Source of the DNA: an uncultured Gemmataceae bacterium
GTDB lineage: Bacteria; Planctomycetota; Planctomycetia; Gemmatales; Gemmataceae
DNA length: 64,000 bases
Assembly (NCBI GenBank): GCA_963750165.1
Contig: CAVVPN010000003.1
Span: 768,001-832,000, forward strand
Reading direction: 5' to 3'
In this document: piece by piece, positions 1 through 64,000 of the stretch
Position numbering within the stretch: position 1 is the stretch's first letter
How the letters are laid out: the number at the start of each line of letters is the position of its first letter
Translations under genes and position numbers: made by a program
Notes under the pieces: generated by a model
What the model saw: only the letters and a program-made list of their open reading frames with translations
Database searches by the model: none
What the model was told of the DNA's origin: nothing

Positions 1-4
1 CAAG

Positions 5-772
5 TCAGCGGCCGAGGATGTAGCGGTGCGGGTCCACCTCTTCGCGCAGGATGCGCAACTCGGGCTCCGCGGGCGGTGCCGTCGTGGTCAGCGGTTCGCG
101 CACGCCGATCTCGAAGCCGGTCGCCTGTCGCACCTGCGCCAGCTCGACGCCCGGGTGCAGGCTGATGATTTCCATGCGCTTCGTCTGCGCATGATAGCCC
201 ATCACGGCCATGTCGGTGATGACGCGGTACGGCCCGGTGCCCGGTGGCAGCCCCGCCGCCTCGCGCGCCCTGGGGCCTGTCAGATAGCCGGGCGTTGTCA
301 GGAAGTCCAACTTTTCCACGAAGCGGCGGCGGTCGTGGTTGGTCACCACCAGGATGCGCCAGCACAGCGACGCCAGATCGTTGGCGCCGCCGCTGCCGGG
401 GAAACGTACCTTCGGTCGGGCGTAGTCGCCGCCGATCATGGTCGAATTGAGATTACCAAAGGCGTCAATCTGAGCACCGCCGAGGAAGGTGTAGTCCATC
501 AGGCCGCGCTGGCACGTCTCCATGATGTCGGCCATGCTGGTCGCCATCGCGCCGCGGTAGAAGGTGCGCGAGTCGCCCACCGAGATCGGCATGGTCGGCA
601 GCAGCGGCGCGACGCCGCCGGCCTCGAAGCAGATGACCAGCTGCGGTGCGGTAGTGCGCTGCGCCAGCATCGCGGCGGCACACGGCACCCCGGTGCCGAC
701 GGCGACGGTGCGGCCGTCCTCCAGCAGGCGGGCGGCACAGCAGATCATTAATTCCATCGCGTTGTAGGTCAT
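5..772 (-). CDS. CoA-transferase beta subunit (glutaconate/3-oxoacid CoA-transferase B-like)
   Basis: MTYNAMELMICCAARLL start, VGTGVP, FLGGAQID..GNLNST and PGSGGANDLAS motifs; directly downstream of the alpha subunit. Confidence 0.88.
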   Translation of the reverse strand: MTYNAMELMICCAARLLEDGRTVAVGTGVPCAAAMLAQRTTAPQLVICFEAGGVAPLLPTMPISVGDSRTFYRGAMATSMADIMETCQRGLMDYTFLGGAQIDAFGNLNSTMIGGDYARPKVRFPGSGGANDLASLCWRILVVTNHDRRRFVEKLDFLTTPGYLTGPRAREAAGLPPGTGPYRVITDMAVMGYHAQTKRMEIISLHPGVELAQVRQATGFEIGVREPLTTTAPPAEPELRILREEVDPHRYILGR

Positions 773-819
773 GGCTCTCTCTCCCCTCGCCCCCTTCAGG
801 GGAGAGGGGAGCCCTTCGG

Positions 820-1827
820 TTAGCGCCCGCGGTGCAGCAAAAACTCCTGCTGCCGCAGCTGCTGCAAACGCCGCAGACCACCGCACAATTCCAGGTACTC
901 GGCGAAATCGCGGACACCGTAGATGTACTTTTGCAGGAATTCCTGCAGTCGCTCCAGATCCGTCTCCACGTCGAGCCACTGGCGGAAATGGTCCTCATCG
1001 GAAAAATACTCATACGGCATGTTGCCGGGGTAGCTGCCGTAGGGCACCTCGCACACTGCATCGACGCAGAAGAACGGGATCACCGTCCGCGTCGGGTCGG
1101 AGCGGATTTCCTCGGCGGGCACCAGGCGCTCACAGGTGATGATGAGCCGTTTGGCAGCGCGGGCCAGGTCCACGTCGGCGACGGTGGTGCCGCGGATGCG
1201 GCTGTTGCCGTAGCGGTCCGCCTCATGTACATGGATGGCCGCCACGTCCGGGTACAGCGCCGGCAGAGCGGCCAGCACCTCGCTGGTGAACGGGCAGCGG
1301 ATCACCTTCGCGGCGCTGTGGCGGAAGGTGTCGGTGCCGAGCAGCGATCGCGCCGGCAGGAACGGCAGACCCATCGCCGCCGCCTTCAACCGCACCGCCA
1401 GCGTGAAATTCGTCCACTCCGTGCATTGCACCTCGCCAGACTCCATGACACGACGGGCGTGCGGCGACAGGCCGCGCGCTTCCAGGCCGACGATATACGC
1501 CACGTCCACGCGCGCCAGCGTCTTGCCGCGGCCGGTGAGGTTGCCGGCGCAGAGCACCTGGAAGTCGTGCGTCGCGGTGTGGCCGGCGAAGCCGAGGTTT
1601 TGCCGGTTCTGGCGGAGGATTTCGTGAACGACCGCGGTCGGCAGGCGGTCGCTGCCGAAACCGCCGATGGCGAGGTAATCGCCGTCATGGACCAGCCGCG
1701 CGACGGCGTCGGTGACGGTGGTGAGCTTGTCGATCTGGGCCCGGGGTTTGGCGACGAAGGCTTCGCGGGCGCGGTCGGCGCTCGGGTCGGTGAAGAGGGT
1801 GCCGTTGCCCTGAGAGAGAGGGGTCAT
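820..1827 (-). CDS. CoA-transferase alpha subunit
   Basis: DGDYLAIGGF, RLKAAAMGLPFLPARSLLGTD, PDVAAIHVHEADRYGN motifs of family I CoA-transferase A chains. Confidence 0.88.
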   Translation of the reverse strand: MTPLSQGNGTLFTDPSADRAREAFVAKPRAQIDKLTTVTDAVARLVHDGDYLAIGGFGSDRLPTAVVHEILRQNRQNLGFAGHTATHDFQVLCAGNLTGRGKTLARVDVAYIVGLEARGLSPHARRVMESGEVQCTEWTNFTLAVRLKAAAMGLPFLPARSLLGTDTFRHSAAKVIRCPFTSEVLAALPALYPDVAAIHVHEADRYGNSRIRGTTVADVDLARAAKRLIITCERLVPAEEIRSDPTRTVIPFFCVDAVCEVPYGSYPGNMPYEYFSDEDHFRQWLDVETDLERLQEFLQKYIYGVRDFAEYLELCGGLRRLQQLRQQEFLLHRGR

Positions 1828-1845
1828 GCGGAGAGGATCCTTGCA

Positions 1846-1915
1846 CGGCGAGCGGCGCGGCGTCAGCCCGCCGGTGCTCCGCAGTACCGGCGGGCTGACG
1901 CCGCGCCGCTCGCCG
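1846..1915. repeat. REP-like palindromic repeat, family A (GAGCGGCGCGGCGTCAGCCCGCCG, inverted pair)
   Basis: Inverted pair; further copies at about 15126-15192 and 28607-28696 (degenerate), and a variant at 45889-45950. Confidence 0.85.
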
Positions 1916-1929
1916 GGACGAGGCGCCCG

Positions 1930-2364
1930 TCAGCGTACTTCGTACTCGCGCAGCAGCTGGCGGAAGCGCGGGTCGTGACGGATCGAGTCGAGGTCGCGAT
2001 CCTCGCGCATGTAGCGGAAGTCGCGGTAGCCCAGTTCGACGGCGCGGCGCAGCGTCTTCAGCGCCAGTTCGGGCCGCTTGAGCAGAGCGTAGCTGCAGGC
2101 CAGGTTGTAATGGGCCAGAGGGTCGCTGGGGCGGAGCTGCACCAAGCGTTTGTCGATCTGCATGCCTTCAGCGTAGCGACCCTTGAGCGTCAGGTTGTTG
2201 CCCTGGACGCGGAGCACATCGACATAATCGGGGTGCCGCTCGAGAATGCGGCCGAAGAATTCGATCTCAAAGTCCAGCTGGTGCTGATCCGCGGGCCGCA
2301 CCAGCGCGCCGCCGGTGGAAGTAGATCCTGCTCCTTCGTTGGAAGGTTTCCCCTGTTGCGCCAT
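1930..2364 (-). CDS. Small TPR-repeat protein
   Basis: AHYNLACSYALL...ALKTLRRAVELGY...DRDLDSIRHDPRF, a typical TPR plus C-terminal capping motif. Confidence 0.8.
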   Translation of the reverse strand: MAQQGKPSNEGAGSTSTGGALVRPADQHQLDFEIEFFGRILERHPDYVDVLRVQGNNLTLKGRYAEGMQIDKRLVQLRPSDPLAHYNLACSYALLKRPELALKTLRRAVELGYRDFRYMREDRDLDSIRHDPRFRQLLREYEVR

Positions 2365-2542
2365 GACTTCCCCCTGAGGTTGAATATCAGTCTCGGTGCC
2401 GCACGGTCCTTCGCGGAACGGCCAAACTCAGTATAGATGACCACGGTTTTGCCCGCAATCTTTTCTCGCCGCCCGTTCCCCTCGCGGCGGTTTTGATTAT
2501 ACCGGGTGGCGCCTGGCGTGCAAAACTTTCCGCCCCGCAAGT

Positions 2543-2593
2543 CCGAGCCGCGCACGGAGCGTACTCCGCGAGTACGCTCCGTGCGCGGCTCGG
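2543..2593. repeat. Perfect 24-bp inverted repeat (REP-like hairpin or terminator)
   Basis: CCGAGCCGCGCACGGAGCGTACTC-cgc-GAGTACGCTCCGTGCGCGGCTCGG, just downstream of the phosphoesterase gene. Confidence 0.75.
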
Positions 2594-2618
2594 GCCCGCT
2601 CAATGTATCCGAACGCGC

Positions 2619-3521
2619 TCAGCGCGCTTCACCACCCGAAGTCAGCGTCAGCACCGCCACCTCCGGCCGCACGTTGTAGCGCACGCGGAAGCCGAAGCCG
2701 ACGCCCTTGTTGACGTACAGGTGCCCGGCCCCCACCTGGTACAGTCCCGCCGCGTAGCGCCGCCCCTTGCGGCCCAGCGTCACGCGGCCCAGGCCCGGCA
2801 GATTGATCTGGCCGCCGTGCGTGTGGCCGCTCAGCATCAGGTCGCAGCGGTGCGACCCCACCTTCTCAATGGTACACGGATTGTGCGCCAGCACCAGACG
2901 CGGCAGCGTCGGACACAGGCCCGCGAACGCGCGGTCCGGGTCGCACTCCCGACTCCACAGGTCTTCCACCCCGGTCAGATGCAGATGCGCGTCGCCGCGC
3001 GACAGCCGCACCGTTTCGTTGCGCAGTACGCGGATGCCGCTGCCCGTCAGCGCGTCGGCGACGGCCTGGTGCAGTCGCGGATGGCGACGGATGCCCAGGG
3101 CGTTGCGCACCGAATAGTCGTGGTTGCCCAGGACCGCGTAGACGCCGTGCGGAGCGTGCAGCCGGCTCAGCACCTCCGCGACACGGCCGACGTGCTTGAA
3201 ACCCTTGTGGATGAAGTCGCCGGTCAGCGCGATCAGGTCGGGGCGCTGGCCCAGCGCCAGGTCCACCGCTTCGCGCAGGTAGGCGGGCGTGACACTCTTG
3301 CTGCAGTGCAGGTCCGAGAGCTGGACGATGCGCAGCCCCTCGAACGCCGCTGGCAGGCCGGTCAGCGGCACGGCGTGACGCGTCACCTCCAGCCAGGTCG
3401 GCTCGACGCGCACCGCGTAGTGCATGCGCGCCGAGCCGCGCCCGACCCAGCGGGCCAGGCGGTCGCGCGCCCGCTCCCGATTGCCCTCCGTGCGCAGCCA
3501 GCCGACCAGCTTGCGGAACAT
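2619..3521 (-). CDS. Calcineurin-like metallophosphoesterase (YkuE/YaeI type)
   Basis: SDLH, TGDF, LGNHD, LAHNP and SGHTHGGQ motifs. Confidence 0.9.
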   Translation of the reverse strand: MFRKLVGWLRTEGNRERARDRLARWVGRGSARMHYAVRVEPTWLEVTRHAVPLTGLPAAFEGLRIVQLSDLHCSKSVTPAYLREAVDLALGQRPDLIALTGDFIHKGFKHVGRVAEVLSRLHAPHGVYAVLGNHDYSVRNALGIRRHPRLHQAVADALTGSGIRVLRNETVRLSRGDAHLHLTGVEDLWSRECDPDRAFAGLCPTLPRLVLAHNPCTIEKVGSHRCDLMLSGHTHGGQINLPGLGRVTLGRKGRRYAAGLYQVGAGHLYVNKGVGFGFRVRYNVRPEVAVLTLTSGGEAR

Positions 3522-3635
3522 CAACGCCCTCGCCAATAAAAAAGGGTTGGCCCGGTCCTTCCCGGCCAACCCCAAGATCAGTTGCGACCGTGCGCGAAAA
3601 CTACAGCGCCCCACGACGGCCGATGACAGTCGCCC

Positions 3636-3971
3636 TCACACGTCCTCGTCCTCGTCGTCATCCTCGTCTTCGTCGTCATCCAGATCCTCGTCGTCGTCGA
3701 AGTCCTCGTCAAGGTCGTCGTCGAAGTCCTCGTCGTCGTCGAAGTCCTCGTCATCAAGGTCGTCGTCGTCGAGGTCATCGTCGAAGTCCTCGTCGTCGAG
3801 GTCGTCGTCCAGATCGTCTTCTTCGTCGTCTTCCTCATCCTCGTCGTCAACGTCTTCGTCCTCATCGCGGGCGAACGGCGCCGCGACCGTCTCCGGCCAG
3901 CATCCGGGAAGCAGCCACCATCGCGCCTCCTCCTCCGCCCAGGACCGAACCAGGGTTGTGCCACCGAACAT
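3636..3971 (-). CDS. Small protein with a very long Asp/Glu tract
   Basis: ATG preceded by GAGGA; hydrophobic/Trp-rich N-terminus then about 75 residues almost all D/E, punctuated by L/F. Confidence 0.55.
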   Translation of the reverse strand: MFGGTTLVRSWAEEEARWWLLPGCWPETVAAPFARDEDEDVDDEDEEDDEEDDLDDDLDDEDFDDDLDDDDLDDEDFDDDEDFDDDLDEDFDDDEDLDDDEDEDDDEDEDV

Positions 3972-4356
3972 TATTGTATCCTCAGTCTTGGGAAAATGAA
4001 AATGAGGGACGCCTCCTGCGCCTCCCCTCCCGTCATATCGGCACGGGCACCGGCGCACCGGCACCGGCAACTATTATTTCAAGATCGCGTAAGCCCGCGA
4101 TGGCACTTTACTTGGCGCCCTCTTGATGTCAACAGGGCTTTCGCGTTTCGCTGCACAATTCGCGGAGCGGCCCGTTGGGGGCGGCAAGGTATCCCTTCTG
4201 TAGTGAAGTTCGCCCAGGTTGTCAAGCTGCCCTAACACCTTCTGAAATCGTCACCTGGAGCGGTTTGCCGTTGACGGCGCCGCGGCCCGTTTCTAGCCTG
4301 ACAGCGGCCGCCCGCTGGGGGTTCACCGGCCGGGTTGCGCGCGTCGCGCAGGAAGG

Positions 4357-5016
4357 ATGGGGCAGCCGCGCATGAAGCCTTACGACCCGCTCAAACGCCG
4401 CGTCGGCCGCATCCTGAGCCGGCTGGCGAAGCAGTACCCCGACGCCCACTGCGCCCTGCACCACACCAGTCCGTTGCAGCTGCTGATCGCCACCATCCTG
4501 TCGGCGCAGTGTACGGACACCCGCGTCAACCTGATAACGCCTGCCCTGTTCGTGCGCTACCCCGACGCCCGCGCTTTCGCCGCCGCTGACCCGGCGGAGC
4601 TGGAAACCTTGATCCAGTCCACTGGATTTTTCCGGAACAAGGCGCGCAACATTATCGCCTGCTGCCGGGCGCTGGTGGAGCAGCACGACGGCCAGGTGCC
4701 GGGGACGATGGCGGAACTGGTGCCGCTGGCGGGCGTCGGCCGCAAGACGGCGAACGTGATTCTGGGCAACGCCTTCGCCGTGCCGGGCATCACCGTGGAT
4801 ACGCACGTCGGTCGCCTGAGCCGTCGCCTCGGCCTGACGACGCACGAGAACCCGGAGAAGGTCGAAGAGGATCTGATGCGCCTGGTCCCGAAGAAGCACT
4901 GGACGATGTTCAGCCACCGCCTGATCTTCCACGGCCGGCAGGTGTGCCACGTGCGCGGCCCACGCTGCGGCGACTGTGCGCTGGCCCGGCTGTGCCCGAA
5001 GGTTGGCGTCAATTGA
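4357..5016 (+). CDS. nth: Endonuclease III
   Basis: LLIATILSAQCTD, HhH LAGVGRKTANV, VDTHV and C-terminal CX6CX2CX5C Fe-S motif. Confidence 0.95.
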   Translation: MGQPRMKPYDPLKRRVGRILSRLAKQYPDAHCALHHTSPLQLLIATILSAQCTDTRVNLITPALFVRYPDARAFAAADPAELETLIQSTGFFRNKARNIIACCRALVEQHDGQVPGTMAELVPLAGVGRKTANVILGNAFAVPGITVDTHVGRLSRRLGLTTHENPEKVEEDLMRLVPKKHWTMFSHRLIFHGRQVCHVRGPRCGDCALARLCPKVGVN

Positions 5017-5024
5017 GAGGTAAC

Positions 5025-6272
5025 ATGGATACCTTGCTCGACCGCTTCTGCCGCTACGTCCGCCTTGACACCCAGGCCGACGAGAAGGCGACAACCTACC
5101 CCAGTTCGCCGGGCCAGCTAGAACTGGGCCGGCTACTGACGGAGGAACTGCGAGCGCTGGGCCTGCGCGACGCCGAGCAGGACGCGCACGGCATCGTCCT
5201 GGCGACCGTGCCCGCGACCGCCCGTCGCGATGCCCCGACCATCGCCTGGATCGCCCATGTGGACACGTCGCCAGAGACCACCGGCCACAATGTCAAGCCG
5301 GTCGTCCACCAGCCCTACCGCGGTGGCGACATTGTGCTGCCGGGCGATACCACCAAGGTGATTCGCGTCGCCGACAGTCCGGAACTGGTGGGCATGGTAG
5401 GCAAGACGCTCGTGACGACCGACGGCACCACGCTGCTGGGCGCCGATGACAAGGCGGGCGTGGCCGTTATCATGGAGGCGGCCGCGTACCTGGCGGCTCA
5501 CCCCGAAATTCCGCACGGCCCCATCCGCGTCTGCTTCACCTGCGACGAGGAGATCGGCCACGGTGTCGATCACGTCGATCTGAAAAAGCTGGGCGCCCAC
5601 GTCGGCTACACGCTGGACGGCGGCGGTCAGGGCGAGATCGATGGCGAGACGTTCTCGGCAGACCTGGCCGTGGTCACCCTCCGCGGCGTCAACATTCACC
5701 CGGCCATCGCGAAGGGCAAGATGGTGAACGCCCTGCGGCTGGCGGGCGCGTTCCTCGACCGCCTGCCGGCGCTGGCGCTGGCGCCGGAGGTGACGGAGGA
5801 CCGTCAGGGATTCCTGCACCCGTACCGCATTGAGGGCGGTGTCGCCGAGGTGACGCTGCGGATTTTGCTGCGCGACTTCGACACGCCAAAGCTGGCCGAG
5901 CGTGCCGACCTCCTGCGGCAACTGGCCCGGCTGTTGTCGCTGGAGTATCCGCAGGCGTCGATTGACGTGACGGTGACACCGCAGTACCGCAACATGGCGG
6001 ACGGGCTGAAGCGGGAGCCGCGAGCGCTGCGGTTCGCAGAAGAGGCAATGCGACGGGCCGGGCTGGAGCCGAAGTTGACGATTGTGCGCGGCGGCACGGA
6101 CGGTTCGCGGCTGACGGAACTGGGGCTGCCGACGCCGAACCTGTCCACGGGGGAGCACAACTTGCATTCGCCGCTGGAGTGGACGTGTCTGGAGGAGATG
6201 CAGACGGCGGTGCGGGTGCTGGTGGAGCTGGCGCAGGTGTGGGCTGCTACGGATGAGGGGGTGAAGGGGTGA
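5025..6272 (+). CDS. pepT: Peptidase T (tripeptidase, M20B)
   Basis: AHVDTS, GTTLLGADDKAG, DEEIG, HPAIAKGKMVNA, RGGTDG motifs. Confidence 0.93.
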   Translation: MDTLLDRFCRYVRLDTQADEKATTYPSSPGQLELGRLLTEELRALGLRDAEQDAHGIVLATVPATARRDAPTIAWIAHVDTSPETTGHNVKPVVHQPYRGGDIVLPGDTTKVIRVADSPELVGMVGKTLVTTDGTTLLGADDKAGVAVIMEAAAYLAAHPEIPHGPIRVCFTCDEEIGHGVDHVDLKKLGAHVGYTLDGGGQGEIDGETFSADLAVVTLRGVNIHPAIAKGKMVNALRLAGAFLDRLPALALAPEVTEDRQGFLHPYRIEGGVAEVTLRILLRDFDTPKLAERADLLRQLARLLSLEYPQASIDVTVTPQYRNMADGLKREPRALRFAEEAMRRAGLEPKLTIVRGGTDGSRLTELGLPTPNLSTGEHNLHSPLEWTCLEEMQTAVRVLVELAQVWAATDEGVKG

Positions 6273-6320
6273 AAGAAGACCGTCTTTCACCCCCTCACCC
6301 CCTCACCCCTTCACCTTCCA

Positions 6321-7083
6321 TCAGTTGCCCTGCGGCCGCACCACGCGCGGCCCCTCGGGCGTCGGCTGCACCGCCTGGAACTGCCAGCCCGGCTCCAGCG
6401 TCGTCGGCCGATTGAACTCCTGCGGATCGACCTGCACGTTCGTGAACACCTTGGCGAAGTCCCAGGTGATCTCGTTGCCGTTCGGCTCCTGGAACCAGAT
6501 TTGCCGCGGCAGTCCCGTGCTGATCGTCAGCACCAGCCGCGCCCGCGTGAACTCCGCCTTGTCCTGGTCGGCGCGGCAGCACCTCGATGTACTGATACCA
6601 GGTGTCGCCCTGCGGCGGCGGCAGCAGACGCAGCAGGTAACGGTTCTTGGCGTCCGCGGCCTTCATGCCGACGATCATCGACAGGAAGTTGTCGTCGCCC
6701 ATCTGGCCCTTCTTGGCCGCCGGCAGCTGGTGGATCCGCACCACCTTGTTGGCCGGCGCCCACTCGTACAGCGCCCGGTCGTTGATGATGAACTTCTCGA
6801 AGACGCCCGCCTTGGTCTTGTGGCTCAGGTGAAGCATCGCCTTGTCCGGTTTGAGGTACTTGGCAACGCCCTCGAACTGATCCACCGTGCCGAAGGTCTT
6901 GTCCACCTTGGTGCGGCTGCACTGGATGACAAAGGTGCTCAGGCTGCCCATCGCCTTTTCCCAGGCACCCAGGGCGGCCTCCAACTTGGGGTCCGCGGGC
7001 GGCTGCTGCGGCGCCACCGGCTGCTGCGCCAGCAGCGGAACGCCAAGCAGCAGGGCGGTCAGCGTATAAGCGATCTTGCGCAT
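6321..7083 (-). CDS. Secreted LolA-like planctomycete protein (TIGR03009-like), apparent frameshift near 6575
   Basis: Signal peptide; ORF 6295-7083 continues in ORF 6321-6533 (LPRQIWFQEPNGNEITWDF). Confidence 0.65.
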
Positions 7084-7390
7084 CGGTTATCCTCCTTCGG
7101 GTCGTTCCGCACGGGTCGGGGCGGTGCGCGCCGGGCCGGCGCCGGAAGTTCTTATAACAGGGTACGCGCCCGGCGCGAAGGTCGGTCTGTGCCGCGGTGC
7201 GGTCGGCTTGCGAATGCTGCGCCGCCGTCCGGTTTTTCGGGTATTCTCCAGCCCGCCTACGCGGAGCGCCTTGCTGGCACCCCCGGCAACCGCCGTGGAT
7301 TCCGCACAACCCGTCAAGGTTCGCCACCCAGCACAACCGATACAAGGGCAGAGGAAATGGCTAACGCCCGGAAGGTTGCGAGGAACGATC

Positions 7391-8866
7391 ATGGACCGCG
7401 CCGGCTTCCCCCGTCCCCGTGGGCTGCGGTGGTTGCTGCTGGGCCTGTGCGGGCTGCTGCCGCTGGGCTGCAGCCAGCTGCCCCAGGTTGCGCGGCGCCA
7501 ACCCGGCACAGTCGCCCCCCCGGATGCTGCCGCCCGCGGCAACGCCGGCCCAGCAGCTGCCGCCGCCGACGCAGTTGCCGCCGCCCACGCAGCCGCTGCC
7601 CGTCAAGCAGGTGCCGGTCACGCTGGACGCCGTGCTGCAGCTCGCCCAGGACCAGAACACGCGCGTGCAGATTGCGCGGGAGAAGGTGCATGAGGCGTTT
7701 GCCGGCGTCGATCTCGCCGCCAAGGCGTGGCTGCCGGATTTGTGGGCCGGCACCAGCTACTACCGCCACGATGGCGGCATCCAGGCCCCGGATGGCAGCG
7801 TCATCAACAGCAATTTCGGCTCGCTGTTCGCCGGCGCCGAAGTGGGTGCCAAATGGGACCTCCGGCAGGTCGTCTATCAGAAGATCAACGCCGAACGCGC
7901 CCTGTGGCAGCAGAAGGGCGAACTGTCGCGCGTCTCCAACGAGCAGCTGCTCGACGCCACCACCACCTACGTCGATCTGCTGGCGGCCAAGGCGGGCGAG
8001 GCCATCTCGCTGAGCCAGGAGGCCAACCTCCGCGACCTGCTGGCCCAGGCGAAGGCCCGGGCGAACGTCGAACCCGGGCGCAAGTGGAAGTGTCGAAAGT
8101 CCAGGCCGCGCTGGCCGGTCAGGAGCAATCGACATGGAAACTGCGCGCGGGCTACAGGTCGGGCTCGGCCAAGCTGGCGTATTTGCTGGGCATCGATCCG
8201 CACGCGGATCTGGTGATGGTGGAGCGCCAGTTCGCCGCGTTCAACCTGATCGACCCGCAGACGCCGCTGGCCGAACTGGAGGCTCAGGCGCTGTCCTCCG
8301 GGCCGGGCATCAAGGAGATGGAAGGCATTCTGAACCTGATCCACGAGGCCAACGAGCGCAACCAGGGCCTGGCGAAGTTTATGCCGGTGTTCGACGTGCG
8401 CGTGGCGGAGGGCGTGTTCGGCGGCGGCCCCGGTTCGTCCTCGAACTGGGACAACCGCCTGGATGTGCTGTTGCAGGCGCGCTATAACCTGACCGATTTC
8501 TTCACGCGCAGCGAACGGCAGCGCGCCGCCCAGTCCAAGCAGGCGCAGGCGCACCTGACGTATCAGGAGATCCGCGGCCGGCTGACGATGGGCGTGCAGG
8601 AGGCGTATTATGCCGCCCAGAGCGGCCAGCGCCAGATGACCATCGCCGAGGAGCAGATTCGCCAGGCGCGGGATGCGTATGAGCGGAGCCGGGAGCGGTT
8701 GAAACTCGGCATCGGTGGGGCGTCGCCGACCGAGGTGTGGCTCGGCAGTCAGTTGCTGGGCTCGGCGCAGCTCAACTACCTCAGCGCCATCCGCGATTAC
8801 GACAAGGCGCAGCTGCGACTGCTGCTGTTGCTCGGGCCCAATTGTGCGCCGCGGCCGCACCCGTGA
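7391..8866 (+). CDS. TolC-family outer-membrane efflux lipoprotein, two apparent frameshifts (about 7500 and 8080)
   Basis: Lipobox LLPLGC; VTLDAVLQLAQDQN; C-terminal YLSAIRDYDKAQLRLLLLLG; spread over three ORFs. Confidence 0.75.
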
Positions 8867-8880
8867 GGGACGCGGAGCGC

Positions 8881-10313
8881 TTATCCGAACACCTCGTCGA
8901 TGACCTCGCCGCCGAGGTTGGTGGGGATCTCATCGCGACCGTGGTGGCGGTAGACCAGCCGGTGCTGATCGACGCCCAGCGCGTGCAGGATGGTGGCGTG
9001 CAGATCGTTGGGATGCACCAGTCGCTCCACCGCGGCGTAGCCCACGTCATCGGTGGCGCCGACGGTCTGACCGCCCTGGACGCCGCCGCCGGCCAGCCAC
9101 ATCGAGTAGCCCGACGGCGAATGATTGCGCCCCGGCGCCGGAATGGCCGCGTTCTCCGCCGCCGGCGTGCGACCGAACTCGCCGCCCCAGACCACCAACG
9201 TCGAGTCCAGCAGGCCGCGCCGCTTCAGATCCGCCAGCAGCCCCGCGACAGGTTTGTCCGTCTTGCGTGCCTCGCTGCGGTGGTTGTTCAACAGGTCAGT
9301 GTGTGAGTCCCAGCCGCCGCAGCGAATCTGCACGAAGCGCACACCGCGCTCCACCAGCCGCCGGCCCAGCAGGCACATCGTCCCGAACTCGTCGCTCACC
9401 GCGTCACCGATGCCGTACAGCCGCCGCGTCAGTTCGGTCTCGCGCGCAGGTCGAACGCCTCCGGCGCGGTCGTCTGCATGCGGAACGCCAGCTCATACGA
9501 ACGAATGCGGGCCTCCAGCTCACCGCCACCACCGAGCCGCTCTGCGTGGCGGCGGTTCAGGCCGTCGAGCAGTTCGAGCTGGTTCTGCCGTTGCGCCGCG
9601 GTGGTGCCGGCCGGCATCGACACGTTCGGGATGCCGGTCGGTTGCACGCGCGTGCCCTGGAAGCGCGGCGGCAGAAAGCCGGCGTCCCAGGCGTTGGCCC
9701 GGCCGCTGGCGCCGTTCTGGATCAGCACGACGAAGCCGGGCAAATTGCGGTTCTCGCTGCCGAGGCCGTACAGCACCCAGGCACCCAGGCTGGGCCGGTC
9801 GCCGATCTGCGTGCCGGTGGTCGCCAGGTACTCCGCCGGGGCGTGGATGGGGCTGTCGTGCCGGCAGCCGCGCAGCACGCACAGCTCATCGACGTGACGG
9901 CCCGTCTCCGGGAACAGGTCCGAGACGGGCAGGCCGCTGCGGCCGCGGCGCGTGAAGCGGTAGGGCGAGGCCAGCAGGCCGGTGCGCGGCGTACGCACGA
10001 TGTTCGGGATGCCGCGGGCGATGCTCTCCGGCACCGCCTGGCCGTGCAGCCGCGCCAGCAGCGGCTTGGGGTCCCAGGTATCGACCTGACTCGGGCCGCC
10101 ACCCATGAACAGGAAAATCACACTTTTCGCCTTGCCGTTGTTGGGCAGGTTGAGGCCGTCTTCCTGCGAACGCTGACCGTGCTGTGCTGCCAGCCGGCCG
10201 TCCTGGCGGAGCAGGTCGAGCAGCGCCAGCCAGCCAAGGCCGAGGCCGGCGCGCTGCAACAGCTCACGCCGCGACAGGGGTGGAGGGCCGAAGTTACCGC
10301 AGTGTCGGTTCAT
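8881..10313 (-). CDS. DUF1501 family protein (Tat-like signal), apparent frameshift near 9445
   Basis: [61 protein letters not shown]. Confidence 0.88.
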
Positions 10314-10441
10314 GGTCTGCAGCCTCCAGGTGCAAGTTTCGCAGTTTTCTGACGGTTGAGCAGGCGGAGTTTATTCGGCCTCCGTGCTCGTTGGGGTATT
10401 CTGGGAGTGCTTATTACTCCGGCAAGAAATAGGCTCAAGTA

Positions 10442-10495
10442 GGACGGCTCTCCAGAGCCGTCTTCTTCGGCAGAGACGGCTCTGGAGAGCCGTCC
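10442..10495. repeat. REP-like inverted repeat
   Basis: GGACGGCTCTCCAGAGCCGTC...GACGGCTCTGGAGAGCCGTCC. Confidence 0.7.
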
Positions 10496-10560
10496 CACTT
10501 GATGACCTTACCTGCCGGGGTAATACTCACCCGGATTCCCTCAGAACCAGGAGCCCGCAC

Positions 10561-10620
10561 ATGGAGTTTACTTCATCCTTCCGCACGCTCCTACAAGATT
10601 TCCGATGCGTCTTCACCTGG
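10561..10620 (+). pseudogene. Possible 5' remnant of an IS701-like transposase
   Basis: AGGAG RBS then MEFTSSFRTLLQDFRCVFT, resembling transposase N-termini; breaks off after about 20 codons. Confidence 0.35.
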
Positions 10621-10695
10621 AGTGGTTCGCGCGCGGATCGCGCATGGAGGGTGGGACGGTGGGCACGGCCTGACCAGCAGGGGCCTGCGCTGTCG

Positions 10696-10861
10696 CAGCA
10701 AGGGGGCCAAGGAGGCCAAGGGGGCCAACTTTTTCACACGTCGAGATGCGGCCCCCTGGCCCTGTGCGGGTGGCACGGCGCGACCACCACTGGCGGCGGT
10801 TGCCACAGCAAGAACGCCAAGGACGCCAAGAACGCCAACTTTTTCACACGTCGAGATGCGG
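10696..10861. repeat. Two-copy direct repeat, period 110 bp
   Basis: Identical 28-mer GCCAACTTTTTCACACGTCGAGATGCGG at 10724-10751 and 10834-10861, each preceded by three CAAGnnnGC 9-mers. Confidence 0.8.
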
Positions 10862-10950
10862 GGCCGTCACCGTGGTACAGCTTCCCTTGCCGCCTCAACC
10901 CCTAAAATACCCGCGGGGTAACAAAACCGTCGCCGGAGGCGTTGGGCATC

Positions 10951-12249
10951 ATGTTGCGGTTGGCCGACCTTCGCGAAATCCTGCGCTATGTGCCGCAGTA
11001 CCGCGACCGCACTTTCGTCATCGCCCTCGACGGCGCCATCGTCGAGGACGACAACTTCCGCAACCTCCTGCTCGACATCGCTCTGGTCCGCAGCCTGCGC
11101 ATCCAGGTGGCGCTCGTCCACGGTGCCGGCCAGCAGATTCGCCGCCTGGCGCAGCAGTCCGGCGTCACGCCGAGCAACCTCGACGGCACCGGCATCACCG
11201 ATGCCGCCACGCACCAGCTGGCCCTGACCGCCGCCAACCGTGTCACGCATGAAATCCTGGAGGGCCTGTCCGCGACCGACCTGCGCGGCGCCTGCGGCAA
11301 CGCCCTGGTGGCACACCCGGCCGGCATCCTGCACGGCGTCGATTACCAGTTCACCGGCCGCGTCGAGCGTGTCGATGTGCCGCTGCTCAAGTCGCTCCTG
11401 GAGCACGACATCATCCCCGTGGTGCCGCCGCTGGGCTGCGATGGCGAGGGCAACACTTACCGCCTCAACTCCGACGCGGTGGCGGTCGAGGTGGCGCGGG
11501 CGCTGCAAGCGGTCAAGCTGATTTACCTGGCCAACGAGTCCGGCATCACCGTGCCGGGCGCCGACGGGGGGCCGCCGGAGCTGGTACGGCAGCTGACGGC
11601 CGAGGAGGGCGACCAGCTGCTGAAAAAGCACCGCGCCGGGCTGCCCAGCGCCATCGCGTCCAAGCTCGGCCAGGCGGTGCGGGCCTGCCGCAGTGGTGTG
11701 CCGCGCGTCCATGTCATCGACGGCCGCGTTGAGGAGGGGCTGCTGGCGGAGGTGTTCTCCAACGAGGGCATCGGCACGCTGGTCCACACCAACGAGTACC
11801 AGGCCATCCGTCGGGCCACGCGCAAGGACGCCCGCGCCATCCACGCCCTGATCCGCGCTGGCGTCGAGAGCGAGGAACTGGTGTCGCGCTCCCTGGTGGA
11901 GATCGAGCAGCAGATCGAGGATTACTACGTCTTCGAGGTGGACCACAACCTGGCGGGCTGCGCGGCCCTGCACGTCTTCCCGGAACAGCGCAAGGGCGAA
12001 CTGGCGTGCGTGTGTGTCGATCCGAAGTTCGAGAACCAGGGCATCGGCGCCCGGCTGATGCAGTACGTCGAGGGCCAGGCGCGGGCGGCGGGGCTGGCGG
12101 AGGTGTTCTGCCTCTCGACGCAGGCGTTCAACTACTTCGTGCAGAAGGGCGGCTACCAGCTGGGCAGCCCGGCGGACCTGCCGCCGCCGCGGCGCGAGCG
12201 CTACGAACGCAGCGGCCGGCGGTCGCAGGTGTTGACCAAGGTGCTGTGA
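10951..12249 (+). CDS. argA: Amino-acid N-acetyltransferase (N-acetylglutamate synthase)
   Basis: Amino-acid kinase domain (LVHGAG, YRLNSD) plus GNAT domain (GELAC, NQGIG, LSTQAFNYF, RRSQVL). Confidence 0.92.
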   Translation: MLRLADLREILRYVPQYRDRTFVIALDGAIVEDDNFRNLLLDIALVRSLRIQVALVHGAGQQIRRLAQQSGVTPSNLDGTGITDAATHQLALTAANRVTHEILEGLSATDLRGACGNALVAHPAGILHGVDYQFTGRVERVDVPLLKSLLEHDIIPVVPPLGCDGEGNTYRLNSDAVAVEVARALQAVKLIYLANESGITVPGADGGPPELVRQLTAEEGDQLLKKHRAGLPSAIASKLGQAVRACRSGVPRVHVIDGRVEEGLLAEVFSNEGIGTLVHTNEYQAIRRATRKDARAIHALIRAGVESEELVSRSLVEIEQQIEDYYVFEVDHNLAGCAALHVFPEQRKGELACVCVDPKFENQGIGARLMQYVEGQARAAGLAEVFCLSTQAFNYFVQKGGYQLGSPADLPPPRRERYERSGRRSQVLTKVL

Positions 12250-12364
12250 TGGTCTGTTGCCCGGTTTCGGACAATATTTTGCTGACAAGCGCGGCGGGCG
12301 CGGTCACAATAAAGTACAACAACTCAGCCCGCGCCTGGACGGTAACAGCGGAGGCAGTGACGCT

Positions 12365-13882
12365 ATGGAGCAAACGGTAGAAGGGCTCTGCAACCAGTTG
12401 GCCCGCAATCGCCTGCTGGACGCGGAGGCCGTGCGCGGCGCCCGCCAGCGCTGGCGCGCCGAGGCCAAAAGCGACGCTGACGATCCCACCCGGTTCGGCA
12501 AATGGCTGATCGCCGGCGGGCTGGTGACCGAGTTTCAACTCGGCATGTTGACGCGCGGCTTTGCCGATCTGCTCTACCTGGGCGACTACAAACTGCTCGA
12601 CCGCATTGGCCAGGGCCGCATGGCCGGCGTCTACAAGGCCGTCCACACGTCCTCGGGCCAGGTGGTCGCCATCAAGGTGCTGCCGCCGTCCAAGGCCAAG
12701 CTGCCGCAGTTGCTGACGCGCTTCCTGCGCGAGGCCCGGCTGGCGGTGCGACTCAACCACCCCAACGTCGTCCGCACCTTCCAGCTCGGCAAGACGAAAT
12801 CCGACCTGCGCTACATCGTCATGGAGTACCTGGACGGCGAGACACTGGAGGACGTGTTGCAGCGGCGCAAGCGGTTGCCGGTGGCCGAGGCGGCGCACGT
12901 ACTGACGCAGGCGCTGCGCGGCCTGGAGCACCTGGACGAGCAGAGCCTGGTGCATCGCGACCTGAAGCCGGCTAACCTGATGCTGGTGCCGGCCCCCGGA
13001 GCGTCCGGCTCGGTGCTGGGCTCGACGGTCAAGATTCTGGACATCGGCCTGGGCCGGGCGCTGTTCGACGAGGGCACGCCCAGCGTCGAGGAAGCCGGCG
13101 ACGTGACCAACGAGGGCACGCTGCTGGGAACGCCGAGCTACATGGCCCCGGAGCAGGCCCGTAGCGCCCACAACGCCGACATCCGCGCCGACCTGTACAG
13201 CCTGGGCTGCGTCTGTTACGAACTGCTGACCGGCCAGACGCCGTACCCGGACAGTAGTTTCGTGCGGCAGATGGTGCGGCACGCGACGGAGGCGCTGAAG
13301 CCGGCGAAGGAACTCAACCCGCAGCTGCCCGACGCGGTGCAGCCGTTGCTCGACAAACTGCTGGCGAAGGATCCGGCGCAGCGCTTCGCCACGCCCGGCC
13401 AGGCGTTCAAGGCGGCGCTGGCGCTGGCGCCGGCCCCGCCCGCGCCGTCCGCCGCCCCACGCTCGGAAGGGCCGCTGCGCAAGTATTTGACCTGGCTGGA
13501 ATCGAGTCCGCCGGACGACGAGGAAGAACCCGCAGTGCCGCCGCCCGCTCCTGTGCGCGCCGCGCCGGCGCCGGCGCCGGTCCCACCCGCTGCCCCGGTG
13601 GCGGCGCCGCCAGCCCGGGTGCGGACGCCCATGCCCACCGTGCCCACGACCCGGCCCACACCGGCGCCCGTCATCCCACCGCGGCCCGCGGCCGTCCCGG
13701 CTGCTCCGGTGGCGACCGTGGCCGCGCCCGCGGCGCCGGCCTGGCCCGGCACGCAGCCGTTGTTCCGGGTCGGCCCGGTGCAGGTCTGCCCGCGCGACCT
13801 GATTGGCGCCGGCGTGGGCATTGGCGTCCTGTTGCTGTTTGAGGTGCTGATCTGGCTGCTCATTTTGCTGTTCCGCGGATAG
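12365..13882 (+). CDS. Ser/Thr protein kinase with Pro/Ala-rich linker and C-terminal TM helix
   Basis: IGQGRMAGVY, VAIK, HRDLKPAN, DIGLG, GTPSYMAPEQ, DLYSLG. Confidence 0.93.
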   Translation: MEQTVEGLCNQLARNRLLDAEAVRGARQRWRAEAKSDADDPTRFGKWLIAGGLVTEFQLGMLTRGFADLLYLGDYKLLDRIGQGRMAGVYKAVHTSSGQVVAIKVLPPSKAKLPQLLTRFLREARLAVRLNHPNVVRTFQLGKTKSDLRYIVMEYLDGETLEDVLQRRKRLPVAEAAHVLTQALRGLEHLDEQSLVHRDLKPANLMLVPAPGASGSVLGSTVKILDIGLGRALFDEGTPSVEEAGDVTNEGTLLGTPSYMAPEQARSAHNADIRADLYSLGCVCYELLTGQTPYPDSSFVRQMVRHATEALKPAKELNPQLPDAVQPLLDKLLAKDPAQRFATPGQAFKAALALAPAPPAPSAAPRSEGPLRKYLTWLESSPPDDEEEPAVPPPAPVRAAPAPAPVPPAAPVAAPPARVRTPMPTVPTTRPTPAPVIPPRPAAVPAAPVATVAAPAAPAWPGTQPLFRVGPVQVCPRDLIGAGVGIGVLLLFEVLIWLLILLFRG

Positions 13883-13900
13883 AGCTTGGATTTTCGTGGT

Positions 13901-13964
13901 GGGTCCGAGCCCGAGCGCCAGCGCGGGGCCAAGCGGCCACCGCGCTGGCGCTCGGGCTCCGACC
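13901..13964. repeat. REP-like palindromic repeat, family B (GAGCCCGAGCGCCAGCG)
   Basis: Inverted pair; further copies at about 38151-38208 and 57828-57880. Confidence 0.85.
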
Positions 13965-13985
13965 AGAATTATTGGAGAACCGCCG

Positions 13986-15116
13986 ATGTCTCCGCTGCGT
14001 TTCTGTCTCGCTGCCGTGCTGCTGTCCCCGCTGCTGGCCGCGCCCGCCGCGGCCCAGGGACCGCAGAAGAAGGAGCGCCACTTCCTCTATGTCGCCTCAC
14101 CCGGCGTCCGCAACTACGTCAACTGGGGCGGCGCCGGCATCCTCGTCTTCGACATGGACAACGGCTACAAGTTCGTCAAGCGCATCCAGACGCCCGCCAG
14201 CCAGGTCGAGAAGCCCGAGAACATCAAGGGTGTCTGCGCCTGCGCCGCCACCAAAAAGCTGTATTTCACCACGCTCACGAAGCTCTACTGCGTCGATCTG
14301 ACGACCGAGAAGACGCTCTGGGAGAAGAAACTGCCCGACGGCTGCGACCGCATGTCGATCACGCCGGACGGCAAGACGCTGTACGTGCCGACCTTCGAGA
14401 AGGCCCACTGGAACATCATCAATGCGGCGACCGGCGACCTCGTCAAGCGTGTCGAGCCCAACAGCGGCGCCCACAACACCGTGTGCAGCCTCGATGGCAC
14501 GCGCATGTACCTGGCCGGCCTGCGTTCGCCGCTGCTGACGGTGTACGACCCGCGTTCGCACCAGGAGCAGAAGTCGTGCGGCCCCTTCAGCGCCGCCATC
14601 CGGCCGTTCACCGTCAACGCTGATAAATCGCTCTGCTACGTCACTGTCAACGGTTTGCTCGGCTTCGAGATCGGCGACCTGAACAGTGGCAAGAAACTGC
14701 ACCGCGTCGAGGTGCAGGGCTTCAAAACGGGACCGGTGAAGCGGCACGGTTGCCCCAGCCACGGCGTCGGCCTGACGCCGGACGAGAAGGAAGTCTGGGT
14801 GGTTGATGGCCATAACAGTCACGTCCACGTCTTCGACAACACGGTGATGCCGCCCAAACAGACGGTGAGCGTCAAGCTGCGCGAGCAGCCGGGCTGGGTG
14901 ACCTTCAGCCTGGACGGTCGTCACGCTTACCTGTCCACCGGCGAGGTCATCGACACGCGGACGAAGAAGATCGTCGCCACGCTCACCGATGAGGAGGGCC
15001 GCGAAGTCCACAGTGAAAAGGTCGTCGAGATCGTGTTCCTTGACGGCGTGCCGGTGCTGAACGGCGACCAGTTCGGGTTGGGCCGCAAGGGCAGAGCGCC
15101 GGTCGAGAAGAAGTGA
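13986..15116 (+). CDS. Secreted YVTN/YncE-like beta-propeller protein
   Basis: Signal peptide; repeated SITPDGKTLYV, GLTPDEKEVWV, FSLDGRHAYL blades. Confidence 0.8.
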   Translation: MSPLRFCLAAVLLSPLLAAPAAAQGPQKKERHFLYVASPGVRNYVNWGGAGILVFDMDNGYKFVKRIQTPASQVEKPENIKGVCACAATKKLYFTTLTKLYCVDLTTEKTLWEKKLPDGCDRMSITPDGKTLYVPTFEKAHWNIINAATGDLVKRVEPNSGAHNTVCSLDGTRMYLAGLRSPLLTVYDPRSHQEQKSCGPFSAAIRPFTVNADKSLCYVTVNGLLGFEIGDLNSGKKLHRVEVQGFKTGPVKRHGCPSHGVGLTPDEKEVWVVDGHNSHVHVFDNTVMPPKQTVSVKLREQPGWVTFSLDGRHAYLSTGEVIDTRTKKIVATLTDEEGREVHSEKVVEIVFLDGVPVLNGDQFGLGRKGRAPVEKK

Positions 15117-15125
15117 CGCCGCTCC

Positions 15126-15192
15126 GGCGAGCGGCGCGGCGTCAGCCCGCCGTGTTGGGGACAGCACGGCGGGCTGACGCCGCGCCGCTCGC
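15126..15192. repeat. REP-like repeat, family A
   Basis: Same inverted pair as 1846-1915. Confidence 0.85.
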
Positions 15193-15269
15193 TGGGCACG
15201 CCTTGCGGGATTTTGCTATGATGAAGAAAACAAGTTCGCCGCCGGATAAATACCTCCGTGAAATCCACT

Positions 15270-16844
15270 ATGATCGAGAAACTACTTGCGGTCTTACAGC
15301 CCGCCGTACAGGAACTCCTAACCATCGCGGCAGACAACGAACAGATACGCGGAGTCTTCCGCAAACTGGGCGAGAACCTTCAAAAGCAGTTTGAACAACC
15401 ACCGTCCGAGAGCCCCCAGTCAGAACCCGTCGCCGCTGTTCCGCCCGCCGTCACCGCCCCGCCGCCGTCCGTGGCCCCGGTCTTACCGGCCCGCATTTTG
15501 ACGCCGGCACCGCCGCCGCCCCCGGTCTTCGTGCCGCCGCAACCGCTGGCCGACCCCGCGCCGGCGGCCCGGGCCGTCCGGTTCGGCGAGCCCTGGGCGC
15601 CCGGGTTCGGCGTCGAAAAGGATCTGCCACTCATTGAGGAGCGCTGCCGGCTCAAGGCGGAGGGGGCGCACTGGGCGGCAACGCGCAAGCGCCGCCTGAA
15701 GGACGGCGCCGACTTCGCCACCGACATCGAGCCGCACGACACCGCCATCATCGCGCGGGCCAAGCAGCTGCCCAGCTGCTTTCTGTGGATGTGCCACCCC
15801 AGCGGCCCGGCGCCCGCCAACCTGGACCAGTACGAGGAACTCGCCGGCTGCTTCGAGGCGGCGGCGGACGCGGCGGCGCTGCTGTCTCAGGTGGAGCAGC
15901 ACGCCGGCGGTGACCGAACCGTCCTGGAACAGGCGTTCCATCTGGCCGCCGAGGCCCAGTCGGCGCTGCGCGTGGCCGTCACCGCCATCGGCTCCGCCAA
16001 CCCGGACGGCGACCAGGCCCGCCTGTTCGGCTGGCTGCGCTCCGCCGCCCAGGAGCATCAAATCTGGATCAGCCGCTACATGCGCCAGGACGATCCCGCC
16101 GACCCGGTCCAGTGGGTGAAGTTGCGCGAGCGGCTCAAGCAGTGCGGCGAGTCGGTCAACCGCTTCAAGGACCGCGACAAGCGCCGCAAGAAACTCCTGA
16201 GCAAGATCAAGTACCACGTCAAGCGCATCCAGGCCGACCCCGACGCGGACCCCGGCGACGACTGGCGGCCGGTGATCGAGGCCGCCGACCAGCTGGTGGA
16301 CGAGGGCGTGCCGCCCAGCAACAGCGAACTGCGCGAACTGCTGCTGCCGATCCTGGACGAAATCCCCGAGAACCTGGAAGTCCCGAAGAACTTCAGCCTG
16401 GTGATGCGCGAGGCCGACCGCTACCTGGCCGCCAGCCCGCCGCGGCCCATCCAGCCGGTCGAGGCGGCGCCCAGCCCGGAGGTACGCCGCGCTGCCGAGC
16501 TGGTCGGCGGCCGTGCGGTGGTGCTGATCGGCGGTGTCAAGCGGCCGCAGCAGGCCGAGGCGCTGACCGAGGTGCTGGGGCTCAAGGAGTTGATCTGGGT
16601 GGAGGGCCGCGATCAGACGTACAAGGATTTCGAGCCGCACGTGGCCAACGAGGACGTGGCGTGTGTGGTGCTGGCGATCCGTTGGTCGCGGCACGGCTTC
16701 GGTGAGGTCAAGGAGTTCTGCCACAAATACGGCAAGCCGTTGGTGCGGCTGCCGGGCGGTTACAACCCGCGGCAGGTGGCGTACCACATCGTCAACCAGG
16801 TCGGCGACCGCCTGGCGGCGGGCTCGCAGATGCTGACGGGGTGA
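15270..16844 (+). CDS. Hypothetical protein with C-terminal DUF2325-like domain
   Basis: Long ORF with GC-type codon usage; C-terminus VVLIGG...VACVVLAIRWSRH...KEFCHKYGKPLVRL. Confidence 0.6.
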   Translation: MIEKLLAVLQPAVQELLTIAADNEQIRGVFRKLGENLQKQFEQPPSESPQSEPVAAVPPAVTAPPPSVAPVLPARILTPAPPPPPVFVPPQPLADPAPAARAVRFGEPWAPGFGVEKDLPLIEERCRLKAEGAHWAATRKRRLKDGADFATDIEPHDTAIIARAKQLPSCFLWMCHPSGPAPANLDQYEELAGCFEAAADAAALLSQVEQHAGGDRTVLEQAFHLAAEAQSALRVAVTAIGSANPDGDQARLFGWLRSAAQEHQIWISRYMRQDDPADPVQWVKLRERLKQCGESVNRFKDRDKRRKKLLSKIKYHVKRIQADPDADPGDDWRPVIEAADQLVDEGVPPSNSELRELLLPILDEIPENLEVPKNFSLVMREADRYLAASPPRPIQPVEAAPSPEVRRAAELVGGRAVVLIGGVKRPQQAEALTEVLGLKELIWVEGRDQTYKDFEPHVANEDVACVVLAIRWSRHGFGEVKEFCHKYGKPLVRLPGGYNPRQVAYHIVNQVGDRLAAGSQMLTG

Positions 16845-16853
16845 GCTGTTCTT

Positions 16854-16889
16854 CGTTTACGGTTCGCGCGGGCGCGCGAACCGTAAACG
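16854..16889. terminator. Perfect 17-bp hairpin between convergent genes
   Basis: CGTTTACGGTTCGCGCG-gg-CGCGCGAACCGTAAACG. Confidence 0.6.
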
Positions 16890-16899
16890 GGCTGCAACA

Positions 16900-18435
16900 T
16901 CAGTCGCCGGTTGATCGGTTCGCGTCCCAGTGCTCCGCGCGGCGCACGAACACCAGCAGGTTGCCGCGCTGGTACGTCCGCCGCCAGCACGGCGACGCCT
17001 CGACGCGCGGCAGCAGCCCGGTGCGGCGGTGGTAGTCCGCATCCAGCACCAGGTAATCCACCTGGTAGCGGTCCAAAATGGCCTGCCAGTCCGGCCGGCC
17101 GGTGGTGACGCCGGCGTACTCGTCCCAGACCTCATCGGGGTACATGTCGATGCGCACGTCCAAAAAGACCTTGCAGTCCGGCGCGGCGGCGTAGGTGTAG
17201 TAGGCGGACCACTCCAGACGGCTGAAAAGGTTGCCGCCGGGGTCGGTGCGGCGCAGGTGGCGGTAGGCCGCTTCCAGTTCGTCCTCGACGCGCGGCCCGG
17301 AGCGGTTGACGCGCAGCAGCGGGTTGGCCGCCTGCAACGGCGGCAGGCAGAACACCACCGCGCACACGATCAGCGCGAAGAAAGCCGCGGCGGCGGCGGA
17401 GGGCCGCCGTTCGGCAGCGCGGTCGGCGGCGGTGCGCGCCGGCAGCAACCGCACCAGCAGGGTGGCGCTGACAGGCGCAATCACCAGCAGCCACCACGCG
17501 ACCATGCGGATCGAGTGGCACGCCAGCGGCAGAAAGCAGGCGATCAGGCACAGTTCACGCGCCGTCGGCCGGCGCCCAGTGCGCCGCCACACCGCCAGGT
17601 ACAGCCCAGCCAGCCACGGCAGCGACGCGAAGAAGGCGACGCCCGCCCACTGGTCGAAACTCGGCGGCACCCACTCGTCAATGCGGCGGGCGCTGGCCCG
17701 CGCGGAGGTGTTGCCGACGAACTGGTACACCCACGGGCCGTAAGGATTAATCGCCGTCGCCGCCACGCACGCCGCCAGGCACAGCAGCAGCCGGCGCAGC
17801 CGCACGTCGCGCAACAGGCCGTCCCCCTGTCGCCACGCCCGCCACGCTGCCGCCGCCACGAAGCAGCCGATCAGCAGCAGGCCGCCCGGAAACGCCCCGT
17901 GCAGGTTGGCCCACAGCGCCAGCAGCGGCGGCGGCACGAACAACCACGCCGCACGCTGTTCCGAACGGTCGAGCACGTCGTAGAGCACCACGAACAGCAG
18001 CAGCGACATCGTTTGCGGCCGCAGCGTGAGCAACTGCCACAGGCCGAGGAACGTGACCACCCCGACCACCGCCGCGACGCCCAGCGAATCGGCGGCCCGC
18101 CGGCAAAACGCCACCAGCCAGCCGAACATCAGCGCCAGCAGCGCCGCGTTGACGCACTGCACCAGGTCCAGACCGCCGCGCTCGAAGAGGGCATGGTAGC
18201 CCAGCTGGGTGAGCCAGTTCACGTCCTGGAAGGCCAGGCCGGGGACCGTGAAGGTGAACAGATCGTGATCGACGAGACGGCCCTGCTGCGCCATGGCTCG
18301 GCCGCGCGCCAGGTGGTGCCAGAAGTCCTGGAAGTAATTGCGCTCGGTCGCCAGGGCCATGAAGACCAGCGCCGGCACAATGGCGGTCCGCACCCAGGCG
18401 TTCGTCGGCAGCCAGTGCCGCAGCCGTTCGGTCAT
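16900..18435 (-). CDS. Polytopic membrane protein (GT-C-like)
   Basis: DFWHHLARGR, RPQ, LWANLHG motifs, many TM segments, soluble C-terminal VFLDVRIDMY. Confidence 0.7.
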   Translation of the reverse strand: MTERLRHWLPTNAWVRTAIVPALVFMALATERNYFQDFWHHLARGRAMAQQGRLVDHDLFTFTVPGLAFQDVNWLTQLGYHALFERGGLDLVQCVNAALLALMFGWLVAFCRRAADSLGVAAVVGVVTFLGLWQLLTLRPQTMSLLLFVVLYDVLDRSEQRAAWLFVPPPLLALWANLHGAFPGGLLLIGCFVAAAAWRAWRQGDGLLRDVRLRRLLLCLAACVAATAINPYGPWVYQFVGNTSARASARRIDEWVPPSFDQWAGVAFFASLPWLAGLYLAVWRRTGRRPTARELCLIACFLPLACHSIRMVAWWLLVIAPVSATLLVRLLPARTAADRAAERRPSAAAAAFFALIVCAVVFCLPPLQAANPLLRVNRSGPRVEDELEAAYRHLRRTDPGGNLFSRLEWSAYYTYAAAPDCKVFLDVRIDMYPDEVWDEYAGVTTGRPDWQAILDRYQVDYLVLDADYHRRTGLLPRVEASPCWRRTYQRGNLLVFVRRAEHWDANRSTGD

Positions 18436-18742
18436 TGCGCTCCCCCTTGCTCACCGCGGGCTGCGCAAGTTTAGGATGCGTTTGCTGTCCCCGCTCAATT
18501 CTGAGCCCGAAGCGCCCGTTTTGAGACTGCGCGCTATGTGGATCGGAAATATGGGTGGTGATCTCCTGCTGGCGCTCGGGCTCGGCCCCGGCATAACAAC
18601 CCAGGGCGCTCCGCGCTAAGCCGCAAGCGGCAGAACAAGAGATCCGCAGCCGCAACCAGTCTCCGTCAAGGTACGGCCGGGACCGTCCGATAAAGCATAT
18701 ACACCCTTCTCGACTTCACCACCCCGACGCGAGGGAACCCCA

Positions 18743-20592
18743 ATGACGCCATCGTTGTCGCGGCGCGACCTGTTCAAGCTCATGACCGCCGGCGGCGTCG
18801 CCGCTCTGCCAGTTCCCTTCGCCCAGGCCAACTGGCGGCAACCGCCCGGCTGGGTCGTCGGCAACATGACCGGCGCCGAGGCCCTCGTCGAGGCGCTGCT
18901 CGCGGAGGGCACCTGCTGCGTTTTTGGCATCCCCGGCGCCCAGCAGAACGAACTGTGGGACACCATCAAGAGCAAACACCTGCCGTATCTGCTCGTCACT
19001 CACGAGTTCTCCGCGGCGGGGATGGCCGACGGCTACGCCCGGGTCACCGGCCGGCCGGGCGTCCTCTGCGTCGTGCCCGGCCCCGGCCTGACCAACTCGC
19101 TGTCCGGCCTCGGCGAAGCCCTGCTCGACAGCGTACCGGTGGTGTGCGTCGTCGGCGATGTCGCGGTCGGCCCCCACGCCCATGCCTTCCAGGTCCACGC
19201 GCTGCCGCAGGCCGACCTGCTGCGACCGGTCACCAAGGAAGTGATCGTCGTGCAGCACGCCGGCCAGATCGCCGACGCGGTGCGGCAGGCGTTCCGCCTC
19301 GCCTGCTGCGGCGAACCGGGACCGGTCGGCGTCGTCGTGCCGTACAACTTCCTCATTGAGACGCAGCGCTACAACAGCGGCCCGCTCGAACCGTGCCCGC
19401 TGCCGTGGGACGAGGCCGCTTTCCAGCGAGCGCTGGCGCTGCTCGCCAACCAGCGGCTGCGCGTCGGCATCTACGCCGGCTGGGGCTGCATGAATTACGC
19501 GCCGGCGCTGGTGCATGTCGCGGAGATGCTGCAGGCGCCGGTCGCCACCAGCATGATGGGCAAGGGCGCCTTCCCGGAGAACCATCCGCTGTCGGTCGGC
19601 TGGGGTTACGGGCCGCAGGGCACGCGCGCCGCCGAGCAGGCCTTTCGCCACGTTGATGTCGTGCTGGCCCTCGGCGTCAAGTACAGCGAGGTGTCCACCG
19701 GCTTCTACTCGCAACCGCAGACGCGCCATCTTATCCAGGTGGACATCAACCCGCACAACCTCGGCCGCGTCATGCGCACTGACGTGTGCGTCAACGCTGA
19801 CGCCGGGCTGTTCCTGCAGCACCTCGAAGGCCAGGCCAGCTGTCTGCGGCGGCCGGGCGACCGCCACCTGGTCGAAGCCATCGCCCGGCACAAGGCGGAC
19901 GACCTGCGCCAGTACCAGGCGGTGTTCGCGACACCGTGCGGTGTTGATCCAATGGCGTTCATCCTGGCGCTGCGGCGGCACACGGCGCCGGACGCGCTGA
20001 CGTTTGTGGACGTGACCTGTTCGCAGTACTGGGCGACCGAGGCGTACACCACCGTGCAGCCGCGGACGTTCTTCAACCCGACCAACAACCAGGCGATGGG
20101 CTGGTCGATCCCGGCGGCGCTGGGGGCGCAGATGGCGTTCCCGAGCCGGCAGACGGTGACGATCACCGGCGATGGCTGCTTTTTGATGTCGGCGATGGAG
20201 ATTTCCACGGCGGCGCGGCGCACCTGCCGGTGAAGTTTTTTATCCTCGACGACCAGGCGTATCACTACATGCAGCTGCTGCAACGGCCGGCGTACCTGCG
20301 GACGACGGCGACGATCCTGACGCGGCTGGACTACCGGGCGCTGTCGCAGGGCTGGGGCGTGGCGTACCAGGAAATTGCCTGTGCGGCGGACCTGGAGCCG
20401 GTGATTTGTGGGGCGCTGCAGTACGCGGGGCCGGTGCTGGTGCGCGTGGTCACGGATTACCGGCGCCGGCCGATCCGCTGGATCAACGCCGCCCGCGCCC
20501 GGTACACGCAGGAGCTGACCACCGAGCAGAAGGTGCGCTTCCTGGCCCGCATCGGTTCGCGGTCGCTGGACTTCCACCCCAACAACGACTGA
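18743..20592 (+). CDS. Thiamine-diphosphate-binding protein (acetolactate synthase-like) with Tat-type signal, apparent frameshift near 20220
   Basis: FGIPG, HEFSAAGMADGYAR, PGPG, GDGCFLM; C-terminus in ORF 20230-20592. Confidence 0.82.
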
Positions 20593-20598
20593 AAAAGA

Positions 20599-20701
20599 AA
20601 ATTCACCCCAGAGAACGCGGAGAGTGCAGAGAAAAGACAAAGAGTGGTTCTTTCATTCTTTGTCTTTTCTCTGCACTCTCCGCGTTCTCTGGGGTGAATT
20701 T
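20599..20701. repeat. Perfect 45-bp inverted repeat (MITE/REP-like)
   Basis: 20599-20643 is the exact reverse complement of 20657-20701. Confidence 0.85.
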
Positions 20702-20854
20702 CTTCTGTTAAACTGCTCTGGTAATCCCCCCGGCCTTTGGCATATAACTACGCCCCGGCAGCGAAGAAGCGGCCGTGAACTCCAACCCATGGTGGGTCTT
20801 ACCACGTCCGCCCGTGTTGTCTGGTTCTCTTTTTTTCCCGGAACAGGTGCGGTC

Positions 20855-21670
20855 ATGGCAAACGCACAACCCGCGCGCATTCACCCGACGGCGGTGATTT
20901 CGCCTGAAGCGGAACTGGCCGAAGATGTCGAGGTCGGCCCGCATGTGGTGATTGAGGGCCGGGTTCGCGTCGGGCCGGAATGCGTGCTGCGGCCGGGCGT
21001 CCACCTGTTCGGGCCGTTGACGCTGGGCCGCGGCAACCTGCTCTACTCCGGCGTTGTGCTCGGCGAACGACCGCAACACTCCAAATACAACGGCGAGCCC
21101 ACCGGCCTGGAAATCGGCGACCACAACATCTTCCGCGAGCACGCCACGGTCCACCGCGCCACCACCAACTCGTGGACGACGCGCATCGGCAGTCACAACT
21201 TCTTCATGGCCAACAGCCACGTCGCCCACGACTGCGTGGTCGGCAATCACTGCATCCTGGCCAACGGGGCGCTGGTGGGGGGCCACTGTGAGTTGCACGA
21301 CGGCGCTTACCTGTCCGGCAACTGTGCGGTGCATCAGTTCGTGCGCGTCGGCCGGCTGGCCATGCTCAGCGGCTGTTCCGGCACCACCAAGGACATCCCG
21401 CCGTTCATCATCCAGCAGAACATTGATTCGGTGGTCGGCGTCAACGTCGTCGGCATGCGCCGCGCCGGCATCGACCACGCCCAGATCAACGCCGTGCGCC
21501 AGGCCTTCCGCGTGCTGTTCCGCGAGGGCCGCGTGCTGCCGCAGGCGCTGCTGGTGCTGGAACGCGACCACGCCGAGGTGCCGGCCGTCCTGGAAATGGT
21601 GGCCTTCCTGCGCCAGGCACGGCGCGGCATCAACCCCATCCGCTCGCGCGGCCGCGAAGAAGCCGCCTGA
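20855..21670 (+). CDS. lpxA: Acyl-ACP--UDP-GlcNAc O-acyltransferase
   Basis: IHPTAVI, hexapeptide repeats, FREHATVHRAT, SHVAHDC, VHQFVRVG, VNVVGMRRAG. Confidence 0.93.
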   Translation: MANAQPARIHPTAVISPEAELAEDVEVGPHVVIEGRVRVGPECVLRPGVHLFGPLTLGRGNLLYSGVVLGERPQHSKYNGEPTGLEIGDHNIFREHATVHRATTNSWTTRIGSHNFFMANSHVAHDCVVGNHCILANGALVGGHCELHDGAYLSGNCAVHQFVRVGRLAMLSGCSGTTKDIPPFIIQQNIDSVVGVNVVGMRRAGIDHAQINAVRQAFRVLFREGRVLPQALLVLERDHAEVPAVLEMVAFLRQARRGINPIRSRGREEAA

Positions 21671-21707
21671 GGATGAGGGGGAGAGAGGGTGACAAGACAA
21701 CTGCTGT

Positions 21708-21764
21708 CTCCCCCTCTCCCCCTCTCCCCCTCTCCCCCTCTCCCCCTCATCCCCTCATCCCCTC
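21708..21764. repeat. Tandem CCCCTCTC/CCCCTCAT 8-mer low-complexity repeat
   Basis: Seen directly; a similar CCCCTCA run lies at 6288-6316. Confidence 0.7.
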
Positions 21765-21876
21765 GCTTTGCCACTCCCGTGTGATAGAATGATGAAACCG
21801 ATAGCGTCGCCGCCGCCTCTTTTCTGAAGGCCGTGTGGCCGTTTCCTAGCAACTAAAGCCTCCGGGAGTTTCCCCC

Positions 21877-23202
21877 ATGCTGTCGTACCGTGTTCGCGGT
21901 GGGTTCGTGTTGGTCCTGGGCCTGCTGACCGTGGCCTGCGGGGCCGGGCGGGCCGCTGCCCAGGAAGGGCTCGGCAATGAAAAGGCCCTCAAGGCGGCGT
22001 TCAACAACTTCAGGCTCACCAACCTCCTCAGTGGCGCCGACAAGTATACGCCCGCCGACAAAGACGTCAGCAAAACGGCCGCTGAACTGTTCGTCTATCA
22101 GTTCACCTGGCGCGACTACTACCGCCCCAAACCGCTGCGCACGCCTCAGCAGCTGCTCAGGGACTTTCACGACCGCATGAAGCAGGCGGGCGAACTGGCG
22201 CCCGGCAACAGAGTCTTCATGGACGTGTTCTCCAGGGACCTGATCGATGCCGTCAAGTACGCCATGAAGTCCCTCAAGGTCGCGGAACAGCGGCAGCAGT
22301 GCGTCAACATCGCCCAGATGCTGTCGATGTTGGCCCTGTGCAAGAACGAGCAGGTCGGCGACTTTCTGACCGAGGTCGTGGCCGACTCCAAGCAGCACCC
22401 GCTGTACCGCTTCTACGCCGTCCGCGGCCTGCGCGAGTTCTTCCCCGTCTACCAGGTCACAGGCAAGGATGACCTGACCAGCAAGATCGTCCAGGACAAG
22501 CGCGCTCGCGCCCTGCAGCGCGTGGGCGCCGTGCAGGCGTACATCTTCCAGAAATGGGAGTTCACGCCGGGCGTCAAGGAGGAACTGGACGCGGTGATCT
22601 ACCAGCGCCGCGAAGGCGTGCGGACGCTGGCCCAGGCGGAGGTGCCGGCGGTCGAGGTCGAGAAGAACGCGCTCGGCGCCGCGATCAAGGTGGAAGGGGC
22701 GGTGGCCGTCAGCCTGATGAAGGTGCTCATGAAGGACGGCCTGACTCCGCCCGCGTCGCTGGCGGAGCGTGCCGAGGCGGCCATTGGCGTCTGCAAGCTC
22801 AAGGTGCAGAACCAGGACGTCTACCGCTCCGACCTGGCCGTGGTCCTGGTGGGGCAACTGCTGCTGGACTTCACCGAACAGTATGTCGTGGACTACAACG
22901 CCGCCGTCTCGACCAAGAAAATCCCGCTGCTGCCCTGGCGGGTGTACGCCGAGCGGTTGACCGAGGCGCTGAAGGATTTTCAGAAATACAGCCCGCGCGA
23001 GAACGAAACCCAGCGCAAGACCGTGGATCAGATCAAGGAACTGGTCGCCAAGGTGACGCCGCTGCTGGACAGCGTGAAGGCGCTGCAGCGCGTGGAGGCG
23101 CCGGCGGAGTTTCGGGACTTCGTGGGGACGCTGCAGCTGACCACCACCACGGTGTTCGAGGGCGTGCCGTCCACCAACCTCAAGGGCGGCAAGGGCGGCT
23201 GA
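21877..23202 (+). CDS. Secreted helical hypothetical protein
   Basis: N-terminal signal peptide, 441-aa ORF, HEAT-like segment HPLYRFYAVRGL. Confidence 0.7.
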   Translation: MLSYRVRGGFVLVLGLLTVACGAGRAAAQEGLGNEKALKAAFNNFRLTNLLSGADKYTPADKDVSKTAAELFVYQFTWRDYYRPKPLRTPQQLLRDFHDRMKQAGELAPGNRVFMDVFSRDLIDAVKYAMKSLKVAEQRQQCVNIAQMLSMLALCKNEQVGDFLTEVVADSKQHPLYRFYAVRGLREFFPVYQVTGKDDLTSKIVQDKRARALQRVGAVQAYIFQKWEFTPGVKEELDAVIYQRREGVRTLAQAEVPAVEVEKNALGAAIKVEGAVAVSLMKVLMKDGLTPPASLAERAEAAIGVCKLKVQNQDVYRSDLAVVLVGQLLLDFTEQYVVDYNAAVSTKKIPLLPWRVYAERLTEALKDFQKYSPRENETQRKTVDQIKELVAKVTPLLDSVKALQRVEAPAEFRDFVGTLQLTTTTVFEGVPSTNLKGGKGG

Positions 23203-23274
23203 GCGGAGCGCGCTAAACCGCAAGCGGCAGACGTGGGCACTTCCGATCACGGGAAACCCTTCGAGAACCGGGCG

Positions 23275-25784
23275 ATGGCGGTCCCTCTGAAAACATCGGT
23301 GCGCTTCTTCAACCCAACCGGCCCCGACCGCTGCGCCCGGGTGACGATCCAGCCGGCGGCCGACCGCGAATTCCTCGTCATTCAGATCGAGCGCGGCACC
23401 AGGGCCACCTTGCTCAAGCACCACGAGACGCTCGGGCCGTACGCGCCGGATCAGGTGCAGGCCGCCATGAATGAGGCCGTCGCCGATTTGCGCGGGCAGG
23501 GTTTTCTGGAGGCGGGCATCGAGGCCCTGTTGCGCGGCCTGGAACACGAGGACGCCATCGTCCGCGGCCGCGCCGCCGAGAAACTCGGCTGGCGCCGCGC
23601 CCGCGACACGGTCGAAAATCTGCTGGCACTGCTGCCGCAGGCGTCGGAGGAGACGTGTCTCATCCTCGACGCCCTCGGCCGCATCGGCGACCCGGCCGCC
23701 GTCCCCAGCGTCCGTGCCTACGCCACGCGCAAACTGCTGTCGCGGCGCCGCTCCGCCGTCGAGGCGCTGCGCAACCTCAACGACGGCCCCGGCCTGGCCG
23801 AGGCGCGGACGCTGGCCCTGGAGCGGCTGCCGCAGTCCATCCGCGATCTGGTGGAAGAGCCCGGCACCACGGCGGCGCAACTGGCGCAGCAGGTCAACCT
23901 GCTCGACGCGCTGCAACTGAGCCTGGCGCTGGACACGCTGTATGAACTGGCGACGCCGGCGTGTATCGGTGCGGTGCGTGAGGTGCTGGACAAGACCACG
24001 TTCGACCGCGAACACCTGTGGCGTGCGACCAAAAGCATTTACAAGCGTGCCCTGCTCCGCCAGGATTTTGTGGCGTTCGGCTGGCTCAGCCACGCCATCG
24101 AGGCGCGCGGCCGCGTCTCCAAGGGCGCGATCGCCACGGTGAAATCCGGCCTGGACGGCGTGACACGCAAGACGCGCATCTTCGGCCGCAACACCCAGGA
24201 TTACCTGCGTCGCCTGGCCTGGCGGTATCTGCGCAACCTGGCCCGGTATCGGCCCGAGGACTACGCCGCCGCCGCCGCCGAGGCCATTATCCCATACACG
24301 CCGCAGGAGGCCGCCGGCCGCACGCGCGCCACCGGCTTCGCTGGTCTCTACCTGCTACACCGCGTTTTGCTCGACAAGAGCACGCGCTTCCACTTCGCCG
24401 GCCGCGAAATGCGCTTCCGCCTCAAGAGCGCCAAACTCAACAAGGTGACGCCCTCCACGCACGAGGAAGCGTTTGAGGAACTGTGGGAGGCACGGCCGCG
24501 GGCGTACCTGCGCGTGCTGACCGCGGCGAAGCTGGTGGACGCCCACGAGTTCGCCCTGCGCGGCCTGATGCCGAAACATCACGCCGTCGTCCGCGCTGCC
24601 GATGACGCCGAGATCATCGCCTTGCTCGACGCCCCGTATGAGCCGACGGTGCAACTCGGCGTCACCGAACTGGAGCGGCGCTTCGACCCGGAACACCCCA
24701 ACTGGGATCTGCTCCAGCGCTTGCTCGCGGACGAGCGCCCGTTGCCGCGCGAGCTGGGGCAGCGCTGGCTGGCGCAGACCGCGCCGCTGTGGCGCGCGAC
24801 CCGGAGCGCATCCTGTTGTTTTTGCGGCTGGCGCACCCCAAGGCGCGCGGCGCCGTCATCGACGCGGCCAGGGCACGGCTGGCAGCGGACAAGCCGCTGC
24901 GGCAGGTGCTGGCGAAGATGGTGCTGACGAGCCTGCAAGCTCCGGAGTCGGCGCCCGGCATTCATGACGCGCTGGCCCGCCTGGCGGTCGAGGTACTGGC
25001 GGCGGAGATGAGCACGCAGTTGAGCGTCGCCCAGTTGATCGGCTGGATCACCAGCGGCACGCCACACGTCAAGGTGCTCGCCGGCCGGCTGCTCGGCATC
25101 CACCCCGACGCGGTGCGCGAACTGGGGCTCGAACGGCTAACAGCGCTGGCGCAGCACGAGGTCGCCGCGGTGCGCGAGGCGGGTTTCGCGCTGCTGCGCT
25201 CCGCGAAGGACCAGTTGCAGCAGGATCCGTCCGTGTTGTTCGTGCTGATCGAGAGCGAGTGGGACGACGCCCGCACGCTGGCGTTCGAGTTACTGAAGTC
25301 GCTGGACCCGGTGGCGCTCGGCCTGGACGGCGTGATGGGCCTGCTTGACTCCAACCGTGTCGATGTGCAGAACACCGGCATGGAACTGGCGAAGCAAAAC
25401 TTCGACATTTACTCGCCGGAAAAGCTGGTCGAGCGTCTGGTGGAGCATCCGCACCAGAACATGCGCCGCTTCGCCCTGGAACTGGTGACCAAGCACCTGC
25501 CGCCGGGCACTGATCCGCTGGCGCGGCTGAAAGCATTTTGCCGGGCCGCCCTCTTCGACCTGTGGCCGCAGCGCAAGGTCAAGCAAGGGCTCATCGACTT
25601 CCTGACGCAGCGCGGCCTGGAGGACGCCGGGCAAGCGCAGGTGGTGGCGACGATCCTCGGCGACGTGGTGCGCGTGCAGGGGCGAGCGGATTTTGAGCAG
25701 GCGTTGACGGCACTGGTGCGGTTGAAGCTGGCGTACCCGGACCTGGAAACCACGGTGACGCTGCCGGCGGGAGGTGGGGTGTGA
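23275..25784 (+). CDS. HEAT/ARM-repeat protein with WGR-like N-terminus (retron-associated), apparent frameshift near 24792
   Basis: HEAT repeats (VRGRAAEKLG, LDALGRIGD, SEWDDAR, DSNRVDVQ); ORFs 23233-24927 and 24789-25784 join if one G is added at TGG-CG; stop overlaps the next start (GTGA). Confidence 0.78.
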
Positions 25785-27515
25785 TCGTACAGATGGAGTA
25801 CAGCGGCCGCAGCGCCATCCTCAACGGCCTGCACGACGCCCGCGTGCAGTTCGCCACCAACACGCGCCGCGATCCGACGTTCTTCCGCGGCGAACTCGCC
25901 CAGCCGGTCCTGTTCCGCGAGGCGCTGGCGGCCCTGTATCACGTCGTCGTCAGCGACTACAAGTATCGGCCGCGCGACCGCCTGGAGTTCAAGGCGTGGC
26001 TGGAGGAGCAGGACAAGATTTTCCTGGCCAACCTCGGCATGAAGAGCGCCAAGGCCAAGACCCGCCTCGCCGAGTTGCAGACGCAACTGGATCTGCTCAA
26101 TCAGGCAAAGCGCGAGCGGCTGCGGCCGTTCCACGACGCCCGCCAGGATTATTTCCAGTTCGTCTACGAGAACGAGTACGAGGAGGAGTACCTCTTCGAT
26201 CCGGTCATCACCGTGCATCCGGACGAGGTGTCGTTTGAAGCGTTCTCGCGCGATGAGAGCACTTACGGGCGGCTGGCGGCGAAATACGAGTTGTTCCGCA
26301 AGGTCGATGAGTTCCAGTGCGGCACCACCAACATCGACTTCAGCGCGAAGCTGCACGGCGAGTTGGAGCGCATCCGCTCCTATCGGCAGACGCGCTTCGA
26401 CATCGCGCCGGCCGGCTTCACCGTCGTCAGCGACGGCGGCAGCCACCGTGAGAAGAAGATCGACCTGCCGGACAGCTGGATCATGGGCTTTTTGCAGGTC
26501 CACAGCACGATGTCGATGGGCCTGACGCGCTTCCACATGGCGCCGGTGGACCTGTACAACATCTGCCGTTACCTGCGCCGCCGCAAGACGCGGAAATCGC
26601 CGCGGGCGCTGCGCTACGAGTTCACGCCGGGCCAGCCAGTGCGGGCCGTGCTGGAGCCGTGGAACCATGTGATCGAACTGACCGCCGCGTCGCCGGTCCT
26701 GGGCGGCGCCCCGCTGGCGCTGGCGGACACGGCCGGGGCCGTCTACCAGGGCCCGAAACCCGTGACCATCCGCACGTGGGGCCGCGACCGTCTGCTGACC
26801 ATCGCCCGACTGCTGCCGGCGTGCCGGCGCGTGGACGTGTACCTGGCCGGGCAGGGGCTGCCGAGCATTTACGTCCTCGACCTGGGGCCGGTGACGTTCA
26901 CGCTGGCGCTGTCTGGCTGGACCGACAACGACTGGACCGGCGGTGCCAAGTTCGACCTGCTGGCCCGCCGCCTCCTGGTCAGCGCCACGGAGTTGAGCCA
27001 GACCTACGACGCGCCTGCGCAAGGAGCGCTACGCCACCGACGGGGCGCTGGCCAACGCGACCGGCCTCGGCGTGGAGAAGTGCCGCAGTGCGCTGTCGTA
27101 CCTGTGCCAGGTGGGCCGGGCGATGTACGACCTGGGCGGCAGCGTCTACCGGCACCGCGATTTGTTCCCGGAGCCGTTCACGGTCAAGGCCGCGGTCGCC
27201 GCCGCCAAGGCCCCCGCGGCGCCGACCAACCCGCAGGAAAAAGCGGCCCTGGCGATCTTCGAGAACGACGACGTGCGGCTCACATCGCGGCGGCCGGTCG
27301 AAACCGGCTACAAGTTGACCGGCAGCGCCAAGGGCGCCGACCAGGTGCGCGTGCGGCCGCTGCTGCACGTCGATCACGAGGGCAAGGTCATTGAAGCGAC
27401 GTGTACGTGTCCGTACTTCAAGAAGCACCAGCTGACGAAGGGGCCGTGCGAGCACATTCTGGCGCTGCGGTTGGCGCACATGAGCAAACTGGAAACGGAG
27501 GACAGCGCCAGTTGA
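25781..27515 (+). CDS. SWIM zinc-finger protein (retron-associated), apparent frameshift near 27013
   Basis: DPVITVHPDEVSFEAFSRDESTYG, GTTNIDFS, SWIMGFLQV, LSGWTDNDW; C-terminal CTC-x12-CEH SWIM motif in ORF 27072-27515. Confidence 0.85.
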
Positions 27516-27766
27516 CGTTCCCGGCGGGCGGCGGTCCCGGCTGCGTTTAGCCATCAGTCTGGCGCTACGCCAGGCGGGCCGAAGTGTCTGCCATTCGTCA
27601 TGAACCCGGTCGTCACCCAGCGGCGATAATCGCTGTACCGCCGCTGCTGGGTCGAGTCCGCCGGACTCCGCGGCGGGACAGCGATTATCGCCGCCTTCAG
27701 TGGACCGGGCTCATCCGCAGGGAGTACGTAAACGCCGCGGGCCGTCGGCCGCCGGGAAACGTCAAC
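27511..27766 (+). ncRNA. Retron-like msr-msd cassette 1
   Basis: Terminal inverted repeats GTTGACGTTCCCGGCGG.../...CCGCCGGGAAACGTCAAC; putative branch G27550 in TTTAGCC; hairpin 27557-27575; msd stem 27620-27644/27670-27694. Confidence 0.8.
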
Positions 27767-27798
27767 GAAATGCTGGAGGAAAGATGCCGAATTAACAG

Positions 27799-28046
27799 TG
27801 ACGTTCTCGGGGTGGTGGCCCCGGCCGCGTTTAGCCGTGGTGCGGCGTTACGCCGCGCGGGCCGCAGCGTCTGCCATCCGTCCTGGGCCCGGTCGGCACC
27901 CAGGTGCGCACGCCCTACCGGTGCGTGCTGCTGGGTTGGGTCCGCCGGACCCCACGCACACCGGTAGGGCGTGCGCACCTTTCAGTGGACCGCGCCCATC
28001 CCGGAGTGTACGTAAGCGCCGCGGGCCACCGTCCCGAGGAACGTCA
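27799..28046 (+). ncRNA. Retron-like msr-msd cassette 2
   Basis: Terminal inverted repeats TGACGTTCTCGGG.../...CCCGAGGAACGTCA; branch G27834; hairpin 27840-27858; perfect 22-bp stem 27902-27923/27959-27980. Confidence 0.8.
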
Positions 28047-28083
28047 ACGCAGTCGCAGGAAGGAAGGTCGCATTCCCAAAACT

Positions 28084-28327
28084 CGTTCCCGGCGGGCGGC
28101 GGCCCCGGCCGCGTTTAGCCATCCGTGCGGTGTTACGCCGCGCTGGCCGAAGTGTCCGCCATTCGTCATGGGCCCGGTCGGCACATCACGGAATTCACCT
28201 AGATGAGTTCCGCTGCTGGGTCAGGCCCTCCGGTCCTCGCGGAACGCATCTAGGTGAATTCCGCTTAAGTGGACCGAGCCCATCCGAGAGTGACGTAAGC
28301 GCCGCGGGTCGCCACCCGCCGGGAACG
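28084..28327 (+). ncRNA. Retron-like msr-msd cassette 3
   Basis: Terminal inverted repeats CGTTCCCGGCGGG.../...CCCGCCGGGAACG; branch G28118; hairpin 28125-28143; stem 28189-28213/28239-28263. Confidence 0.8.
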
Positions 28328-28344
28328 TGCAACCGAGGTCAGCG

Positions 28345-28600
28345 TGAGGAGGTTTTCGGAGGGCGGCGGTCCCGGCCACGTTTAGCCATCTGTGCGGCGT
28401 TACGCCGTGCCGGCCGCAGTGTCCGCCATTCGTCCTGAGCCTGTTCGGCACCCGGCGGCCCGGGCATACTGGAGGCCAGCTGCTGGGTTGAGTCCGCCGG
28501 ACTCCGCAGGCCGCCAGTATGCCCGGGCCGCCTTCAGTGGAACAGGCACAGCCGTGATTGACGTAAACACCGTGGGCCGCCGTCCCCCGAAATGTCCTCA
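28345..28600 (+). ncRNA. Retron-like msr-msd cassette 4
   Basis: Terminal inverted repeats TGAGGAGGTTTTCGG.../...CCGAAATGTCCTCA; branch G28385; hairpin 28392-28410; stem 28454-28480/28506-28532. Confidence 0.8.
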
Positions 28601-28712
28601 ATAAATCGGCGAGCGGCGCGGCGTCAGCCCGCCGGTTCCGCAAGCGCCACCGGCGCCTTTTCTTATGAGGTGGACGAGGGCGCCGCGCCGCTCGCCTTCT
28701 GTTGGAAACGCC

Positions 28713-30065
28713 ATGTCGCCGCTCACCCTGTTCTGGTTCCTGCTCGGCGACGCCACCGCCATCGAAGCGGTCGCGGTCGATCCGTGGGCGCCGCGGGTCG
28801 GCCTGGCGCTGGCGGCGACGACGGGGCTGGCGCGGCATTACGACAGCAAGGATCTGCTGCGGCAGCCGAGGTTCCTGGCGCTGCCGGCCGTCACCGCGGT
28901 GGCGCTGGCGACGCTGCTGTTCGGCCTGCTCTGCCTGGTGTTGCTGATGAAGGGCCGGACGTTGCCGCCGGACTCCGCGGGGTATCAGTCGTTCCTGGGA
29001 ATGTTCCTCTGCACCGCGCCGCTGGCCTGGCTGTACGCCCTTCCGTACCAGCGCTTCCTGAGCCTGGGGGCGACGGTGCGGGCCAAGCTGGCGACGCTGG
29101 GACTGGTCGCCGCCTGGCGCGTGGCGATCCTGGCCCGGGCGCTGACGGTGGTGCTGCACGACCCCACGGCCGGGTCGCTGTGCTTCGTGCTGATGGTCGC
29201 CGACGCGGTCGCCCTGGTGGCGCTGGTGGTGACCAGCAACCCGAGCGATGCCCGCTCCACGCCGCGCGTGGTCAGCGTCATGGGCGGCATCGGGCCATAC
29301 GTCACCAACAAGAAACAGGATGACTTCGCCCACCGGACGGCCGTGACTGTGGGCTGTCTTGGCGTCGTGCTCCTGCCCTTGTGCGTGATGGGCGTGAGCG
29401 CCGCGCCGCTGCCCACGGCTCACTGGCGGGCCTTGCTCGCCGGCGCCGCCCCGACTGCCCCGCCGGCGCCGGCCGTCTGGTGGCTCGCCGGCCTGGCGGC
29501 GCTGGTGTTCCTGGGCCTGGGTTGCTGGACGCAACCGTCCCAGTGGCGGCGCGGCCGTTTCGAGGCGTGGCTGCGGTCGGGAAGGATCACGGAGGCATTG
29601 ACGGACCTGTCGGTGCGCGGCCTGACGGCCTTCCCGCCGCACTGGCAGCCGCCGCCGACCGCCGACTTCCGCGAACCGCCCGGACTGCCCGCGGTGGTCC
29701 GGGCGGCGCTGGAGCCGGCGGTCGCACCGTGGGTGCGCGCCATTTACCTGGAACGGTTCGAGCGTTACCTGAGCCAGCCGCTGTGGTTCTGGCCCTATGA
29801 CGACGAACTCGGCCAGGTGATCGCCGTGCTGCGGCAACTGCCCGATGGCCAGGCCCTCGCCGCTCGGGTGCTGGACGCAGGCGCACAGGTGGAAGATTTT
29901 CTGAAGAAAAACGAAGAGATGGTGCGGAAACTGGAAGGACAGGGCGACCGCCCCGGGATTTCTCTCGTCCAACCGGAGCCGAAAATCACCGAGCAGCGCC
30001 CGGCCCTCCTCGCCGCGCTGGCCGACCTGGCCGGGCGCGGCGATCACCAGCGAGAAACCGCATGA
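28713..30065 (+). CDS. Multi-pass membrane protein of unknown function, translationally coupled to the RT
   Basis: About 7-8 hydrophobic segments and a soluble C-terminus; stop overlaps the RT start (ATGA 30062-30065). Confidence 0.75.
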   Translation: MSPLTLFWFLLGDATAIEAVAVDPWAPRVGLALAATTGLARHYDSKDLLRQPRFLALPAVTAVALATLLFGLLCLVLLMKGRTLPPDSAGYQSFLGMFLCTAPLAWLYALPYQRFLSLGATVRAKLATLGLVAAWRVAILARALTVVLHDPTAGSLCFVLMVADAVALVALVVTSNPSDARSTPRVVSVMGGIGPYVTNKKQDDFAHRTAVTVGCLGVVLLPLCVMGVSAAPLPTAHWRALLAGAAPTAPPAPAVWWLAGLAALVFLGLGCWTQPSQWRRGRFEAWLRSGRITEALTDLSVRGLTAFPPHWQPPPTADFREPPGLPAVVRAALEPAVAPWVRAIYLERFERYLSQPLWFWPYDDELGQVIAVLRQLPDGQALAARVLDAGAQVEDFLKKNEEMVRKLEGQGDRPGISLVQPEPKITEQRPALLAALADLAGRGDHQRETA

Positions 30066-31450
30066 GCACCGAGAACGAGAAGGCCAAACTGTACCGCGAG
30101 ATCGTCCAGCAGACCAACGACAAGGTGCTGCTGGAGCGCATGCGGCTGCACGGCTTCTGGGGCCGCGAGCCGCTGCCGCAGGACCCCGCCGAGGAGGGGG
30201 CGCAGCGTGCCGCCATCGAAAAGGAAATGGCCGATCTGCGCAAGGCGAATTCCCTGGTGAAGAACCCGCAGAAGGCGCTGGCAGCGGAGCGCAAGCGGCG
30301 CTGGGAGGAGAGCAAGAAGCGCCGCGCCGAGAACAAGAAGTTGCGCGCCGCCGAGCAAAAGCAGCGGGCCGAGAAGTATGCGGCGTATCGCACCACCACC
30401 ATCGTCCACGCCGGCGCCGGCGTCAGCGGCGGCCTGCAGAACACTGACACGAACGAGCCGCTGCTGACCGAGCGCGGCCTGCCAGTGGTGCGCGACGGGG
30501 CGGAACTGGCCGCCGCGCTGGGCATCAAGCTGAGCGCCCTGCGCTGGCTGACGTACCACCGCCGCGGCGCCACGGTGGTGCACTACCACCGCTTCGAGAT
30601 CGCGAAGAAGACCGGCGGCGTCCGCTGCATCTCGGCGCCCAAGCCGGCGCTGGCCCACGCCCAGCGCTGGGTCCTCGACAACATCCTGGCGAAGCTCGAA
30701 GTGGAACCGCAAGCGCACGGCTTCGTACCGGGCCGCTCCATCGTCAGCAACGCGACGCCGCACGTCGGCCGGCAAATCGTCCTCAACCTCGACCTGCGCG
30801 ACTTCTTCCCGTCGATCACGTTCCGCCGCGTCAAGGGGCTGTTCCATTCCTTCGGCTACAGCGAACACGTAGGGACCGTGCTGGCGCTGCTGACGACGGA
30901 GCCGCCGCGCGTGCCGGCCGCCGTGGACGGCAAACTCTACTACGTGGCGCTGGGCGAGCGCATCTTACCGCAGGGGGCGTGTACGAGCCCGGCACTGACG
31001 AACGCGCTGTGCTGGCGGCTGGATCGGCGGTTGACCGGCCTGGCGAAACGGCACGAGTTCCAGTACACGCGCTACGCCGACGACCTGACGTTTTCGGGCG
31101 ACAACGCCGCGGCGGTCGGCAAACTGCTGCGGAGCGTGCGGGCGATTTTGCTGACGGAGGGCTTCACGGAGCAGCCGACCAAGACGCGGGTGATGCGGCG
31201 CTCGAACCGGCAGGAGGTGACGGGCGTGACGGTGAACACGCGGCCGAAGGTGTGCCGCGAGGACCTGCGGACGCTGCGGGCCATCCTGCACAACGCGGCG
31301 AAACACGGGCTGGAGAGTCAGAACCGCGACCAGCGGCCGGACTTCGCGGCGTACCTGCGCGGCAAGGTGGCGTACGCGTGCATGGTCGATCCGGAGCGGG
31401 CGGCGGACTGGCGCGGGCGGCTGGCGAAGGCGCTGGGCCAGTCGTCGTAG
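30062..31450 (+). CDS. Retron-type reverse transcriptase (Mx162/type XIII-like, long N-terminal extension)
   Basis: AHGFVPGRSIVSNATPH (region X NAxxH), LDLRDFFPSI, LPQGACTSP, YTRYADDLTFS, QEVTGVTVN (region Y VTG); intact frame. Confidence 0.93.
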   Translation: MSTENEKAKLYREIVQQTNDKVLLERMRLHGFWGREPLPQDPAEEGAQRAAIEKEMADLRKANSLVKNPQKALAAERKRRWEESKKRRAENKKLRAAEQKQRAEKYAAYRTTTIVHAGAGVSGGLQNTDTNEPLLTERGLPVVRDGAELAAALGIKLSALRWLTYHRRGATVVHYHRFEIAKKTGGVRCISAPKPALAHAQRWVLDNILAKLEVEPQAHGFVPGRSIVSNATPHVGRQIVLNLDLRDFFPSITFRRVKGLFHSFGYSEHVGTVLALLTTEPPRVPAAVDGKLYYVALGERILPQGACTSPALTNALCWRLDRRLTGLAKRHEFQYTRYADDLTFSGDNAAAVGKLLRSVRAILLTEGFTEQPTKTRVMRRSNRQEVTGVTVNTRPKVCREDLRTLRAILHNAAKHGLESQNRDQRPDFAAYLRGKVAYACMVDPERAADWRGRLAKALGQSS

Positions 31451-31461
31451 GAGCCGCCGGA

Positions 31462-31511
31462 CCACCAGCGACCCGTTGACGTTTCGCGAAACGTCAACGG
31501 GTCGCTGGTGG
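31462..31511. repeat. Perfect 50-bp palindrome after the RT stop (terminator/REP-like)
   Basis: CCACCAGCGACCCGTTGACGTTTCGCGAAACGTCAACGGGTCGCTGGTGG equals its own reverse complement; lies between convergent genes. Confidence 0.85.
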
Positions 31512-31521
31512 AAGGGTTGCG

Positions 31522-31878
31522 CTACTTGACCGTGACCGTCACCTTGAGCACGTTGACATCCTTGTCGCACTTGACCTGCACCTTCGCCTTTTCATGGCCC
31601 TCCAGCAGGGACAGGCCCGTCGCGCCGGTGCCCGTCTTCTTCTGGCCCTTGATGGTCACCACAAATTCGGTGCTGTCGAGGATGCTGAGTTCGCGATCGA
31701 CGAACTCGTTCTTGACCTTCTGGTTGATGACCAGCAAGTTCTTGGTCGTGTCCACGAGCTTGATGGTGCCCTTGACCATCTGGTTCTTCTGCGGCTCGGC
31801 CCCGTAGGTCCCCTCCCCGGCGACGAGGACGAGGGCCAGCAACACGGCGACGCACAGACTCACGTAAGTTCGCAACAT
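31522..31878 (-). CDS. Small secreted beta-rich protein
   Basis: Signal peptide MLRTYVSLCVAVLLALV; VKGTIKLVDTTKNLLVI OB-like pattern. Confidence 0.7.
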   Translation of the reverse strand: MLRTYVSLCVAVLLALVLVAGEGTYGAEPQKNQMVKGTIKLVDTTKNLLVINQKVKNEFVDRELSILDSTEFVVTIKGQKKTGTGATGLSLLEGHEKAKVQVKCDKDVNVLKVTVTVK

Positions 31879-32005
31879 GGGAATTCCCCTGGAAACGCAG
31901 GGCGATTGTCCTCCCGGCACGGCACCGGAAGGCGATCTGCGGTTTTTATTGCCGATAGGCATTGGACGGCGGAACGCGGAAAAAGTTCCGTCCCGGGAAA
32001 GACGT

Positions 32006-33346
32006 TCAATCACGTGCCGCCTTCCCTTCCGCCAGCAACCGCTGCACCAGTTCCAGCGCCTGCTTCGGCGTCGTGATCGTGCCCTCCAGCTGCGCCTCGC
32101 GCGCCGCGTCCAGCAGCCGCTTGAACACCGGCCCCGGCACCAACCCCAGCCGCGTCAACTCATGCCCGGTAATCAGCGGCGGCGGGTTCAGGTCCGCGGC
32201 CGTCCACTCGCGCAGCAAATACTCGCAATATTCCACGTGCTCCACACTGCGGCCGCTGGCCAGCGCGTCGGCGCGGTGCAGCGCCAGCAACTCGCCGATG
32301 CCGGGGTGGATCAGCGTCATCTTGAGCTTGCTCGTGCGCATCTGGCGAACGTCGCACAAAAATTGATGCTTCTCCACCAGCCAGGTCACGCGCTCGCGCT
32401 CCGCGTTCGACAGCCGCAGCCGCTCCGCGATCTCGCCCGCCAGCCGGGCGCCGACGTGCTCGTGGTAGTAGAAGGTGTAGCGCTCCGGCGTGCGGCCGAC
32501 GGTGCGCGGCTTGCCCACATCGTGCAGCAGCGCCGCCAGCGCCAGCGGAAACGACGGCTCCGGCCCCAGCAACTCCATCACACGCATCACGTGATCCCAC
32601 AGGTCGCCCGTCGGCGCCGCCGGCGGCCCCTGTGGCAGGCCGCGCATCGGCAGCAGTTCCGGCAGCACCGGCGCCACCAGCCCCAGTTCGAGCAGCAGGT
32701 TCAGGCCACGCACTCGCCGCGGATGGACCAGCAGTTGCCGCAGCTCTTCCGCGATACGCTCGGCACTGACGACGGTGATCTGCGCCGCCATCTCGCGCAC
32801 CGCCGCCTCGGTCGGCGGGTCGATGGCCAGGTCGAAGCGCGTCGCCATGCGCACCGCGCAGCAGCCGCAGCTTGTCCTCGCCAAAGCGCACCCGCGGCTC
32901 ACCGATGGCGCGCAGCAGCGAGCGCTCCAGGTCCGCCCGGCCGCCCACGTAGTCCACGAGTTCCCGTGTCAGCGGGTCGAAGAACATGCCGTTGATGGTG
33001 AAGTCGCGCCGCTCCGCGTCCTCGGCGCCGACGAGAAACGCACCGCGTCGGGGTGCCGGCCGTCACTGTAGCCAACATCGGTGCGGAAGGTCGCCACCTG
33101 CACCATGAGTGGCTTGCCCTGGCCGCGCGGCCCCAGCACCTCGACGACGCCAAAGCTCGCTCCCACCGCGACCGTGCGGCGGAACAGCTGGCGCACCTGG
33201 TGCGGCGTGGCCGACGTGGCGATGTCGTAGTCCTTCGGCGGCAGGCCGAGCAGTTCGTCGCGCACGCAGCCGCCGGCCCAGAGCGCCTGATGGCCGGCCT
33301 CCTGGAGCTGGCGCACGACCTGGGTGGCGAAGTCACGTTGCGTCAT
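32006..33346 (-). CDS. cca: CCA tRNA nucleotidyltransferase with HD domain, two apparent frameshifts (about 33025 and 32860)
   Basis: AGGCVRD..LG..PKDYDIATSA, RDFTIN region, FGEDKLRLLR, SAERI, ALLHDVGK. Confidence 0.85.
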
Positions 33347-33947
33347 GGTCGGCGGCCCCGTTGGCCAGCGGGTCAGGCGGCAGCTCCTTGACCCAGAGCA
33401 GCAGTTCGTTGCGGCCGTAGCGGCGCCGGTCCCACGCCTCCGGCTCCGGCAGGTGGTCGCCAAACACGCCCTTTTCCGATTGCAGCACCAGCACCGACTC
33501 GCCCGGCAGCCGCTCCTGGAACCCGCGGATCACCGCGGCCATGTCGTCGGCGCGGTTCACCAGATCGGCGAACGGCGGGCTGAGGTAGACGTTGACGGGC
33601 TCGTCCGGCGGCAGCCAGTGGGCGGCCCAGCGATACACGTCGCCGCGGATGACCTGGCCGCGCTCGGCGACGCGGAAGTCCGTCAGGTTGCGTTCGATGT
33701 CCTGGGCCAGCCGGAAGTCGCGCTCGAGGAACTGACAGAAGCTGGCGCCGCGGCTGATCGCCTCCAGGCCGATGACGCCACTGCCGGCGAAGGCGTCGAA
33801 GAAGGGCCGCTCCGGCACCGCGTTGCCGAGGATGCTGAACAGGGCCTCGCGCACCTTGTCCGGCGTCGGCCGCAGCCCCGGATGCACCTGACACGTCAGC
33901 TTGCGACCGCGCAAGGAACCGGACACGATTCGGAGTTGTACGCGCAT
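33333..33947 (-). CDS. rsmD: RsmD-family 16S rRNA methyltransferase
   Basis: LRIVSGSLRGRKL, LRPTPDKVREALFSIL, DAFAGSG..GLEAISRGA, SPPF. Confidence 0.85.
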   Translation of the reverse strand: MRVQLRIVSGSLRGRKLTCQVHPGLRPTPDKVREALFSILGNAVPERPFFDAFAGSGVIGLEAISRGASFCQFLERDFRLAQDIERNLTDFRVAERGQVIRGDVYRWAAHWLPPDEPVNVYLSPPFADLVNRADDMAAVIRGFQERLPGESVLVLQSEKGVFGDHLPEPEAWDRRRYGRNELLLWVKELPPDPLANGAADHDAT

Positions 33948-34364
33948 ACTTCTGCCTACCGAGACCCCCGCTCCCGGGTAATGGCCGGTCGAAAACCCGC
34001 CACCTCAAAGGTAAACAAAGGACGCGGGGCGGTCCAGGGGGGTTCACGCAGGGTCGTTCCCCGGAAGCGGCCTGGGCGGTATAACAAAGAGGTAGTGCCA
34101 GGGAAGGCTTGGCTCTCATATCATCTCACAGACACCCCTGCCAGCCCCAGGGGCAGCGCAGAGTCCCCACTCACAACCCCGACGCCGTCCAGGGAACCCC
34201 CCACCAGGGGCAGCGAGCAAGAAGCGAACGATCCTGGCGCGGCCGTTTTCGCGGCCAATTGCCCTTGTGGCCGGCACATGATTTGCTACGGTAACAGAAG
34301 TCTCCTCTACCCGGCCGCTTCCCCTGTACGCGGCCCTGCTTCCCCGAGACGCCACGGGACTTGC

Positions 34365-35311
34365 ATGAGTCCGACCATGAGACTGCTGATCGCGGAAGAC
34401 CACCTCCAGACCAGTCGCTTGTTGCAAGACCTGCTGGCGCGCTGGGGTTACGAATCGACAGCGGTTCCGGACGGCCTGACCGCTCTGGAGGCCCTGCGCG
34501 CCCGGACGCGCCGCGCCTGGCCCTGCTCGACTGGGGGCTGCCGGGTCTGGACGGCATCCAGGTTTGCCGGGCTCTGCGCCAGGAAGCGGATCGTCCTTAC
34601 ACCTATGTCGTGCTGGTGACCGGCCAGGGCGGCAAGCAGGAGATGCTCGAGGGTATGGAGGCCGGGGCCGACGACTACCTGGTGAAGCCCATTGACGCGC
34701 TGGAACTGCGGGCCCGGCTCAACGCGGGGCAGCGCATCGTCGTGTTGCAGGAGCAACTACTGGCCATGCAGCGGCGGTTCCGCGAACAGGCGCTGCACGA
34801 CGGTCTAACGGGGCTGTGGAACCGCACGGCCATCCTGGACATCCTGGAGCGCGAGCTGGCGCGGGGCCGGCGGTCGGCGAACCCGGTGGGGGTGGTCATG
34901 GCGGACCTGGACCATTTCAAGCGCATCAACGATGCGCATGGCCACCTGGCCGGCGACGAGGTGCTGCGGCAGGCGGCGCGGCGGCTGCTGTCGATGCTGC
35001 GGCCCTACGACACCGTGGGCCGCTACGGCGGCGAGGAGTTTCTGGTCGTGCTGCCGGGTTGCGACGCGGCGACGACACTGGGCCTGGCGGATCGGTTGTG
35101 CCGGCACATGGCCGCCGAGCCGGTGGACTGGGAGCAGACGCGGGTGCCGATCACGCTCAGCCTGGGGGTCGCGGCCTGGGCGGGCGGTCCGGGCGAGGCC
35201 GCCGAGCTGCTCCGCACGGCCGACGTGGCCCTGTATCGGGCCAAGCGCGACGGTCGCAACCGGGTGGCGCTCGGCGGCCCAGTGCCCGACCCGGTGAACC
35301 TGCCCGACTGA
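34365..35311 (+). CDS. Response-regulator diguanylate cyclase (REC-GGDEF), apparent frameshift near 34500
   Basis: LLIAED, LLDW..PGLDG, GADDYLVKP; DGLTGLWNR, DLDHFKRIND, RPYD I-site, GGEEF. Confidence 0.9.
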
Positions 35312-35364
35312 GGCCACCGCGGGCTCCTTGAAAGCGGCCGGGTGCCGTCTACAATGCGGGCAGA

Positions 35365-35675
35365 GAGCCGGTAGCTCAGTCGGTAGAGCAACGGACTTTA
35401 ATGGGAGTGCCCGGGACCGAAAGGCCCGAGGTAGAACCGCTCCAAATGCTGGAACCCCCTGAGAGCCGGCGGTACGCAAGGCGTGACAATCTGCCGGATT
35501 GGGCAATCAGCAGGAAAGGCCGACGCGAGTCGGAATCCTCAGAGACTTGACGAGCGGCTCCCCAGCGGGTCAGGCCGGGGGAGGTGGTAAAGTCCAGACC
35601 GCAACGGCAACGGCGGGCGAAAGCCCGTGCGGTAGGTTAATCCGTAGGTCCTGGGTTCGAGTCCCAGCCGGCTCA
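35365..35675 (+). tRNA. tRNA-Lys(UUU) interrupted by a group I intron (exons 35365-35398 and 35637-35675)
   Basis: Acceptor GAGCCGG/CCGGCTC plus discriminator A; D arm GCTC/GAGC; anticodon stem ACGGA/TCCGT; spliced loop CT-TTT-AA; T arm CTGGG-TTCGAGT-CCCAG. Confidence 0.85.
35399..35636 (+). ncRNA. Group I self-splicing intron, 238 nt, no ORF
   Basis: P AAATGCTGGAA, Q AATCAGCAGG, R TCAGAGACT, S GTAAAGTCC; P1 ACUU/GAGU with U.G at U34; ends in G35636. Confidence 0.88.
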
Positions 35676-35849
35676 CTGGTGCCGCAAGGTGCCCGGAAGT
35701 GCCATCAGATGAATTCGCAAGGGGTTGCGGCAACGCAGCCCCTTCTTCGTTTACCATCCCCTGAGTGCCTGCCGATGCCGCGGAATGCCCTTGGTTGCAC
35801 GGAGTTTGTGCAACCAGTGTGCAACCAAAACCGTCTCCGTCGGTCCCCG

Positions 35850-36063
35850 TTGCGGCCAACGATGCGGCTTCGACGGGGCCAGTGGGCAGGAAGCTCGGCA
35901 ACTTCTCGACGGCTCCGGCCAGATCGTGCAATCGGCGGTGCGAGTAGCGTGCGGTGAGGTTGGGGCTGCTCTGCCCGGCCAGTTCCTGTAGGGTCCGCAG
36001 GTCGATGCCAGGCCGGCCGCCCAGGGTCAGGCGGTAGGACGGGACGGATGGATGGCGGGGCAT
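35850..36063 (-). pseudogene. Tyrosine integrase remnant (N-terminal start fused to C-terminal tail)
   Basis: MPRHPSVPSYRL joined to IDLRTLQELAGQSSPNLTARYSH...AVEKLP; box II tyrosine present, His replaced by Gln, core missing. Confidence 0.7.
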
Positions 36064-36173
36064 GCGGTGCAACCCTTTCTGCGGAAGACTTCCGCAAAAT
36101 CGAAGAGTTCTGTGCCGCACTCCCGAACATCGAGAGGTACTGTAACTTCAGTTCAACTAAGGACTTGCTCTAG

Positions 36174-36247
36174 TACGCCCGAAGGGATTCGAACCCCTAA
36201 CCTATGGCTCCGTAGGCCATTGCTCTATCCAGTTGAGCTACGGGCGC
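36174..36247 (-). tRNA. tRNA-Arg(ACG)
   Basis: GCGCCCGTAGCTCAACTGGATAGAGCA ATGGC-CTACGGA-GCCAT AGGTTAGGGGTTCGAATCCCTTCGGGCGTA. Confidence 0.95.
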
Positions 36248-36435
36248 AAGTGTTTGCTTCACTTCAATTTGCGTCGATCCTTGTCGCTTCATCCTTGTGG
36301 TTGTTACAACCCCTCACAACCTTGGTAGAAATGGGAAAGTGGCCGATTCGCCGTTACCGAATCGGCCATGAACACAGTCACCAGCGTTTCAAGGAGAAAG
36401 CCACCATCTCCAAAATCAATTCTATCCCATCCGCC

Positions 36436-36540
36436 GTTCCTGGCAAGCCCGCCAAACCGTCCGCCGATTTTCCGCTGATCCCTCACGCCACCGACCTCTG
36501 GTGCAAGAAGATCGAGGCAAACTCCGCTACTTCGGCCGCT
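36436..36540 (+). pseudogene. Remnant of a planctomycete-type integrase N-terminus
   Basis: PGKPAKPSADFPLIPHATDLWCKKI, then after a 1-nt shift GKLRYFG; truncated. Confidence 0.6.
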
Positions 36541-36762
36541 GAGATGACTGAGATCCTCCACGGCTTTCAGACCACTCGCCCTTGCGGCGAGGTTGAGGGG
36601 AGTTGCCTGACCCAAAGCCTTTTTTGGCGTATTCAACCACTCGTCGGCCAAGTCCAAATTACCCGCAAACAGGCTGATGGCTTTGGCCCTGATGATTTGC
36701 TGTCGTTGGAGAGGGTCGGTTCCTTGATCTCCCTGAAAACCCTCATCGCAATCAGATGTCAT
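36540..36762 (-). pseudogene. Xre/MbcA/ParS-type antitoxin C-terminal domain, orphan and probably truncated
   Basis: AAGGA RBS; AISLFAGNLDLADEWLNTPKKALGQATPLNLA...GLKAVEDL; no RES toxin adjacent. Confidence 0.6.
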
Positions 36763-36779
36763 CGCTGTTCCTTTCGTAA

Positions 36780-38108
36780 TCAAAACAACCCCGCATAGTC
36801 CTCCTCGATGCGCTTCAGCGACAGCCGGTTCAGAAAATTCGCATAACACATCCACGCCGACAGCGCGTGCAGGTCAGTGAACTGCGGCGGCACGAACCGC
36901 GGCGGCACCACCAACCCCTCCTCCACGAGTTGGCTAATCATCTTGATGTCCGCCAGCGTCGTCTTGCCGCAGAACAGCAGCGGCACGCGCCGCACCAATC
37001 CGCGGCTCACCGCCAGGCGAATGTAGTTGTAGACCAGCACGAAACCCTTGCTGTAACACAAATCCTTGGTGAACGGCCCGCAGTTCTCCGGCAGACTGCC
37101 GCGGAAGATGCGCATCGTGTGCTGATAACTCTCGTGGGCGTCGTAGCCCTCCTGCACGAAGTAGCGGTACACCTCCAGGAAGTTGGCGCCTGTCTCGGCC
37201 AGGGCGACGCCTTCGATGCGGTTCGTCAGCCGCCGCACCCGCGCCGGGTGCGACGCGAATGCCATGATCTCCATGATGACCGCCAACCCCTCCTGCGTGA
37301 TCGTCGAGGACGGCGGCCCCTTGCTCAGGAACGTACACACCGGCTGATGCTGGCCGTTCAGCGTCGTGGCCAGGTGGACCCAACCTTCATGCACCTCCAG
37401 CAGCCGCACCTCACGCGGCGAGAAACGGGCGTTGTTGCGGATCTTCAAATAATCGCTGCCCGCCGCCGCGTCGGCGACGATGCCATCAGACAACTGCACG
37501 CGCACCGCGCACGGGTCGCCAAAGTAACTGGTCAGCCGCTCCGTCAACTGCGCCACCGTCTGCGGCGCGTCCAGCGTACACTCCTCCCGGCCAAAGATCG
37601 TCTCGTGCGACAGGTTGTCCAGAATGTCCGACATCATGTGGCCGAGGTCGGCCAGGTTCGGGTCGCCGGCGTGGAAACTGTCGGAGGCGCTGCCGTAGAG
37701 CCGCTCCGAAATCTCCGCGAAGGCGCGTGTGCCGCGGCACTTCAGCAGCCGCACCACCTCGCGATACTCCTGGCACATGCGCGCCATGATCTGCCCCGGG
37801 GCGTTGAACTCGCCCAGCTGGCGGCGGAGGTCGCGCTCGATGGTGTGCAGCTCGTGCAGCTTCTCTTCCGGGTCGAAGGGCAGCGGCCGCTTCTGGTAGT
37901 AGTCGCGCGTCACCGCCGGCAGCTCACGGCAGCCCTGCGCGAAGAACGTGCGCTCGATGTCATCGTCCCACTTGATGGCGTCCAGGACGCGGATGGGCCG
38001 TTGGGCCTCCACCAGGCGCTCGCTCAGGTTCCGCACCAGTGTCTCGTAGGCGTTCAGGGGCCGCTGGTACAGAGGGTGGTTACCGTTGACCGCCGTGGCT
38101 GTGCCCAT
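36780..38108 (-). CDS. QEGLA-motif protein (DUF1704, putative metallopeptidase)
   Basis: VHEGWVHLATTLNG, TQEGLA, FTKDLCY motifs. Confidence 0.88.
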   Translation of the reverse strand: MGTATAVNGNHPLYQRPLNAYETLVRNLSERLVEAQRPIRVLDAIKWDDDIERTFFAQGCRELPAVTRDYYQKRPLPFDPEEKLHELHTIERDLRRQLGEFNAPGQIMARMCQEYREVVRLLKCRGTRAFAEISERLYGSASDSFHAGDPNLADLGHMMSDILDNLSHETIFGREECTLDAPQTVAQLTERLTSYFGDPCAVRVQLSDGIVADAAAGSDYLKIRNNARFSPREVRLLEVHEGWVHLATTLNGQHQPVCTFLSKGPPSSTITQEGLAVIMEIMAFASHPARVRRLTNRIEGVALAETGANFLEVYRYFVQEGYDAHESYQHTMRIFRGSLPENCGPFTKDLCYSKGFVLVYNYIRLAVSRGLVRRVPLLFCGKTTLADIKMISQLVEEGLVVPPRFVPPQFTDLHALSAWMCYANFLNRLSLKRIEEDYAGLF

Positions 38109-38274
38109 CGCTTTCGTCGTGCTCCGCCTCAGTTCCGGGTCTTGTTCTTGGTCCGAGCCCGAGCGCCAGCGAGGTGGCTGCTGGCCCCGCGCTGGCGCTC
38201 GGGCTCGGAATCACCGCGAATCATCATGGCGATTTCGTATTAGCTAATTCTAACTCACTGGCTCGCGGGGGAAA

Positions 38275-39102
38275 TCACAAATCGCCCATATTCGCCAGCC
38301 CCAGCAGTCGCCGCAGCGCCGTGATGCCCGCCTCCGCCACCTGCACCGGCTTGATCTGCCACAGCGCCGGATTCAGCACCTCCAGCGACACGTACCCCTC
38401 GTAGCCGATCTGCCGGAATTTGTCCAGCAACGGTTGCAGCCGAAAATCGCCCTCGCCCGGCAGGATGCGGTCGGCGTCCGTGGCCAGCTCGCGCGGCACC
38501 CCGGCCAGGTCGCACAGCTGCACGTGCGCCAGCCGCGCCGCCGTCAGCAGGTCCAGGTCCTCGAATTTGCTCGGCCCGGTGTAGTAGTGGAACACGTCAA
38601 AATTGATGCCGACGTTCGCCTCGCCGCACTGCGCCGTCAGCTGCAGGGCCGTGTCGAGGCTGGCGCAAAAGGTGTCGCGGCCGCGGAACTCCAGGGCCAG
38701 CGTCACGCCGTAGGCCGCCGCCCACTGCGCCGCCTGTGCCAGCGACACCACCGCCCGCTCCAGGTCCGTCAGCTCCACCCGGTTCACGAAGTCCGCGACC
38801 ACCAGCAGCGTACGGACGCCGAACGCCTGGCACAGGTCGAGCCGGCGGCGGTAGTGATCGAAGTGGGCGGCGCGCTGCTCGCCCTGCGACAGCAGCAACC
38901 CGCCCTGATACGCGGCCGCGGCCAGCGCCAGGCCGCGGTCGGTCAACAGCTTCTGCGTGTCGGCAACGGCGTGGGTTTGCAGGTGCGTTTCGAGCTTGGT
39001 GAGCCAGACCTCCAGGGCGTCGCAGCCGGCGTCGGCGTAGGCGGCCACGTCCTCGGCGAAGGTGGCGGCCATGGTCGTCGCTGCGCTGATGCACGGCTTC
39101 AT
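38275..39102 (-). CDS. Sugar phosphate isomerase/epimerase (AP-endonuclease 2 TIM barrel)
   Basis: LALEF, NFDVFH, HVQLCD, RILPGEG, GYEGYVSLEVLN. Confidence 0.88.
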   Translation of the reverse strand: MKPCISAATTMAATFAEDVAAYADAGCDALEVWLTKLETHLQTHAVADTQKLLTDRGLALAAAAYQGGLLLSQGEQRAAHFDHYRRRLDLCQAFGVRTLLVVADFVNRVELTDLERAVVSLAQAAQWAAAYGVTLALEFRGRDTFCASLDTALQLTAQCGEANVGINFDVFHYYTGPSKFEDLDLLTAARLAHVQLCDLAGVPRELATDADRILPGEGDFRLQPLLDKFRQIGYEGYVSLEVLNPALWQIKPVQVAEAGITALRRLLGLANMGDL

Positions 39103-39276
39103 GGGGGGACTCCGACGCGGCAGGTTGCGGTTGCAAATCTCGGGCGTGGAGTTACTATACCGCCCATCCGGTTGGCGGCACGAAGTCATGGACGACTTCC
39201 CCTGTGCCACGATCGGCACGGGGGCTCGTTCAACGGATTGGACGATACCCTCTTTTTTTTCCTCGCGAGGTGGCCG

Positions 39277-39921
39277 ATGCTGACGCTGATGCTGGGGTTG
39301 GAGCTGGCGACGGGCTTCACCGGGGCGCTGGCGCTCGTGTTCGGCTTGCGGGCGCTGAAGCGCAAGTTCGGCTGGGAACCGGTCATCGAGGCGCTGTTCT
39401 CGCCCAAGGGCGGCTGCCAGGAGGCGGTGGTACGCGAGCTGAAGAAGGCCCGTCGCGAAATTTTGGTGCAGGCGTACAGCTTCACCGCCGACGCGCTGTC
39501 GCTGGCCCTGGTCGAGGCCAAGAAACGCGGCGTCCACCTCGACATCGTTCTCGACAAGAGCAACGAGGTGGAAAAATATTCCGACCTGCGCATCTTCCTG
39601 GACCAGGGGCTGGCGCCGCTGATCGACTCGCACCACGCGATCGCGCACAACAAGGTCATCATCATCGACCAGAAGGTGCTCATCACCGGCAGCTACAACT
39701 TCACCAACCAGGCGGAGACGGAGAACGCGGAGAACCTGGTCATCCTCAAGGGCCATCCCGAGCTGGTCCGTCAGTACCGGCAGAATTTCCTGACGCACAA
39801 GGCGCACAGCAAGCCAGCTCAGCTGCGCGAACCGACGGGCGCGGGGGCCAGGCCGACGATGGCCGCCCCTCGGCCCGCCATCCACCAACACGAGGCGGGG
39901 CCGGCCGGCAAGGCGGCGTGA
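39277..39921 (+). CDS. Phospholipase D/Nuc-family protein with a single HKD motif
   Basis: VQAYSFT, AHNKVIIID, ITGSYNFT, NAENL; N-terminal TM segment. Confidence 0.88.
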   Translation: MLTLMLGLELATGFTGALALVFGLRALKRKFGWEPVIEALFSPKGGCQEAVVRELKKARREILVQAYSFTADALSLALVEAKKRGVHLDIVLDKSNEVEKYSDLRIFLDQGLAPLIDSHHAIAHNKVIIIDQKVLITGSYNFTNQAETENAENLVILKGHPELVRQYRQNFLTHKAHSKPAQLREPTGAGARPTMAAPRPAIHQHEAGPAGKAA

Positions 39922-40079
39922 TTGCTTTTCTGCCGCTGGCGGCAGAACCCCTATAATGACCACCCGGTCAACCGCGGCGCCGGCATGAAACCTGGCAACC
40001 TGATCCCGGGTAAAAACCCCGCGTCCAATCCGGATTCGCTTGCGCGTGTTCCATCGCTTTCCACCTGGGAGAACATCTC

Positions 40080-41822
40080 ATGCGGCACCCCGTTGTTGTT
40101 CGCCTGCTCCCGCTCCTTTGCGTCGGCCTTCTTTTGGCAGGTGACCCGACGCGGGCCGGCGCCCAGGACCGCAAGGCCATCGCCCCGTTCGTGCTGCCCG
40201 ACGCCGCCGGCAAGTCATGGGCGCTGGCCGATCACAAGGGCCAGAAAGCCTACGTCGTCCTCTTCCTCGGTACACAATGCCCCATCAACAACAGCTACGT
40301 GCCGCGCCTGGCCGAGCTGCACAGGCAGTACGCGGATAAAGGTGTGCTCTTCCTCGCCATCAACAGCAACCACCACGACACCGCCCAGGACATCGCCGCC
40401 CACGCCAAAAAGTTCGGCCTGCCCTTCGCCGTACTGCGCGACCCCGGCCAGAAGATTGCCGACCGCTTCGGCGCCACGCGCGTGCCGGAGGCGTTCGTCC
40501 TGGACGCCAACCTGAAAGTGGCTTACCAGGGGCGCATCGACGACCAGTTTGGTCTCGGCTTTACCCGGCCGCAGCCGATGCGACACGATTTGACCGTCGC
40601 TCTTGATGAAGTGCTGGCGGGCAAGCAGGTGTCGCAGGCCAATCTGCCCGTGGCCGGCTGTTATATCACCCGCGCGCCGAAGCCCAGGGCCGCGGCCACC
40701 GTCACCTATGCCCGGGACGTGTCCCGCATCCTGCAGCAGCGCTGCCAGGAGTGCCATCGCCCCGGCCAGATCGGGCCGATGCCGCTGCTGACCTACGACG
40801 ATGCCGCCAGCTGGTCGGCCATGATCCGCGACGTGGTGCAGGAGAAGCGCATGCCGCCCTGGCACGCGGACCCCAGGCACGGCAAGTTCGCCAACGACCG
40901 CAGCCTGAGCCGCAAGGAACTCACCACGCTGCTGGCCTGGATCGACCAGGGCTGTCCCAGGGGCGATGACAGGGACCTGCCGGCGCCGCGGAAATTCGTC
41001 GAGGGCTGGAGCATCGGCAAGCCGGACATCGTGCTCAGCATTCCGAAGCCGTATGCGGTGCCCGCCAGGGCGCCCAAGGGGGGCGTGCCGTATCAGCACT
41101 TCCTGGTGAAGACCAACTTCAAGCAGGACATGTACGTCGAGGCCGTGGAGTGCAAGCCGGGGGCGCCCGGTGTCGTCCACCACATCGTCCTGTACGTGCT
41201 CGGCAACGGCGGCGGTATCGACGGCACGACCCCGCTGGCTACCTGGGTGCCTGGTGACCGCGGTCTGCGCTGCCCGCCGGGCACCGCCCGCAAGATCCCC
41301 AAGGGCGCCACCCTGGTCTTCCAGATGCACTACACGCCCAACGGCTTCGCCCAGGAGGACAAATCTTCGGTGGGCCTGATCCTCGCCAAAAAAGCGACCG
41401 CCGTGCTGCAGTCCAAGATCATTTACAGCACGAACTTCGCCATCCCACCGGGGGCCGACAACTACAAGATCACGGGCTCGATGACGTTCAGCAAGGACGT
41501 GCTGCTGTGGCAGCTGATGCCGCACATGCACCTGCGCGGCAAGAGCTTTGAATACTCGGTGGTTTACCCCGACGGCAAGCGCGAGGTGTTGCTGTGGGTG
41601 CCGCGCTACGACTTCGGCTGGCAGACGACGTACGTGCTGACTGAACCGAAGCGGCTGCCGGCCGGCACGAAGCTGGAGTGCGTCGGCCGCTTCGACAACT
41701 CCACGGCGAACCCGAACAACCCCGACCCGACCGCGACCGTCCGTTTCGGCCTGCAAACCTGGCAGGAGATGCTGGCCGGAGTGGTCGATTTTCAGTACGC
41801 CGAGGAGGCCGCTCCGAAGTAG
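40080..41822 (+). CDS. Redoxin + cytochrome c + Cu-monooxygenase-like multidomain protein
   Basis: Signal peptide, GTQCP, YQGRIDDQ, CQECH heme motif, MPPWHAD, VVHH, PHMHLRGK, QEM. Confidence 0.85.
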   Translation: MRHPVVVRLLPLLCVGLLLAGDPTRAGAQDRKAIAPFVLPDAAGKSWALADHKGQKAYVVLFLGTQCPINNSYVPRLAELHRQYADKGVLFLAINSNHHDTAQDIAAHAKKFGLPFAVLRDPGQKIADRFGATRVPEAFVLDANLKVAYQGRIDDQFGLGFTRPQPMRHDLTVALDEVLAGKQVSQANLPVAGCYITRAPKPRAAATVTYARDVSRILQQRCQECHRPGQIGPMPLLTYDDAASWSAMIRDVVQEKRMPPWHADPRHGKFANDRSLSRKELTTLLAWIDQGCPRGDDRDLPAPRKFVEGWSIGKPDIVLSIPKPYAVPARAPKGGVPYQHFLVKTNFKQDMYVEAVECKPGAPGVVHHIVLYVLGNGGGIDGTTPLATWVPGDRGLRCPPGTARKIPKGATLVFQMHYTPNGFAQEDKSSVGLILAKKATAVLQSKIIYSTNFAIPPGADNYKITGSMTFSKDVLLWQLMPHMHLRGKSFEYSVVYPDGKREVLLWVPRYDFGWQTTYVLTEPKRLPAGTKLECVGRFDNSTANPNNPDPTATVRFGLQTWQEMLAGVVDFQYAEEAAPK

Positions 41823-41837
41823 TGAAGGCGCTCTTCC

Positions 41838-41889
41838 GTGGGGCAGACAGGAATGTCTGCCCCACGGCAGACTGGAAAGCCTGCCCCAC
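41838..41889. repeat. REP-like repeat, family C (GTGGGGCAGACAGGAATGTCTGCCCCAC)
   Basis: Second copy at 51198-51253 between rplR and rpsE. Confidence 0.85.
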
Positions 41890-41898
41890 GGAAGAAGC

Positions 41899-42972
41899 TC
41901 AGTCATACCGCCCGCTGGCCTCGATTGACCACAGCGCCGCCACCCGACCGCCGCGCACCGCGACGCACGCCCGGTGCAGATTCATCGTCGCACAGCAGTG
42001 CGCCGGCAGCACCTCCCGATGGTCGCCGACCTTCACGCTGTCGTCGGTCGTCTCGACCAGCGTGTGCTCCTCCGACAGCTTCAACACGCACTCCTGCGGC
42101 CGGCCCTTGATGACCGGCGTGCCGAAATCCTTGGAGATCGCCTTGCTGCCGGCGTCGAGCACGTAGCCGCCCGACCGCCGGCTGATGACCGTCGCCCAGA
42201 TCGACAGCGAACAGCCGAACTCCGGCCGCACCGTGTGGTACGCCGCGTCCATCAGCACGAACGAGCCCGGCTGAATCTCCGTGATGCCCGGCGTCGCGGC
42301 CACGAACTCCCAGGTGCCGGTGCCGGCGCCGGTCACCACTTCAACCGGGATGCCGTGCTGCTCCAGCAACCGCCGCGACGCGAGCAACGGCTCCAGCGCC
42401 TGCCGGCAGCGGCTGCCGCGCTCGGCCGCGTCCGGCACCTGCTGTAAATGGCCGTCGTAACCCTGCAGGCCGACGAAGCGCAGCCCCGGACTCTCGCAGA
42501 TGCGCCGCGCCAGCGCCAGCACCGGCTCGCCCGGCGCGACGCCACAGCGGCGCATGCCGATGTCCACCTCGACCAGCACACCAATGGTCACGCCCGCCGC
42601 CTGGGCCGCGCTCGACAGCGCCGCGCTGTTGTCGGCGTCGTCCACGCAAACGCGCACCGTCGCCCGCCGGGCCAGCTCCGCCAGCCGCCGCAGCTTGATC
42701 GGGCCGACGAGCTGGTTGGCGATGAAGATGTCGGTCAGCCCGGCGTCGGCGAGCACTTCCGCCTCACACAGCTTGGCGCACAGAAAGCCGTCCGCTCCCG
42801 CCGCGGAGATGTGCTTCGCCAGGCCGGCGCACTTGAGTGACTTGAAATGCACGCGCACCTGGACGCCCCGCGGCCGGCAGGCGTCGAACATGCGCCGCAG
42901 GTTGGCGTCCACGATGTCCAGGTCGATGAGCAGTTGCGGAGAATCCAGGGTGTCCAGCGGTTGGCCGAGCAT
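41899..42972 (-). CDS. DSD1/D-threonine aldolase-like PLP enzyme (fold type III)
   Basis: RVHFKSLK, VEVDIGMRRCG, LQGYDGH, GAGTGT, EIQPGSF, DAGSKA, SEEH, PAHCCATMNLH. Confidence 0.88.
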   Translation of the reverse strand: MLGQPLDTLDSPQLLIDLDIVDANLRRMFDACRPRGVQVRVHFKSLKCAGLAKHISAAGADGFLCAKLCEAEVLADAGLTDIFIANQLVGPIKLRRLAELARRATVRVCVDDADNSAALSSAAQAAGVTIGVLVEVDIGMRRCGVAPGEPVLALARRICESPGLRFVGLQGYDGHLQQVPDAAERGSRCRQALEPLLASRRLLEQHGIPVEVVTGAGTGTWEFVAATPGITEIQPGSFVLMDAAYHTVRPEFGCSLSIWATVISRRSGGYVLDAGSKAISKDFGTPVIKGRPQECVLKLSEEHTLVETTDDSVKVGDHREVLPAHCCATMNLHRACVAVRGGRVAALWSIEASGRYD

Positions 42973-43159
42973 GAAGGCTCCTTGGGTTGAGGTTACCGGT
43001 TCATTTATGGTTCCGCACGGGCAGAGGCCGCGCGAAACCATTAAATGAAAACAGTCGCAAAATCCGCAGATCGCGTCTTGACAGTCGCGGTGTCGGTAAG
43101 TAGCTTTACACTTTCGCTTTGTACGAAAAGCGTCAGGCTTTCGATTGAAGGAGACACCG

Positions 43160-43498
43160 TTGGCTGGCTTCTCGAACGAGCGCATCCGCATCCGGATGGA
43201 AGCGTTTGACCATGAGGTGCTCGACCGCACCGCCCACGAGATCGTGGACACTGCGAAGAAGACCGGCGCCATGGTCCACGGCCCGATCCCGCTGCCGACG
43301 CGCATCGAACGCTACACGGTGTTGCGCAGCCCACACATCGACCGCAAGTCGCGCGAACAGTTTGAAATTCGCACGCACAAGCGGTTGATCGACATCCTGC
43401 AACCAACGGGCAAGACCATTGAAGCGCTGAACAAGGGCCTGAGCCTGCCGCCCGGCGTGGACATCAAGATTCGGGTGATGGCCGCGTCGGCGAGTTGA
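43160..43498 (+). CDS. rpsJ: 30S ribosomal protein S10
   Basis: [46 protein letters not shown] start after GGAG. Confidence 0.97.
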
Positions 43499-43596
43499 GC
43501 CGGTTGGGCAGTACAGAGCGGACGACAGCATCATTCATGGTCGCGTGGAAGTGGGAATCTGTCCACGCGACCATGCTCTTGTTTGAGGAAGGCACC

Positions 43597-44283
43597 GTGG
43601 CTACCGCAGAAACGAAACCGCTGAGCCTGCCCGTGTACAACACGCAGGGTGTGGCGACCGCGACCGTGGAACTGGACCCCGGCGAGTTCGGCGGCGAGAT
43701 CAACCGCCAGCTGCTGCACGAGGTTGTGCTGATGTACCTGGCCAACCAGCGCGCCGGCACGCACTCGACCAAGCGTCGCGGCGAGGTGGCCGGCAGCACC
43801 AAGAAGGTGTTCCGCCAGAAGGGCACCGGTAACGCCCGCATCGGCACCAAGCGCACCAACAAGCGCCGCGGCGGCGGCACCGCCAAGGGCCCCAAGCCGC
43901 GCGACTATGAATATCACCTGCCGAAGAAGGCCGTCCGTGCCGCCACGCGCATGGCCATCCTCAGCAAGTTGCAGGACCAGGAGACGATCATCGTCGAGGA
44001 GCTGAAGTTCCCCGAGATCAAGACCAAGCAGGTGGCCCAGGCACTCAAGGCCCTGAAGGTTGATGAACTGACCTGCCTGATTGGCCTGGGGGCCAGCGAC
44101 ATCGACGAGCAGCGCACGGTGTACATGTCGGCGCGCAACATCAAGGGTGTGTCGATCCGCCCGGCGACGGAGTTCAACGCCTACAACGTGCTCAAGCCCA
44201 AACGGCTGGTGCTGACGAAGGCGGCCCTGGAAGAGTTATGCGCGAACGTGAAATACGGGCCGGCACCCACGGCCCAGGCGTGA
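43597..44283 (+). CDS. rplD: 50S ribosomal protein L4
   Basis: [31 protein letters not shown]. Confidence 0.96.
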
Positions 44284-44299
44284 GTAAAGGACGGGCAGC

Positions 44300-44632
44300 A
44301 TGGCGACACCCCAACAGCAACCGCGGCAGCGGCAGTCCGGCCCCAAGCTGGAAGCGCACCAGATCATCCTGCGCCCGCTCATCACCGAGAAGGGCACGCA
44401 CCAATCGACGCACGAGCACCACAACGCCTACTCGTTCCAGGTGAACCTGTGGGCCGACAAGCACCAGATCCGGGCCGCGGTGCAGGAGTTGTTCAACGTG
44501 CGCGTCGAGAAGGTGCGGACGCAGACCCGGCTCGGCAAGAAACGCCGCTTCCGCTTCCGTCACGGCAAGCTATCGAACTGGAAGAAGGCCATCGTCAAAC
44601 TGCACCCGGAAGACAAGATTGATTTCTTCTGA
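44300..44632 (+). CDS. rplW: 50S ribosomal protein L23
   Basis: RPLITEK, FNVRVEKVRT, WKKAIVKL. Confidence 0.96.
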   Translation: MATPQQQPRQRQSGPKLEAHQIILRPLITEKGTHQSTHEHHNAYSFQVNLWADKHQIRAAVQELFNVRVEKVRTQTRLGKKRRFRFRHGKLSNWKKAIVKLHPEDKIDFF

Positions 44633-44693
44633 GATTCCTGCTCCCCTCTCCCCCAGGTAGGGGAGCGGGGAGGAAGACGAAGGGTACACCGTC

Positions 44694-45548
44694 ATGGGCA
44701 TTCGCTACTACAAGCCGACGACGCCGGGCCGCCGCCAGGGCTCCGTCAGCGACTTCGCGGACATCACCGACCGCAAGAAGAAGCCGGAAAAGACGCTGCT
44801 CAAACCGCACAAGGCCAAGGGCGGGCGCAACTTCCAGGGCGTCACCTGCACGCGCTTCCGCGGCGGCGGCCACAAGCGCATGTATCGCGTCATCGACTTC
44901 AAGCGCCGCAAGGACAACGTCTGGGCGACGGTCCTCTCCATTGAGTACGACCCCAACCGTACGCCGCGCATCGCCCTGCTCCAGTACGAGGACGGCGAAA
45001 AGGCGTACATCCTGGCGCCTGAGGGCCTCAAGGCCGGCGACCGCGTCATCAGTGGCGAGGACGTGGAGCCGCGTGTCGGCAACTGTATGCCGCTCAAGAA
45101 GGTGCCGCCGGGCATGGAAGTCCACAACGTCGAGTTGCAGCCGGGCCGCGGCGGTCAGCTGGGTCGCAGTGCCGGCACCGGCATCAACATCAGTGCCCGC
45201 GAGGGCGACTGGGCGCAGATCACGCTGCCCTCCGGTGAGGTGCGCCGCGTCAGCTCGAACTGCCGGGCGACCATCGGCACGCTCGGCAATGCGGATCACA
45301 TGAACATTAGCCTGGGCAAGGCCGGGCGCGTGCGCTGGAAGGGCCGGCGGCCGCACAACCGTGGCACGTCGATGAACCCGGTCAACCACCCGATGGGCGG
45401 CGGCGAGGGCCGTACCGCTGGCGGCCGGCACCCGTGCAGCCCGACCGGTGTGCTTGCCAAGGGTGGCAAGACGCGCAAGAAACGCAAGCCGTCCAACTCG
45501 GCCATCATCCGCCGCCGCCGGCCGGGCCCGCACTATGCGGAAAAATAA
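44694..45548 (+). CDS. rplB: 50S ribosomal protein L2
   Basis: [34 protein letters not shown]. Confidence 0.98.
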
Positions 45549-45617
45549 TGAATTGCCCTGGCCGCTTTGCGGTCGTGAGCTACAATAAAAAACTTGGTAC
45601 TCAAGGTGGAGTGAGCG

Positions 45618-45887
45618 ATGAGTCGTTCGCTGAAAAAAGGCCCGTATGTGGACGCCCGGCTGCTGGCCAAGGTCGAAAAGCAGAACACCGGCCATCGCGA
45701 GCCGATCAAAACCTGGTCCCGCGACTGCGTGATCGTGCCCGATTTCATCGGCTTCACCTTTCTGGTTCACAACGGCCAGAAGTTCATGAAACTGTTCGTG
45801 ACCGAGGAAATGATTGGGCACAAGCTCGGTGAGTTTGCCCCGACGCGGCTCTTCAAGTCGCACAGCGGCGGCAAGGGGAAGAAGTAA
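45618..45887 (+). CDS. rpsS: 30S ribosomal protein S19
   Basis: [25 protein letters not shown]. Confidence 0.98.
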
Positions 45888-45965
45888 CAGCGAGCGGGGT
45901 CGCGTCAGCGCCCCGTGCAACCCACGGGCGCTGACGCGACCCCGCTCGCTGGACGAGATACATAA

Positions 45966-46037
45966 CCCGGGGTGGAGCAGTGGTAGCTCGCCAGGCTCAT
46001 AACCTGGAGGTCGTCGGTTCAAATCCGGCCCCCGGAA
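45966..46037 (+). tRNA. tRNA-Met(CAU), initiator type
   Basis: CCCGGGG TG GAGC AGTGGTA GCTC G CCAGG CTCATAA CCTGG AGGTC GTCGG TTCAAAT CCGGC CCCCGGA A; C1:A72 mismatch. Confidence 0.92.
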
Positions 46038-46151
46038 TTTTTTAACCCCCCGCGCACACCACGTCGGCAGGGACGTGCCGCTCCCCTGGGGGATGATCGA
46101 ATCCCCAAGGGGGTCGTTCGCGTTTATGGGTTGAGGTTGTTGAGGTTTGTC

Positions 46152-46487
46152 ATGGACTACAAAGCACTGCACCGCTACGCCGACGTGACCGCCCGCAAGC
46201 TGCGGCCCTTCGCCCAGCTGATCCGCGGCAAGTACGCCGACGAGGCACTGGAGTTGCTGCGTTTTCTGCCCAACAAGAGCGCCCGGCTGCTGGAAGCGGT
46301 GCTCAAGAGCGCCCTGGGCAACGCCGAGGATCGCGGCGCCACTGACATGGATGATTTGTATGTCAAGGAGTCGCGCATTGATGGCGGCCCCATCATGAAA
46401 CGCATCATGCCGCGCGCCCGCGGCACCGCGTACCCGATCAAGAAGCGCTATGCCCACATCCACATTGTCCTGTCGGATGAGGAATAG
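46152..46487 (+). CDS. rplV: 50S ribosomal protein L22
   Basis: ARKLR..AQLIRGK, KSALGNA, KRIMPRARG. Confidence 0.96.
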   Translation: MDYKALHRYADVTARKLRPFAQLIRGKYADEALELLRFLPNKSARLLEAVLKSALGNAEDRGATDMDDLYVKESRIDGGPIMKRIMPRARGTAYPIKKRYAHIHIVLSDEE

Positions 46488-46568
46488 CGCAGAACGGAAC
46501 GGGGAGCCAATGTCGTCCCGACCGGGGTGAGGTTGGCTCCGGTTTTTTTGCAAGCGAGAGAGGTTCGT

Positions 46569-47273
46569 ATGGGTCAAAAAGTTCGGCCCACCGGCTTCCG
46601 CACCGGCATCATGGTGGACTGGCTCAGCCGCTGGTACGCCAACAAGCAGGACTTCGCCGAGTTGCTGGTTGAGGACTTTCGCATCCGGGCGTTCATCAAG
46701 AAGCGCTACGGCCACTCCGGCATCGCGCGCATCAAGATCGAGCGCACCCGCGAGAAAGTCGTCGTCTACATTTACGCGGAGCGGGTTGGCATCATCATCG
46801 GCAAGAAGGGCGCCGAGGTTGATAAACTGACCAAGGACCTGGAAAACCTGGCCCATCGTCACATCGAAGTCAAGACGATGGAGGTCAACAACCCGCTGCG
46901 CGACGCCCAGCTCGTGGCGGAGCGCATCGCCGAGCAACTGGAAAAGCGGGCCAGCTTCCGCCGCACCATGAAGCGGGCGATGGACGAGACGATGGAGGCC
47001 GGCGCCAAGGGCGTGCGCTTGCAGTTGTCGGGGCGGCTGGGCGGGGCGGAAATGGCCCGCTGCGAGAAGAGCATGGAGGGCAGCATTCCGCTGTCCACCC
47101 TGCGGGCGAAGGTCGAATACGGTTTCAGCGAGGCCAAGACGGCGCAGGGCCACATTGGCATCAAAGTCTGGGTGAACAACGGGGACTACCTGGACCCCGA
47201 GGAGGCGAACGATGCCGCTCATGCCCAAACGGGTAAAGTTCCGAAAAAGCCAACGCGGCAAGGTAAAAGGTAA
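46569..47273 (+). CDS. rpsC: 30S ribosomal protein S3
   Basis: MGQKVRPTGFR, IIGKKG, SGRLGGAEMAR, GIKVWV. Confidence 0.97.
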   Translation: MGQKVRPTGFRTGIMVDWLSRWYANKQDFAELLVEDFRIRAFIKKRYGHSGIARIKIERTREKVVVYIYAERVGIIIGKKGAEVDKLTKDLENLAHRHIEVKTMEVNNPLRDAQLVAERIAEQLEKRASFRRTMKRAMDETMEAGAKGVRLQLSGRLGGAEMARCEKSMEGSIPLSTLRAKVEYGFSEAKTAQGHIGIKVWVNNGDYLDPEEANDAAHAQTGKVPKKPTRQGKR

Positions 47274-47631
47274 CGCCCAGCGCGGCAACACCGTCTCCTA
47301 CGGCGAGTTCGGGTTGCAGTCGCTGGAGGCCGGTTGGTTGAGCGCCGAGGCCATCGAGGCCGGGCGCATCACCGCGGCGCACTCGGTGCGCGGCGAGGGC
47401 CGGTTGTACATCCGCGTCTTCCCGCACAAGTCGGTGACATCCATCCCCGCCGAGACGCGCATGGGCAAGGGCAAGGGTGAGCCCGAATTCTGGGCCGCTG
47501 TGGTCAAGCCGGGCATGATCCTGTTCGAGATCGCCGGCCTACCCGAGGCCCAGGCCCGCAACGCCCTGGCCAGCGTCGCGTACAAGATGCCGTTCAAGTG
47601 CCGGTTTGTCAGCCGCCGGCCGAACATTTAA
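47212..47631 (+). CDS. rplP: 50S ribosomal protein L16
   Basis: PKRVKFRKSQRG, RVFPHK, ETRMGKGKG. Confidence 0.97.
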   Translation: MPLMPKRVKFRKSQRGKVKGNAQRGNTVSYGEFGLQSLEAGWLSAEAIEAGRITAAHSVRGEGRLYIRVFPHKSVTSIPAETRMGKGKGEPEFWAAVVKPGMILFEIAGLPEAQARNALASVAYKMPFKCRFVSRRPNI

Positions 47632-47709
47632 GGTAGCTCTGCCGTTTGCGGCTTGGCGGGGTTGAAGCGCGTGAAGCCGCAAGCGGCAGAGAAGAAGGAC
47701 GCGGGAGCC

Positions 47710-47952
47710 ATGAAGAACGTCGACCTGCGGCAGATGACCGACGAGCAACTGGAACTGCAACTGCGCGAGGTTGTCAAGAACCTCTTTCACCTGCGCTTCC
47801 AGTCCGCGACGGAACGACTGGAGACGCCCAGCGAAATGTTGAAGGCACGCCGGGAAGTGGCCCGGATCAAGACCATTCAGCGCGAGCGGCAGCTGGCGGT
47901 GGAGCGCGAGCGACAGTTGGTCGCGGCGAGCACGCCGGCGACGGGAGGCTAA
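47710..47952 (+). CDS. rpmC: 50S ribosomal protein L29
   Basis: LFHLRFQ, RREVARIKTI. Confidence 0.93.
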   Translation: MKNVDLRQMTDEQLELQLREVVKNLFHLRFQSATERLETPSEMLKARREVARIKTIQRERQLAVERERQLVAASTPATGG

Positions 47953-47959
47953 CGGAACG

Positions 47960-48304
47960 ATGGCGGACACCCAAACCCCGACCCCGACGCAGGAACGCGG
48001 CAAGCGGCGCACGGCGATCGGCATTGTCACGAGCGACAAGATGATGAAGACGCGCCGGGTCGAAATCCCCCGGTTGGTCAAGCACCAGCGCTACGGCAAA
48101 TACATCAAGCGCCGCACCGTCTGCCACGTCCACGACGAGAACAACGAGTCGCACACCGGCGACACCGTGGAGATCATGGAGACGCGGCCGATCTCGAAAC
48201 TGAAGTGCTGGCGGATGGTGCGCATCGTCACCAAGTCAGCCCAGGCTCTGCTCGCCGAGCAGCAGGCCGCCGCCGCGGCCAACCCGGCGCCGCCGACGCC
48301 GTGA
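47960..48304 (+). CDS. rpsQ: 30S ribosomal protein S17
   Basis: GIVTSDKMMKT, HDENN, GDTVEIMETRPISK. Confidence 0.96.
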   Translation: MADTQTPTPTQERGKRRTAIGIVTSDKMMKTRRVEIPRLVKHQRYGKYIKRRTVCHVHDENNESHTGDTVEIMETRPISKLKCWRMVRIVTKSAQALLAEQQAAAAANPAPPTP

Positions 48305-48400
48305 TCCCGTTGTAAGTTTCGGTCGCGCCCGACCAGCGGCAGCGCGACCCTGGCAGAAGCAGACGGACTCGTGGTCGAGTCGGAAGGCAGGTAGTTGTTC

Positions 48401-48772
48401 ATGATTCAGATGTATACGTACCTGGATGTTGCCGATAACACCGGCGCCAAGGAGTGCATGTGCATCAAGGTGCTGGGCGGCACGCGGCGGCGCTACGCCG
48501 GCCTGGGGGACGTGATTATCGCCAGCGTCAAGAAGGCGATCCCCGGTGGCGACGTGAAGCCGGGCGATGTGGTCAAGGGCGTCGTCGTCCGCATCAAGAA
48601 GCCGACGCGCCGCGAAGACGGCAGCTATGTCCGCTTCGACCGCAACGCCCTGGTGCTGATTAACAAGGAAGACCAGGAGCCGCGCGGCACCCGTATCTTC
48701 GGCGCCGTGGCCCGCGAGCTGCGCGAACGCGGCTTCATGAAGATCGTCAGCCTGGCGGCGGAAGTCGTTTGA
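48401..48772 (+). CDS. rplN: 50S ribosomal protein L14
   Basis: [28 protein letters not shown]. Confidence 0.97.
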
Positions 48773-48826
48773 TCAAAAACCAGTCGAGATGACGGCTCCA
48801 AGCTGTCCCTTGTGGGTGAGGTTGTC

Positions 48827-49369
48827 ATGGCGCGGTTGATGGATCGTTACCAGAAAGAGATCATCAAGCAGCTGTCGGACAAGCTGGGGCGCAAGAACGT
48901 TCACAGCATTCCGAAGCTGCAGAAGATCGTCGTCAACATGGGCGTCGGCAAGGCGCTGCAGGACAAGAACCGCATGGAGCAGGCGGCCGAGAACCTGACG
49001 CAGATCACCGGCCAGCGCGCCCAGGTCACCAAGGCCAAACTCGCCGTCAGCGGTTTCCGTCTGCGCGAGGGTAATGAAATCGGTTGCCGGGTCACCCTCC
49101 GCGGTCGGCGCATGTATGAGTTCCTGGACCGGCTCATCAGCATTGCCCTGCCGCGTATCCGCGACTTCCGCGGCGTGAATCCCAAGAGTTTCGATGGCCA
49201 CGGCAACTACAGCATGGGCCTGACCGAGCAAATGGTCTTCCCGGAGATCGACCCGGACAAGGTGACGTTCACCCAGGGCATGGACGTGACCTTCGTCACC
49301 AGCACCACCAACGACGACGAGGCCCGTGAACTGCTGCGGGCGTTTGGCATGCCGTTCCGCGAGGCGTAA
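48827..49369 (+). CDS. rplE: 50S ribosomal protein L5
   Basis: [30 protein letters not shown]. Confidence 0.97.
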
Positions 49370-49383
49370 AATCCCAGGGCCCC

Positions 49384-49496
49384 CGTTGTGGCCTGGTCTC
49401 CGGACCAGGCCACTGGACCTGACCGAAGGTCTCAAAAAGTGGCAGTGGAGACCTTCGGTCGTAAGCGTGGCACGGTCGGGAGACCGTGCCACAACG
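49384..49496. repeat. Composite REP-like palindromic element inside the spc operon
   Basis: GTGGCCTGGTC..GACCAGGCCAC, GACCGAAGGTCTC..GAGACCTTCGGTC, GTGGCACGGTC..GACCGTGCCAC, with CGTTGTGGC/GCCACAACG ends. Confidence 0.8.
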
Positions 49497-49504
49497 AGGC
49501 GTAC

Positions 49505-49741
49505 ATGACCACCGAAGCGAAAAACGTCGAGTTCAAGCGCGACCTGGCGCGGCTGGAGGCGAACAAGCGCGATCCGGTCAAGAACAAGCTGCGGCCGCGC
49601 GATAAGATCCGCATCCGCCTGCGCTGCCGGCTGTGCGGCCGCGCCCGCGCCGTGTACCGCAAGTTCGGCATCTGTCGCATCTGTTTCCGGGACATGGCCA
49701 GCAGCGGCCTCATCCCTGGCGTGAAAAAAGCGAGCTGGTGA
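49505..49741 (+). CDS. rpsN: 30S ribosomal protein S14, zinc-binding (C+) type
   Basis: RCRLCGR...FGICRICFR...IPGVKKASW. Confidence 0.95.
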
Positions 49742-49751
49742 GACCCGTACC

Positions 49752-50198
49752 ATGATGACCGACCCGATCGCTGACATGTTGACGCGCATCCGCAACGCCA
49801 ACCGCATCGAGCGGCCCGCCGTGGACATGCCGGCCACGCACCTCAAGGCCCGTATCGCCCAGGTGCTCAAGGATGAGGGTTTCATCCTCGACTTCCAGCT
49901 GGGCAAGTCCGTCAAGGACGAGCAGGGCGCCATGACGTTCCAGCCAATCAGCGACCTGAAGGAGCCGCACGTCGTCCTGCGCGTGTACCTGAAGTACGGC
50001 CCCGACGGCGAAAAAGTGCTGCGCCGCATCGACCGCGCCAGCCGGCCGGGACGACGGCTGTACCGCGGCTACGCGGACCTCAAGCCGGTGCTCGACGGGC
50101 TGGGCATCGCCATCCTCAGCACCAGCCACGGCGTCATGAGCGATCGCCAGGCCCGCGCCCAACGGCTCGGCGGCGAACTGCTCTGCACCGTGTACTAA
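49752..50198 (+). CDS. rpsH: 30S ribosomal protein S8
   Basis: DPIADMLTRIRNA, SRPGRR, GLGIAILSTS.G, GGELLC. Confidence 0.97.
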   Translation: MMTDPIADMLTRIRNANRIERPAVDMPATHLKARIAQVLKDEGFILDFQLGKSVKDEQGAMTFQPISDLKEPHVVLRVYLKYGPDGEKVLRRIDRASRPGRRLYRGYADLKPVLDGLGIAILSTSHGVMSDRQARAQRLGGELLCTVY

Positions 50199-50243
50199 TT
50201 CCTCTGCCGCTGGCGGCAGAAAAGACAGCTAGGAGTGACGGCC

Positions 50244-50795
50244 ATGTCACGTATCGGCAAACAACCCATCGCGCTGCCGGTCGGCGTCAAGGCGAACATC
50301 GCCGACGGCAAGGTGCGCGTCGAGGGGCCCAAGGGCAAACTGGAGCTGGCGTACCACCCCGCCATGCAGGTCCAGATCGACGATAAGACCAAGGCCATCC
50401 AGGTGACGCGGCCTAATGATGATCGCCAGAATCGCTCCCTGCACGGCCTGACGCGCAGCCTGATCGCCAACATGGTCGAGGGCGTCACCAAGGGCTTCGA
50501 GAAGAAGCTCAAGATCGAGGGCATCGGCTACCAGGCCCGCATGGACAAGACCGCGGTGGTGTTGACGGTCGGCTTCGCCAACCCCATCAGCATGATGCCG
50601 CCGCCGGGCGTCACCGTCGAACTGACGGACCCGACGACCATCATTATCAAGGGTGCCGACAAGCAGAAGGTCGGCCAGTTCGCCGCCGAGGTCCGCGCCG
50701 CCCGCAAGCCGGAGCCCTACAAGGGCAAGGGCATTCGCTACGAAAACGAACAGGTGCGCCGCAAGGAAGGCAAGTCCTTCGCCGCCGGCGGTTAA
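50244..50795 (+). CDS. rplF: 50S ribosomal protein L6
   Basis: MSRIGKQPI, GPKG, RKPEPYKGKGIRY. Confidence 0.97.
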   Translation: MSRIGKQPIALPVGVKANIADGKVRVEGPKGKLELAYHPAMQVQIDDKTKAIQVTRPNDDRQNRSLHGLTRSLIANMVEGVTKGFEKKLKIEGIGYQARMDKTAVVLTVGFANPISMMPPPGVTVELTDPTTIIIKGADKQKVGQFAAEVRAARKPEPYKGKGIRYENEQVRRKEGKSFAAGG

Positions 50796-50825
50796 TCAGC
50801 GTAGACCGACTCACGAGTGAATGTC

Positions 50826-51194
50826 ATGGATCATCACAAGGCCATCGCCAAGCAACGGCTCCGGCGCCGGCATCACGTCCGCCGCAAGATCGTCGGCACG
50901 ACCGAACGGCCGCGGTTGACCGTGTTCCGCAGTTCCAAGCACATTTACGCCCAGCTGATTGACGACCTCCAGGGCGTGACCCTGGCGGCCGCCAGCAGTT
51001 CCACGGCGGACGTGCGCAAGGACGTGCCCTATGGCGGCAACGTCAAGGCCGCCGCCGCGGTCGGCAAGCAGCTGGCCGAGGCCGCCAAAACCAAGGGCAT
51101 CACCCAGGCCGCCTTCGACCGCGGCCACTATCGCTACCACGGCCGCATCAAGGCGCTGGCCGACGCCGCCCGCGAAGGCGGGTTGCAGTTTTAA
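50826..51194 (+). CDS. rplR: 50S ribosomal protein L18
   Basis: [41 protein letters not shown]. Confidence 0.97.
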
Positions 51195-51278
51195 TCTGTG
51201 GGGCAGACATTCCTGTCTGCCGAACTACTGGCAGACAGGAATGTCTGCCCCACGAAGACAACGCAGGAACCCTGAGTC

Positions 51279-51776
51279 ATGGCCAGAGATCGCGATAACC
51301 GCCCCGAAGATTTGATCGACAAGGTCGTGAAGATCCGCCGCTGCGCCGCCGTGGTCAAGGGCGGTCGCCGCTTCAGCTTCAACGCCCTGGTCGTGGTCGG
51401 CGACCGCCGCGGCCGCGTCGCCTGGGGCTACGGCAAGGCCAACGAGGTGCCGCCCGCCGTCGATAAGGCCACCAAGGACGCCGAGGAAACGCTGCGCCGC
51501 CAGAAGAAGATTCAGCTCCGTGGCGAAACCATCCCGCACCGCGTCATCGGCCGCTTTGGCGGCAGCCGCGTCGTCCTGGTGCCGGCCGGCCCCGGCACTG
51601 GTGTCAAGGCGGGGCCTGGTGTCCGCGACGTGCTCGAAGCCTGCGGTATCCACAACATCCTGACCAAGACGCACGGTTCGACCAACCCGATTAACCTCGT
51701 CAAGGCCACCATCGACGGCCTGATGCAGTTGCGGACGCGCGAAGAGACGGCGCGCCTGCGAGGAGTGACGATCTAA
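51279..51776 (+). CDS. rpsE: 30S ribosomal protein S5
   Basis: VVKGGRRFSFNALVVVGD, GKANEV, PAGPGTGV. Confidence 0.97.
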   Translation: MARDRDNRPEDLIDKVVKIRRCAAVVKGGRRFSFNALVVVGDRRGRVAWGYGKANEVPPAVDKATKDAEETLRRQKKIQLRGETIPHRVIGRFGGSRVVLVPAGPGTGVKAGPGVRDVLEACGIHNILTKTHGSTNPINLVKATIDGLMQLRTREETARLRGVTI

Positions 51777-52276
51777 TGGACCTGAGCACGATTCACCACG
51801 GCATCGTCCGTCGCAAGCGCAAGAAGCGCGTCGGCCGCGGTGTCGGCAGCGGCCGCGGCAAGCAGTCCACGCGCGGCGCCAAGGGCCAGTGGGCCAGCGC
51901 CGGCGCCAAGCGACCGGTGCCGGTCTTTGAAGGCGGCCAGATGCCGCTGTTCCGCCGCATCCCGAAACGCGGCTTCAGCCATGCCACCTGGGACAAGTTC
52001 TTCCTCGTCGTCAACGTCGGCGATCTCGACGCGAACTTTGAAGACGGTGACACGGTGAACCACCAGGCGCTCAAGGAGAGGGGGTTGGCCAAGGGCCCCG
52101 CCGACGGCGTGCGCATCCTCGGCACCGGCGAGCTGACCAGGAAGTTGATCGTTCACGCCCACCACTTTTCGAAGTCCGCTGCCGAGAAGATCACCGCCCG
52201 CGGCGGCACCGCCGAGGTGATTCCGCCGCCCAAAAAGCCCAAGCGCAACAAGATGAAACCCCGTCCCACCAAGTAA
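51776..52276 (+). CDS. rplO: 50S ribosomal protein L15
   Basis: RVGRGVGSGRGK, FEGGQMPLFRRIPKRGF. Confidence 0.97.
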   Translation: MDLSTIHHGIVRRKRKKRVGRGVGSGRGKQSTRGAKGQWASAGAKRPVPVFEGGQMPLFRRIPKRGFSHATWDKFFLVVNVGDLDANFEDGDTVNHQALKERGLAKGPADGVRILGTGELTRKLIVHAHHFSKSAAEKITARGGTAEVIPPPKKPKRNKMKPRPTK

Positions 52277-52393
52277 TATCGCCGCGAGCAAGGGGGAAAG
52301 GAAAAAGGCGAGAGGGTCGGTCGGGTAACCGAGTTCTCTTGCCTTTTTCCTTCTTCTGTTTTACGTTGCATGCAACCCTTGCGAGGAACGCTT

Positions 52394-53797
<1,404 letters not shown>

Positions 53798-53810
53798 AGC
53801 GGTTCGCAGT

Positions 53811-53880
53811 TGGGTGTAGCGGAAGTCGCCAGACTTCCGTCCGGTGCTGCTCGGAAGTCTGGCGACTTCCGCTACACCCA
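53811..53880. repeat. REP-like inverted repeat (GTAGCGGAAGTCGCCAGACTTCCG)
   Basis: 29-bp arms, each internally palindromic. Confidence 0.8.
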
Positions 53881-54073
53881 TTCGCAATCTGCAATCTGCA
53901 ATTCCAGCCAGGCAACCGGAACCAGGCGCTGAAGTCCTGTGTCCCGGTTGCCTTTTTCGCGCCCCCCTTCTTGCGGTTCGACATGAAGTTTCCGAGAATG
54001 GATAAGTTGGATTAATAACAAGGCCCGCGCCGGCACTGGCCCGGCGGGTTGGTTTCGCGAAAGTGACTCCCTC

Positions 54074-54739
54074 ATGAGCTTGATACTCATTGGCCCTCCC
54101 GGGAGCGGTAAAGGCACACAAGCCAAGAAGCTCAGTCAAGGTCTGCACCTCTGTCACATCGGCACGGGGGACCTGCTGCGCCAGGCGGTGCTGCTCGGCA
54201 GCCCGGCCGGCCGCCGCGCTAAACCCTACATCGATGCCGGCCAGCTGGTGCCCGACGACCTCGTCAACGACCTGGTCTTCGACCGCTTCCGCGCGGAGCC
54301 CCGGCCCGAGCATTTCGTCATGGACGGCTACCCGCGCACCGTCCCGCAGGCGTCCGCCTTCGACCAGGTGCTGCGGCAGCAGTTTCTCAGCCTGGATGTC
54401 GTCATCGAGATGATTGTTCCGGACGAGGACATTGTCCGCCGCATCAGCGGCCGCTGGACCTGCCCCAAGCCGAACTGCCAAACCAGCTACCATACTGTGT
54501 TCAAGCCGCCGCGCGTTCCGGGCATCTGTGACGTGTGCGGCAGCCCGCTGATGCAGCGCGAGGACGACCGCGAGGCCACCGTGCGCGAGCGCCTGCGCGT
54601 CTTCCACCAGAGCAGCGCCGACCTGCTGGCCTACTACCGCGACCGGGGCCTGCTCCGCCAGGTCAGCGGCGAGGGCGACGTTGAAACCATTTACGCCAAT
54701 CTGGTAAAAGTAGTAAGTGAGGCGAAACGTCCGCAGTGA
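54074..54739 (+). CDS. adk: Adenylate kinase with zinc lid
   Basis: GPPGSGKGTQA, TGDLLR, DGYPRT, lid cysteines, QREDD. Confidence 0.96.
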   Translation: MSLILIGPPGSGKGTQAKKLSQGLHLCHIGTGDLLRQAVLLGSPAGRRAKPYIDAGQLVPDDLVNDLVFDRFRAEPRPEHFVMDGYPRTVPQASAFDQVLRQQFLSLDVVIEMIVPDEDIVRRISGRWTCPKPNCQTSYHTVFKPPRVPGICDVCGSPLMQREDDREATVRERLRVFHQSSADLLAYYRDRGLLRQVSGEGDVETIYANLVKVVSEAKRPQ

Positions 54740-54801
54740 GCCCCTCACCCCCGACCAGGGGGCGAGGGGAGCAAGACGGCAGAGCAACAGGCAGCGTCAT
54801 C

Positions 54802-55608
54802 ATGCGAAAAGCGGCGTTCCAGCGAGCCCCGGAGCTCAAATCCACCCGTGAAATCGGCTTGATGCGCGAGGCCGGCAAGCTGGTCGCCGCCGCCCTGCGC
54901 ATGTGCCGCGACATGGCCAAACCGGGCGTGCGCACCATCGAGATCGATCAGGCCGTCGAGGCCCTGTACGCCCGCCACGGGGCGACACCGCTGTTCAAGG
55001 GCTACCCCGGTCAGAAGGTGCCGTTCCCAGCCTGCACCTGCATCTCCCTCAACGAACAGGTCGTCCACGGCATCCCAGGGCCGCGGCAGATCAAGGAGGG
55101 CGACCTGGTGAAGATCGACACCGCCTGCAAGCTGAACGGCTGGTGCGCCGACGCGGCCGTCACGCTGCAGATCGGCGAGGTGCGGCCCGAGCGGCGGCGG
55201 TTGGTCCGGGTCGCCGAGGAGGTGCTGCAAATCGCCATCGACGAGATGGGCCGGCGGCAGTGGTGGTCCGAGGTGGCAGCGCGGATGCAGCGGCACGCCG
55301 AGAGCAACGGTTTCAGCGTCGTGCAGCAATACGTCGGCCACGGCATCGGCCGCATCATGCACGAGAACCCGCAGGTGCCCAATTTCGTCAGCCGCGAGCT
55401 GCGTGAACAGGACTTCCGGCTGGAAGAGGGCCTGGTCCTGGCGGTTGAGCCGATGGTCAACATGGGCCGGCCCGACACGCGCGTGCTCTCGGATCACTGG
55501 ACTGTCGTCACGCGCGACGGGCTACCGAGCGTTCACGTCGAGCACACACTGGCCGTCACCCGTGGCGGCGTGCAGGTCATCACCGCGGACGAGGCGCCGG
55601 TCGCGTGA
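54802..55608 (+). CDS. map: Methionine aminopeptidase type I
   Basis: CISLNEQVVHGIP, GHGIG..MHE.P, AVEPMVN, HVEHT. Confidence 0.96.
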   Translation: MRKAAFQRAPELKSTREIGLMREAGKLVAAALRMCRDMAKPGVRTIEIDQAVEALYARHGATPLFKGYPGQKVPFPACTCISLNEQVVHGIPGPRQIKEGDLVKIDTACKLNGWCADAAVTLQIGEVRPERRRLVRVAEEVLQIAIDEMGRRQWWSEVAARMQRHAESNGFSVVQQYVGHGIGRIMHENPQVPNFVSRELREQDFRLEEGLVLAVEPMVNMGRPDTRVLSDHWTVVTRDGLPSVHVEHTLAVTRGGVQVITADEAPVA

Positions 55609-55645
55609 GAGCCACGGCCGATTCCTTGTGGTCGTGGATGGCCCA

Positions 55646-55741
55646 ATGCTGACCTTCATCGACGAGTCCGGTGACTGCGGTTGGACCGACCCGGACTCAA
55701 AGCCCTACCTCACCTTATATCACCAGGGTGTTTGTCACTGA
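55646..55741 (+). pseudogene. 5' fragment of a DUF3800-like gene
   Basis: MLTFIDESGDCG...PYLTL, then an early stop. Confidence 0.5.
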
Positions 55742-55917
55742 CACACCCTTTCCGCCGCCAAATAGCCAGTCATGTTTCTCCCCTTGCCCGCCTTGCGCCA
55801 GCCCGGACCGCCGGGCCGCGAATCCCGCTGGACGAATCGCCCTCCCCACGCTAAGGTGCCCGCGCGCTGCGATCCCGTCGCCGGTTGTTCTGACCATCGC
55901 CAGCAAGGAGGCTGTCC

Positions 55918-57814
55918 ATGTCCCAGTTCCTGAGTTCCCTGTGGGCCCGCTGGAGGCACCGCCCGACCCGCGTCCACCCCGCCGCCCGCGCCGCTTACCG
56001 GCCCCGGGTGGAGTGCCTGGAAACCCGCGCCCTGCCGTCCATCACGCTGCCGACCAACGGCACCTTCGGCCCGGCCACGGTCATGGGCACCAGCAGCGCC
56101 GACCAGTTCGTGCTGCAACTGCAGGCCGGCAACAACGGCATGCTGCAAATCAGCGACAACGGCGGCACCACCTTCAGCAGCGTGTCGCTGTACGCGCTCA
56201 GCGCCGTCAACGTCTACGGCTACGCCGGCGATGACACGTTGACCCTGAACAACGCGAACGGCCTGGTTGGCTACGCTGGCGGTCTGACCATCAACTTCGA
56301 CGGCGGCACCGGCCGCAACCAGATCGTGATGACCGGCAACCCCAACACAATCGTCGCCGAGAACTACCAGGTCGGCGACACCGCGGATGCCGGCTACCTC
56401 AGCGCCAACTCCGCCACTGGCGGCTCCTTCACGTTCAACTTCCAGAACACCGCCAGCATCATCGACACCCTGAACGCCACCGATTTCACCGTGGCGTTCA
56501 ACAACAACAACAACTACGTCACCGTCGGCACGGGCCTCGCCCAGGGCAGCCTGACGACAATGAAGCTCTCTGGCATCGACTACCAGAACAACAACATCAT
56601 GACGGACGACGTGTTCGTGGACGCCTCGGGCGTGCCCGCCGGGACTCCGGCCGCGGCGAGCTTCGTGCCGATCACCTTCGCCAACAAGTCCAACGTCCTG
56701 ATCGACGGCCAGGGCGGCGCCGACCAGTTCGTCCTCGATGACAACAGCGCGGTCAGCGGCCTGAGCACGCTGGCCATTAATGGCAACACCGGCACCGACC
56801 GCGTGACTGGCGACATGGTGCCGCCGGGCGTGTCGTTCGCCACCACCAACATCTACCAGACGCTCACCGGCGTCACGGATCGGATTTTCATTCAGCAGTT
56901 GTACGTGCAGCGGCTGCAGCGCGTGGCCAACGACACCGAGGTGGCCGACTGGCTGCCGGTGCTGCACAGCGACGGCATCGCCGCGGTCGTGCAGGGCATC
57001 GACCAGTCCGTCGAGGCGGAGACGCGCATGGTGAGCGAGTGGTATCAGCTGTACCTGGGCCGTCCCGCCGACGCGGACGGGCTGGGGGGGTTCGTGAACG
57101 GGTTGCAGGCGGGTGTCGGCGAGGAGTCGGCGCTGGCGGGCCTGCTCAGCTCGCCGGAATTCATCGCCCTGCAGGGCCAGACGTATGCGACCGGCAGCGC
57201 GAACGACCGCTTCATCCGCGGCCTGTACGTGGACCTGCTGGGCCGCACGCCGAATTCGACGGAGGTGACGAACTGGGAGAAGGTGATGCAGGTTTACAGC
57301 CCGTACCAGGCGGCGCTGGCCTTCGTGACCGGCGCCGAGGTGCGGCAGCGGGCGTTCACCGCGGACTACGACGCCTACCTGAACCGCAACCCGGATGCCA
57401 CCACGATGAAGACGCTGCTGGCCGCCAACTACAGCCTCGAGCAGGTGCGCGAGGGGATCCTGGGCAGCATGGAGTTCTTCGACCCGCGCAAGCACGCAGC
57501 GACGCCAGTGACGTTCAACGTGTCCCTGCAGGCGCAGGCTGACGGGCGCGTCCGTCAACACCAGCGACCAGCAAATTTACTCCTTCATCGTGGGCAAGAC
57601 GCACGTGCTCAACCTGGTGTCGTCCAGCAGCAACGGCCTGAACGCGACGGTGCAGCTGGAGGACGCAACGGGCACGGTGCTGGCATCGACGAACCCGGCC
57701 AGCTCGGTGCTGTCCTTCCGCACCACAGTGCAGCCGGGCCAGACGTATTACCTGCGCGTGGCGTCCTCGGACGTGACGCCGTCGGACTACACGATCAACC
57801 TGGCGCTGGTGTGA
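55918..57814 (+). CDS. Planctomycete exported surface protein with DUF4214-like repeats and C-terminal beta domain, apparent frameshift near 57540
   Basis: RPRVECLETRALPS export motif; repeated LY..LLGR.PD / S.EF units; C-terminus ends VQPGQTYYLRV...YTINLALV at 57814. Confidence 0.78.
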
Positions 57815-57880
57815 GCCCGCAGCGTGGGTCGGAGCCCGAGCGCCAGCGCTGGCCCCGCGCTGGCGCTCGGGCTCCGACCA

Positions 57881-58044
57881 TCACCGTCGCCACGGACATC
57901 GCGCTGGGCTACGGCGACCCGCCGGAAGAGGTCATCGACCTCAATTTCCAGGCAAGCCGCGACGCGGACCTGGTGCGACGGGTGCTGCTTTACGCGGCGC
58001 TGCTGCACTACCGCTTCGGGGTGCCGGTCCACAGCGTCCCTTGA
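57881..58044 (+). pseudogene. Internal fragment of an Rpn-like/conserved hypothetical gene next to a REP
   Basis: [34 protein letters not shown] with no own start. Confidence 0.45.
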
Positions 58045-58093
58045 CCCGAGGCAACCGATTGCCAGGCCGGCGCGGCGCGGTTACACTCACGGT

Positions 58094-59554
58094 ATGAACC
58101 ACCGCACCCCCGCACCGACCCCGCACCTGCCGGCCGTCCAGTCCCGCCGCGACTTCCTGTGCCGCGCCGGCGGCGGCTTCGGCTCCCTGGCGCTGGCCTG
58201 GCTGCTGGCCCGCGACCGCCGCGGCGGCGCCGACCAGCCCGCGCGCCCCGCCGTCAACCCGCTGACCGCCCGGACGCCACACTTCCCTGCCCGTGCCCGC
58301 TCCGTGATCTTCCTGTTCATGGTCGGCGGCCCCAGCCAGGTCGATCTGTTCGACCCCAAGCCCGAACTGACGCGCTGCCACGGCCGGCCGCTGCCGCCAA
58401 GCTTCGGTATGCCGGTCAGCCAGTTCACGCGCGGCGACACACCACTGTTGCGCAGCACGCGCCGTTTCCGCAAACACGGCCAGTCCGGCCTCGAATTCTC
58501 CGATCTGCTGCCGCACCTGGCGACCTGCGCCGACGACATCGCCCTGCTGCGGTCGTGCTGGTGTACGAGCACGGTGCATGCGCCGGCCATGTATGAGTTG
58601 CACAGCGGCCGCACCGCGATGGGCTACCCCAGCCTGGGCTCGTGGGTGACGTACGGCCTGGGCAGCGTCAGTGAGAACCTGCCGGCGTACTGCGTGATGA
58701 TCCAGCCGGAGGGCACGCCCGAGGGCGGTGCGCCGTGCTGGGGGGCGGGCTTCCTGCCGGCGGTCTACCAGGGCACACTGCTGCGACGCGGCCCGAGTCC
58801 GCTGTTGAACCTGCAACCGCCCGCCGGCGTGGACAGCGAACGCCAGCGCCGCACCCTTGACTTCACGCGGCGGCTGAACGAGGCGGACCTCGATCCGGCG
58901 GACGGCGAGTTGTCGGCACGGATCGCGTCATACGAGCTGGCGTTCCGCATGCAGCAGCATGCGCCGGAGGCAGTGGACCTGGCGCGCGAGAGCGCCGCGA
59001 CACGGCGGGCTTACGGCCTGGAGGACGCACGCACCGCCGACTTCGGCACGCGCTGCCTGCTGGCGCGGCGGTTGGTGGAGCGCGGCGTCCGCTTCGTGCA
59101 GCTGTACTCCGGCGGCGGCCCGCTGATCACGCAGTGGGACGCGCACGACAACATCAACAGCAACCATGAGACGATGTGCGGCCATGTTGATCGGCCGGTT
59201 GCGGCGCTGTTGCGTGACCTGAAGCAGCGCGGCCTGCTGGACACGACGCTGGTGGTGTGGGCGAGCGAGTTCGGCCGCATGCCGACGTCGCAGGGCGGCC
59301 GCGGCCGCGACCACAACCCTTACGGCTATACGATGTGGCTGGCGGGCGGCGGCGTCAAGGGCGGCCAGGCCATCGGCGCCACCGACGAGTTTGGGCTGAA
59401 CGCGGTGCAGGAGCGCATCAGCGTCAACGATTTCCACGCGACGATCCTGCACCTGCTCGGGCTGGACCACGAGCAGTTGACGTTCCTGCACAACAGCCGG
59501 GATGAGCGATTGACGGATGTGGCCGGCCGCGTGGTCCGCAAGGTGCTGGCGTGA
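58094..59554 (+). CDS. DUF1501 family protein (Tat-like signal)
   Basis: [63 protein letters not shown]. Confidence 0.92.
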
Positions 59555-59589
59555 ACTCCGCGGCACGAAGGGCAAAGGAGGGTAGACCC

Positions 59590-59690
59590 ATGACGACCCC
59601 GGTCATTCCCGACCCGCGCGTCCGGGAGCGCTTCCAGCGGCTCGCGGCCCAGTGGAAGGAGCAGGCCCGCTACCTGTCCAACACCGCGCT
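59590..59690 (+). pseudogene. 5' fragment of a small conserved hypothetical gene
   Basis: GGAGG RBS; RERFQRLAAQWKEQARYLSNTA, then coding-like character is lost. Confidence 0.35.
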
Positions 59691-59984
59691 TCCTGCCACT
59701 GGCGGCGTAGCGAACGCAGCTGCGCCGCTCCGAGCGCCAACGTTTTTCGCACGGTCGCGTTACTACAGGATAGCGGGTGTGGTACACTCGTGCGGTTGGG
59801 CCGTCGGTAGCGTCGGCAACATTCCTGCCGACCGGCGCGGGGCTTGCTCCGGCAAGATTGCGCTAATTTGGTAAATTTTTCCTGGCACAAAGAGGTTGAT
59901 TTCCTTTACAATCTCTACTGTAAGAACAATTACTGGGGCGTCCGAGGCATGGTCCCTCAGTTTTTCCAGAAGGGGGTCTGCAAG

Positions 59985-62900
59985 ATGACCAGGGTACGTC
60001 GGTTGGCGGCCCTCCTGGCCGCACTGGCCGGGATCGCCGTTCTGTCTTCCGCGCAGTCGTGGGGCGACAACTCCAAGACCAAGGGCCCCGCACTGCTGCC
60101 CAGGGATGCCGGCAAACCGGTCAACCTGCAGGCCGCTCCGGCTGACATCGAAGTAAACAAGGTGCAGTCGCGGTTCGCGCAGGCGCCGGTGTTCACGTAC
60201 CGGCCGCTGCAGGGCGACGCCTACTTCGCGCTGCAGCTCAAGCCCGAACTGCCCGCCGGCCCGCGTCGGCCGCGCGACCTGCTTATCATGGTCTCGACCG
60301 ACGCCAGCCAGGCCGGCCCCAACTGGTTCGCCTCCCACGATCTGACCGAGGCGCTGCTGAAGGCGGCGGCCCCCGAGGACCGCGTTTCGCTCTGGACGGT
60401 CAGCACCCCCGAGGAGAAATTCACCACCAGCCTGACCAAAGGCTTCGTCCCCGTCAAGGACTCCGCCAAGGTCTTCAAGGCGGCGCTGACGCGGCTCAAG
60501 GAGCAGTTCCCGGCCGGCGACACCGACCTCAAACAGGCGCTGACCAGGGCGCTGAACAGCTTCGGCGGCGAGGCGGGCCGGCAGCGCGTCCTGATCTACC
60601 TGGGCAATGGCATGAGCACGCACGCCCCGCTCACCGCCTCTGACCGCAACGCCCTGAGCGCGTCGATGGTGGCGCGCAAGGTGACGTTCTTCCCGGTGCC
60701 GATGGGCCGGCACCTGCACCCGGACAACCTGCACGGCCTGGCCACTGGCTCGGGCGGTGCCGTTGTCCGCATCGAACTCTTCCAGGACCAGGCCGCCGAC
60801 GCGCTGAAGAAGCTGGAAACGACTCTGACCACACCTGTGCTCTACCCGGCGGAGTTCACGCTGTCGAAGGAAGTCACCGAATTCTATCCGACGAAACTGC
60901 CGCCGCTGCGCGGCGACCAGCCGACACTGGTGCTCGGCCGCATGAAGGCAGCCGAAAAGCTGACCTGGAAGGTCAGCGGCACCGTGGCCGGTCAGCCCGG
61001 CGCGGTGACGCGGACGCGCACGGAGGCGGTGCCGGAGTCGGAGATTGACAACTACTTCCTGGTGAACCTGGCGGCGCAGTGGGCGCGGGCGCGGGGGCAG
61101 TACGCGCTGTTCCGTGGCGACCGCGCGCTGGTGTTCGCCTACACGCGCGACCGGCTCGACCGGCAGGAGTTGCTGGCCGGCGGCGAACGCGCCCTGCAGG
61201 AGAACGACCTCGACGCCGCTGCCGCCCTGTTCCAGCAAGCGAAGCAATTGGCCCCCGAGGATCCGCAGGTCCGGGCCAATGTGAAAATCCTGGACAACCT
61301 CAAGAACGGTAAGTTGACGCGCCTGCAGCTGCTCCAGCAGCTGGACAGGGGCAACCGCAAGGCGGTCAAGATCGTGGTCAAGGACGGCAAGCTCCGCATG
61401 ACCAGGGGCGAACTGGTGGCGATGAACCAGGCAGCCGTGCCACCCGCCCAGCAGGGGCAGCCTGGGATCAAGGGCCCCAAGGATGAGGCGGCCGAACAGG
61501 ATCTGCTGAAGGCGCAGCGGGACCGTGCGCTGGTGGCGGAGCAGAAATTGGAGAGCAACGTCGAGGCCAGTCTGCGGCAGGCACGCAAGCTGCTGGCGAG
61601 CGACCCCGACAGCGCTTACGAAGCGATCCGCGCCGCCCTGGTGCGTGTCCGCGACTACCCCGACCTCAACGACAAGTTGCGCGACGATCTGCTGCGCACC
61701 CTGCAAAACACCCTGCGCGACGTGACCGTTCAGGGCACTCAGGTCAAGCTCAAGCAGGCCGAACGCCAGCAGCTTGAGGCCAAGATGATCGCGTCTCAGA
61801 ACGCGGGCATGCAGGCGCAGGCGGAGCAGACGCGCGTGGAAGCGCGGTTCAAGGTGTTCCGCAACATGATGAATGCGGCGCGGTTCGAGCGCTACACCGA
61901 GGAGAAGGTGTTGCAGGGCCTGCGCGACATGCAGACCGAGGCCATCTACAAAGGTCAGACGCCCCCTCTCGCCACCCAGGGCGCCTACGCACAGGTCTCG
62001 GCCAACTTCAACCTGCAGGTCGCGTCGGAGTTGAAACGTCGTCGGGAGCTGGGCTTCCTGGCGGTGATGCTGGAGGTGGAGAAGTCGCACGTGCCGTACC
62101 CGGACGAGCCGCCGATCCATTTCCCGCCGCTGGCGACCTGGGAGGCGATCCGCAAACTGCGCAAGGAGAAATATGAGGTGACCGGGCTGCCCGACGATGA
62201 GAAGGGCCGCCGCGAGGCACAGGCGATCTCCAAGCTGCTGGAAGAGCCGATTGAGATGAAGGACTTCCAGTTGCCGATGACGCTGAAAGAGGCGCTGGGA
62301 TTGTTCTACGAGAAGATGGCGGCCAAGGGGCTGGAACTGCCCATCCTCGTGGACACCGACGCCTTCAAGGACGGCAACCAGGATGCGCCAGACATTTACG
62401 ACACCCAGGTCAAGTTCCCACCGTTCCCCAGGCGCATGGCGCTGGCGACGGCGCTGCGCATGGCGCTGTCGAAGATCCCAACCGGCAACGCGACGTATCT
62501 GATCCGGCGCAACTTCATCGAGATCACCACCATCGAGCGCCAGACCAGCGAGCGCACGCTGCGCGTCTACCCCGTCGGCGACCTCGTCATCCCCATTAGC
62601 AGCCGTTACAACCCCTTCAGCATGACGGGTGGTGGCGGCATGATGGGTGGCGGCATGATGGGCATGATGGGCGGCATGAGCATGATGGGCGGCATGGGCA
62701 TGGGCATGATGAATGGTATGGGCATGATGGGTGGCATGGGCATGATGGGCGGTGGCATGGGCATGATGGGTGGCATGGGCATGAGAGGTGGCATGGGCAT
62801 GATGGGCGGTGGCATGGGCATGATGGGCGGTGGCATGGGCATGATGGGCGGTGGCATGGGCATGATGGGCATGGGCATGATGGGCGGTGGCATGGGCATG

Positions 62901-64000
62901 ATGGGTGGCATGGGCATGATGGGCGGCATGGGCATGATGGGTGGCATGGGCATGATGGGCGGCATGATGGGCGGCATGGGTATGAACTGCCTGGGGTACA
63001 ACCAGTTCAATGGCGGCCTGGGCGTGCTCGGCAGCACCATGAATCAGGGCCTCATCCTGCTCATCCAGCAGGTGGTCGCCCCTGGTGAATGGGGCGCCCA
63101 GCGTTGTCAGACGCAGCCCTACGGTGGCATGGGCGGCATTGGCGGTATTGGTGGCATGCCAGGCATCGGTGGACTTCCGCCTGGTGGCATGCCGCCGACG
63201 CCGACTGCCCTGGGCGGCCCGGCGCAGGACATCCGCAAATCGAACACCATCGGCTTCTACGCGCCCTCGCTGGCGCTGGTGGTGCGCGGCACCTCGCACA
63301 TGCACACCAAGTTCACCGGCGGCGTCCTCGGCGGCAATCAGGAGCGCAAGGAGCCCAACATGGAACAGGTCATGCTCCAGCCCGGCATGGATAAGGTCGG
63401 ACCGCGTGACAAATTCGCCAAGGTCGCTGGCAACAAGGAGAAGGACCAGATCGCTCAGAACGTCAAGCCGGGGATGAAGGTGGCGGGCAACAAGGAGCTG
63501 GACGACCTGGACCCGCGGACGATCTGGCAGGAGGCGCTGGCGGGCGGGTTGGAGGAGCCCGGTCTGATCATCGCTGCCGCCGACTTCCTGGCCGAGCGCG
63601 GCCTGTTCCTGGACGTGGCCGAGTTGCTCAAGGCCAACCTGCGGCAGGGCATCCTTGTCCGTCCCTGGGTCTACGAGGCCCTCGCCCTGGCGCTGGAGGC
63701 CAGCGGCGGCAACCAGGAGGAAATCCGTCGTGTCCGCCTCTCCGGCGTGGCGCTCGACCCGCAGGACGCCGACGGCTTCCTCAAGGCGGCCCGCGCCATG
63801 AGTGAGCACAAGCAGTACGACCGAGCTTTGGCCTTCTGCCGCCAGGCGGCGCAGTTGCAGCCGAACAATCCGCACGCCTACGCCAACGCCCTGGCCTACG
63901 CCGAACTGGGCAAGGACAGTCAGGGCATGGAGTGGGCCGCCGGGAATCTGCTCAACCAGGAATGGCCGGTGGATAACCACACGCTGCAACTGCGGGCGCA
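59985..64000 (+). CDS. Large secreted VWA/TPR multidomain protein with Gly/Met-rich insert, partial (runs off the window)
   Basis: Not in the ORF track because it has no stop in the window. Read directly: MTRVRRLAALLAALAGIAVLSSAQSWG signal peptide, VWA-like RVLIYLGNGMS, TPR segments, secretin-N-like RVYPVGDLVIP. The antisense ORF 59763-63989 is its codon-aligned shadow. Confidence 0.88.
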   Translation, partial: MTRVRRLAALLAALAGIAVLSSAQSWGDNSKTKGPALLPRDAGKPVNLQAAPADIEVNKVQSRFAQAPVFTYRPLQGDAYFALQLKPELPAGPRRPRDLLIMVSTDASQAGPNWFASHDLTEALLKAAAPEDRVSLWTVSTPEEKFTTSLTKGFVPVKDSAKVFKAALTRLKEQFPAGDTDLKQALTRALNSFGGEAGRQRVLIYLGNGMSTHAPLTASDRNALSASMVARKVTFFPVPMGRHLHPDNLHGLATGSGGAVVRIELFQDQAADALKKLETTLTTPVLYPAEFTLSKEVTEFYPTKLPPLRGDQPTLVLGRMKAAEKLTWKVSGTVAGQPGAVTRTRTEAVPESEIDNYFLVNLAAQWARARGQYALFRGDRALVFAYTRDRLDRQELLAGGERALQENDLDAAAALFQQAKQLAPEDPQVRANVKILDNLKNGKLTRLQLLQQLDRGNRKAVKIVVKDGKLRMTRGELVAMNQAAVPPAQQGQPGIKGPKDEAAEQDLLKAQRDRALVAEQKLESNVEASLRQARKLLASDPDSAYEAIRAALVRVRDYPDLNDKLRDDLLRTLQNTLRDVTVQGTQVKLKQAERQQLEAKMIASQNAGMQAQAEQTRVEARFKVFRNMMNAARFERYTEEKVLQGLRDMQTEAIYKGQTPPLATQGAYAQVSANFNLQVASELKRRRELGFLAVMLEVEKSHVPYPDEPPIHFPPLATWEAIRKLRKEKYEVTGLPDDEKGRREAQAISKLLEEPIEMKDFQLPMTLKEALGLFYEKMAAKGLELPILVDTDAFKDGNQDAPDIYDTQVKFPPFPRRMALATALRMALSKIPTGNATYLIRRNFIEITTIERQTSERTLRVYPVGDLVIPISSRYNPFSMTGGGGMMGGGMMGMMGGMSMMGGMGMGMMNGMGMMGGMGMMGGGMGMMGGMGMRGGMGMMGGGMGMMGGGMGMMGGGMGMMGMGMMGGGMGMMGGMGMMGGMGMMGGMGMMGGMMGGMGMNCLGYNQFNGGLGVLGSTMNQGLILLIQQVVAPGEWGAQRCQTQPYGGMGGIGGIGGMPGIGGLPPGGMPPTPTALGGPAQDIRKSNTIGFYAPSLALVVRGTSHMHTKFTGGVLGGNQERKEPNMEQVMLQPGMDKVGPRDKFAKVAGNKEKDQIAQNVKPGMKVAGNKELDDLDPRTIWQEALAGGLEEPGLIIAAADFLAERGLFLDVAELLKANLRQGILVRPWVYEALALALEASGGNQEEIRRVRLSGVALDPQDADGFLKAARAMSEHKQYDRALAFCRQAAQLQPNNPHAYANALAYAELGKDSQGMEWAAGNLLNQEWPVDNHTLQLRA
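62622..62984 (+). repeat. Coding low-complexity repeat (GGMGMM)n
   Basis: About 121 codons, almost only ATG/GGC/GGT. Confidence 0.9.

Follow-up and report, generated by a model that had tools for sequence, protein, structure and literature searches.

A type XIII retron operon in a Gemmataceae genome carries a tandem array of four msr-msd units with differing hairpin stems

The operon described here lies in a window of 64,000 nucleotides from an uncultured bacterium of the family Gemmataceae (contig CAVVPN010000003.1 of the assembly GCA_963750165.1, positions 768,001 to 832,000) and, judging from the sequences of its components, is a type XIII (Mx162-family) retron with four tandem msr-msd units preceding its reverse transcriptase (RT). 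Since the four units have a common scaffold but differ in an 18-bp hairpin, the single RT is likely to use them as four templates and to yield as many distinct short DNAs, each about 143 nt in length. Mx162-type msDNA was the first retron product to be discovered.

The assignment, already proposed in a preliminary description of the locus, is upheld by the PADLOC profile scores, the RT being best matched by the model RT_XIII (E-value 2.2e-166, as opposed to 5e-113 for the runner-up among 61 models). The two halves of the SWIM protein match SWIM_XIII (2.6e-145 and 1.5e-32) and those of the WGR/HEAT protein match WGR_XIII (6e-57 and 6e-44), with HEAT-ARM_XIII also matched, while the membrane protein encoded in front of the RT gene has no match among the PADLOC models. 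Pfam domains recognised across the operon are HEAT_2, SWIM and RVT_1. The RT motifs noticed earlier were located as NATPH at residue 230, YADD at 338 and VTG at 386, and the N-terminal extension is indeed charged (35% of the first 150 residues, compared with 24% in the remainder). All genomic features of the type are thus present, i.e. an RT with its motifs, a linked SWIM gene, an upstream WGR-HEAT gene and msr-msd units of the a1/a2 type, and the partners agree with the type XIII component list in the text of Mestre et al. (PMC7736814). Neighbourhood comparison revealed the HEAT and SWIM genes together with a related RT in many genomes. The planctomycete setting is likewise in keeping with published data, in which type XIII is recorded from Planctomycetota (26 of 143 candidates; PMC13712802).

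All five parts of the operon are co-oriented on the plus strand (table 1). The HEAT stop and SWIM start codons overlap in GTGA (25781-25784), the SWIM stop codon (27513-27515) falls within the first arm of unit 1 (arms at 27511-27539 and 27738-27766), and the stop codon of the membrane protein gene overlaps the RT start in ATGA (30062-30065). A scan of the locus for promoters and terminators gave no signal above chance. The operon is surrounded by housekeeping genes (lpxA-like, a TPP enzyme, a CCA-adding enzyme and RsmD-like), with no defence island. Two hairpins related to the palindrome behind the RT gene occur elsewhere in the genome.

Table 1. Components of the type XIII retron operon, with positions given in the window.
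Feature	Position	Strand	Remarks
WGR-like N-terminus and HEAT/ARM solenoid protein (type XIII accessory)	23275..25784	+	PADLOC; frameshift ~24789
SWIM protein: predicted PCNA-like clamp, inserted coiled coil, winged helix, C-terminal SWIM zinc finger	25781..27515	+	frameshift ~27014
msr-msd unit 1	27511..27766	+	predicted branch G 27550; predicted msd 27586-27728; variable core 27624-27640
msr-msd unit 2	27799..28046	+	predicted branch G 27834; predicted msd 27869-28012; variable core 27906-27923
msr-msd unit 3	28084..28327	+	predicted branch G 28118; predicted msd 28154-28295; variable core 28192-28209
msr-msd unit 4	28349..28597	+	predicted branch G 28385; predicted msd 28421-28563; variable core 28459-28476
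41-nt piece of unit 4 (predicted msDNA 3' end)	28421..28461	+	recurs at two other genome sites
Membrane protein, 450 aa, ~6 hydrophobic segments, Planctomycetota hypothetical family	28713..30065	+	passenger, judging from its distribution
Retron reverse transcriptase, type XIII, intact, 462 aa	30062..31450	+	PADLOC RT_XIII; motifs
Perfect 25-bp palindrome, REP-like	31462..31511	no strand	3' of RT; no ncRNA unit

The expanded ncRNA repertoire claimed for this locus is borne out by the four repeat units, which are spaced by 283, 285 and 267 nt. Each unit of about 250 nt folds in a retron-like manner, with a1/a2 arms, a branch G in TTTAGC, an msr hairpin and a long msd hairpin, and the column predicted as the RT stop gives an msDNA of 142-144 nt. 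Their membership in the type XIII ncRNAs was judged from these folds and from covariation (compensatory change in 27 of 41 consensus pairs, 19 units). In a comparison with Rfam, all families stayed below their gathering scores. Within the msd, a conserved base and a conserved loop flank a stem of about 25 bp holding an 18-bp variable core. The scaffold is 82% identical among the units of the window, whereas the 18-bp stems are unrelated to one another, with 49% identity (shuffled, 41%). Still, each stem pairs with its own partner, at 17/18, 18/19, 18/19 and 18/19 bases, and over 14 array units core pairing averages 0.94 with the own arm as opposed to 0.27 across units of one array (46 pairs), so the array lies far beyond chance. 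In 23 within-array pairs, which are not independent and whose stem contrast could be inflated by gene conversion of the scaffold, identity reaches 0.82-0.85 in the scaffold and 0.72-0.73 in the a1/a2 arms, constrained by pairing only, with 0.45 in the core (shuffled, 0.41). The corresponding core identity between single-unit loci with an msr identity of at least 0.85 is 0.69 (24 pairs, subject to the same dependence).

Arrays occur in five other loci: six full units and a partial one in the genome G025 (locus L209), two units each in the loci L003 and L211 (the latter in the genome G114) and in Hazenella coriacea (L017), and three units, located downstream of the RT gene, in a Helarchaeota metagenome-assembled genome (MAG; L042). 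The genome harbouring L003 is among those of the same family, in the order Gemmatales. The idea of a planctomycete variant with an expanded ncRNA repertoire thus stands insofar as arrays recur, but they are also found in Hazenella and the Helarchaeota MAG. In a quick tree of 56 RTs, where the RT of the Helarchaeota MAG forms a long, compositionally odd branch, the array state requires at least four changes on well-supported branches. Single units predominate, making up 33 of the 47 distinct units compared; one unit is present in 10 of 11 genomes of the Thermoactinomycetaceae type, two of which carry a degenerate extra unit, and in all 27 Myxococcales loci as viewed within 1.5 kb. Matches to the ncRNA were obtained in 21 of 251 genomes of the family, some of them by chance, and in 3 of 400 other genomes of the phylum (searched with one pattern); in some genomes the RT, the ncRNA and the HEAT-SWIM pair are unlinked.

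In Hazenella, a segment of 375 bp, a promoter-like stretch included, has been duplicated. The two copies differ at 18 of 40 stem-arm bases, nine in each arm and fully compensated, compared with 5 of 279 bases elsewhere (Fisher p 6e-9), leaving the two stems 55% alike. Differences between the units of the Helarchaeota MAG are likewise concentrated in the stem. Conversely, six single-copy Myxococcales orthologs, whose flanking coding DNA is 80-97% identical, show no difference in the 18-bp stem in any of their 15 pairwise comparisons. The stem is therefore not simply hypermutable, being constant in single copies and rewritten after duplication, and from these two observations we infer that it likely sets the specificity of the unit and diversifies once the unit has been duplicated. 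Template switching is a candidate way for both arms to change together.

One may ask whether the extra units are simply redundant products of neutral duplication in a decaying locus, with stems drifting under pairing alone and the copy in the window already a pseudogene. The preliminary description had mentioned two frameshifts, which we located to a missing base near 24789 in the HEAT gene and an extra base near 27014 in the SWIM gene; the corresponding genes are single open reading frames in all eight orthologs checked, and none of 40 other genes in the homology test is split. The earlier description of the operon as complete calls for the caveat that both protein partners are frameshifted in the assembly. 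These frameshifts, the degenerate extra units of some relatives and the ability of template switching to perfect inverted repeats without selection would all suit neutral decay. However, a single-copy CCA-adding enzyme gene 1.4 kb downstream carries two frameshifts and the upstream TPP enzyme gene one, pointing to a local assembly error, which is probably also the origin of the breaks in the HEAT and SWIM genes (a codon-model scan of 12 other stretches gave 2-12 candidate shifts per 64 kb). Moreover, scaffold and pairing are retained in all four units, the a1/a2 arms are far less diverged than the stems despite being under the pairing constraint only, stems in single copies are invariant, and the partner genes of the arrays in L003, L211 and L017 are intact. 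We thus regard neutral decay as improbable.

Alternatively, the stems might serve as 18-nt guides, with one msDNA arm pairing with a target and directing the SWIM and HEAT proteins to it, which would make the array a programmable repertoire. The fixed length of about 18-20 nt within a constant scaffold and the unit-specific sequence agree with such a role, and invariant acidic residues of the SWIM protein could be catalytic. However, the four cores have no match beyond chance in their own genome at 0-2 mismatches, and an excess of sites for core 3 at 3-4 mismatches proved to consist of scattered sites with no common context. Viral contigs yielded no exact match to the two cores tested (nor to the unit 4 piece discussed below or an msr pattern), a weak argument given that the collection probably contains few phages infecting this host. 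Foreign or self targets of the kind expected for a CRISPR-like spacer array did not turn up in these searches. Furthermore, both arms stay paired, which would hide a guide, the 55% likeness of the two Hazenella stems resembles mutation rather than capture, and the stem of single-copy units is invariant across species. Taken together, a guide function appears improbable. Restriction-like palindromes were considered as well, with only a weak enrichment in the stems (8 palindromic 6-mers against 4.5, p 0.07); dyad symmetry of the stems has an uncorrected p of 0.02 in arrays, with none in single units.

Indirect evidence suggests that unit 4 or a close ancestor of it was reverse transcribed. A 41-nt piece of this unit recurs at two other sites of the same genome (C11:1126036-1126076 and C12:304059-304099), in both cases with 40 of 41 bases identical (E-value 1e-11). 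Both copies are embedded in a common segment of 302 bp, 88% identical, which has an endonuclease VII/HNH-like gene on one side and an HNH gene on the other; the copy on C12 is a remnant, and the two copies may represent one event. No match to an empty site for this HNH-flanked orphan was found in the 251 family genomes. When each genome was queried with its own or a near-identical ncRNA, fragments of 22-68 nt were detected in six of 12 genomes (the present one, G000, as well as G652, G670, G802, G663 and G665), with three strong and three weak fragments in G670. All strong fragments are confined to the msd, the msr hairpin being absent from each of them; a weak match in G802 extends to a2 and may be due to chance. 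G114, G664, G684 and G733 gave no orphan fragment, G025 none among the best 60 matches to its first five units, and G655 one weak and ambiguous match. Apparent orphans in the myxobacterial loci L332 and L333 were dismissed as chance matches. Two of the G670 fragments begin at the same column as the G000 piece, i.e. at the predicted RT stop, so that three independent fragments have a common start, which fits real RT products.

As to the protein partners, the SWIM protein was modelled with AlphaFold2 from the intact ortholog of L003 (~75% identical, pLDDT 81.8). Residues 35-382 of this model match the PCNA and 9-1-1 clamps (Z 20.5, rmsd 3.3, 237 aligned residues; Foldseek E-value 3.6e-10), the predicted structure having the two-domain clamp fold of these proteins, and residues 403-467 match winged helices. 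The translated SWIM protein contains the Dx7Dx4Ex30-32D (DEDE) motif, linked to transposases in the text of Mestre et al. (PMC7736814); the motif region falls within the predicted clamp, and the SWIM protein is thus predicted to have a PCNA-type clamp fold instead of a transposase fold. We found no report of a clamp fold in a type XIII SWIM protein in the literature covered, which takes in main texts and few subscription papers. The model of a HEAT ortholog (pLDDT 90) consists of a solenoid preceded by a small beta domain at the N-terminus, with no recognisable catalytic domain and only generic HEAT solenoids among its structural matches (TM about 0.2). Neither Pfam nor structure matches indicated a toxic domain in the HEAT or SWIM proteins.

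The membrane protein, previously considered an extra component of the system, does not keep this status. It has no tblastn match in 80 loci of RT relatives, and homologs, present in 22 of 251 genomes of the family, are near an RT, SWIM or HEAT gene or the ncRNA in none of the 16 loci inspected (10 with flanks of ~6 kb and six with 1.5 kb). In relatives, the position in front of the RT is taken by other genes (L003 has a HicB-like gene there, L200 HEAT-type open reading frames and L004 a gene for a WGR-beta-propeller protein of the type that splits the L209 array), so by this distribution the membrane gene is a passenger and not a conserved component.

A clamp fold shared with PCNA and 9-1-1, if correctly predicted, would also fit a domesticated system for DNA damage or DNA ends, in which the WGR-like domain and the clamp would engage breaks, the msDNA would act as a patch or regulator, and the stems would tune the binding of host proteins. 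WGR domains, which recur in these loci, bind DNA breaks. The housekeeping neighbourhood, the unlinked components in some genomes and the msd fragments at other chromosomal sites in six of 12 genomes point in the same direction, as do the signs of vertical inheritance reported for type XIII by Mestre et al. (PMC7736814), who also consider some retrons as perhaps domesticated. However, the distribution is patchy, the orphan fragments may be by-products of abundant single-stranded DNA, and repeated diversification of stems after duplication is easier to reconcile with an arms race than with a fixed partner in the host. A domesticated repair role is, in our opinion, rather unlikely.

We tentatively favour a scenario, though at somewhat less than an even chance, in which the operon is a multi-msDNA bait retron sensing phage proteins. 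One RT would copy the four template RNAs of the tandem array, and each of the resulting four hairpin DNAs would expose an 18-bp stem of its own as a bait, specific in sequence, for proteins by which invading phages bind or modify DNA. The SWIM protein with its predicted clamp and the HEAT scaffold would hold the RT-msDNA complex, which would release an output when a stem is bound, cut or methylated, and extra units would widen the set of triggers. This proposal draws on the analogy with Retron-Sen2, Eco1 and Eco7, the msDNA of other retrons being described as sensing phage methylases, nucleases and SSB (PMC12640716). Against it stand the lack of any effector domain among our matches, the housekeeping neighbourhood, the reported vertical inheritance, the frameshifts in both partners and the lack of a clear enrichment of restriction-like palindromes in the stems. 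The text of Millman et al. mentions two RT clades, not named there, that are seldom near defence genes, and the papers covered, few of them from subscription journals, include none with anti-phage activity or another function for type XIII. A broader generalization would turn type XIII retrons into DNA sensors or guides with several specificities and room for more, in which one RT and a single clamp-fold complex carry a set of msDNAs with stems rewritten on both arms after duplication, the complex acts on DNA, and msDNA fragments end up inserted in the chromosome. This seems doubtful at present; if true, a retron repertoire programmable by nature would extend from planctomycetes to Bacillota and an Asgard archaeon.

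The arrays would make the function of the Mx162-type family testable, the likely specificity variable being the stem of 18-20 bp. The cultured Hazenella coriacea DSM 45707, with two units differing almost only in the stem, offers a ready-made experiment. The predicted fold lets the SWIM partner be seen as a possible DNA-clamp-like protein rather than a transposase relic. Finally, multiplexed retron editing is a field for which a natural retron with several templates is relevant, given that any paired stem is tolerated and that its DNA apparently enters chromosomes.

The type of system is known, and its unusual part is the natural stem-diversified array. In the main texts covered, which include few subscription papers, we encountered no natural retron array of this kind, nor its combination with the clamp fold and recurring msd fragments. 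The established members of type XIII (clade 10; Retron-Mxa1/Mx162, Mxa2/Mx65, Nex2/Ne144 and Sau1/Sa163; PMC7736814) share with the present operon the N-terminal extension of the RT, a cluster-114 SWIM protein with the DEDE motif and a winged helix, a cluster-216 WGR-HEAT protein and the position of the msr-msd between the SWIM and RT genes. They differ in having one template instead of four (the main text of Mestre et al. is silent on multiple units, which its supplementary tables may list). The DEDE region, for which a transposase fold is suggested there, is here predicted to be a PCNA-like clamp. Retron-Sen2, Eco1 and Eco7 (PMC12640716), in which phage enzymes alter an effector-bound msDNA stem-loop, provide the model for the bait reading, but they have a single template and identified toxic effectors, whereas no toxic domain was found here. 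Duplicated msr/msd sequences and partial msDNA copies in the chromosome are described for Retron-Nex1 (Ne160) of Nannocystis (Lampson 1997, 2002, as cited in PMC6868368); those repeats are described as lacking an RT within a kilobase, whereas in the present case the units are full, form part of the operon and diverge in a defined stem. Engineered retron arrays (10.1101/2023.07.17.549397) also combine several templates with one RT, but they are synthetic. The nearest published parallel is the ncRNA array of UG27 RTs (10.64898/2026.09.22.753630), described as a variable array of units with conserved structure and diverse sequence whose central hairpins give rise to short cDNAs, with two accessory proteins, as here. 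Identity with that system was considered and rejected, as the RT and its partners score as type XIII and the locus lies among housekeeping genes: the UG27 system comprises a class 2 unknown-group RT in a prophage, units of ~150 nt and bORF and sORF partners, whereas the operon reported here is chromosomal and belongs to the true retrons, its units having a1/a2 arms and a TAGC branch site and its partners being different ones.

The genome to which the window belongs carries a second type XIII-like locus, in which a SWIM gene precedes an RT gene whose product is 45% identical to that of the window. The SWIM protein reads as bearing a C-terminal WGR-like domain, and neither a HEAT gene nor an ncRNA of the window retron's family was detected at this locus. 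A second large clade comprises SWIM + RT loci (most of L023-L080) that have no match to the window's HEAT protein or ncRNA model. Elsewhere, type XIII parts are dispersed on the chromosome (L219 and L220, both of genome G017, L149 and L134), the forms being a complete ncRNA unit by itself, a HEAT-SWIM-ncRNA set that lacks a neighbouring RT, and RTs without the other parts.

REP-like palindromes separate the units of two other ncRNA arrays and could promote unit duplication. The msd fragment, a 41-nt piece of unit 4, is enclosed at L083 by a phage-type endonuclease VII/HNH gene and an HNH gene; alongside these two genes lies what looks by eye like a tRNA gene. The fragment may have been captured there, or it may be a decoy.

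In other genomes, members of the membrane protein family occur as clusters of paralogs arranged in tandem. Near the operon, the frameshifts in two enzyme genes are likely local assembly errors.

A Helarchaeota (Asgard archaeon) MAG contains SWIM, RT and a three-unit array placed 3' of the RT, an assignment that may reflect bin contamination. A WGR + beta-propeller gene family, without a match in the window's own genome, adjoins type XIII RTs at three loci.

Coordinates of the features discussed
Feature	Location
Second type XIII-like locus	L081 (G000:C11:2295758-2298892)
Dispersed type XIII parts	L219:7567-7774; L220:7630-7850; L149; L134
REP-like palindromes	L209 spacers; L003:7070-7140
Endonuclease VII/HNH and HNH genes enclosing the msd fragment	L083:4754-5900
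Membrane protein paralogs, four copies	L231 (G183:C18:67701-72659)
Membrane protein paralogs, two or three copies	L232
CCA-adding enzyme, single-copy, two frameshifts	window 32006-33402
TPP enzyme, one frameshift	window 18743-20592
Helarchaeota locus	L042:11390-12095
WGR + beta-propeller gene family beside type XIII RT	L209:1626-3104; L004:212-1639; L013:11416-11932

Follow-up and report, generated by a model that had tools for sequence, protein, structure and literature searches.

A group I intron with a 23S rRNA-intron type of core in the anticodon of a planctomycete tRNA-Lys(UUU) gene

In an uncultured Gemmataceae bacterium (NCBI GenBank assembly GCA_963750165.1), a tRNA-Lys(UUU) gene is interrupted between U34 and U35 of its anticodon by a group I intron of 238 nt. 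The intron lies in a stretch of 64,000 nucleotides (contig CAVVPN010000003.1, positions 768,001 to 832,000 of the forward strand), the whole of which was analysed and is called the window below. An intron in this tRNA had been predicted from the window alone, and our analysis confirms that the observation is real. The boundaries, fold and product of the intron could be established, as could the distribution of introns at the same site and the presence there of two types of catalytic core. The core of the window intron is of the 23S rRNA-intron type, not of the IC3 type, a point that the original prediction did not see, and the 34/35 site of tRNA-Lys(UUU) has thus probably been filled at least twice. 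Judged by its sequence, the intron is very probably functional; it is presumably expressed and catalytically active, and its ancestors presumably moved by homing.

Structure of the split gene

The split gene spans positions 35365-35675 and does not encode CCA. Its parts and immediate surroundings are as follows.

35328..35355, plus strand: candidate sigma-70-like promoter (TTGAAA, 16 nt, TACAAT), a consensus match only, 10 nt 5′ of the tRNA
35365..35398, plus strand: tRNA-Lys 5′ exon (34 nt, positions 1-34), ending GGACTT, with U34 at 35398
35399..35636, plus strand: group I intron (238 nt, without an internal gene), ending GGTAGG, with the terminal omega-G at 35636
35404..35408, plus strand: internal guide sequence GGAGT (3′ strand of P1), with G35405 opposite U34
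35409..35432, plus strand: P2 hairpin with a GAAA loop; 4 of its 9 pairs change on both sides; absent from the 23S L1917-type intron of the same genome
35437..35595, plus strand: catalytic core with rRNA-intron-like motifs; helices P3 (35437-42/35552-57), P4 (35447-52/35507-12), P5 with extension (35456-35503), P6/P6a (35513-35538), P7 (35542-48/35590-95) and P8 (35558-35583)
35596..35636, plus strand: 3′ domain of tRNA-intron type; closing helix (35598-603/35628-33), two small hairpins, then A-G-omegaG
35637..35675, plus strand: tRNA-Lys 3′ exon (39 nt, positions 35-73), which begins TTAATCC and has its discriminator, A73, at 35675
35680..36030, minus strand: remnant that corresponds to the C terminus of an integrase-like gene and points at the 3′ end of the tRNA (context, outside the intron)
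35719..35744, plus strand: intrinsic-terminator-like hairpin, 44 nt 3′ of the tRNA; one found against a shuffle mean of 0.8, weak alone

The insert has the core of a group I intron, with P3, P4, P6, P7, the guanosine-binding site and the joining motifs, and P2 to P9 can all be drawn by hand. P1 consists of the pairs A31-U, C32-G, U33-A, U34·G and U+1·G, and so has a U(-1)·G wobble at the 5′ splice site, placed at U34 as had been predicted: in an alignment of 12 homologues, G stands opposite U34 in all 12 rows, and position +1 forms a C-G or U·G pair. Across this alignment, 96.7% of the cells are paired, and both sides change in 15 of the 74 pairs, compared to a mean of 4.9 in shuffled versions (0 of 500 shuffles reach 15) and to 1-5 in slid controls; these controls are lenient, as the drawing of the structure was based on the window copy and the 12 rows are kin. 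P4 and P7 are invariant among the homologues, and the peripheral helices covary. When an E-value threshold is applied, RF00028 matches positions 35389-35617 with 34.1 bits (E 6.4e-7), and the minimum-energy fold of the precursor has a z of -2.5 and does not recover the pseudoknotted core. With this match, the helices and their covariation, the coordinates and anatomy first proposed for the 238-nt insert hold.

Two details of the ends deserve mention. The intron was correctly expected to end in G; this omega-G is G35636, in a register set by the motif G-Y-A-N-G, which ends 107 of the 123 unique introns that we found at the same site (see below). The same comparison finds the GAG guide in 119 of the 123. 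On the other hand, a P10 between the first intron bases (UAA) and exon UUA, which the original prediction thought possible, is off the usual register of this helix. On the guide side, exon UUA can pair with UGG at 35402-35404, in a weakly conserved P10 that has three pairs in 77 of 119 introns, two pairs in 9 and one in 33. With its 238 nt and a P6a that is a 14-nt hairpin, the window intron lacks the endonuclease ORF of a mobile intron.

Standard annotation misses or miscalls this tRNA, as had been anticipated. Default runs of ARAGORN and Rfam over the window did not detect the split tRNA-Lys and found only two other tRNAs; the default Rfam scan misses the intron because its score lies below the gathering score of 50. 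The RF00028 search suggested at the outset thus yields a match with a score under the threshold, and the suggested ARAGORN intron search (-i) locates the exons and the 238-nt insert, but names the gene tRNA-Asn(gtt) i(34,238). When relaxed, ARAGORN -i makes thousands of false split calls.

Distribution of introns at the same site

Orthologues of the window intron occur in 10 of the 251 other genomes of the family. A search with a junction pattern found at least 120 loci in GTDB and 34 viral loci, and none in 400 other genomes sampled evenly from the phylum, with a pattern that does not allow T before the last G. From 170 loci that were parsed, 133 had both exons, 127 of these were unique, and 123 were left when four mis-parsed short ones had been dropped. 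Among the matches listed, these 123 introns belong to Actinomycetota (56), Planctomycetota by title (15), the window's family (11), Pseudomonadota (8), Poribacteria (5), Gemmatimonadota (3), Bacillota (1) and Chloroflexota (1), with one unassigned and 22 viral. The same-site intron is thus patchy but widespread, being present in seven phyla or more and also in contigs of phages, and the notion of Lys(UUU) as an unusual host is not supported.

In annotated phages, matches are confined to four records of Acinetobacter phages, over 75 nt of the core, before a terminase gene and outside any tRNA. In one of these phages (KM672662.1; L235:1100-1800), two unannotated group-I-like cores stand in tandem just before the annotated CDS of the terminase large subunit.

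Two core types and their origin

Sorted by core motif, 64 of the 123 introns resemble the introns of tRNA-Leu(UAA), tRNA-fMet and CAU-anticodon tRNAs, and 59, including the window copy, resemble 23S rRNA introns. The window core groups with that of the L1917-type 23S intron of the same genome and with those of two L2449-type introns found in relatives (we read the site numbers off the flanks), and its type may tentatively be labelled IB4. Its P4, P6 and J6/7 motifs are not those of the Leu, fMet and CAU introns, from which a 100/100 branch divides it, and two further helices extend beyond P5 (35466-35497), a region in which IC3 introns lack the P5a-d extension. It also departs from the L1917 type, for which a lack of P2 is characteristic, in having a P2 that covaries.

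In a core tree of 79 columns and 64 rows (the distinct rows left after 18 of 131 were unparsed and three more, out of register, were dropped), the split into two lineages is supported at 100/100 and a single clade of Lys introns is rejected (p-AU 5.9e-5). Since this tree is unrooted, has few columns, with 32 of its 61 branches open, and was built after the motif split had been noticed, we claim no direction of transfer.

Although separate invasions are our preferred explanation for the two core types, they might instead go back to one ancient tRNA-Lys intron that diverged, that swapped its core with an rRNA-type intron to become a mosaic, or that gave rise to the rRNA introns. We regard this alternative, which concerns the origin only, as possible but rather unlikely. 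Both Lys core types have a guide sequence, a P2 and a 3′ domain of 40-60 nt in common, which favours a single or mosaic origin, although a compact 3′ domain might also be convergent in tRNA hosts. Moreover, the 41-nt 3′ domain of the window intron is nearer to that of the Leu intron (z 6.9) and to those of fMet introns (z 5.0-6.5) than to those of 23S introns (z 2.2, -0.9 and -0.2), and the 23S rows nest within those of the rRNA-like Lys introns, a nesting that lacks starred support in a tree without a root. The core itself points the other way, with 78% identity between the window and the L1917-type intron; the margin for the rRNA type is modest, as identity is 68-70% for the two L2449-type introns and a median of 67% for the IC3-like Lys introns. 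The choice is between an invasion of the tRNA by an rRNA-type intron, followed by convergence, and a recombination of core and frame.

A LAGLIDADG-like ORF in an orthologous intron

In the relative G136, the orthologous intron (L203:1325-1873, minus strand, C34) is 641 nt long and contains a LAGLIDADG-like ORF with a single motif. This ORF starts in the P6 loop, spans P7, P3, P8 and P9, and stops at the last bases of the intron. Its match to LAGLIDADG_3 (E 1.9e-4) falls just under the curated cut-off. The protein has only one other close relative (72%, without context), and a scan of metagenome contigs found none. Four viral members have ORFs of 128-193 amino acids at the same place. The window intron is best seen as a gene-less member of a once-mobile lineage, presumably a homing intron whose gene was lost.

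A bolder reading, which we offer tentatively and would not ourselves expect to hold, is that the window intron is a natural mosaic ribozyme, in which the core of an rRNA-type homing intron (P3-P8) sits in the frame of a tRNA intron (P1-P2 and P9), and that it was spread by a LAGLIDADG nuclease with the Lys anticodon as its target, U34/U35 being an insertion hotspot.

Probable expression and splicing of the split gene

The split tRNA-Lys gene is probably transcribed on its own. Upstream of it is a response-regulator/GGDEF gene, and a promoter scan found one sigma-70-like site upstream of the tRNA, against a shuffle mean of 0.1. We propose that the host gene is a housekeeping tRNA-Lys(UUU) of the planctomycete, split between U34 and U35, and that splicing would take the usual two steps. 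The exon end ACUU would pair with the guide GGAGU, setting U34 opposite G, and free guanosine bound in P7 would attack after U34; then omega-G would occupy the pocket, and the 3′-OH of U34 would attack after omega-G, restoring the loop CU-UUU-AA. As U34 is both the wobble base of the splice site and a base that is normally thiolated, splicing must precede wobble modification.

Small shares are held by 20 soil or plant RNA runs, and contigs of four soil RNA libraries were compared with the locus. Contigs from these four libraries reach across the intron and its two unspliced junctions, and one contig is identical over 35554-35648. RNA contigs also have skip joints at 35398-35637 and 35397-35636, either of which could stem from intron-free Lys or Asn genes of other organisms.

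The demand for this tRNA can be gauged from codon usage: AAA accounts for some 19% of the codons for Lys (12,109 of 62,834, counted in ORFs that were called roughly), and the CUU anticodon reads AAG only. In the window's genome, a second Lys(UUU) gene, the only intact one, is part of an array of 16 tRNAs (C10:88560-90125), so that splicing may be dispensable there. Among ten intron-bearing relatives, Lys(CUU) is present in all ten, and an intact Lys(UUU) is absent from eight (by pattern, with one mismatch allowed, in genomes that are 87-96% complete) and present in two (G252 and G256).

The intact array copy and the Rfam score under the gathering threshold might suggest that the intron is catalytically dead or dependent on a lost protein, and that the split gene is a pseudogene whose function the array copy covers. 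We consider this very improbable, since the exons are identical to the intact gene of a relative, P4 and P7 are invariant while the peripheral helices covary, a promoter-like site is present, and the eight relatives mentioned above have no other Lys(UUU) that could be found.

Identity of the spliced tRNA

Two cuts satisfy the U(-1)/omega-G rule: one after U34, which gives the anticodon UUU (Lys), and one after U33, which gives GUU (Asn). The original prediction favoured the former, and the comparison with other genomes agrees. An intron-free allele in the relative G062 has no mismatch to the 34/35 product and one to the 33/34 product. At 13 of 15 loci checked, the intron-free alleles read CTTTTAA, the other two holding a different insert (see below). 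In the 107 same-site introns that end in G-Y-A-N-G, with the last G in the window's register, N is G in 81, A in 18 and C in 8. Counting all 123, the penultimate base, before the last G-TTAA, is A in 26 and C in 12, and these 38 ends exclude a GUU cut. This evidence comes mostly from the other core type, as only 6 of the 59 introns with an rRNA-like core end in A-G or C-G, and all 11 family orthologues end in G-G. The 85 introns ending in G-G are not independent evidence, as the parser demanded a 5′ exon ending in TT and a G-TTAA junction. A cut at 35/36 is excluded as well, because 6 of the 11 family members have an intron that begins with C.

The discriminator fits Lys as predicted: the spliced cloverleaf combines U34-U35-U36 with A73, and lacks the G34 and G73 of tRNA-Asn(GUU), a G discriminator being found in both of the two intact Asn(GUU) genes of the same genome. 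When the exons are joined at 34/35, a join that we set beforehand, ARAGORN names 125 of the 127 pairs Lys(ttt). An automatic score of the best P1 register favours U34 in 58 of 127 introns, ties in 58 and favours U33 in 11, and we regard this naive script as non-discriminating. A cut after U33 at the penultimate G, yielding tRNA-Asn(GUU), is therefore almost certainly wrong, even though it too satisfies U(-1)/omega-G and leaves a 7-nt loop, is the choice of ARAGORN -i, is allowed by the G-G ends in the family and corresponds to the skip joint 35397-35636 found in two RNA runs, for in the conserved P1 the partner of U33 is A instead of G, and the discriminator, the intron-free alleles and the 38 incompatible ends all oppose it.

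A tRNA-shaped insert at the same bond

In 2 of the 252 genomes of the family, G114 (L236:111-254, C346) and G177 (L238:131-274, C164), the same tRNA-Lys allele is cut after U34 not by the intron but by a 71-nt insert that is itself shaped like a tRNA. The outer exons are intact, with 0 and 2 mismatches, respectively. The inserts score 49.9 bits (G114) and 43.1 bits (G177) against RF00005, have an anticodon loop of 3-5 nt and end in a discriminator and C. They differ at 12 positions, at which two pairs are changed on both sides and two on one, and none of the 22 pairs is broken. By pattern, G114 (82% complete) has no other Lys tRNA, and G177 has an intact one. Were tRNA-processing nucleases to excise the insert and the halves to be re-joined, it would be a new kind of bacterial intron, but this strikes us as a long shot.

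In a sample of the class, a pattern for nested tRNAs gave 8 matches in 401 genomes, only that in G114 looking real by eye, and about four similar nestings occur among 120 viral pattern matches. In the viral contigs L338, L366, L372 and L391, tRNA-like elements lie in the anticodon loops of other tRNAs, and at least three of these elements end in CCA.

Genomic context

The remnant at 35680-36030, which by its motifs we take to derive from an integrase gene, has 59% identity over 148 amino acids to an intact ORF of 462 amino acids at the same place in G136 (L203:6-1394), presumably an integrase as well; part of this match falls in tRNA/intron DNA common to both. Because the ORF is intact at this place in G136, the split tRNA-Lys is probably an integration site. 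In another relative (G012, L202:1013-1057, minus strand, C98), there is a lone tRNA 3′ half that starts with the last seven bases of the intron, as if the attachment site had taken in the intron end. Elsewhere in the window (30062-31450, plus strand), an ORF of 462 amino acids with a YTRYADD motif looks like a reverse transcriptase by eye.

Relation to known introns

Group I introns in tRNAs are a well-known kind, and the widespread Lys 34/35 site has probably been catalogued already. Williams 2020 (bioRxiv 10.1101/2020.01.27.920355) raised the number of intron-split bacterial tRNA classes from 4 to 21, and the window intron fits the naming rule of the class Lys.3Ug (tRNA-Lys, loop position 3, U(-1), omega-G), a term that is absent from the running text of that work, table and figure apart. 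Like the tRNA introns described there, the window intron has U(-1) and omega-G, interrupts loop position 3 (34/35), has a U·G pair in P1 and is shorter than 400 nt. However, the four classical classes are all IC3, and the core of the window intron is of another type.

Its closest counterpart by position is the IC3 intron at 34/35 of tRNA-Leu(UAA) in cyanobacteria and plastids (Leu.3Ug), with which it has in common the loop position, the exon end GGACTT, the GAG guide and the compact 3′ domain (z 6.9). The two differ in host tRNA, have 60% core identity and stand on opposite sides of the 100/100 split; the window intron also has a P5 extension, whereas IC3 introns such as that of tRNA-Leu are without P5a-d according to the available text of PMC11835236. 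[quoted passage not shown]

By core, the window intron is most like the L1917 type, with the same P4, J5/4, P6 and J6/7 motifs, 78% core identity and a complex P5, but it has a tRNA host, a P2, another 3′ domain and no ORF. The available text of PMC1995217 describes 23S L1917 introns of Synechococcus C9 and Thermotoga subterranea that have a single-motif LAGLIDADG gene and no P2, and in Synechococcus the ORF runs from P6 through P7, P3 and P8 into P9, which is also the layout of the ORF in G136. In the same genome as the window, a 23S L1917-type group I intron (C4:1018635-1019370) carries a LAGLIDADG ORF in P6 (LAGLIDADG_1, E 1.7e-17). Relatives (L004, L013, L042, L043, L044 and L045) have group I introns both in tRNAs with a CAU anticodon, where they sit at 33/34 and 36/37, and near position 2449 of 23S rRNA. 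Like the tRNA-Lys lineage, the tRNA-fMet intron is an anticodon intron lineage with a homing-endonuclease gene, but its site is 33/34 and the nuclease is of another family: according to the part of PMC1995217 available, the fMet intron of Synechocystis encodes I-Ssp6803I, a PD-(D/E)XK enzyme.

In our literature search, no title or abstract opening named a group I intron in the tRNA-Lys of a bacterium, or a nested tRNA in bacteria. A 2025 preprint on tRNA introns of Patescibacteria reportedly describes non-IC tRNA introns, and may cover the core type of the window intron. The available portions of PMC3984707, PMC6125680, PMC11835236 and PMC13168695 do not mention a Lys intron.

Implications

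In standard annotation, genomes with the Lys intron appear to be short of a tRNA that reads AAA, or are wrongly credited with an Asn gene. A tRNA intron with a LAGLIDADG gene would join the PD-(D/E)XK case, as far as the latter is described in the available text of PMC1995217. Leu(UAA) and Lys(UUU) make use of one four-base guide, GAG with exon CUU, and two unrelated core types are found at the same site, so that one can test whether such introns move between rRNA and tRNA hosts. If the mosaic and hotspot reading is true, the U34/U35 bond of this one tRNA allele has four natural states, within a single family and elsewhere: empty, or filled by an IC3-type intron, by the mosaic intron or by the 71-nt tRNA-shaped insert.
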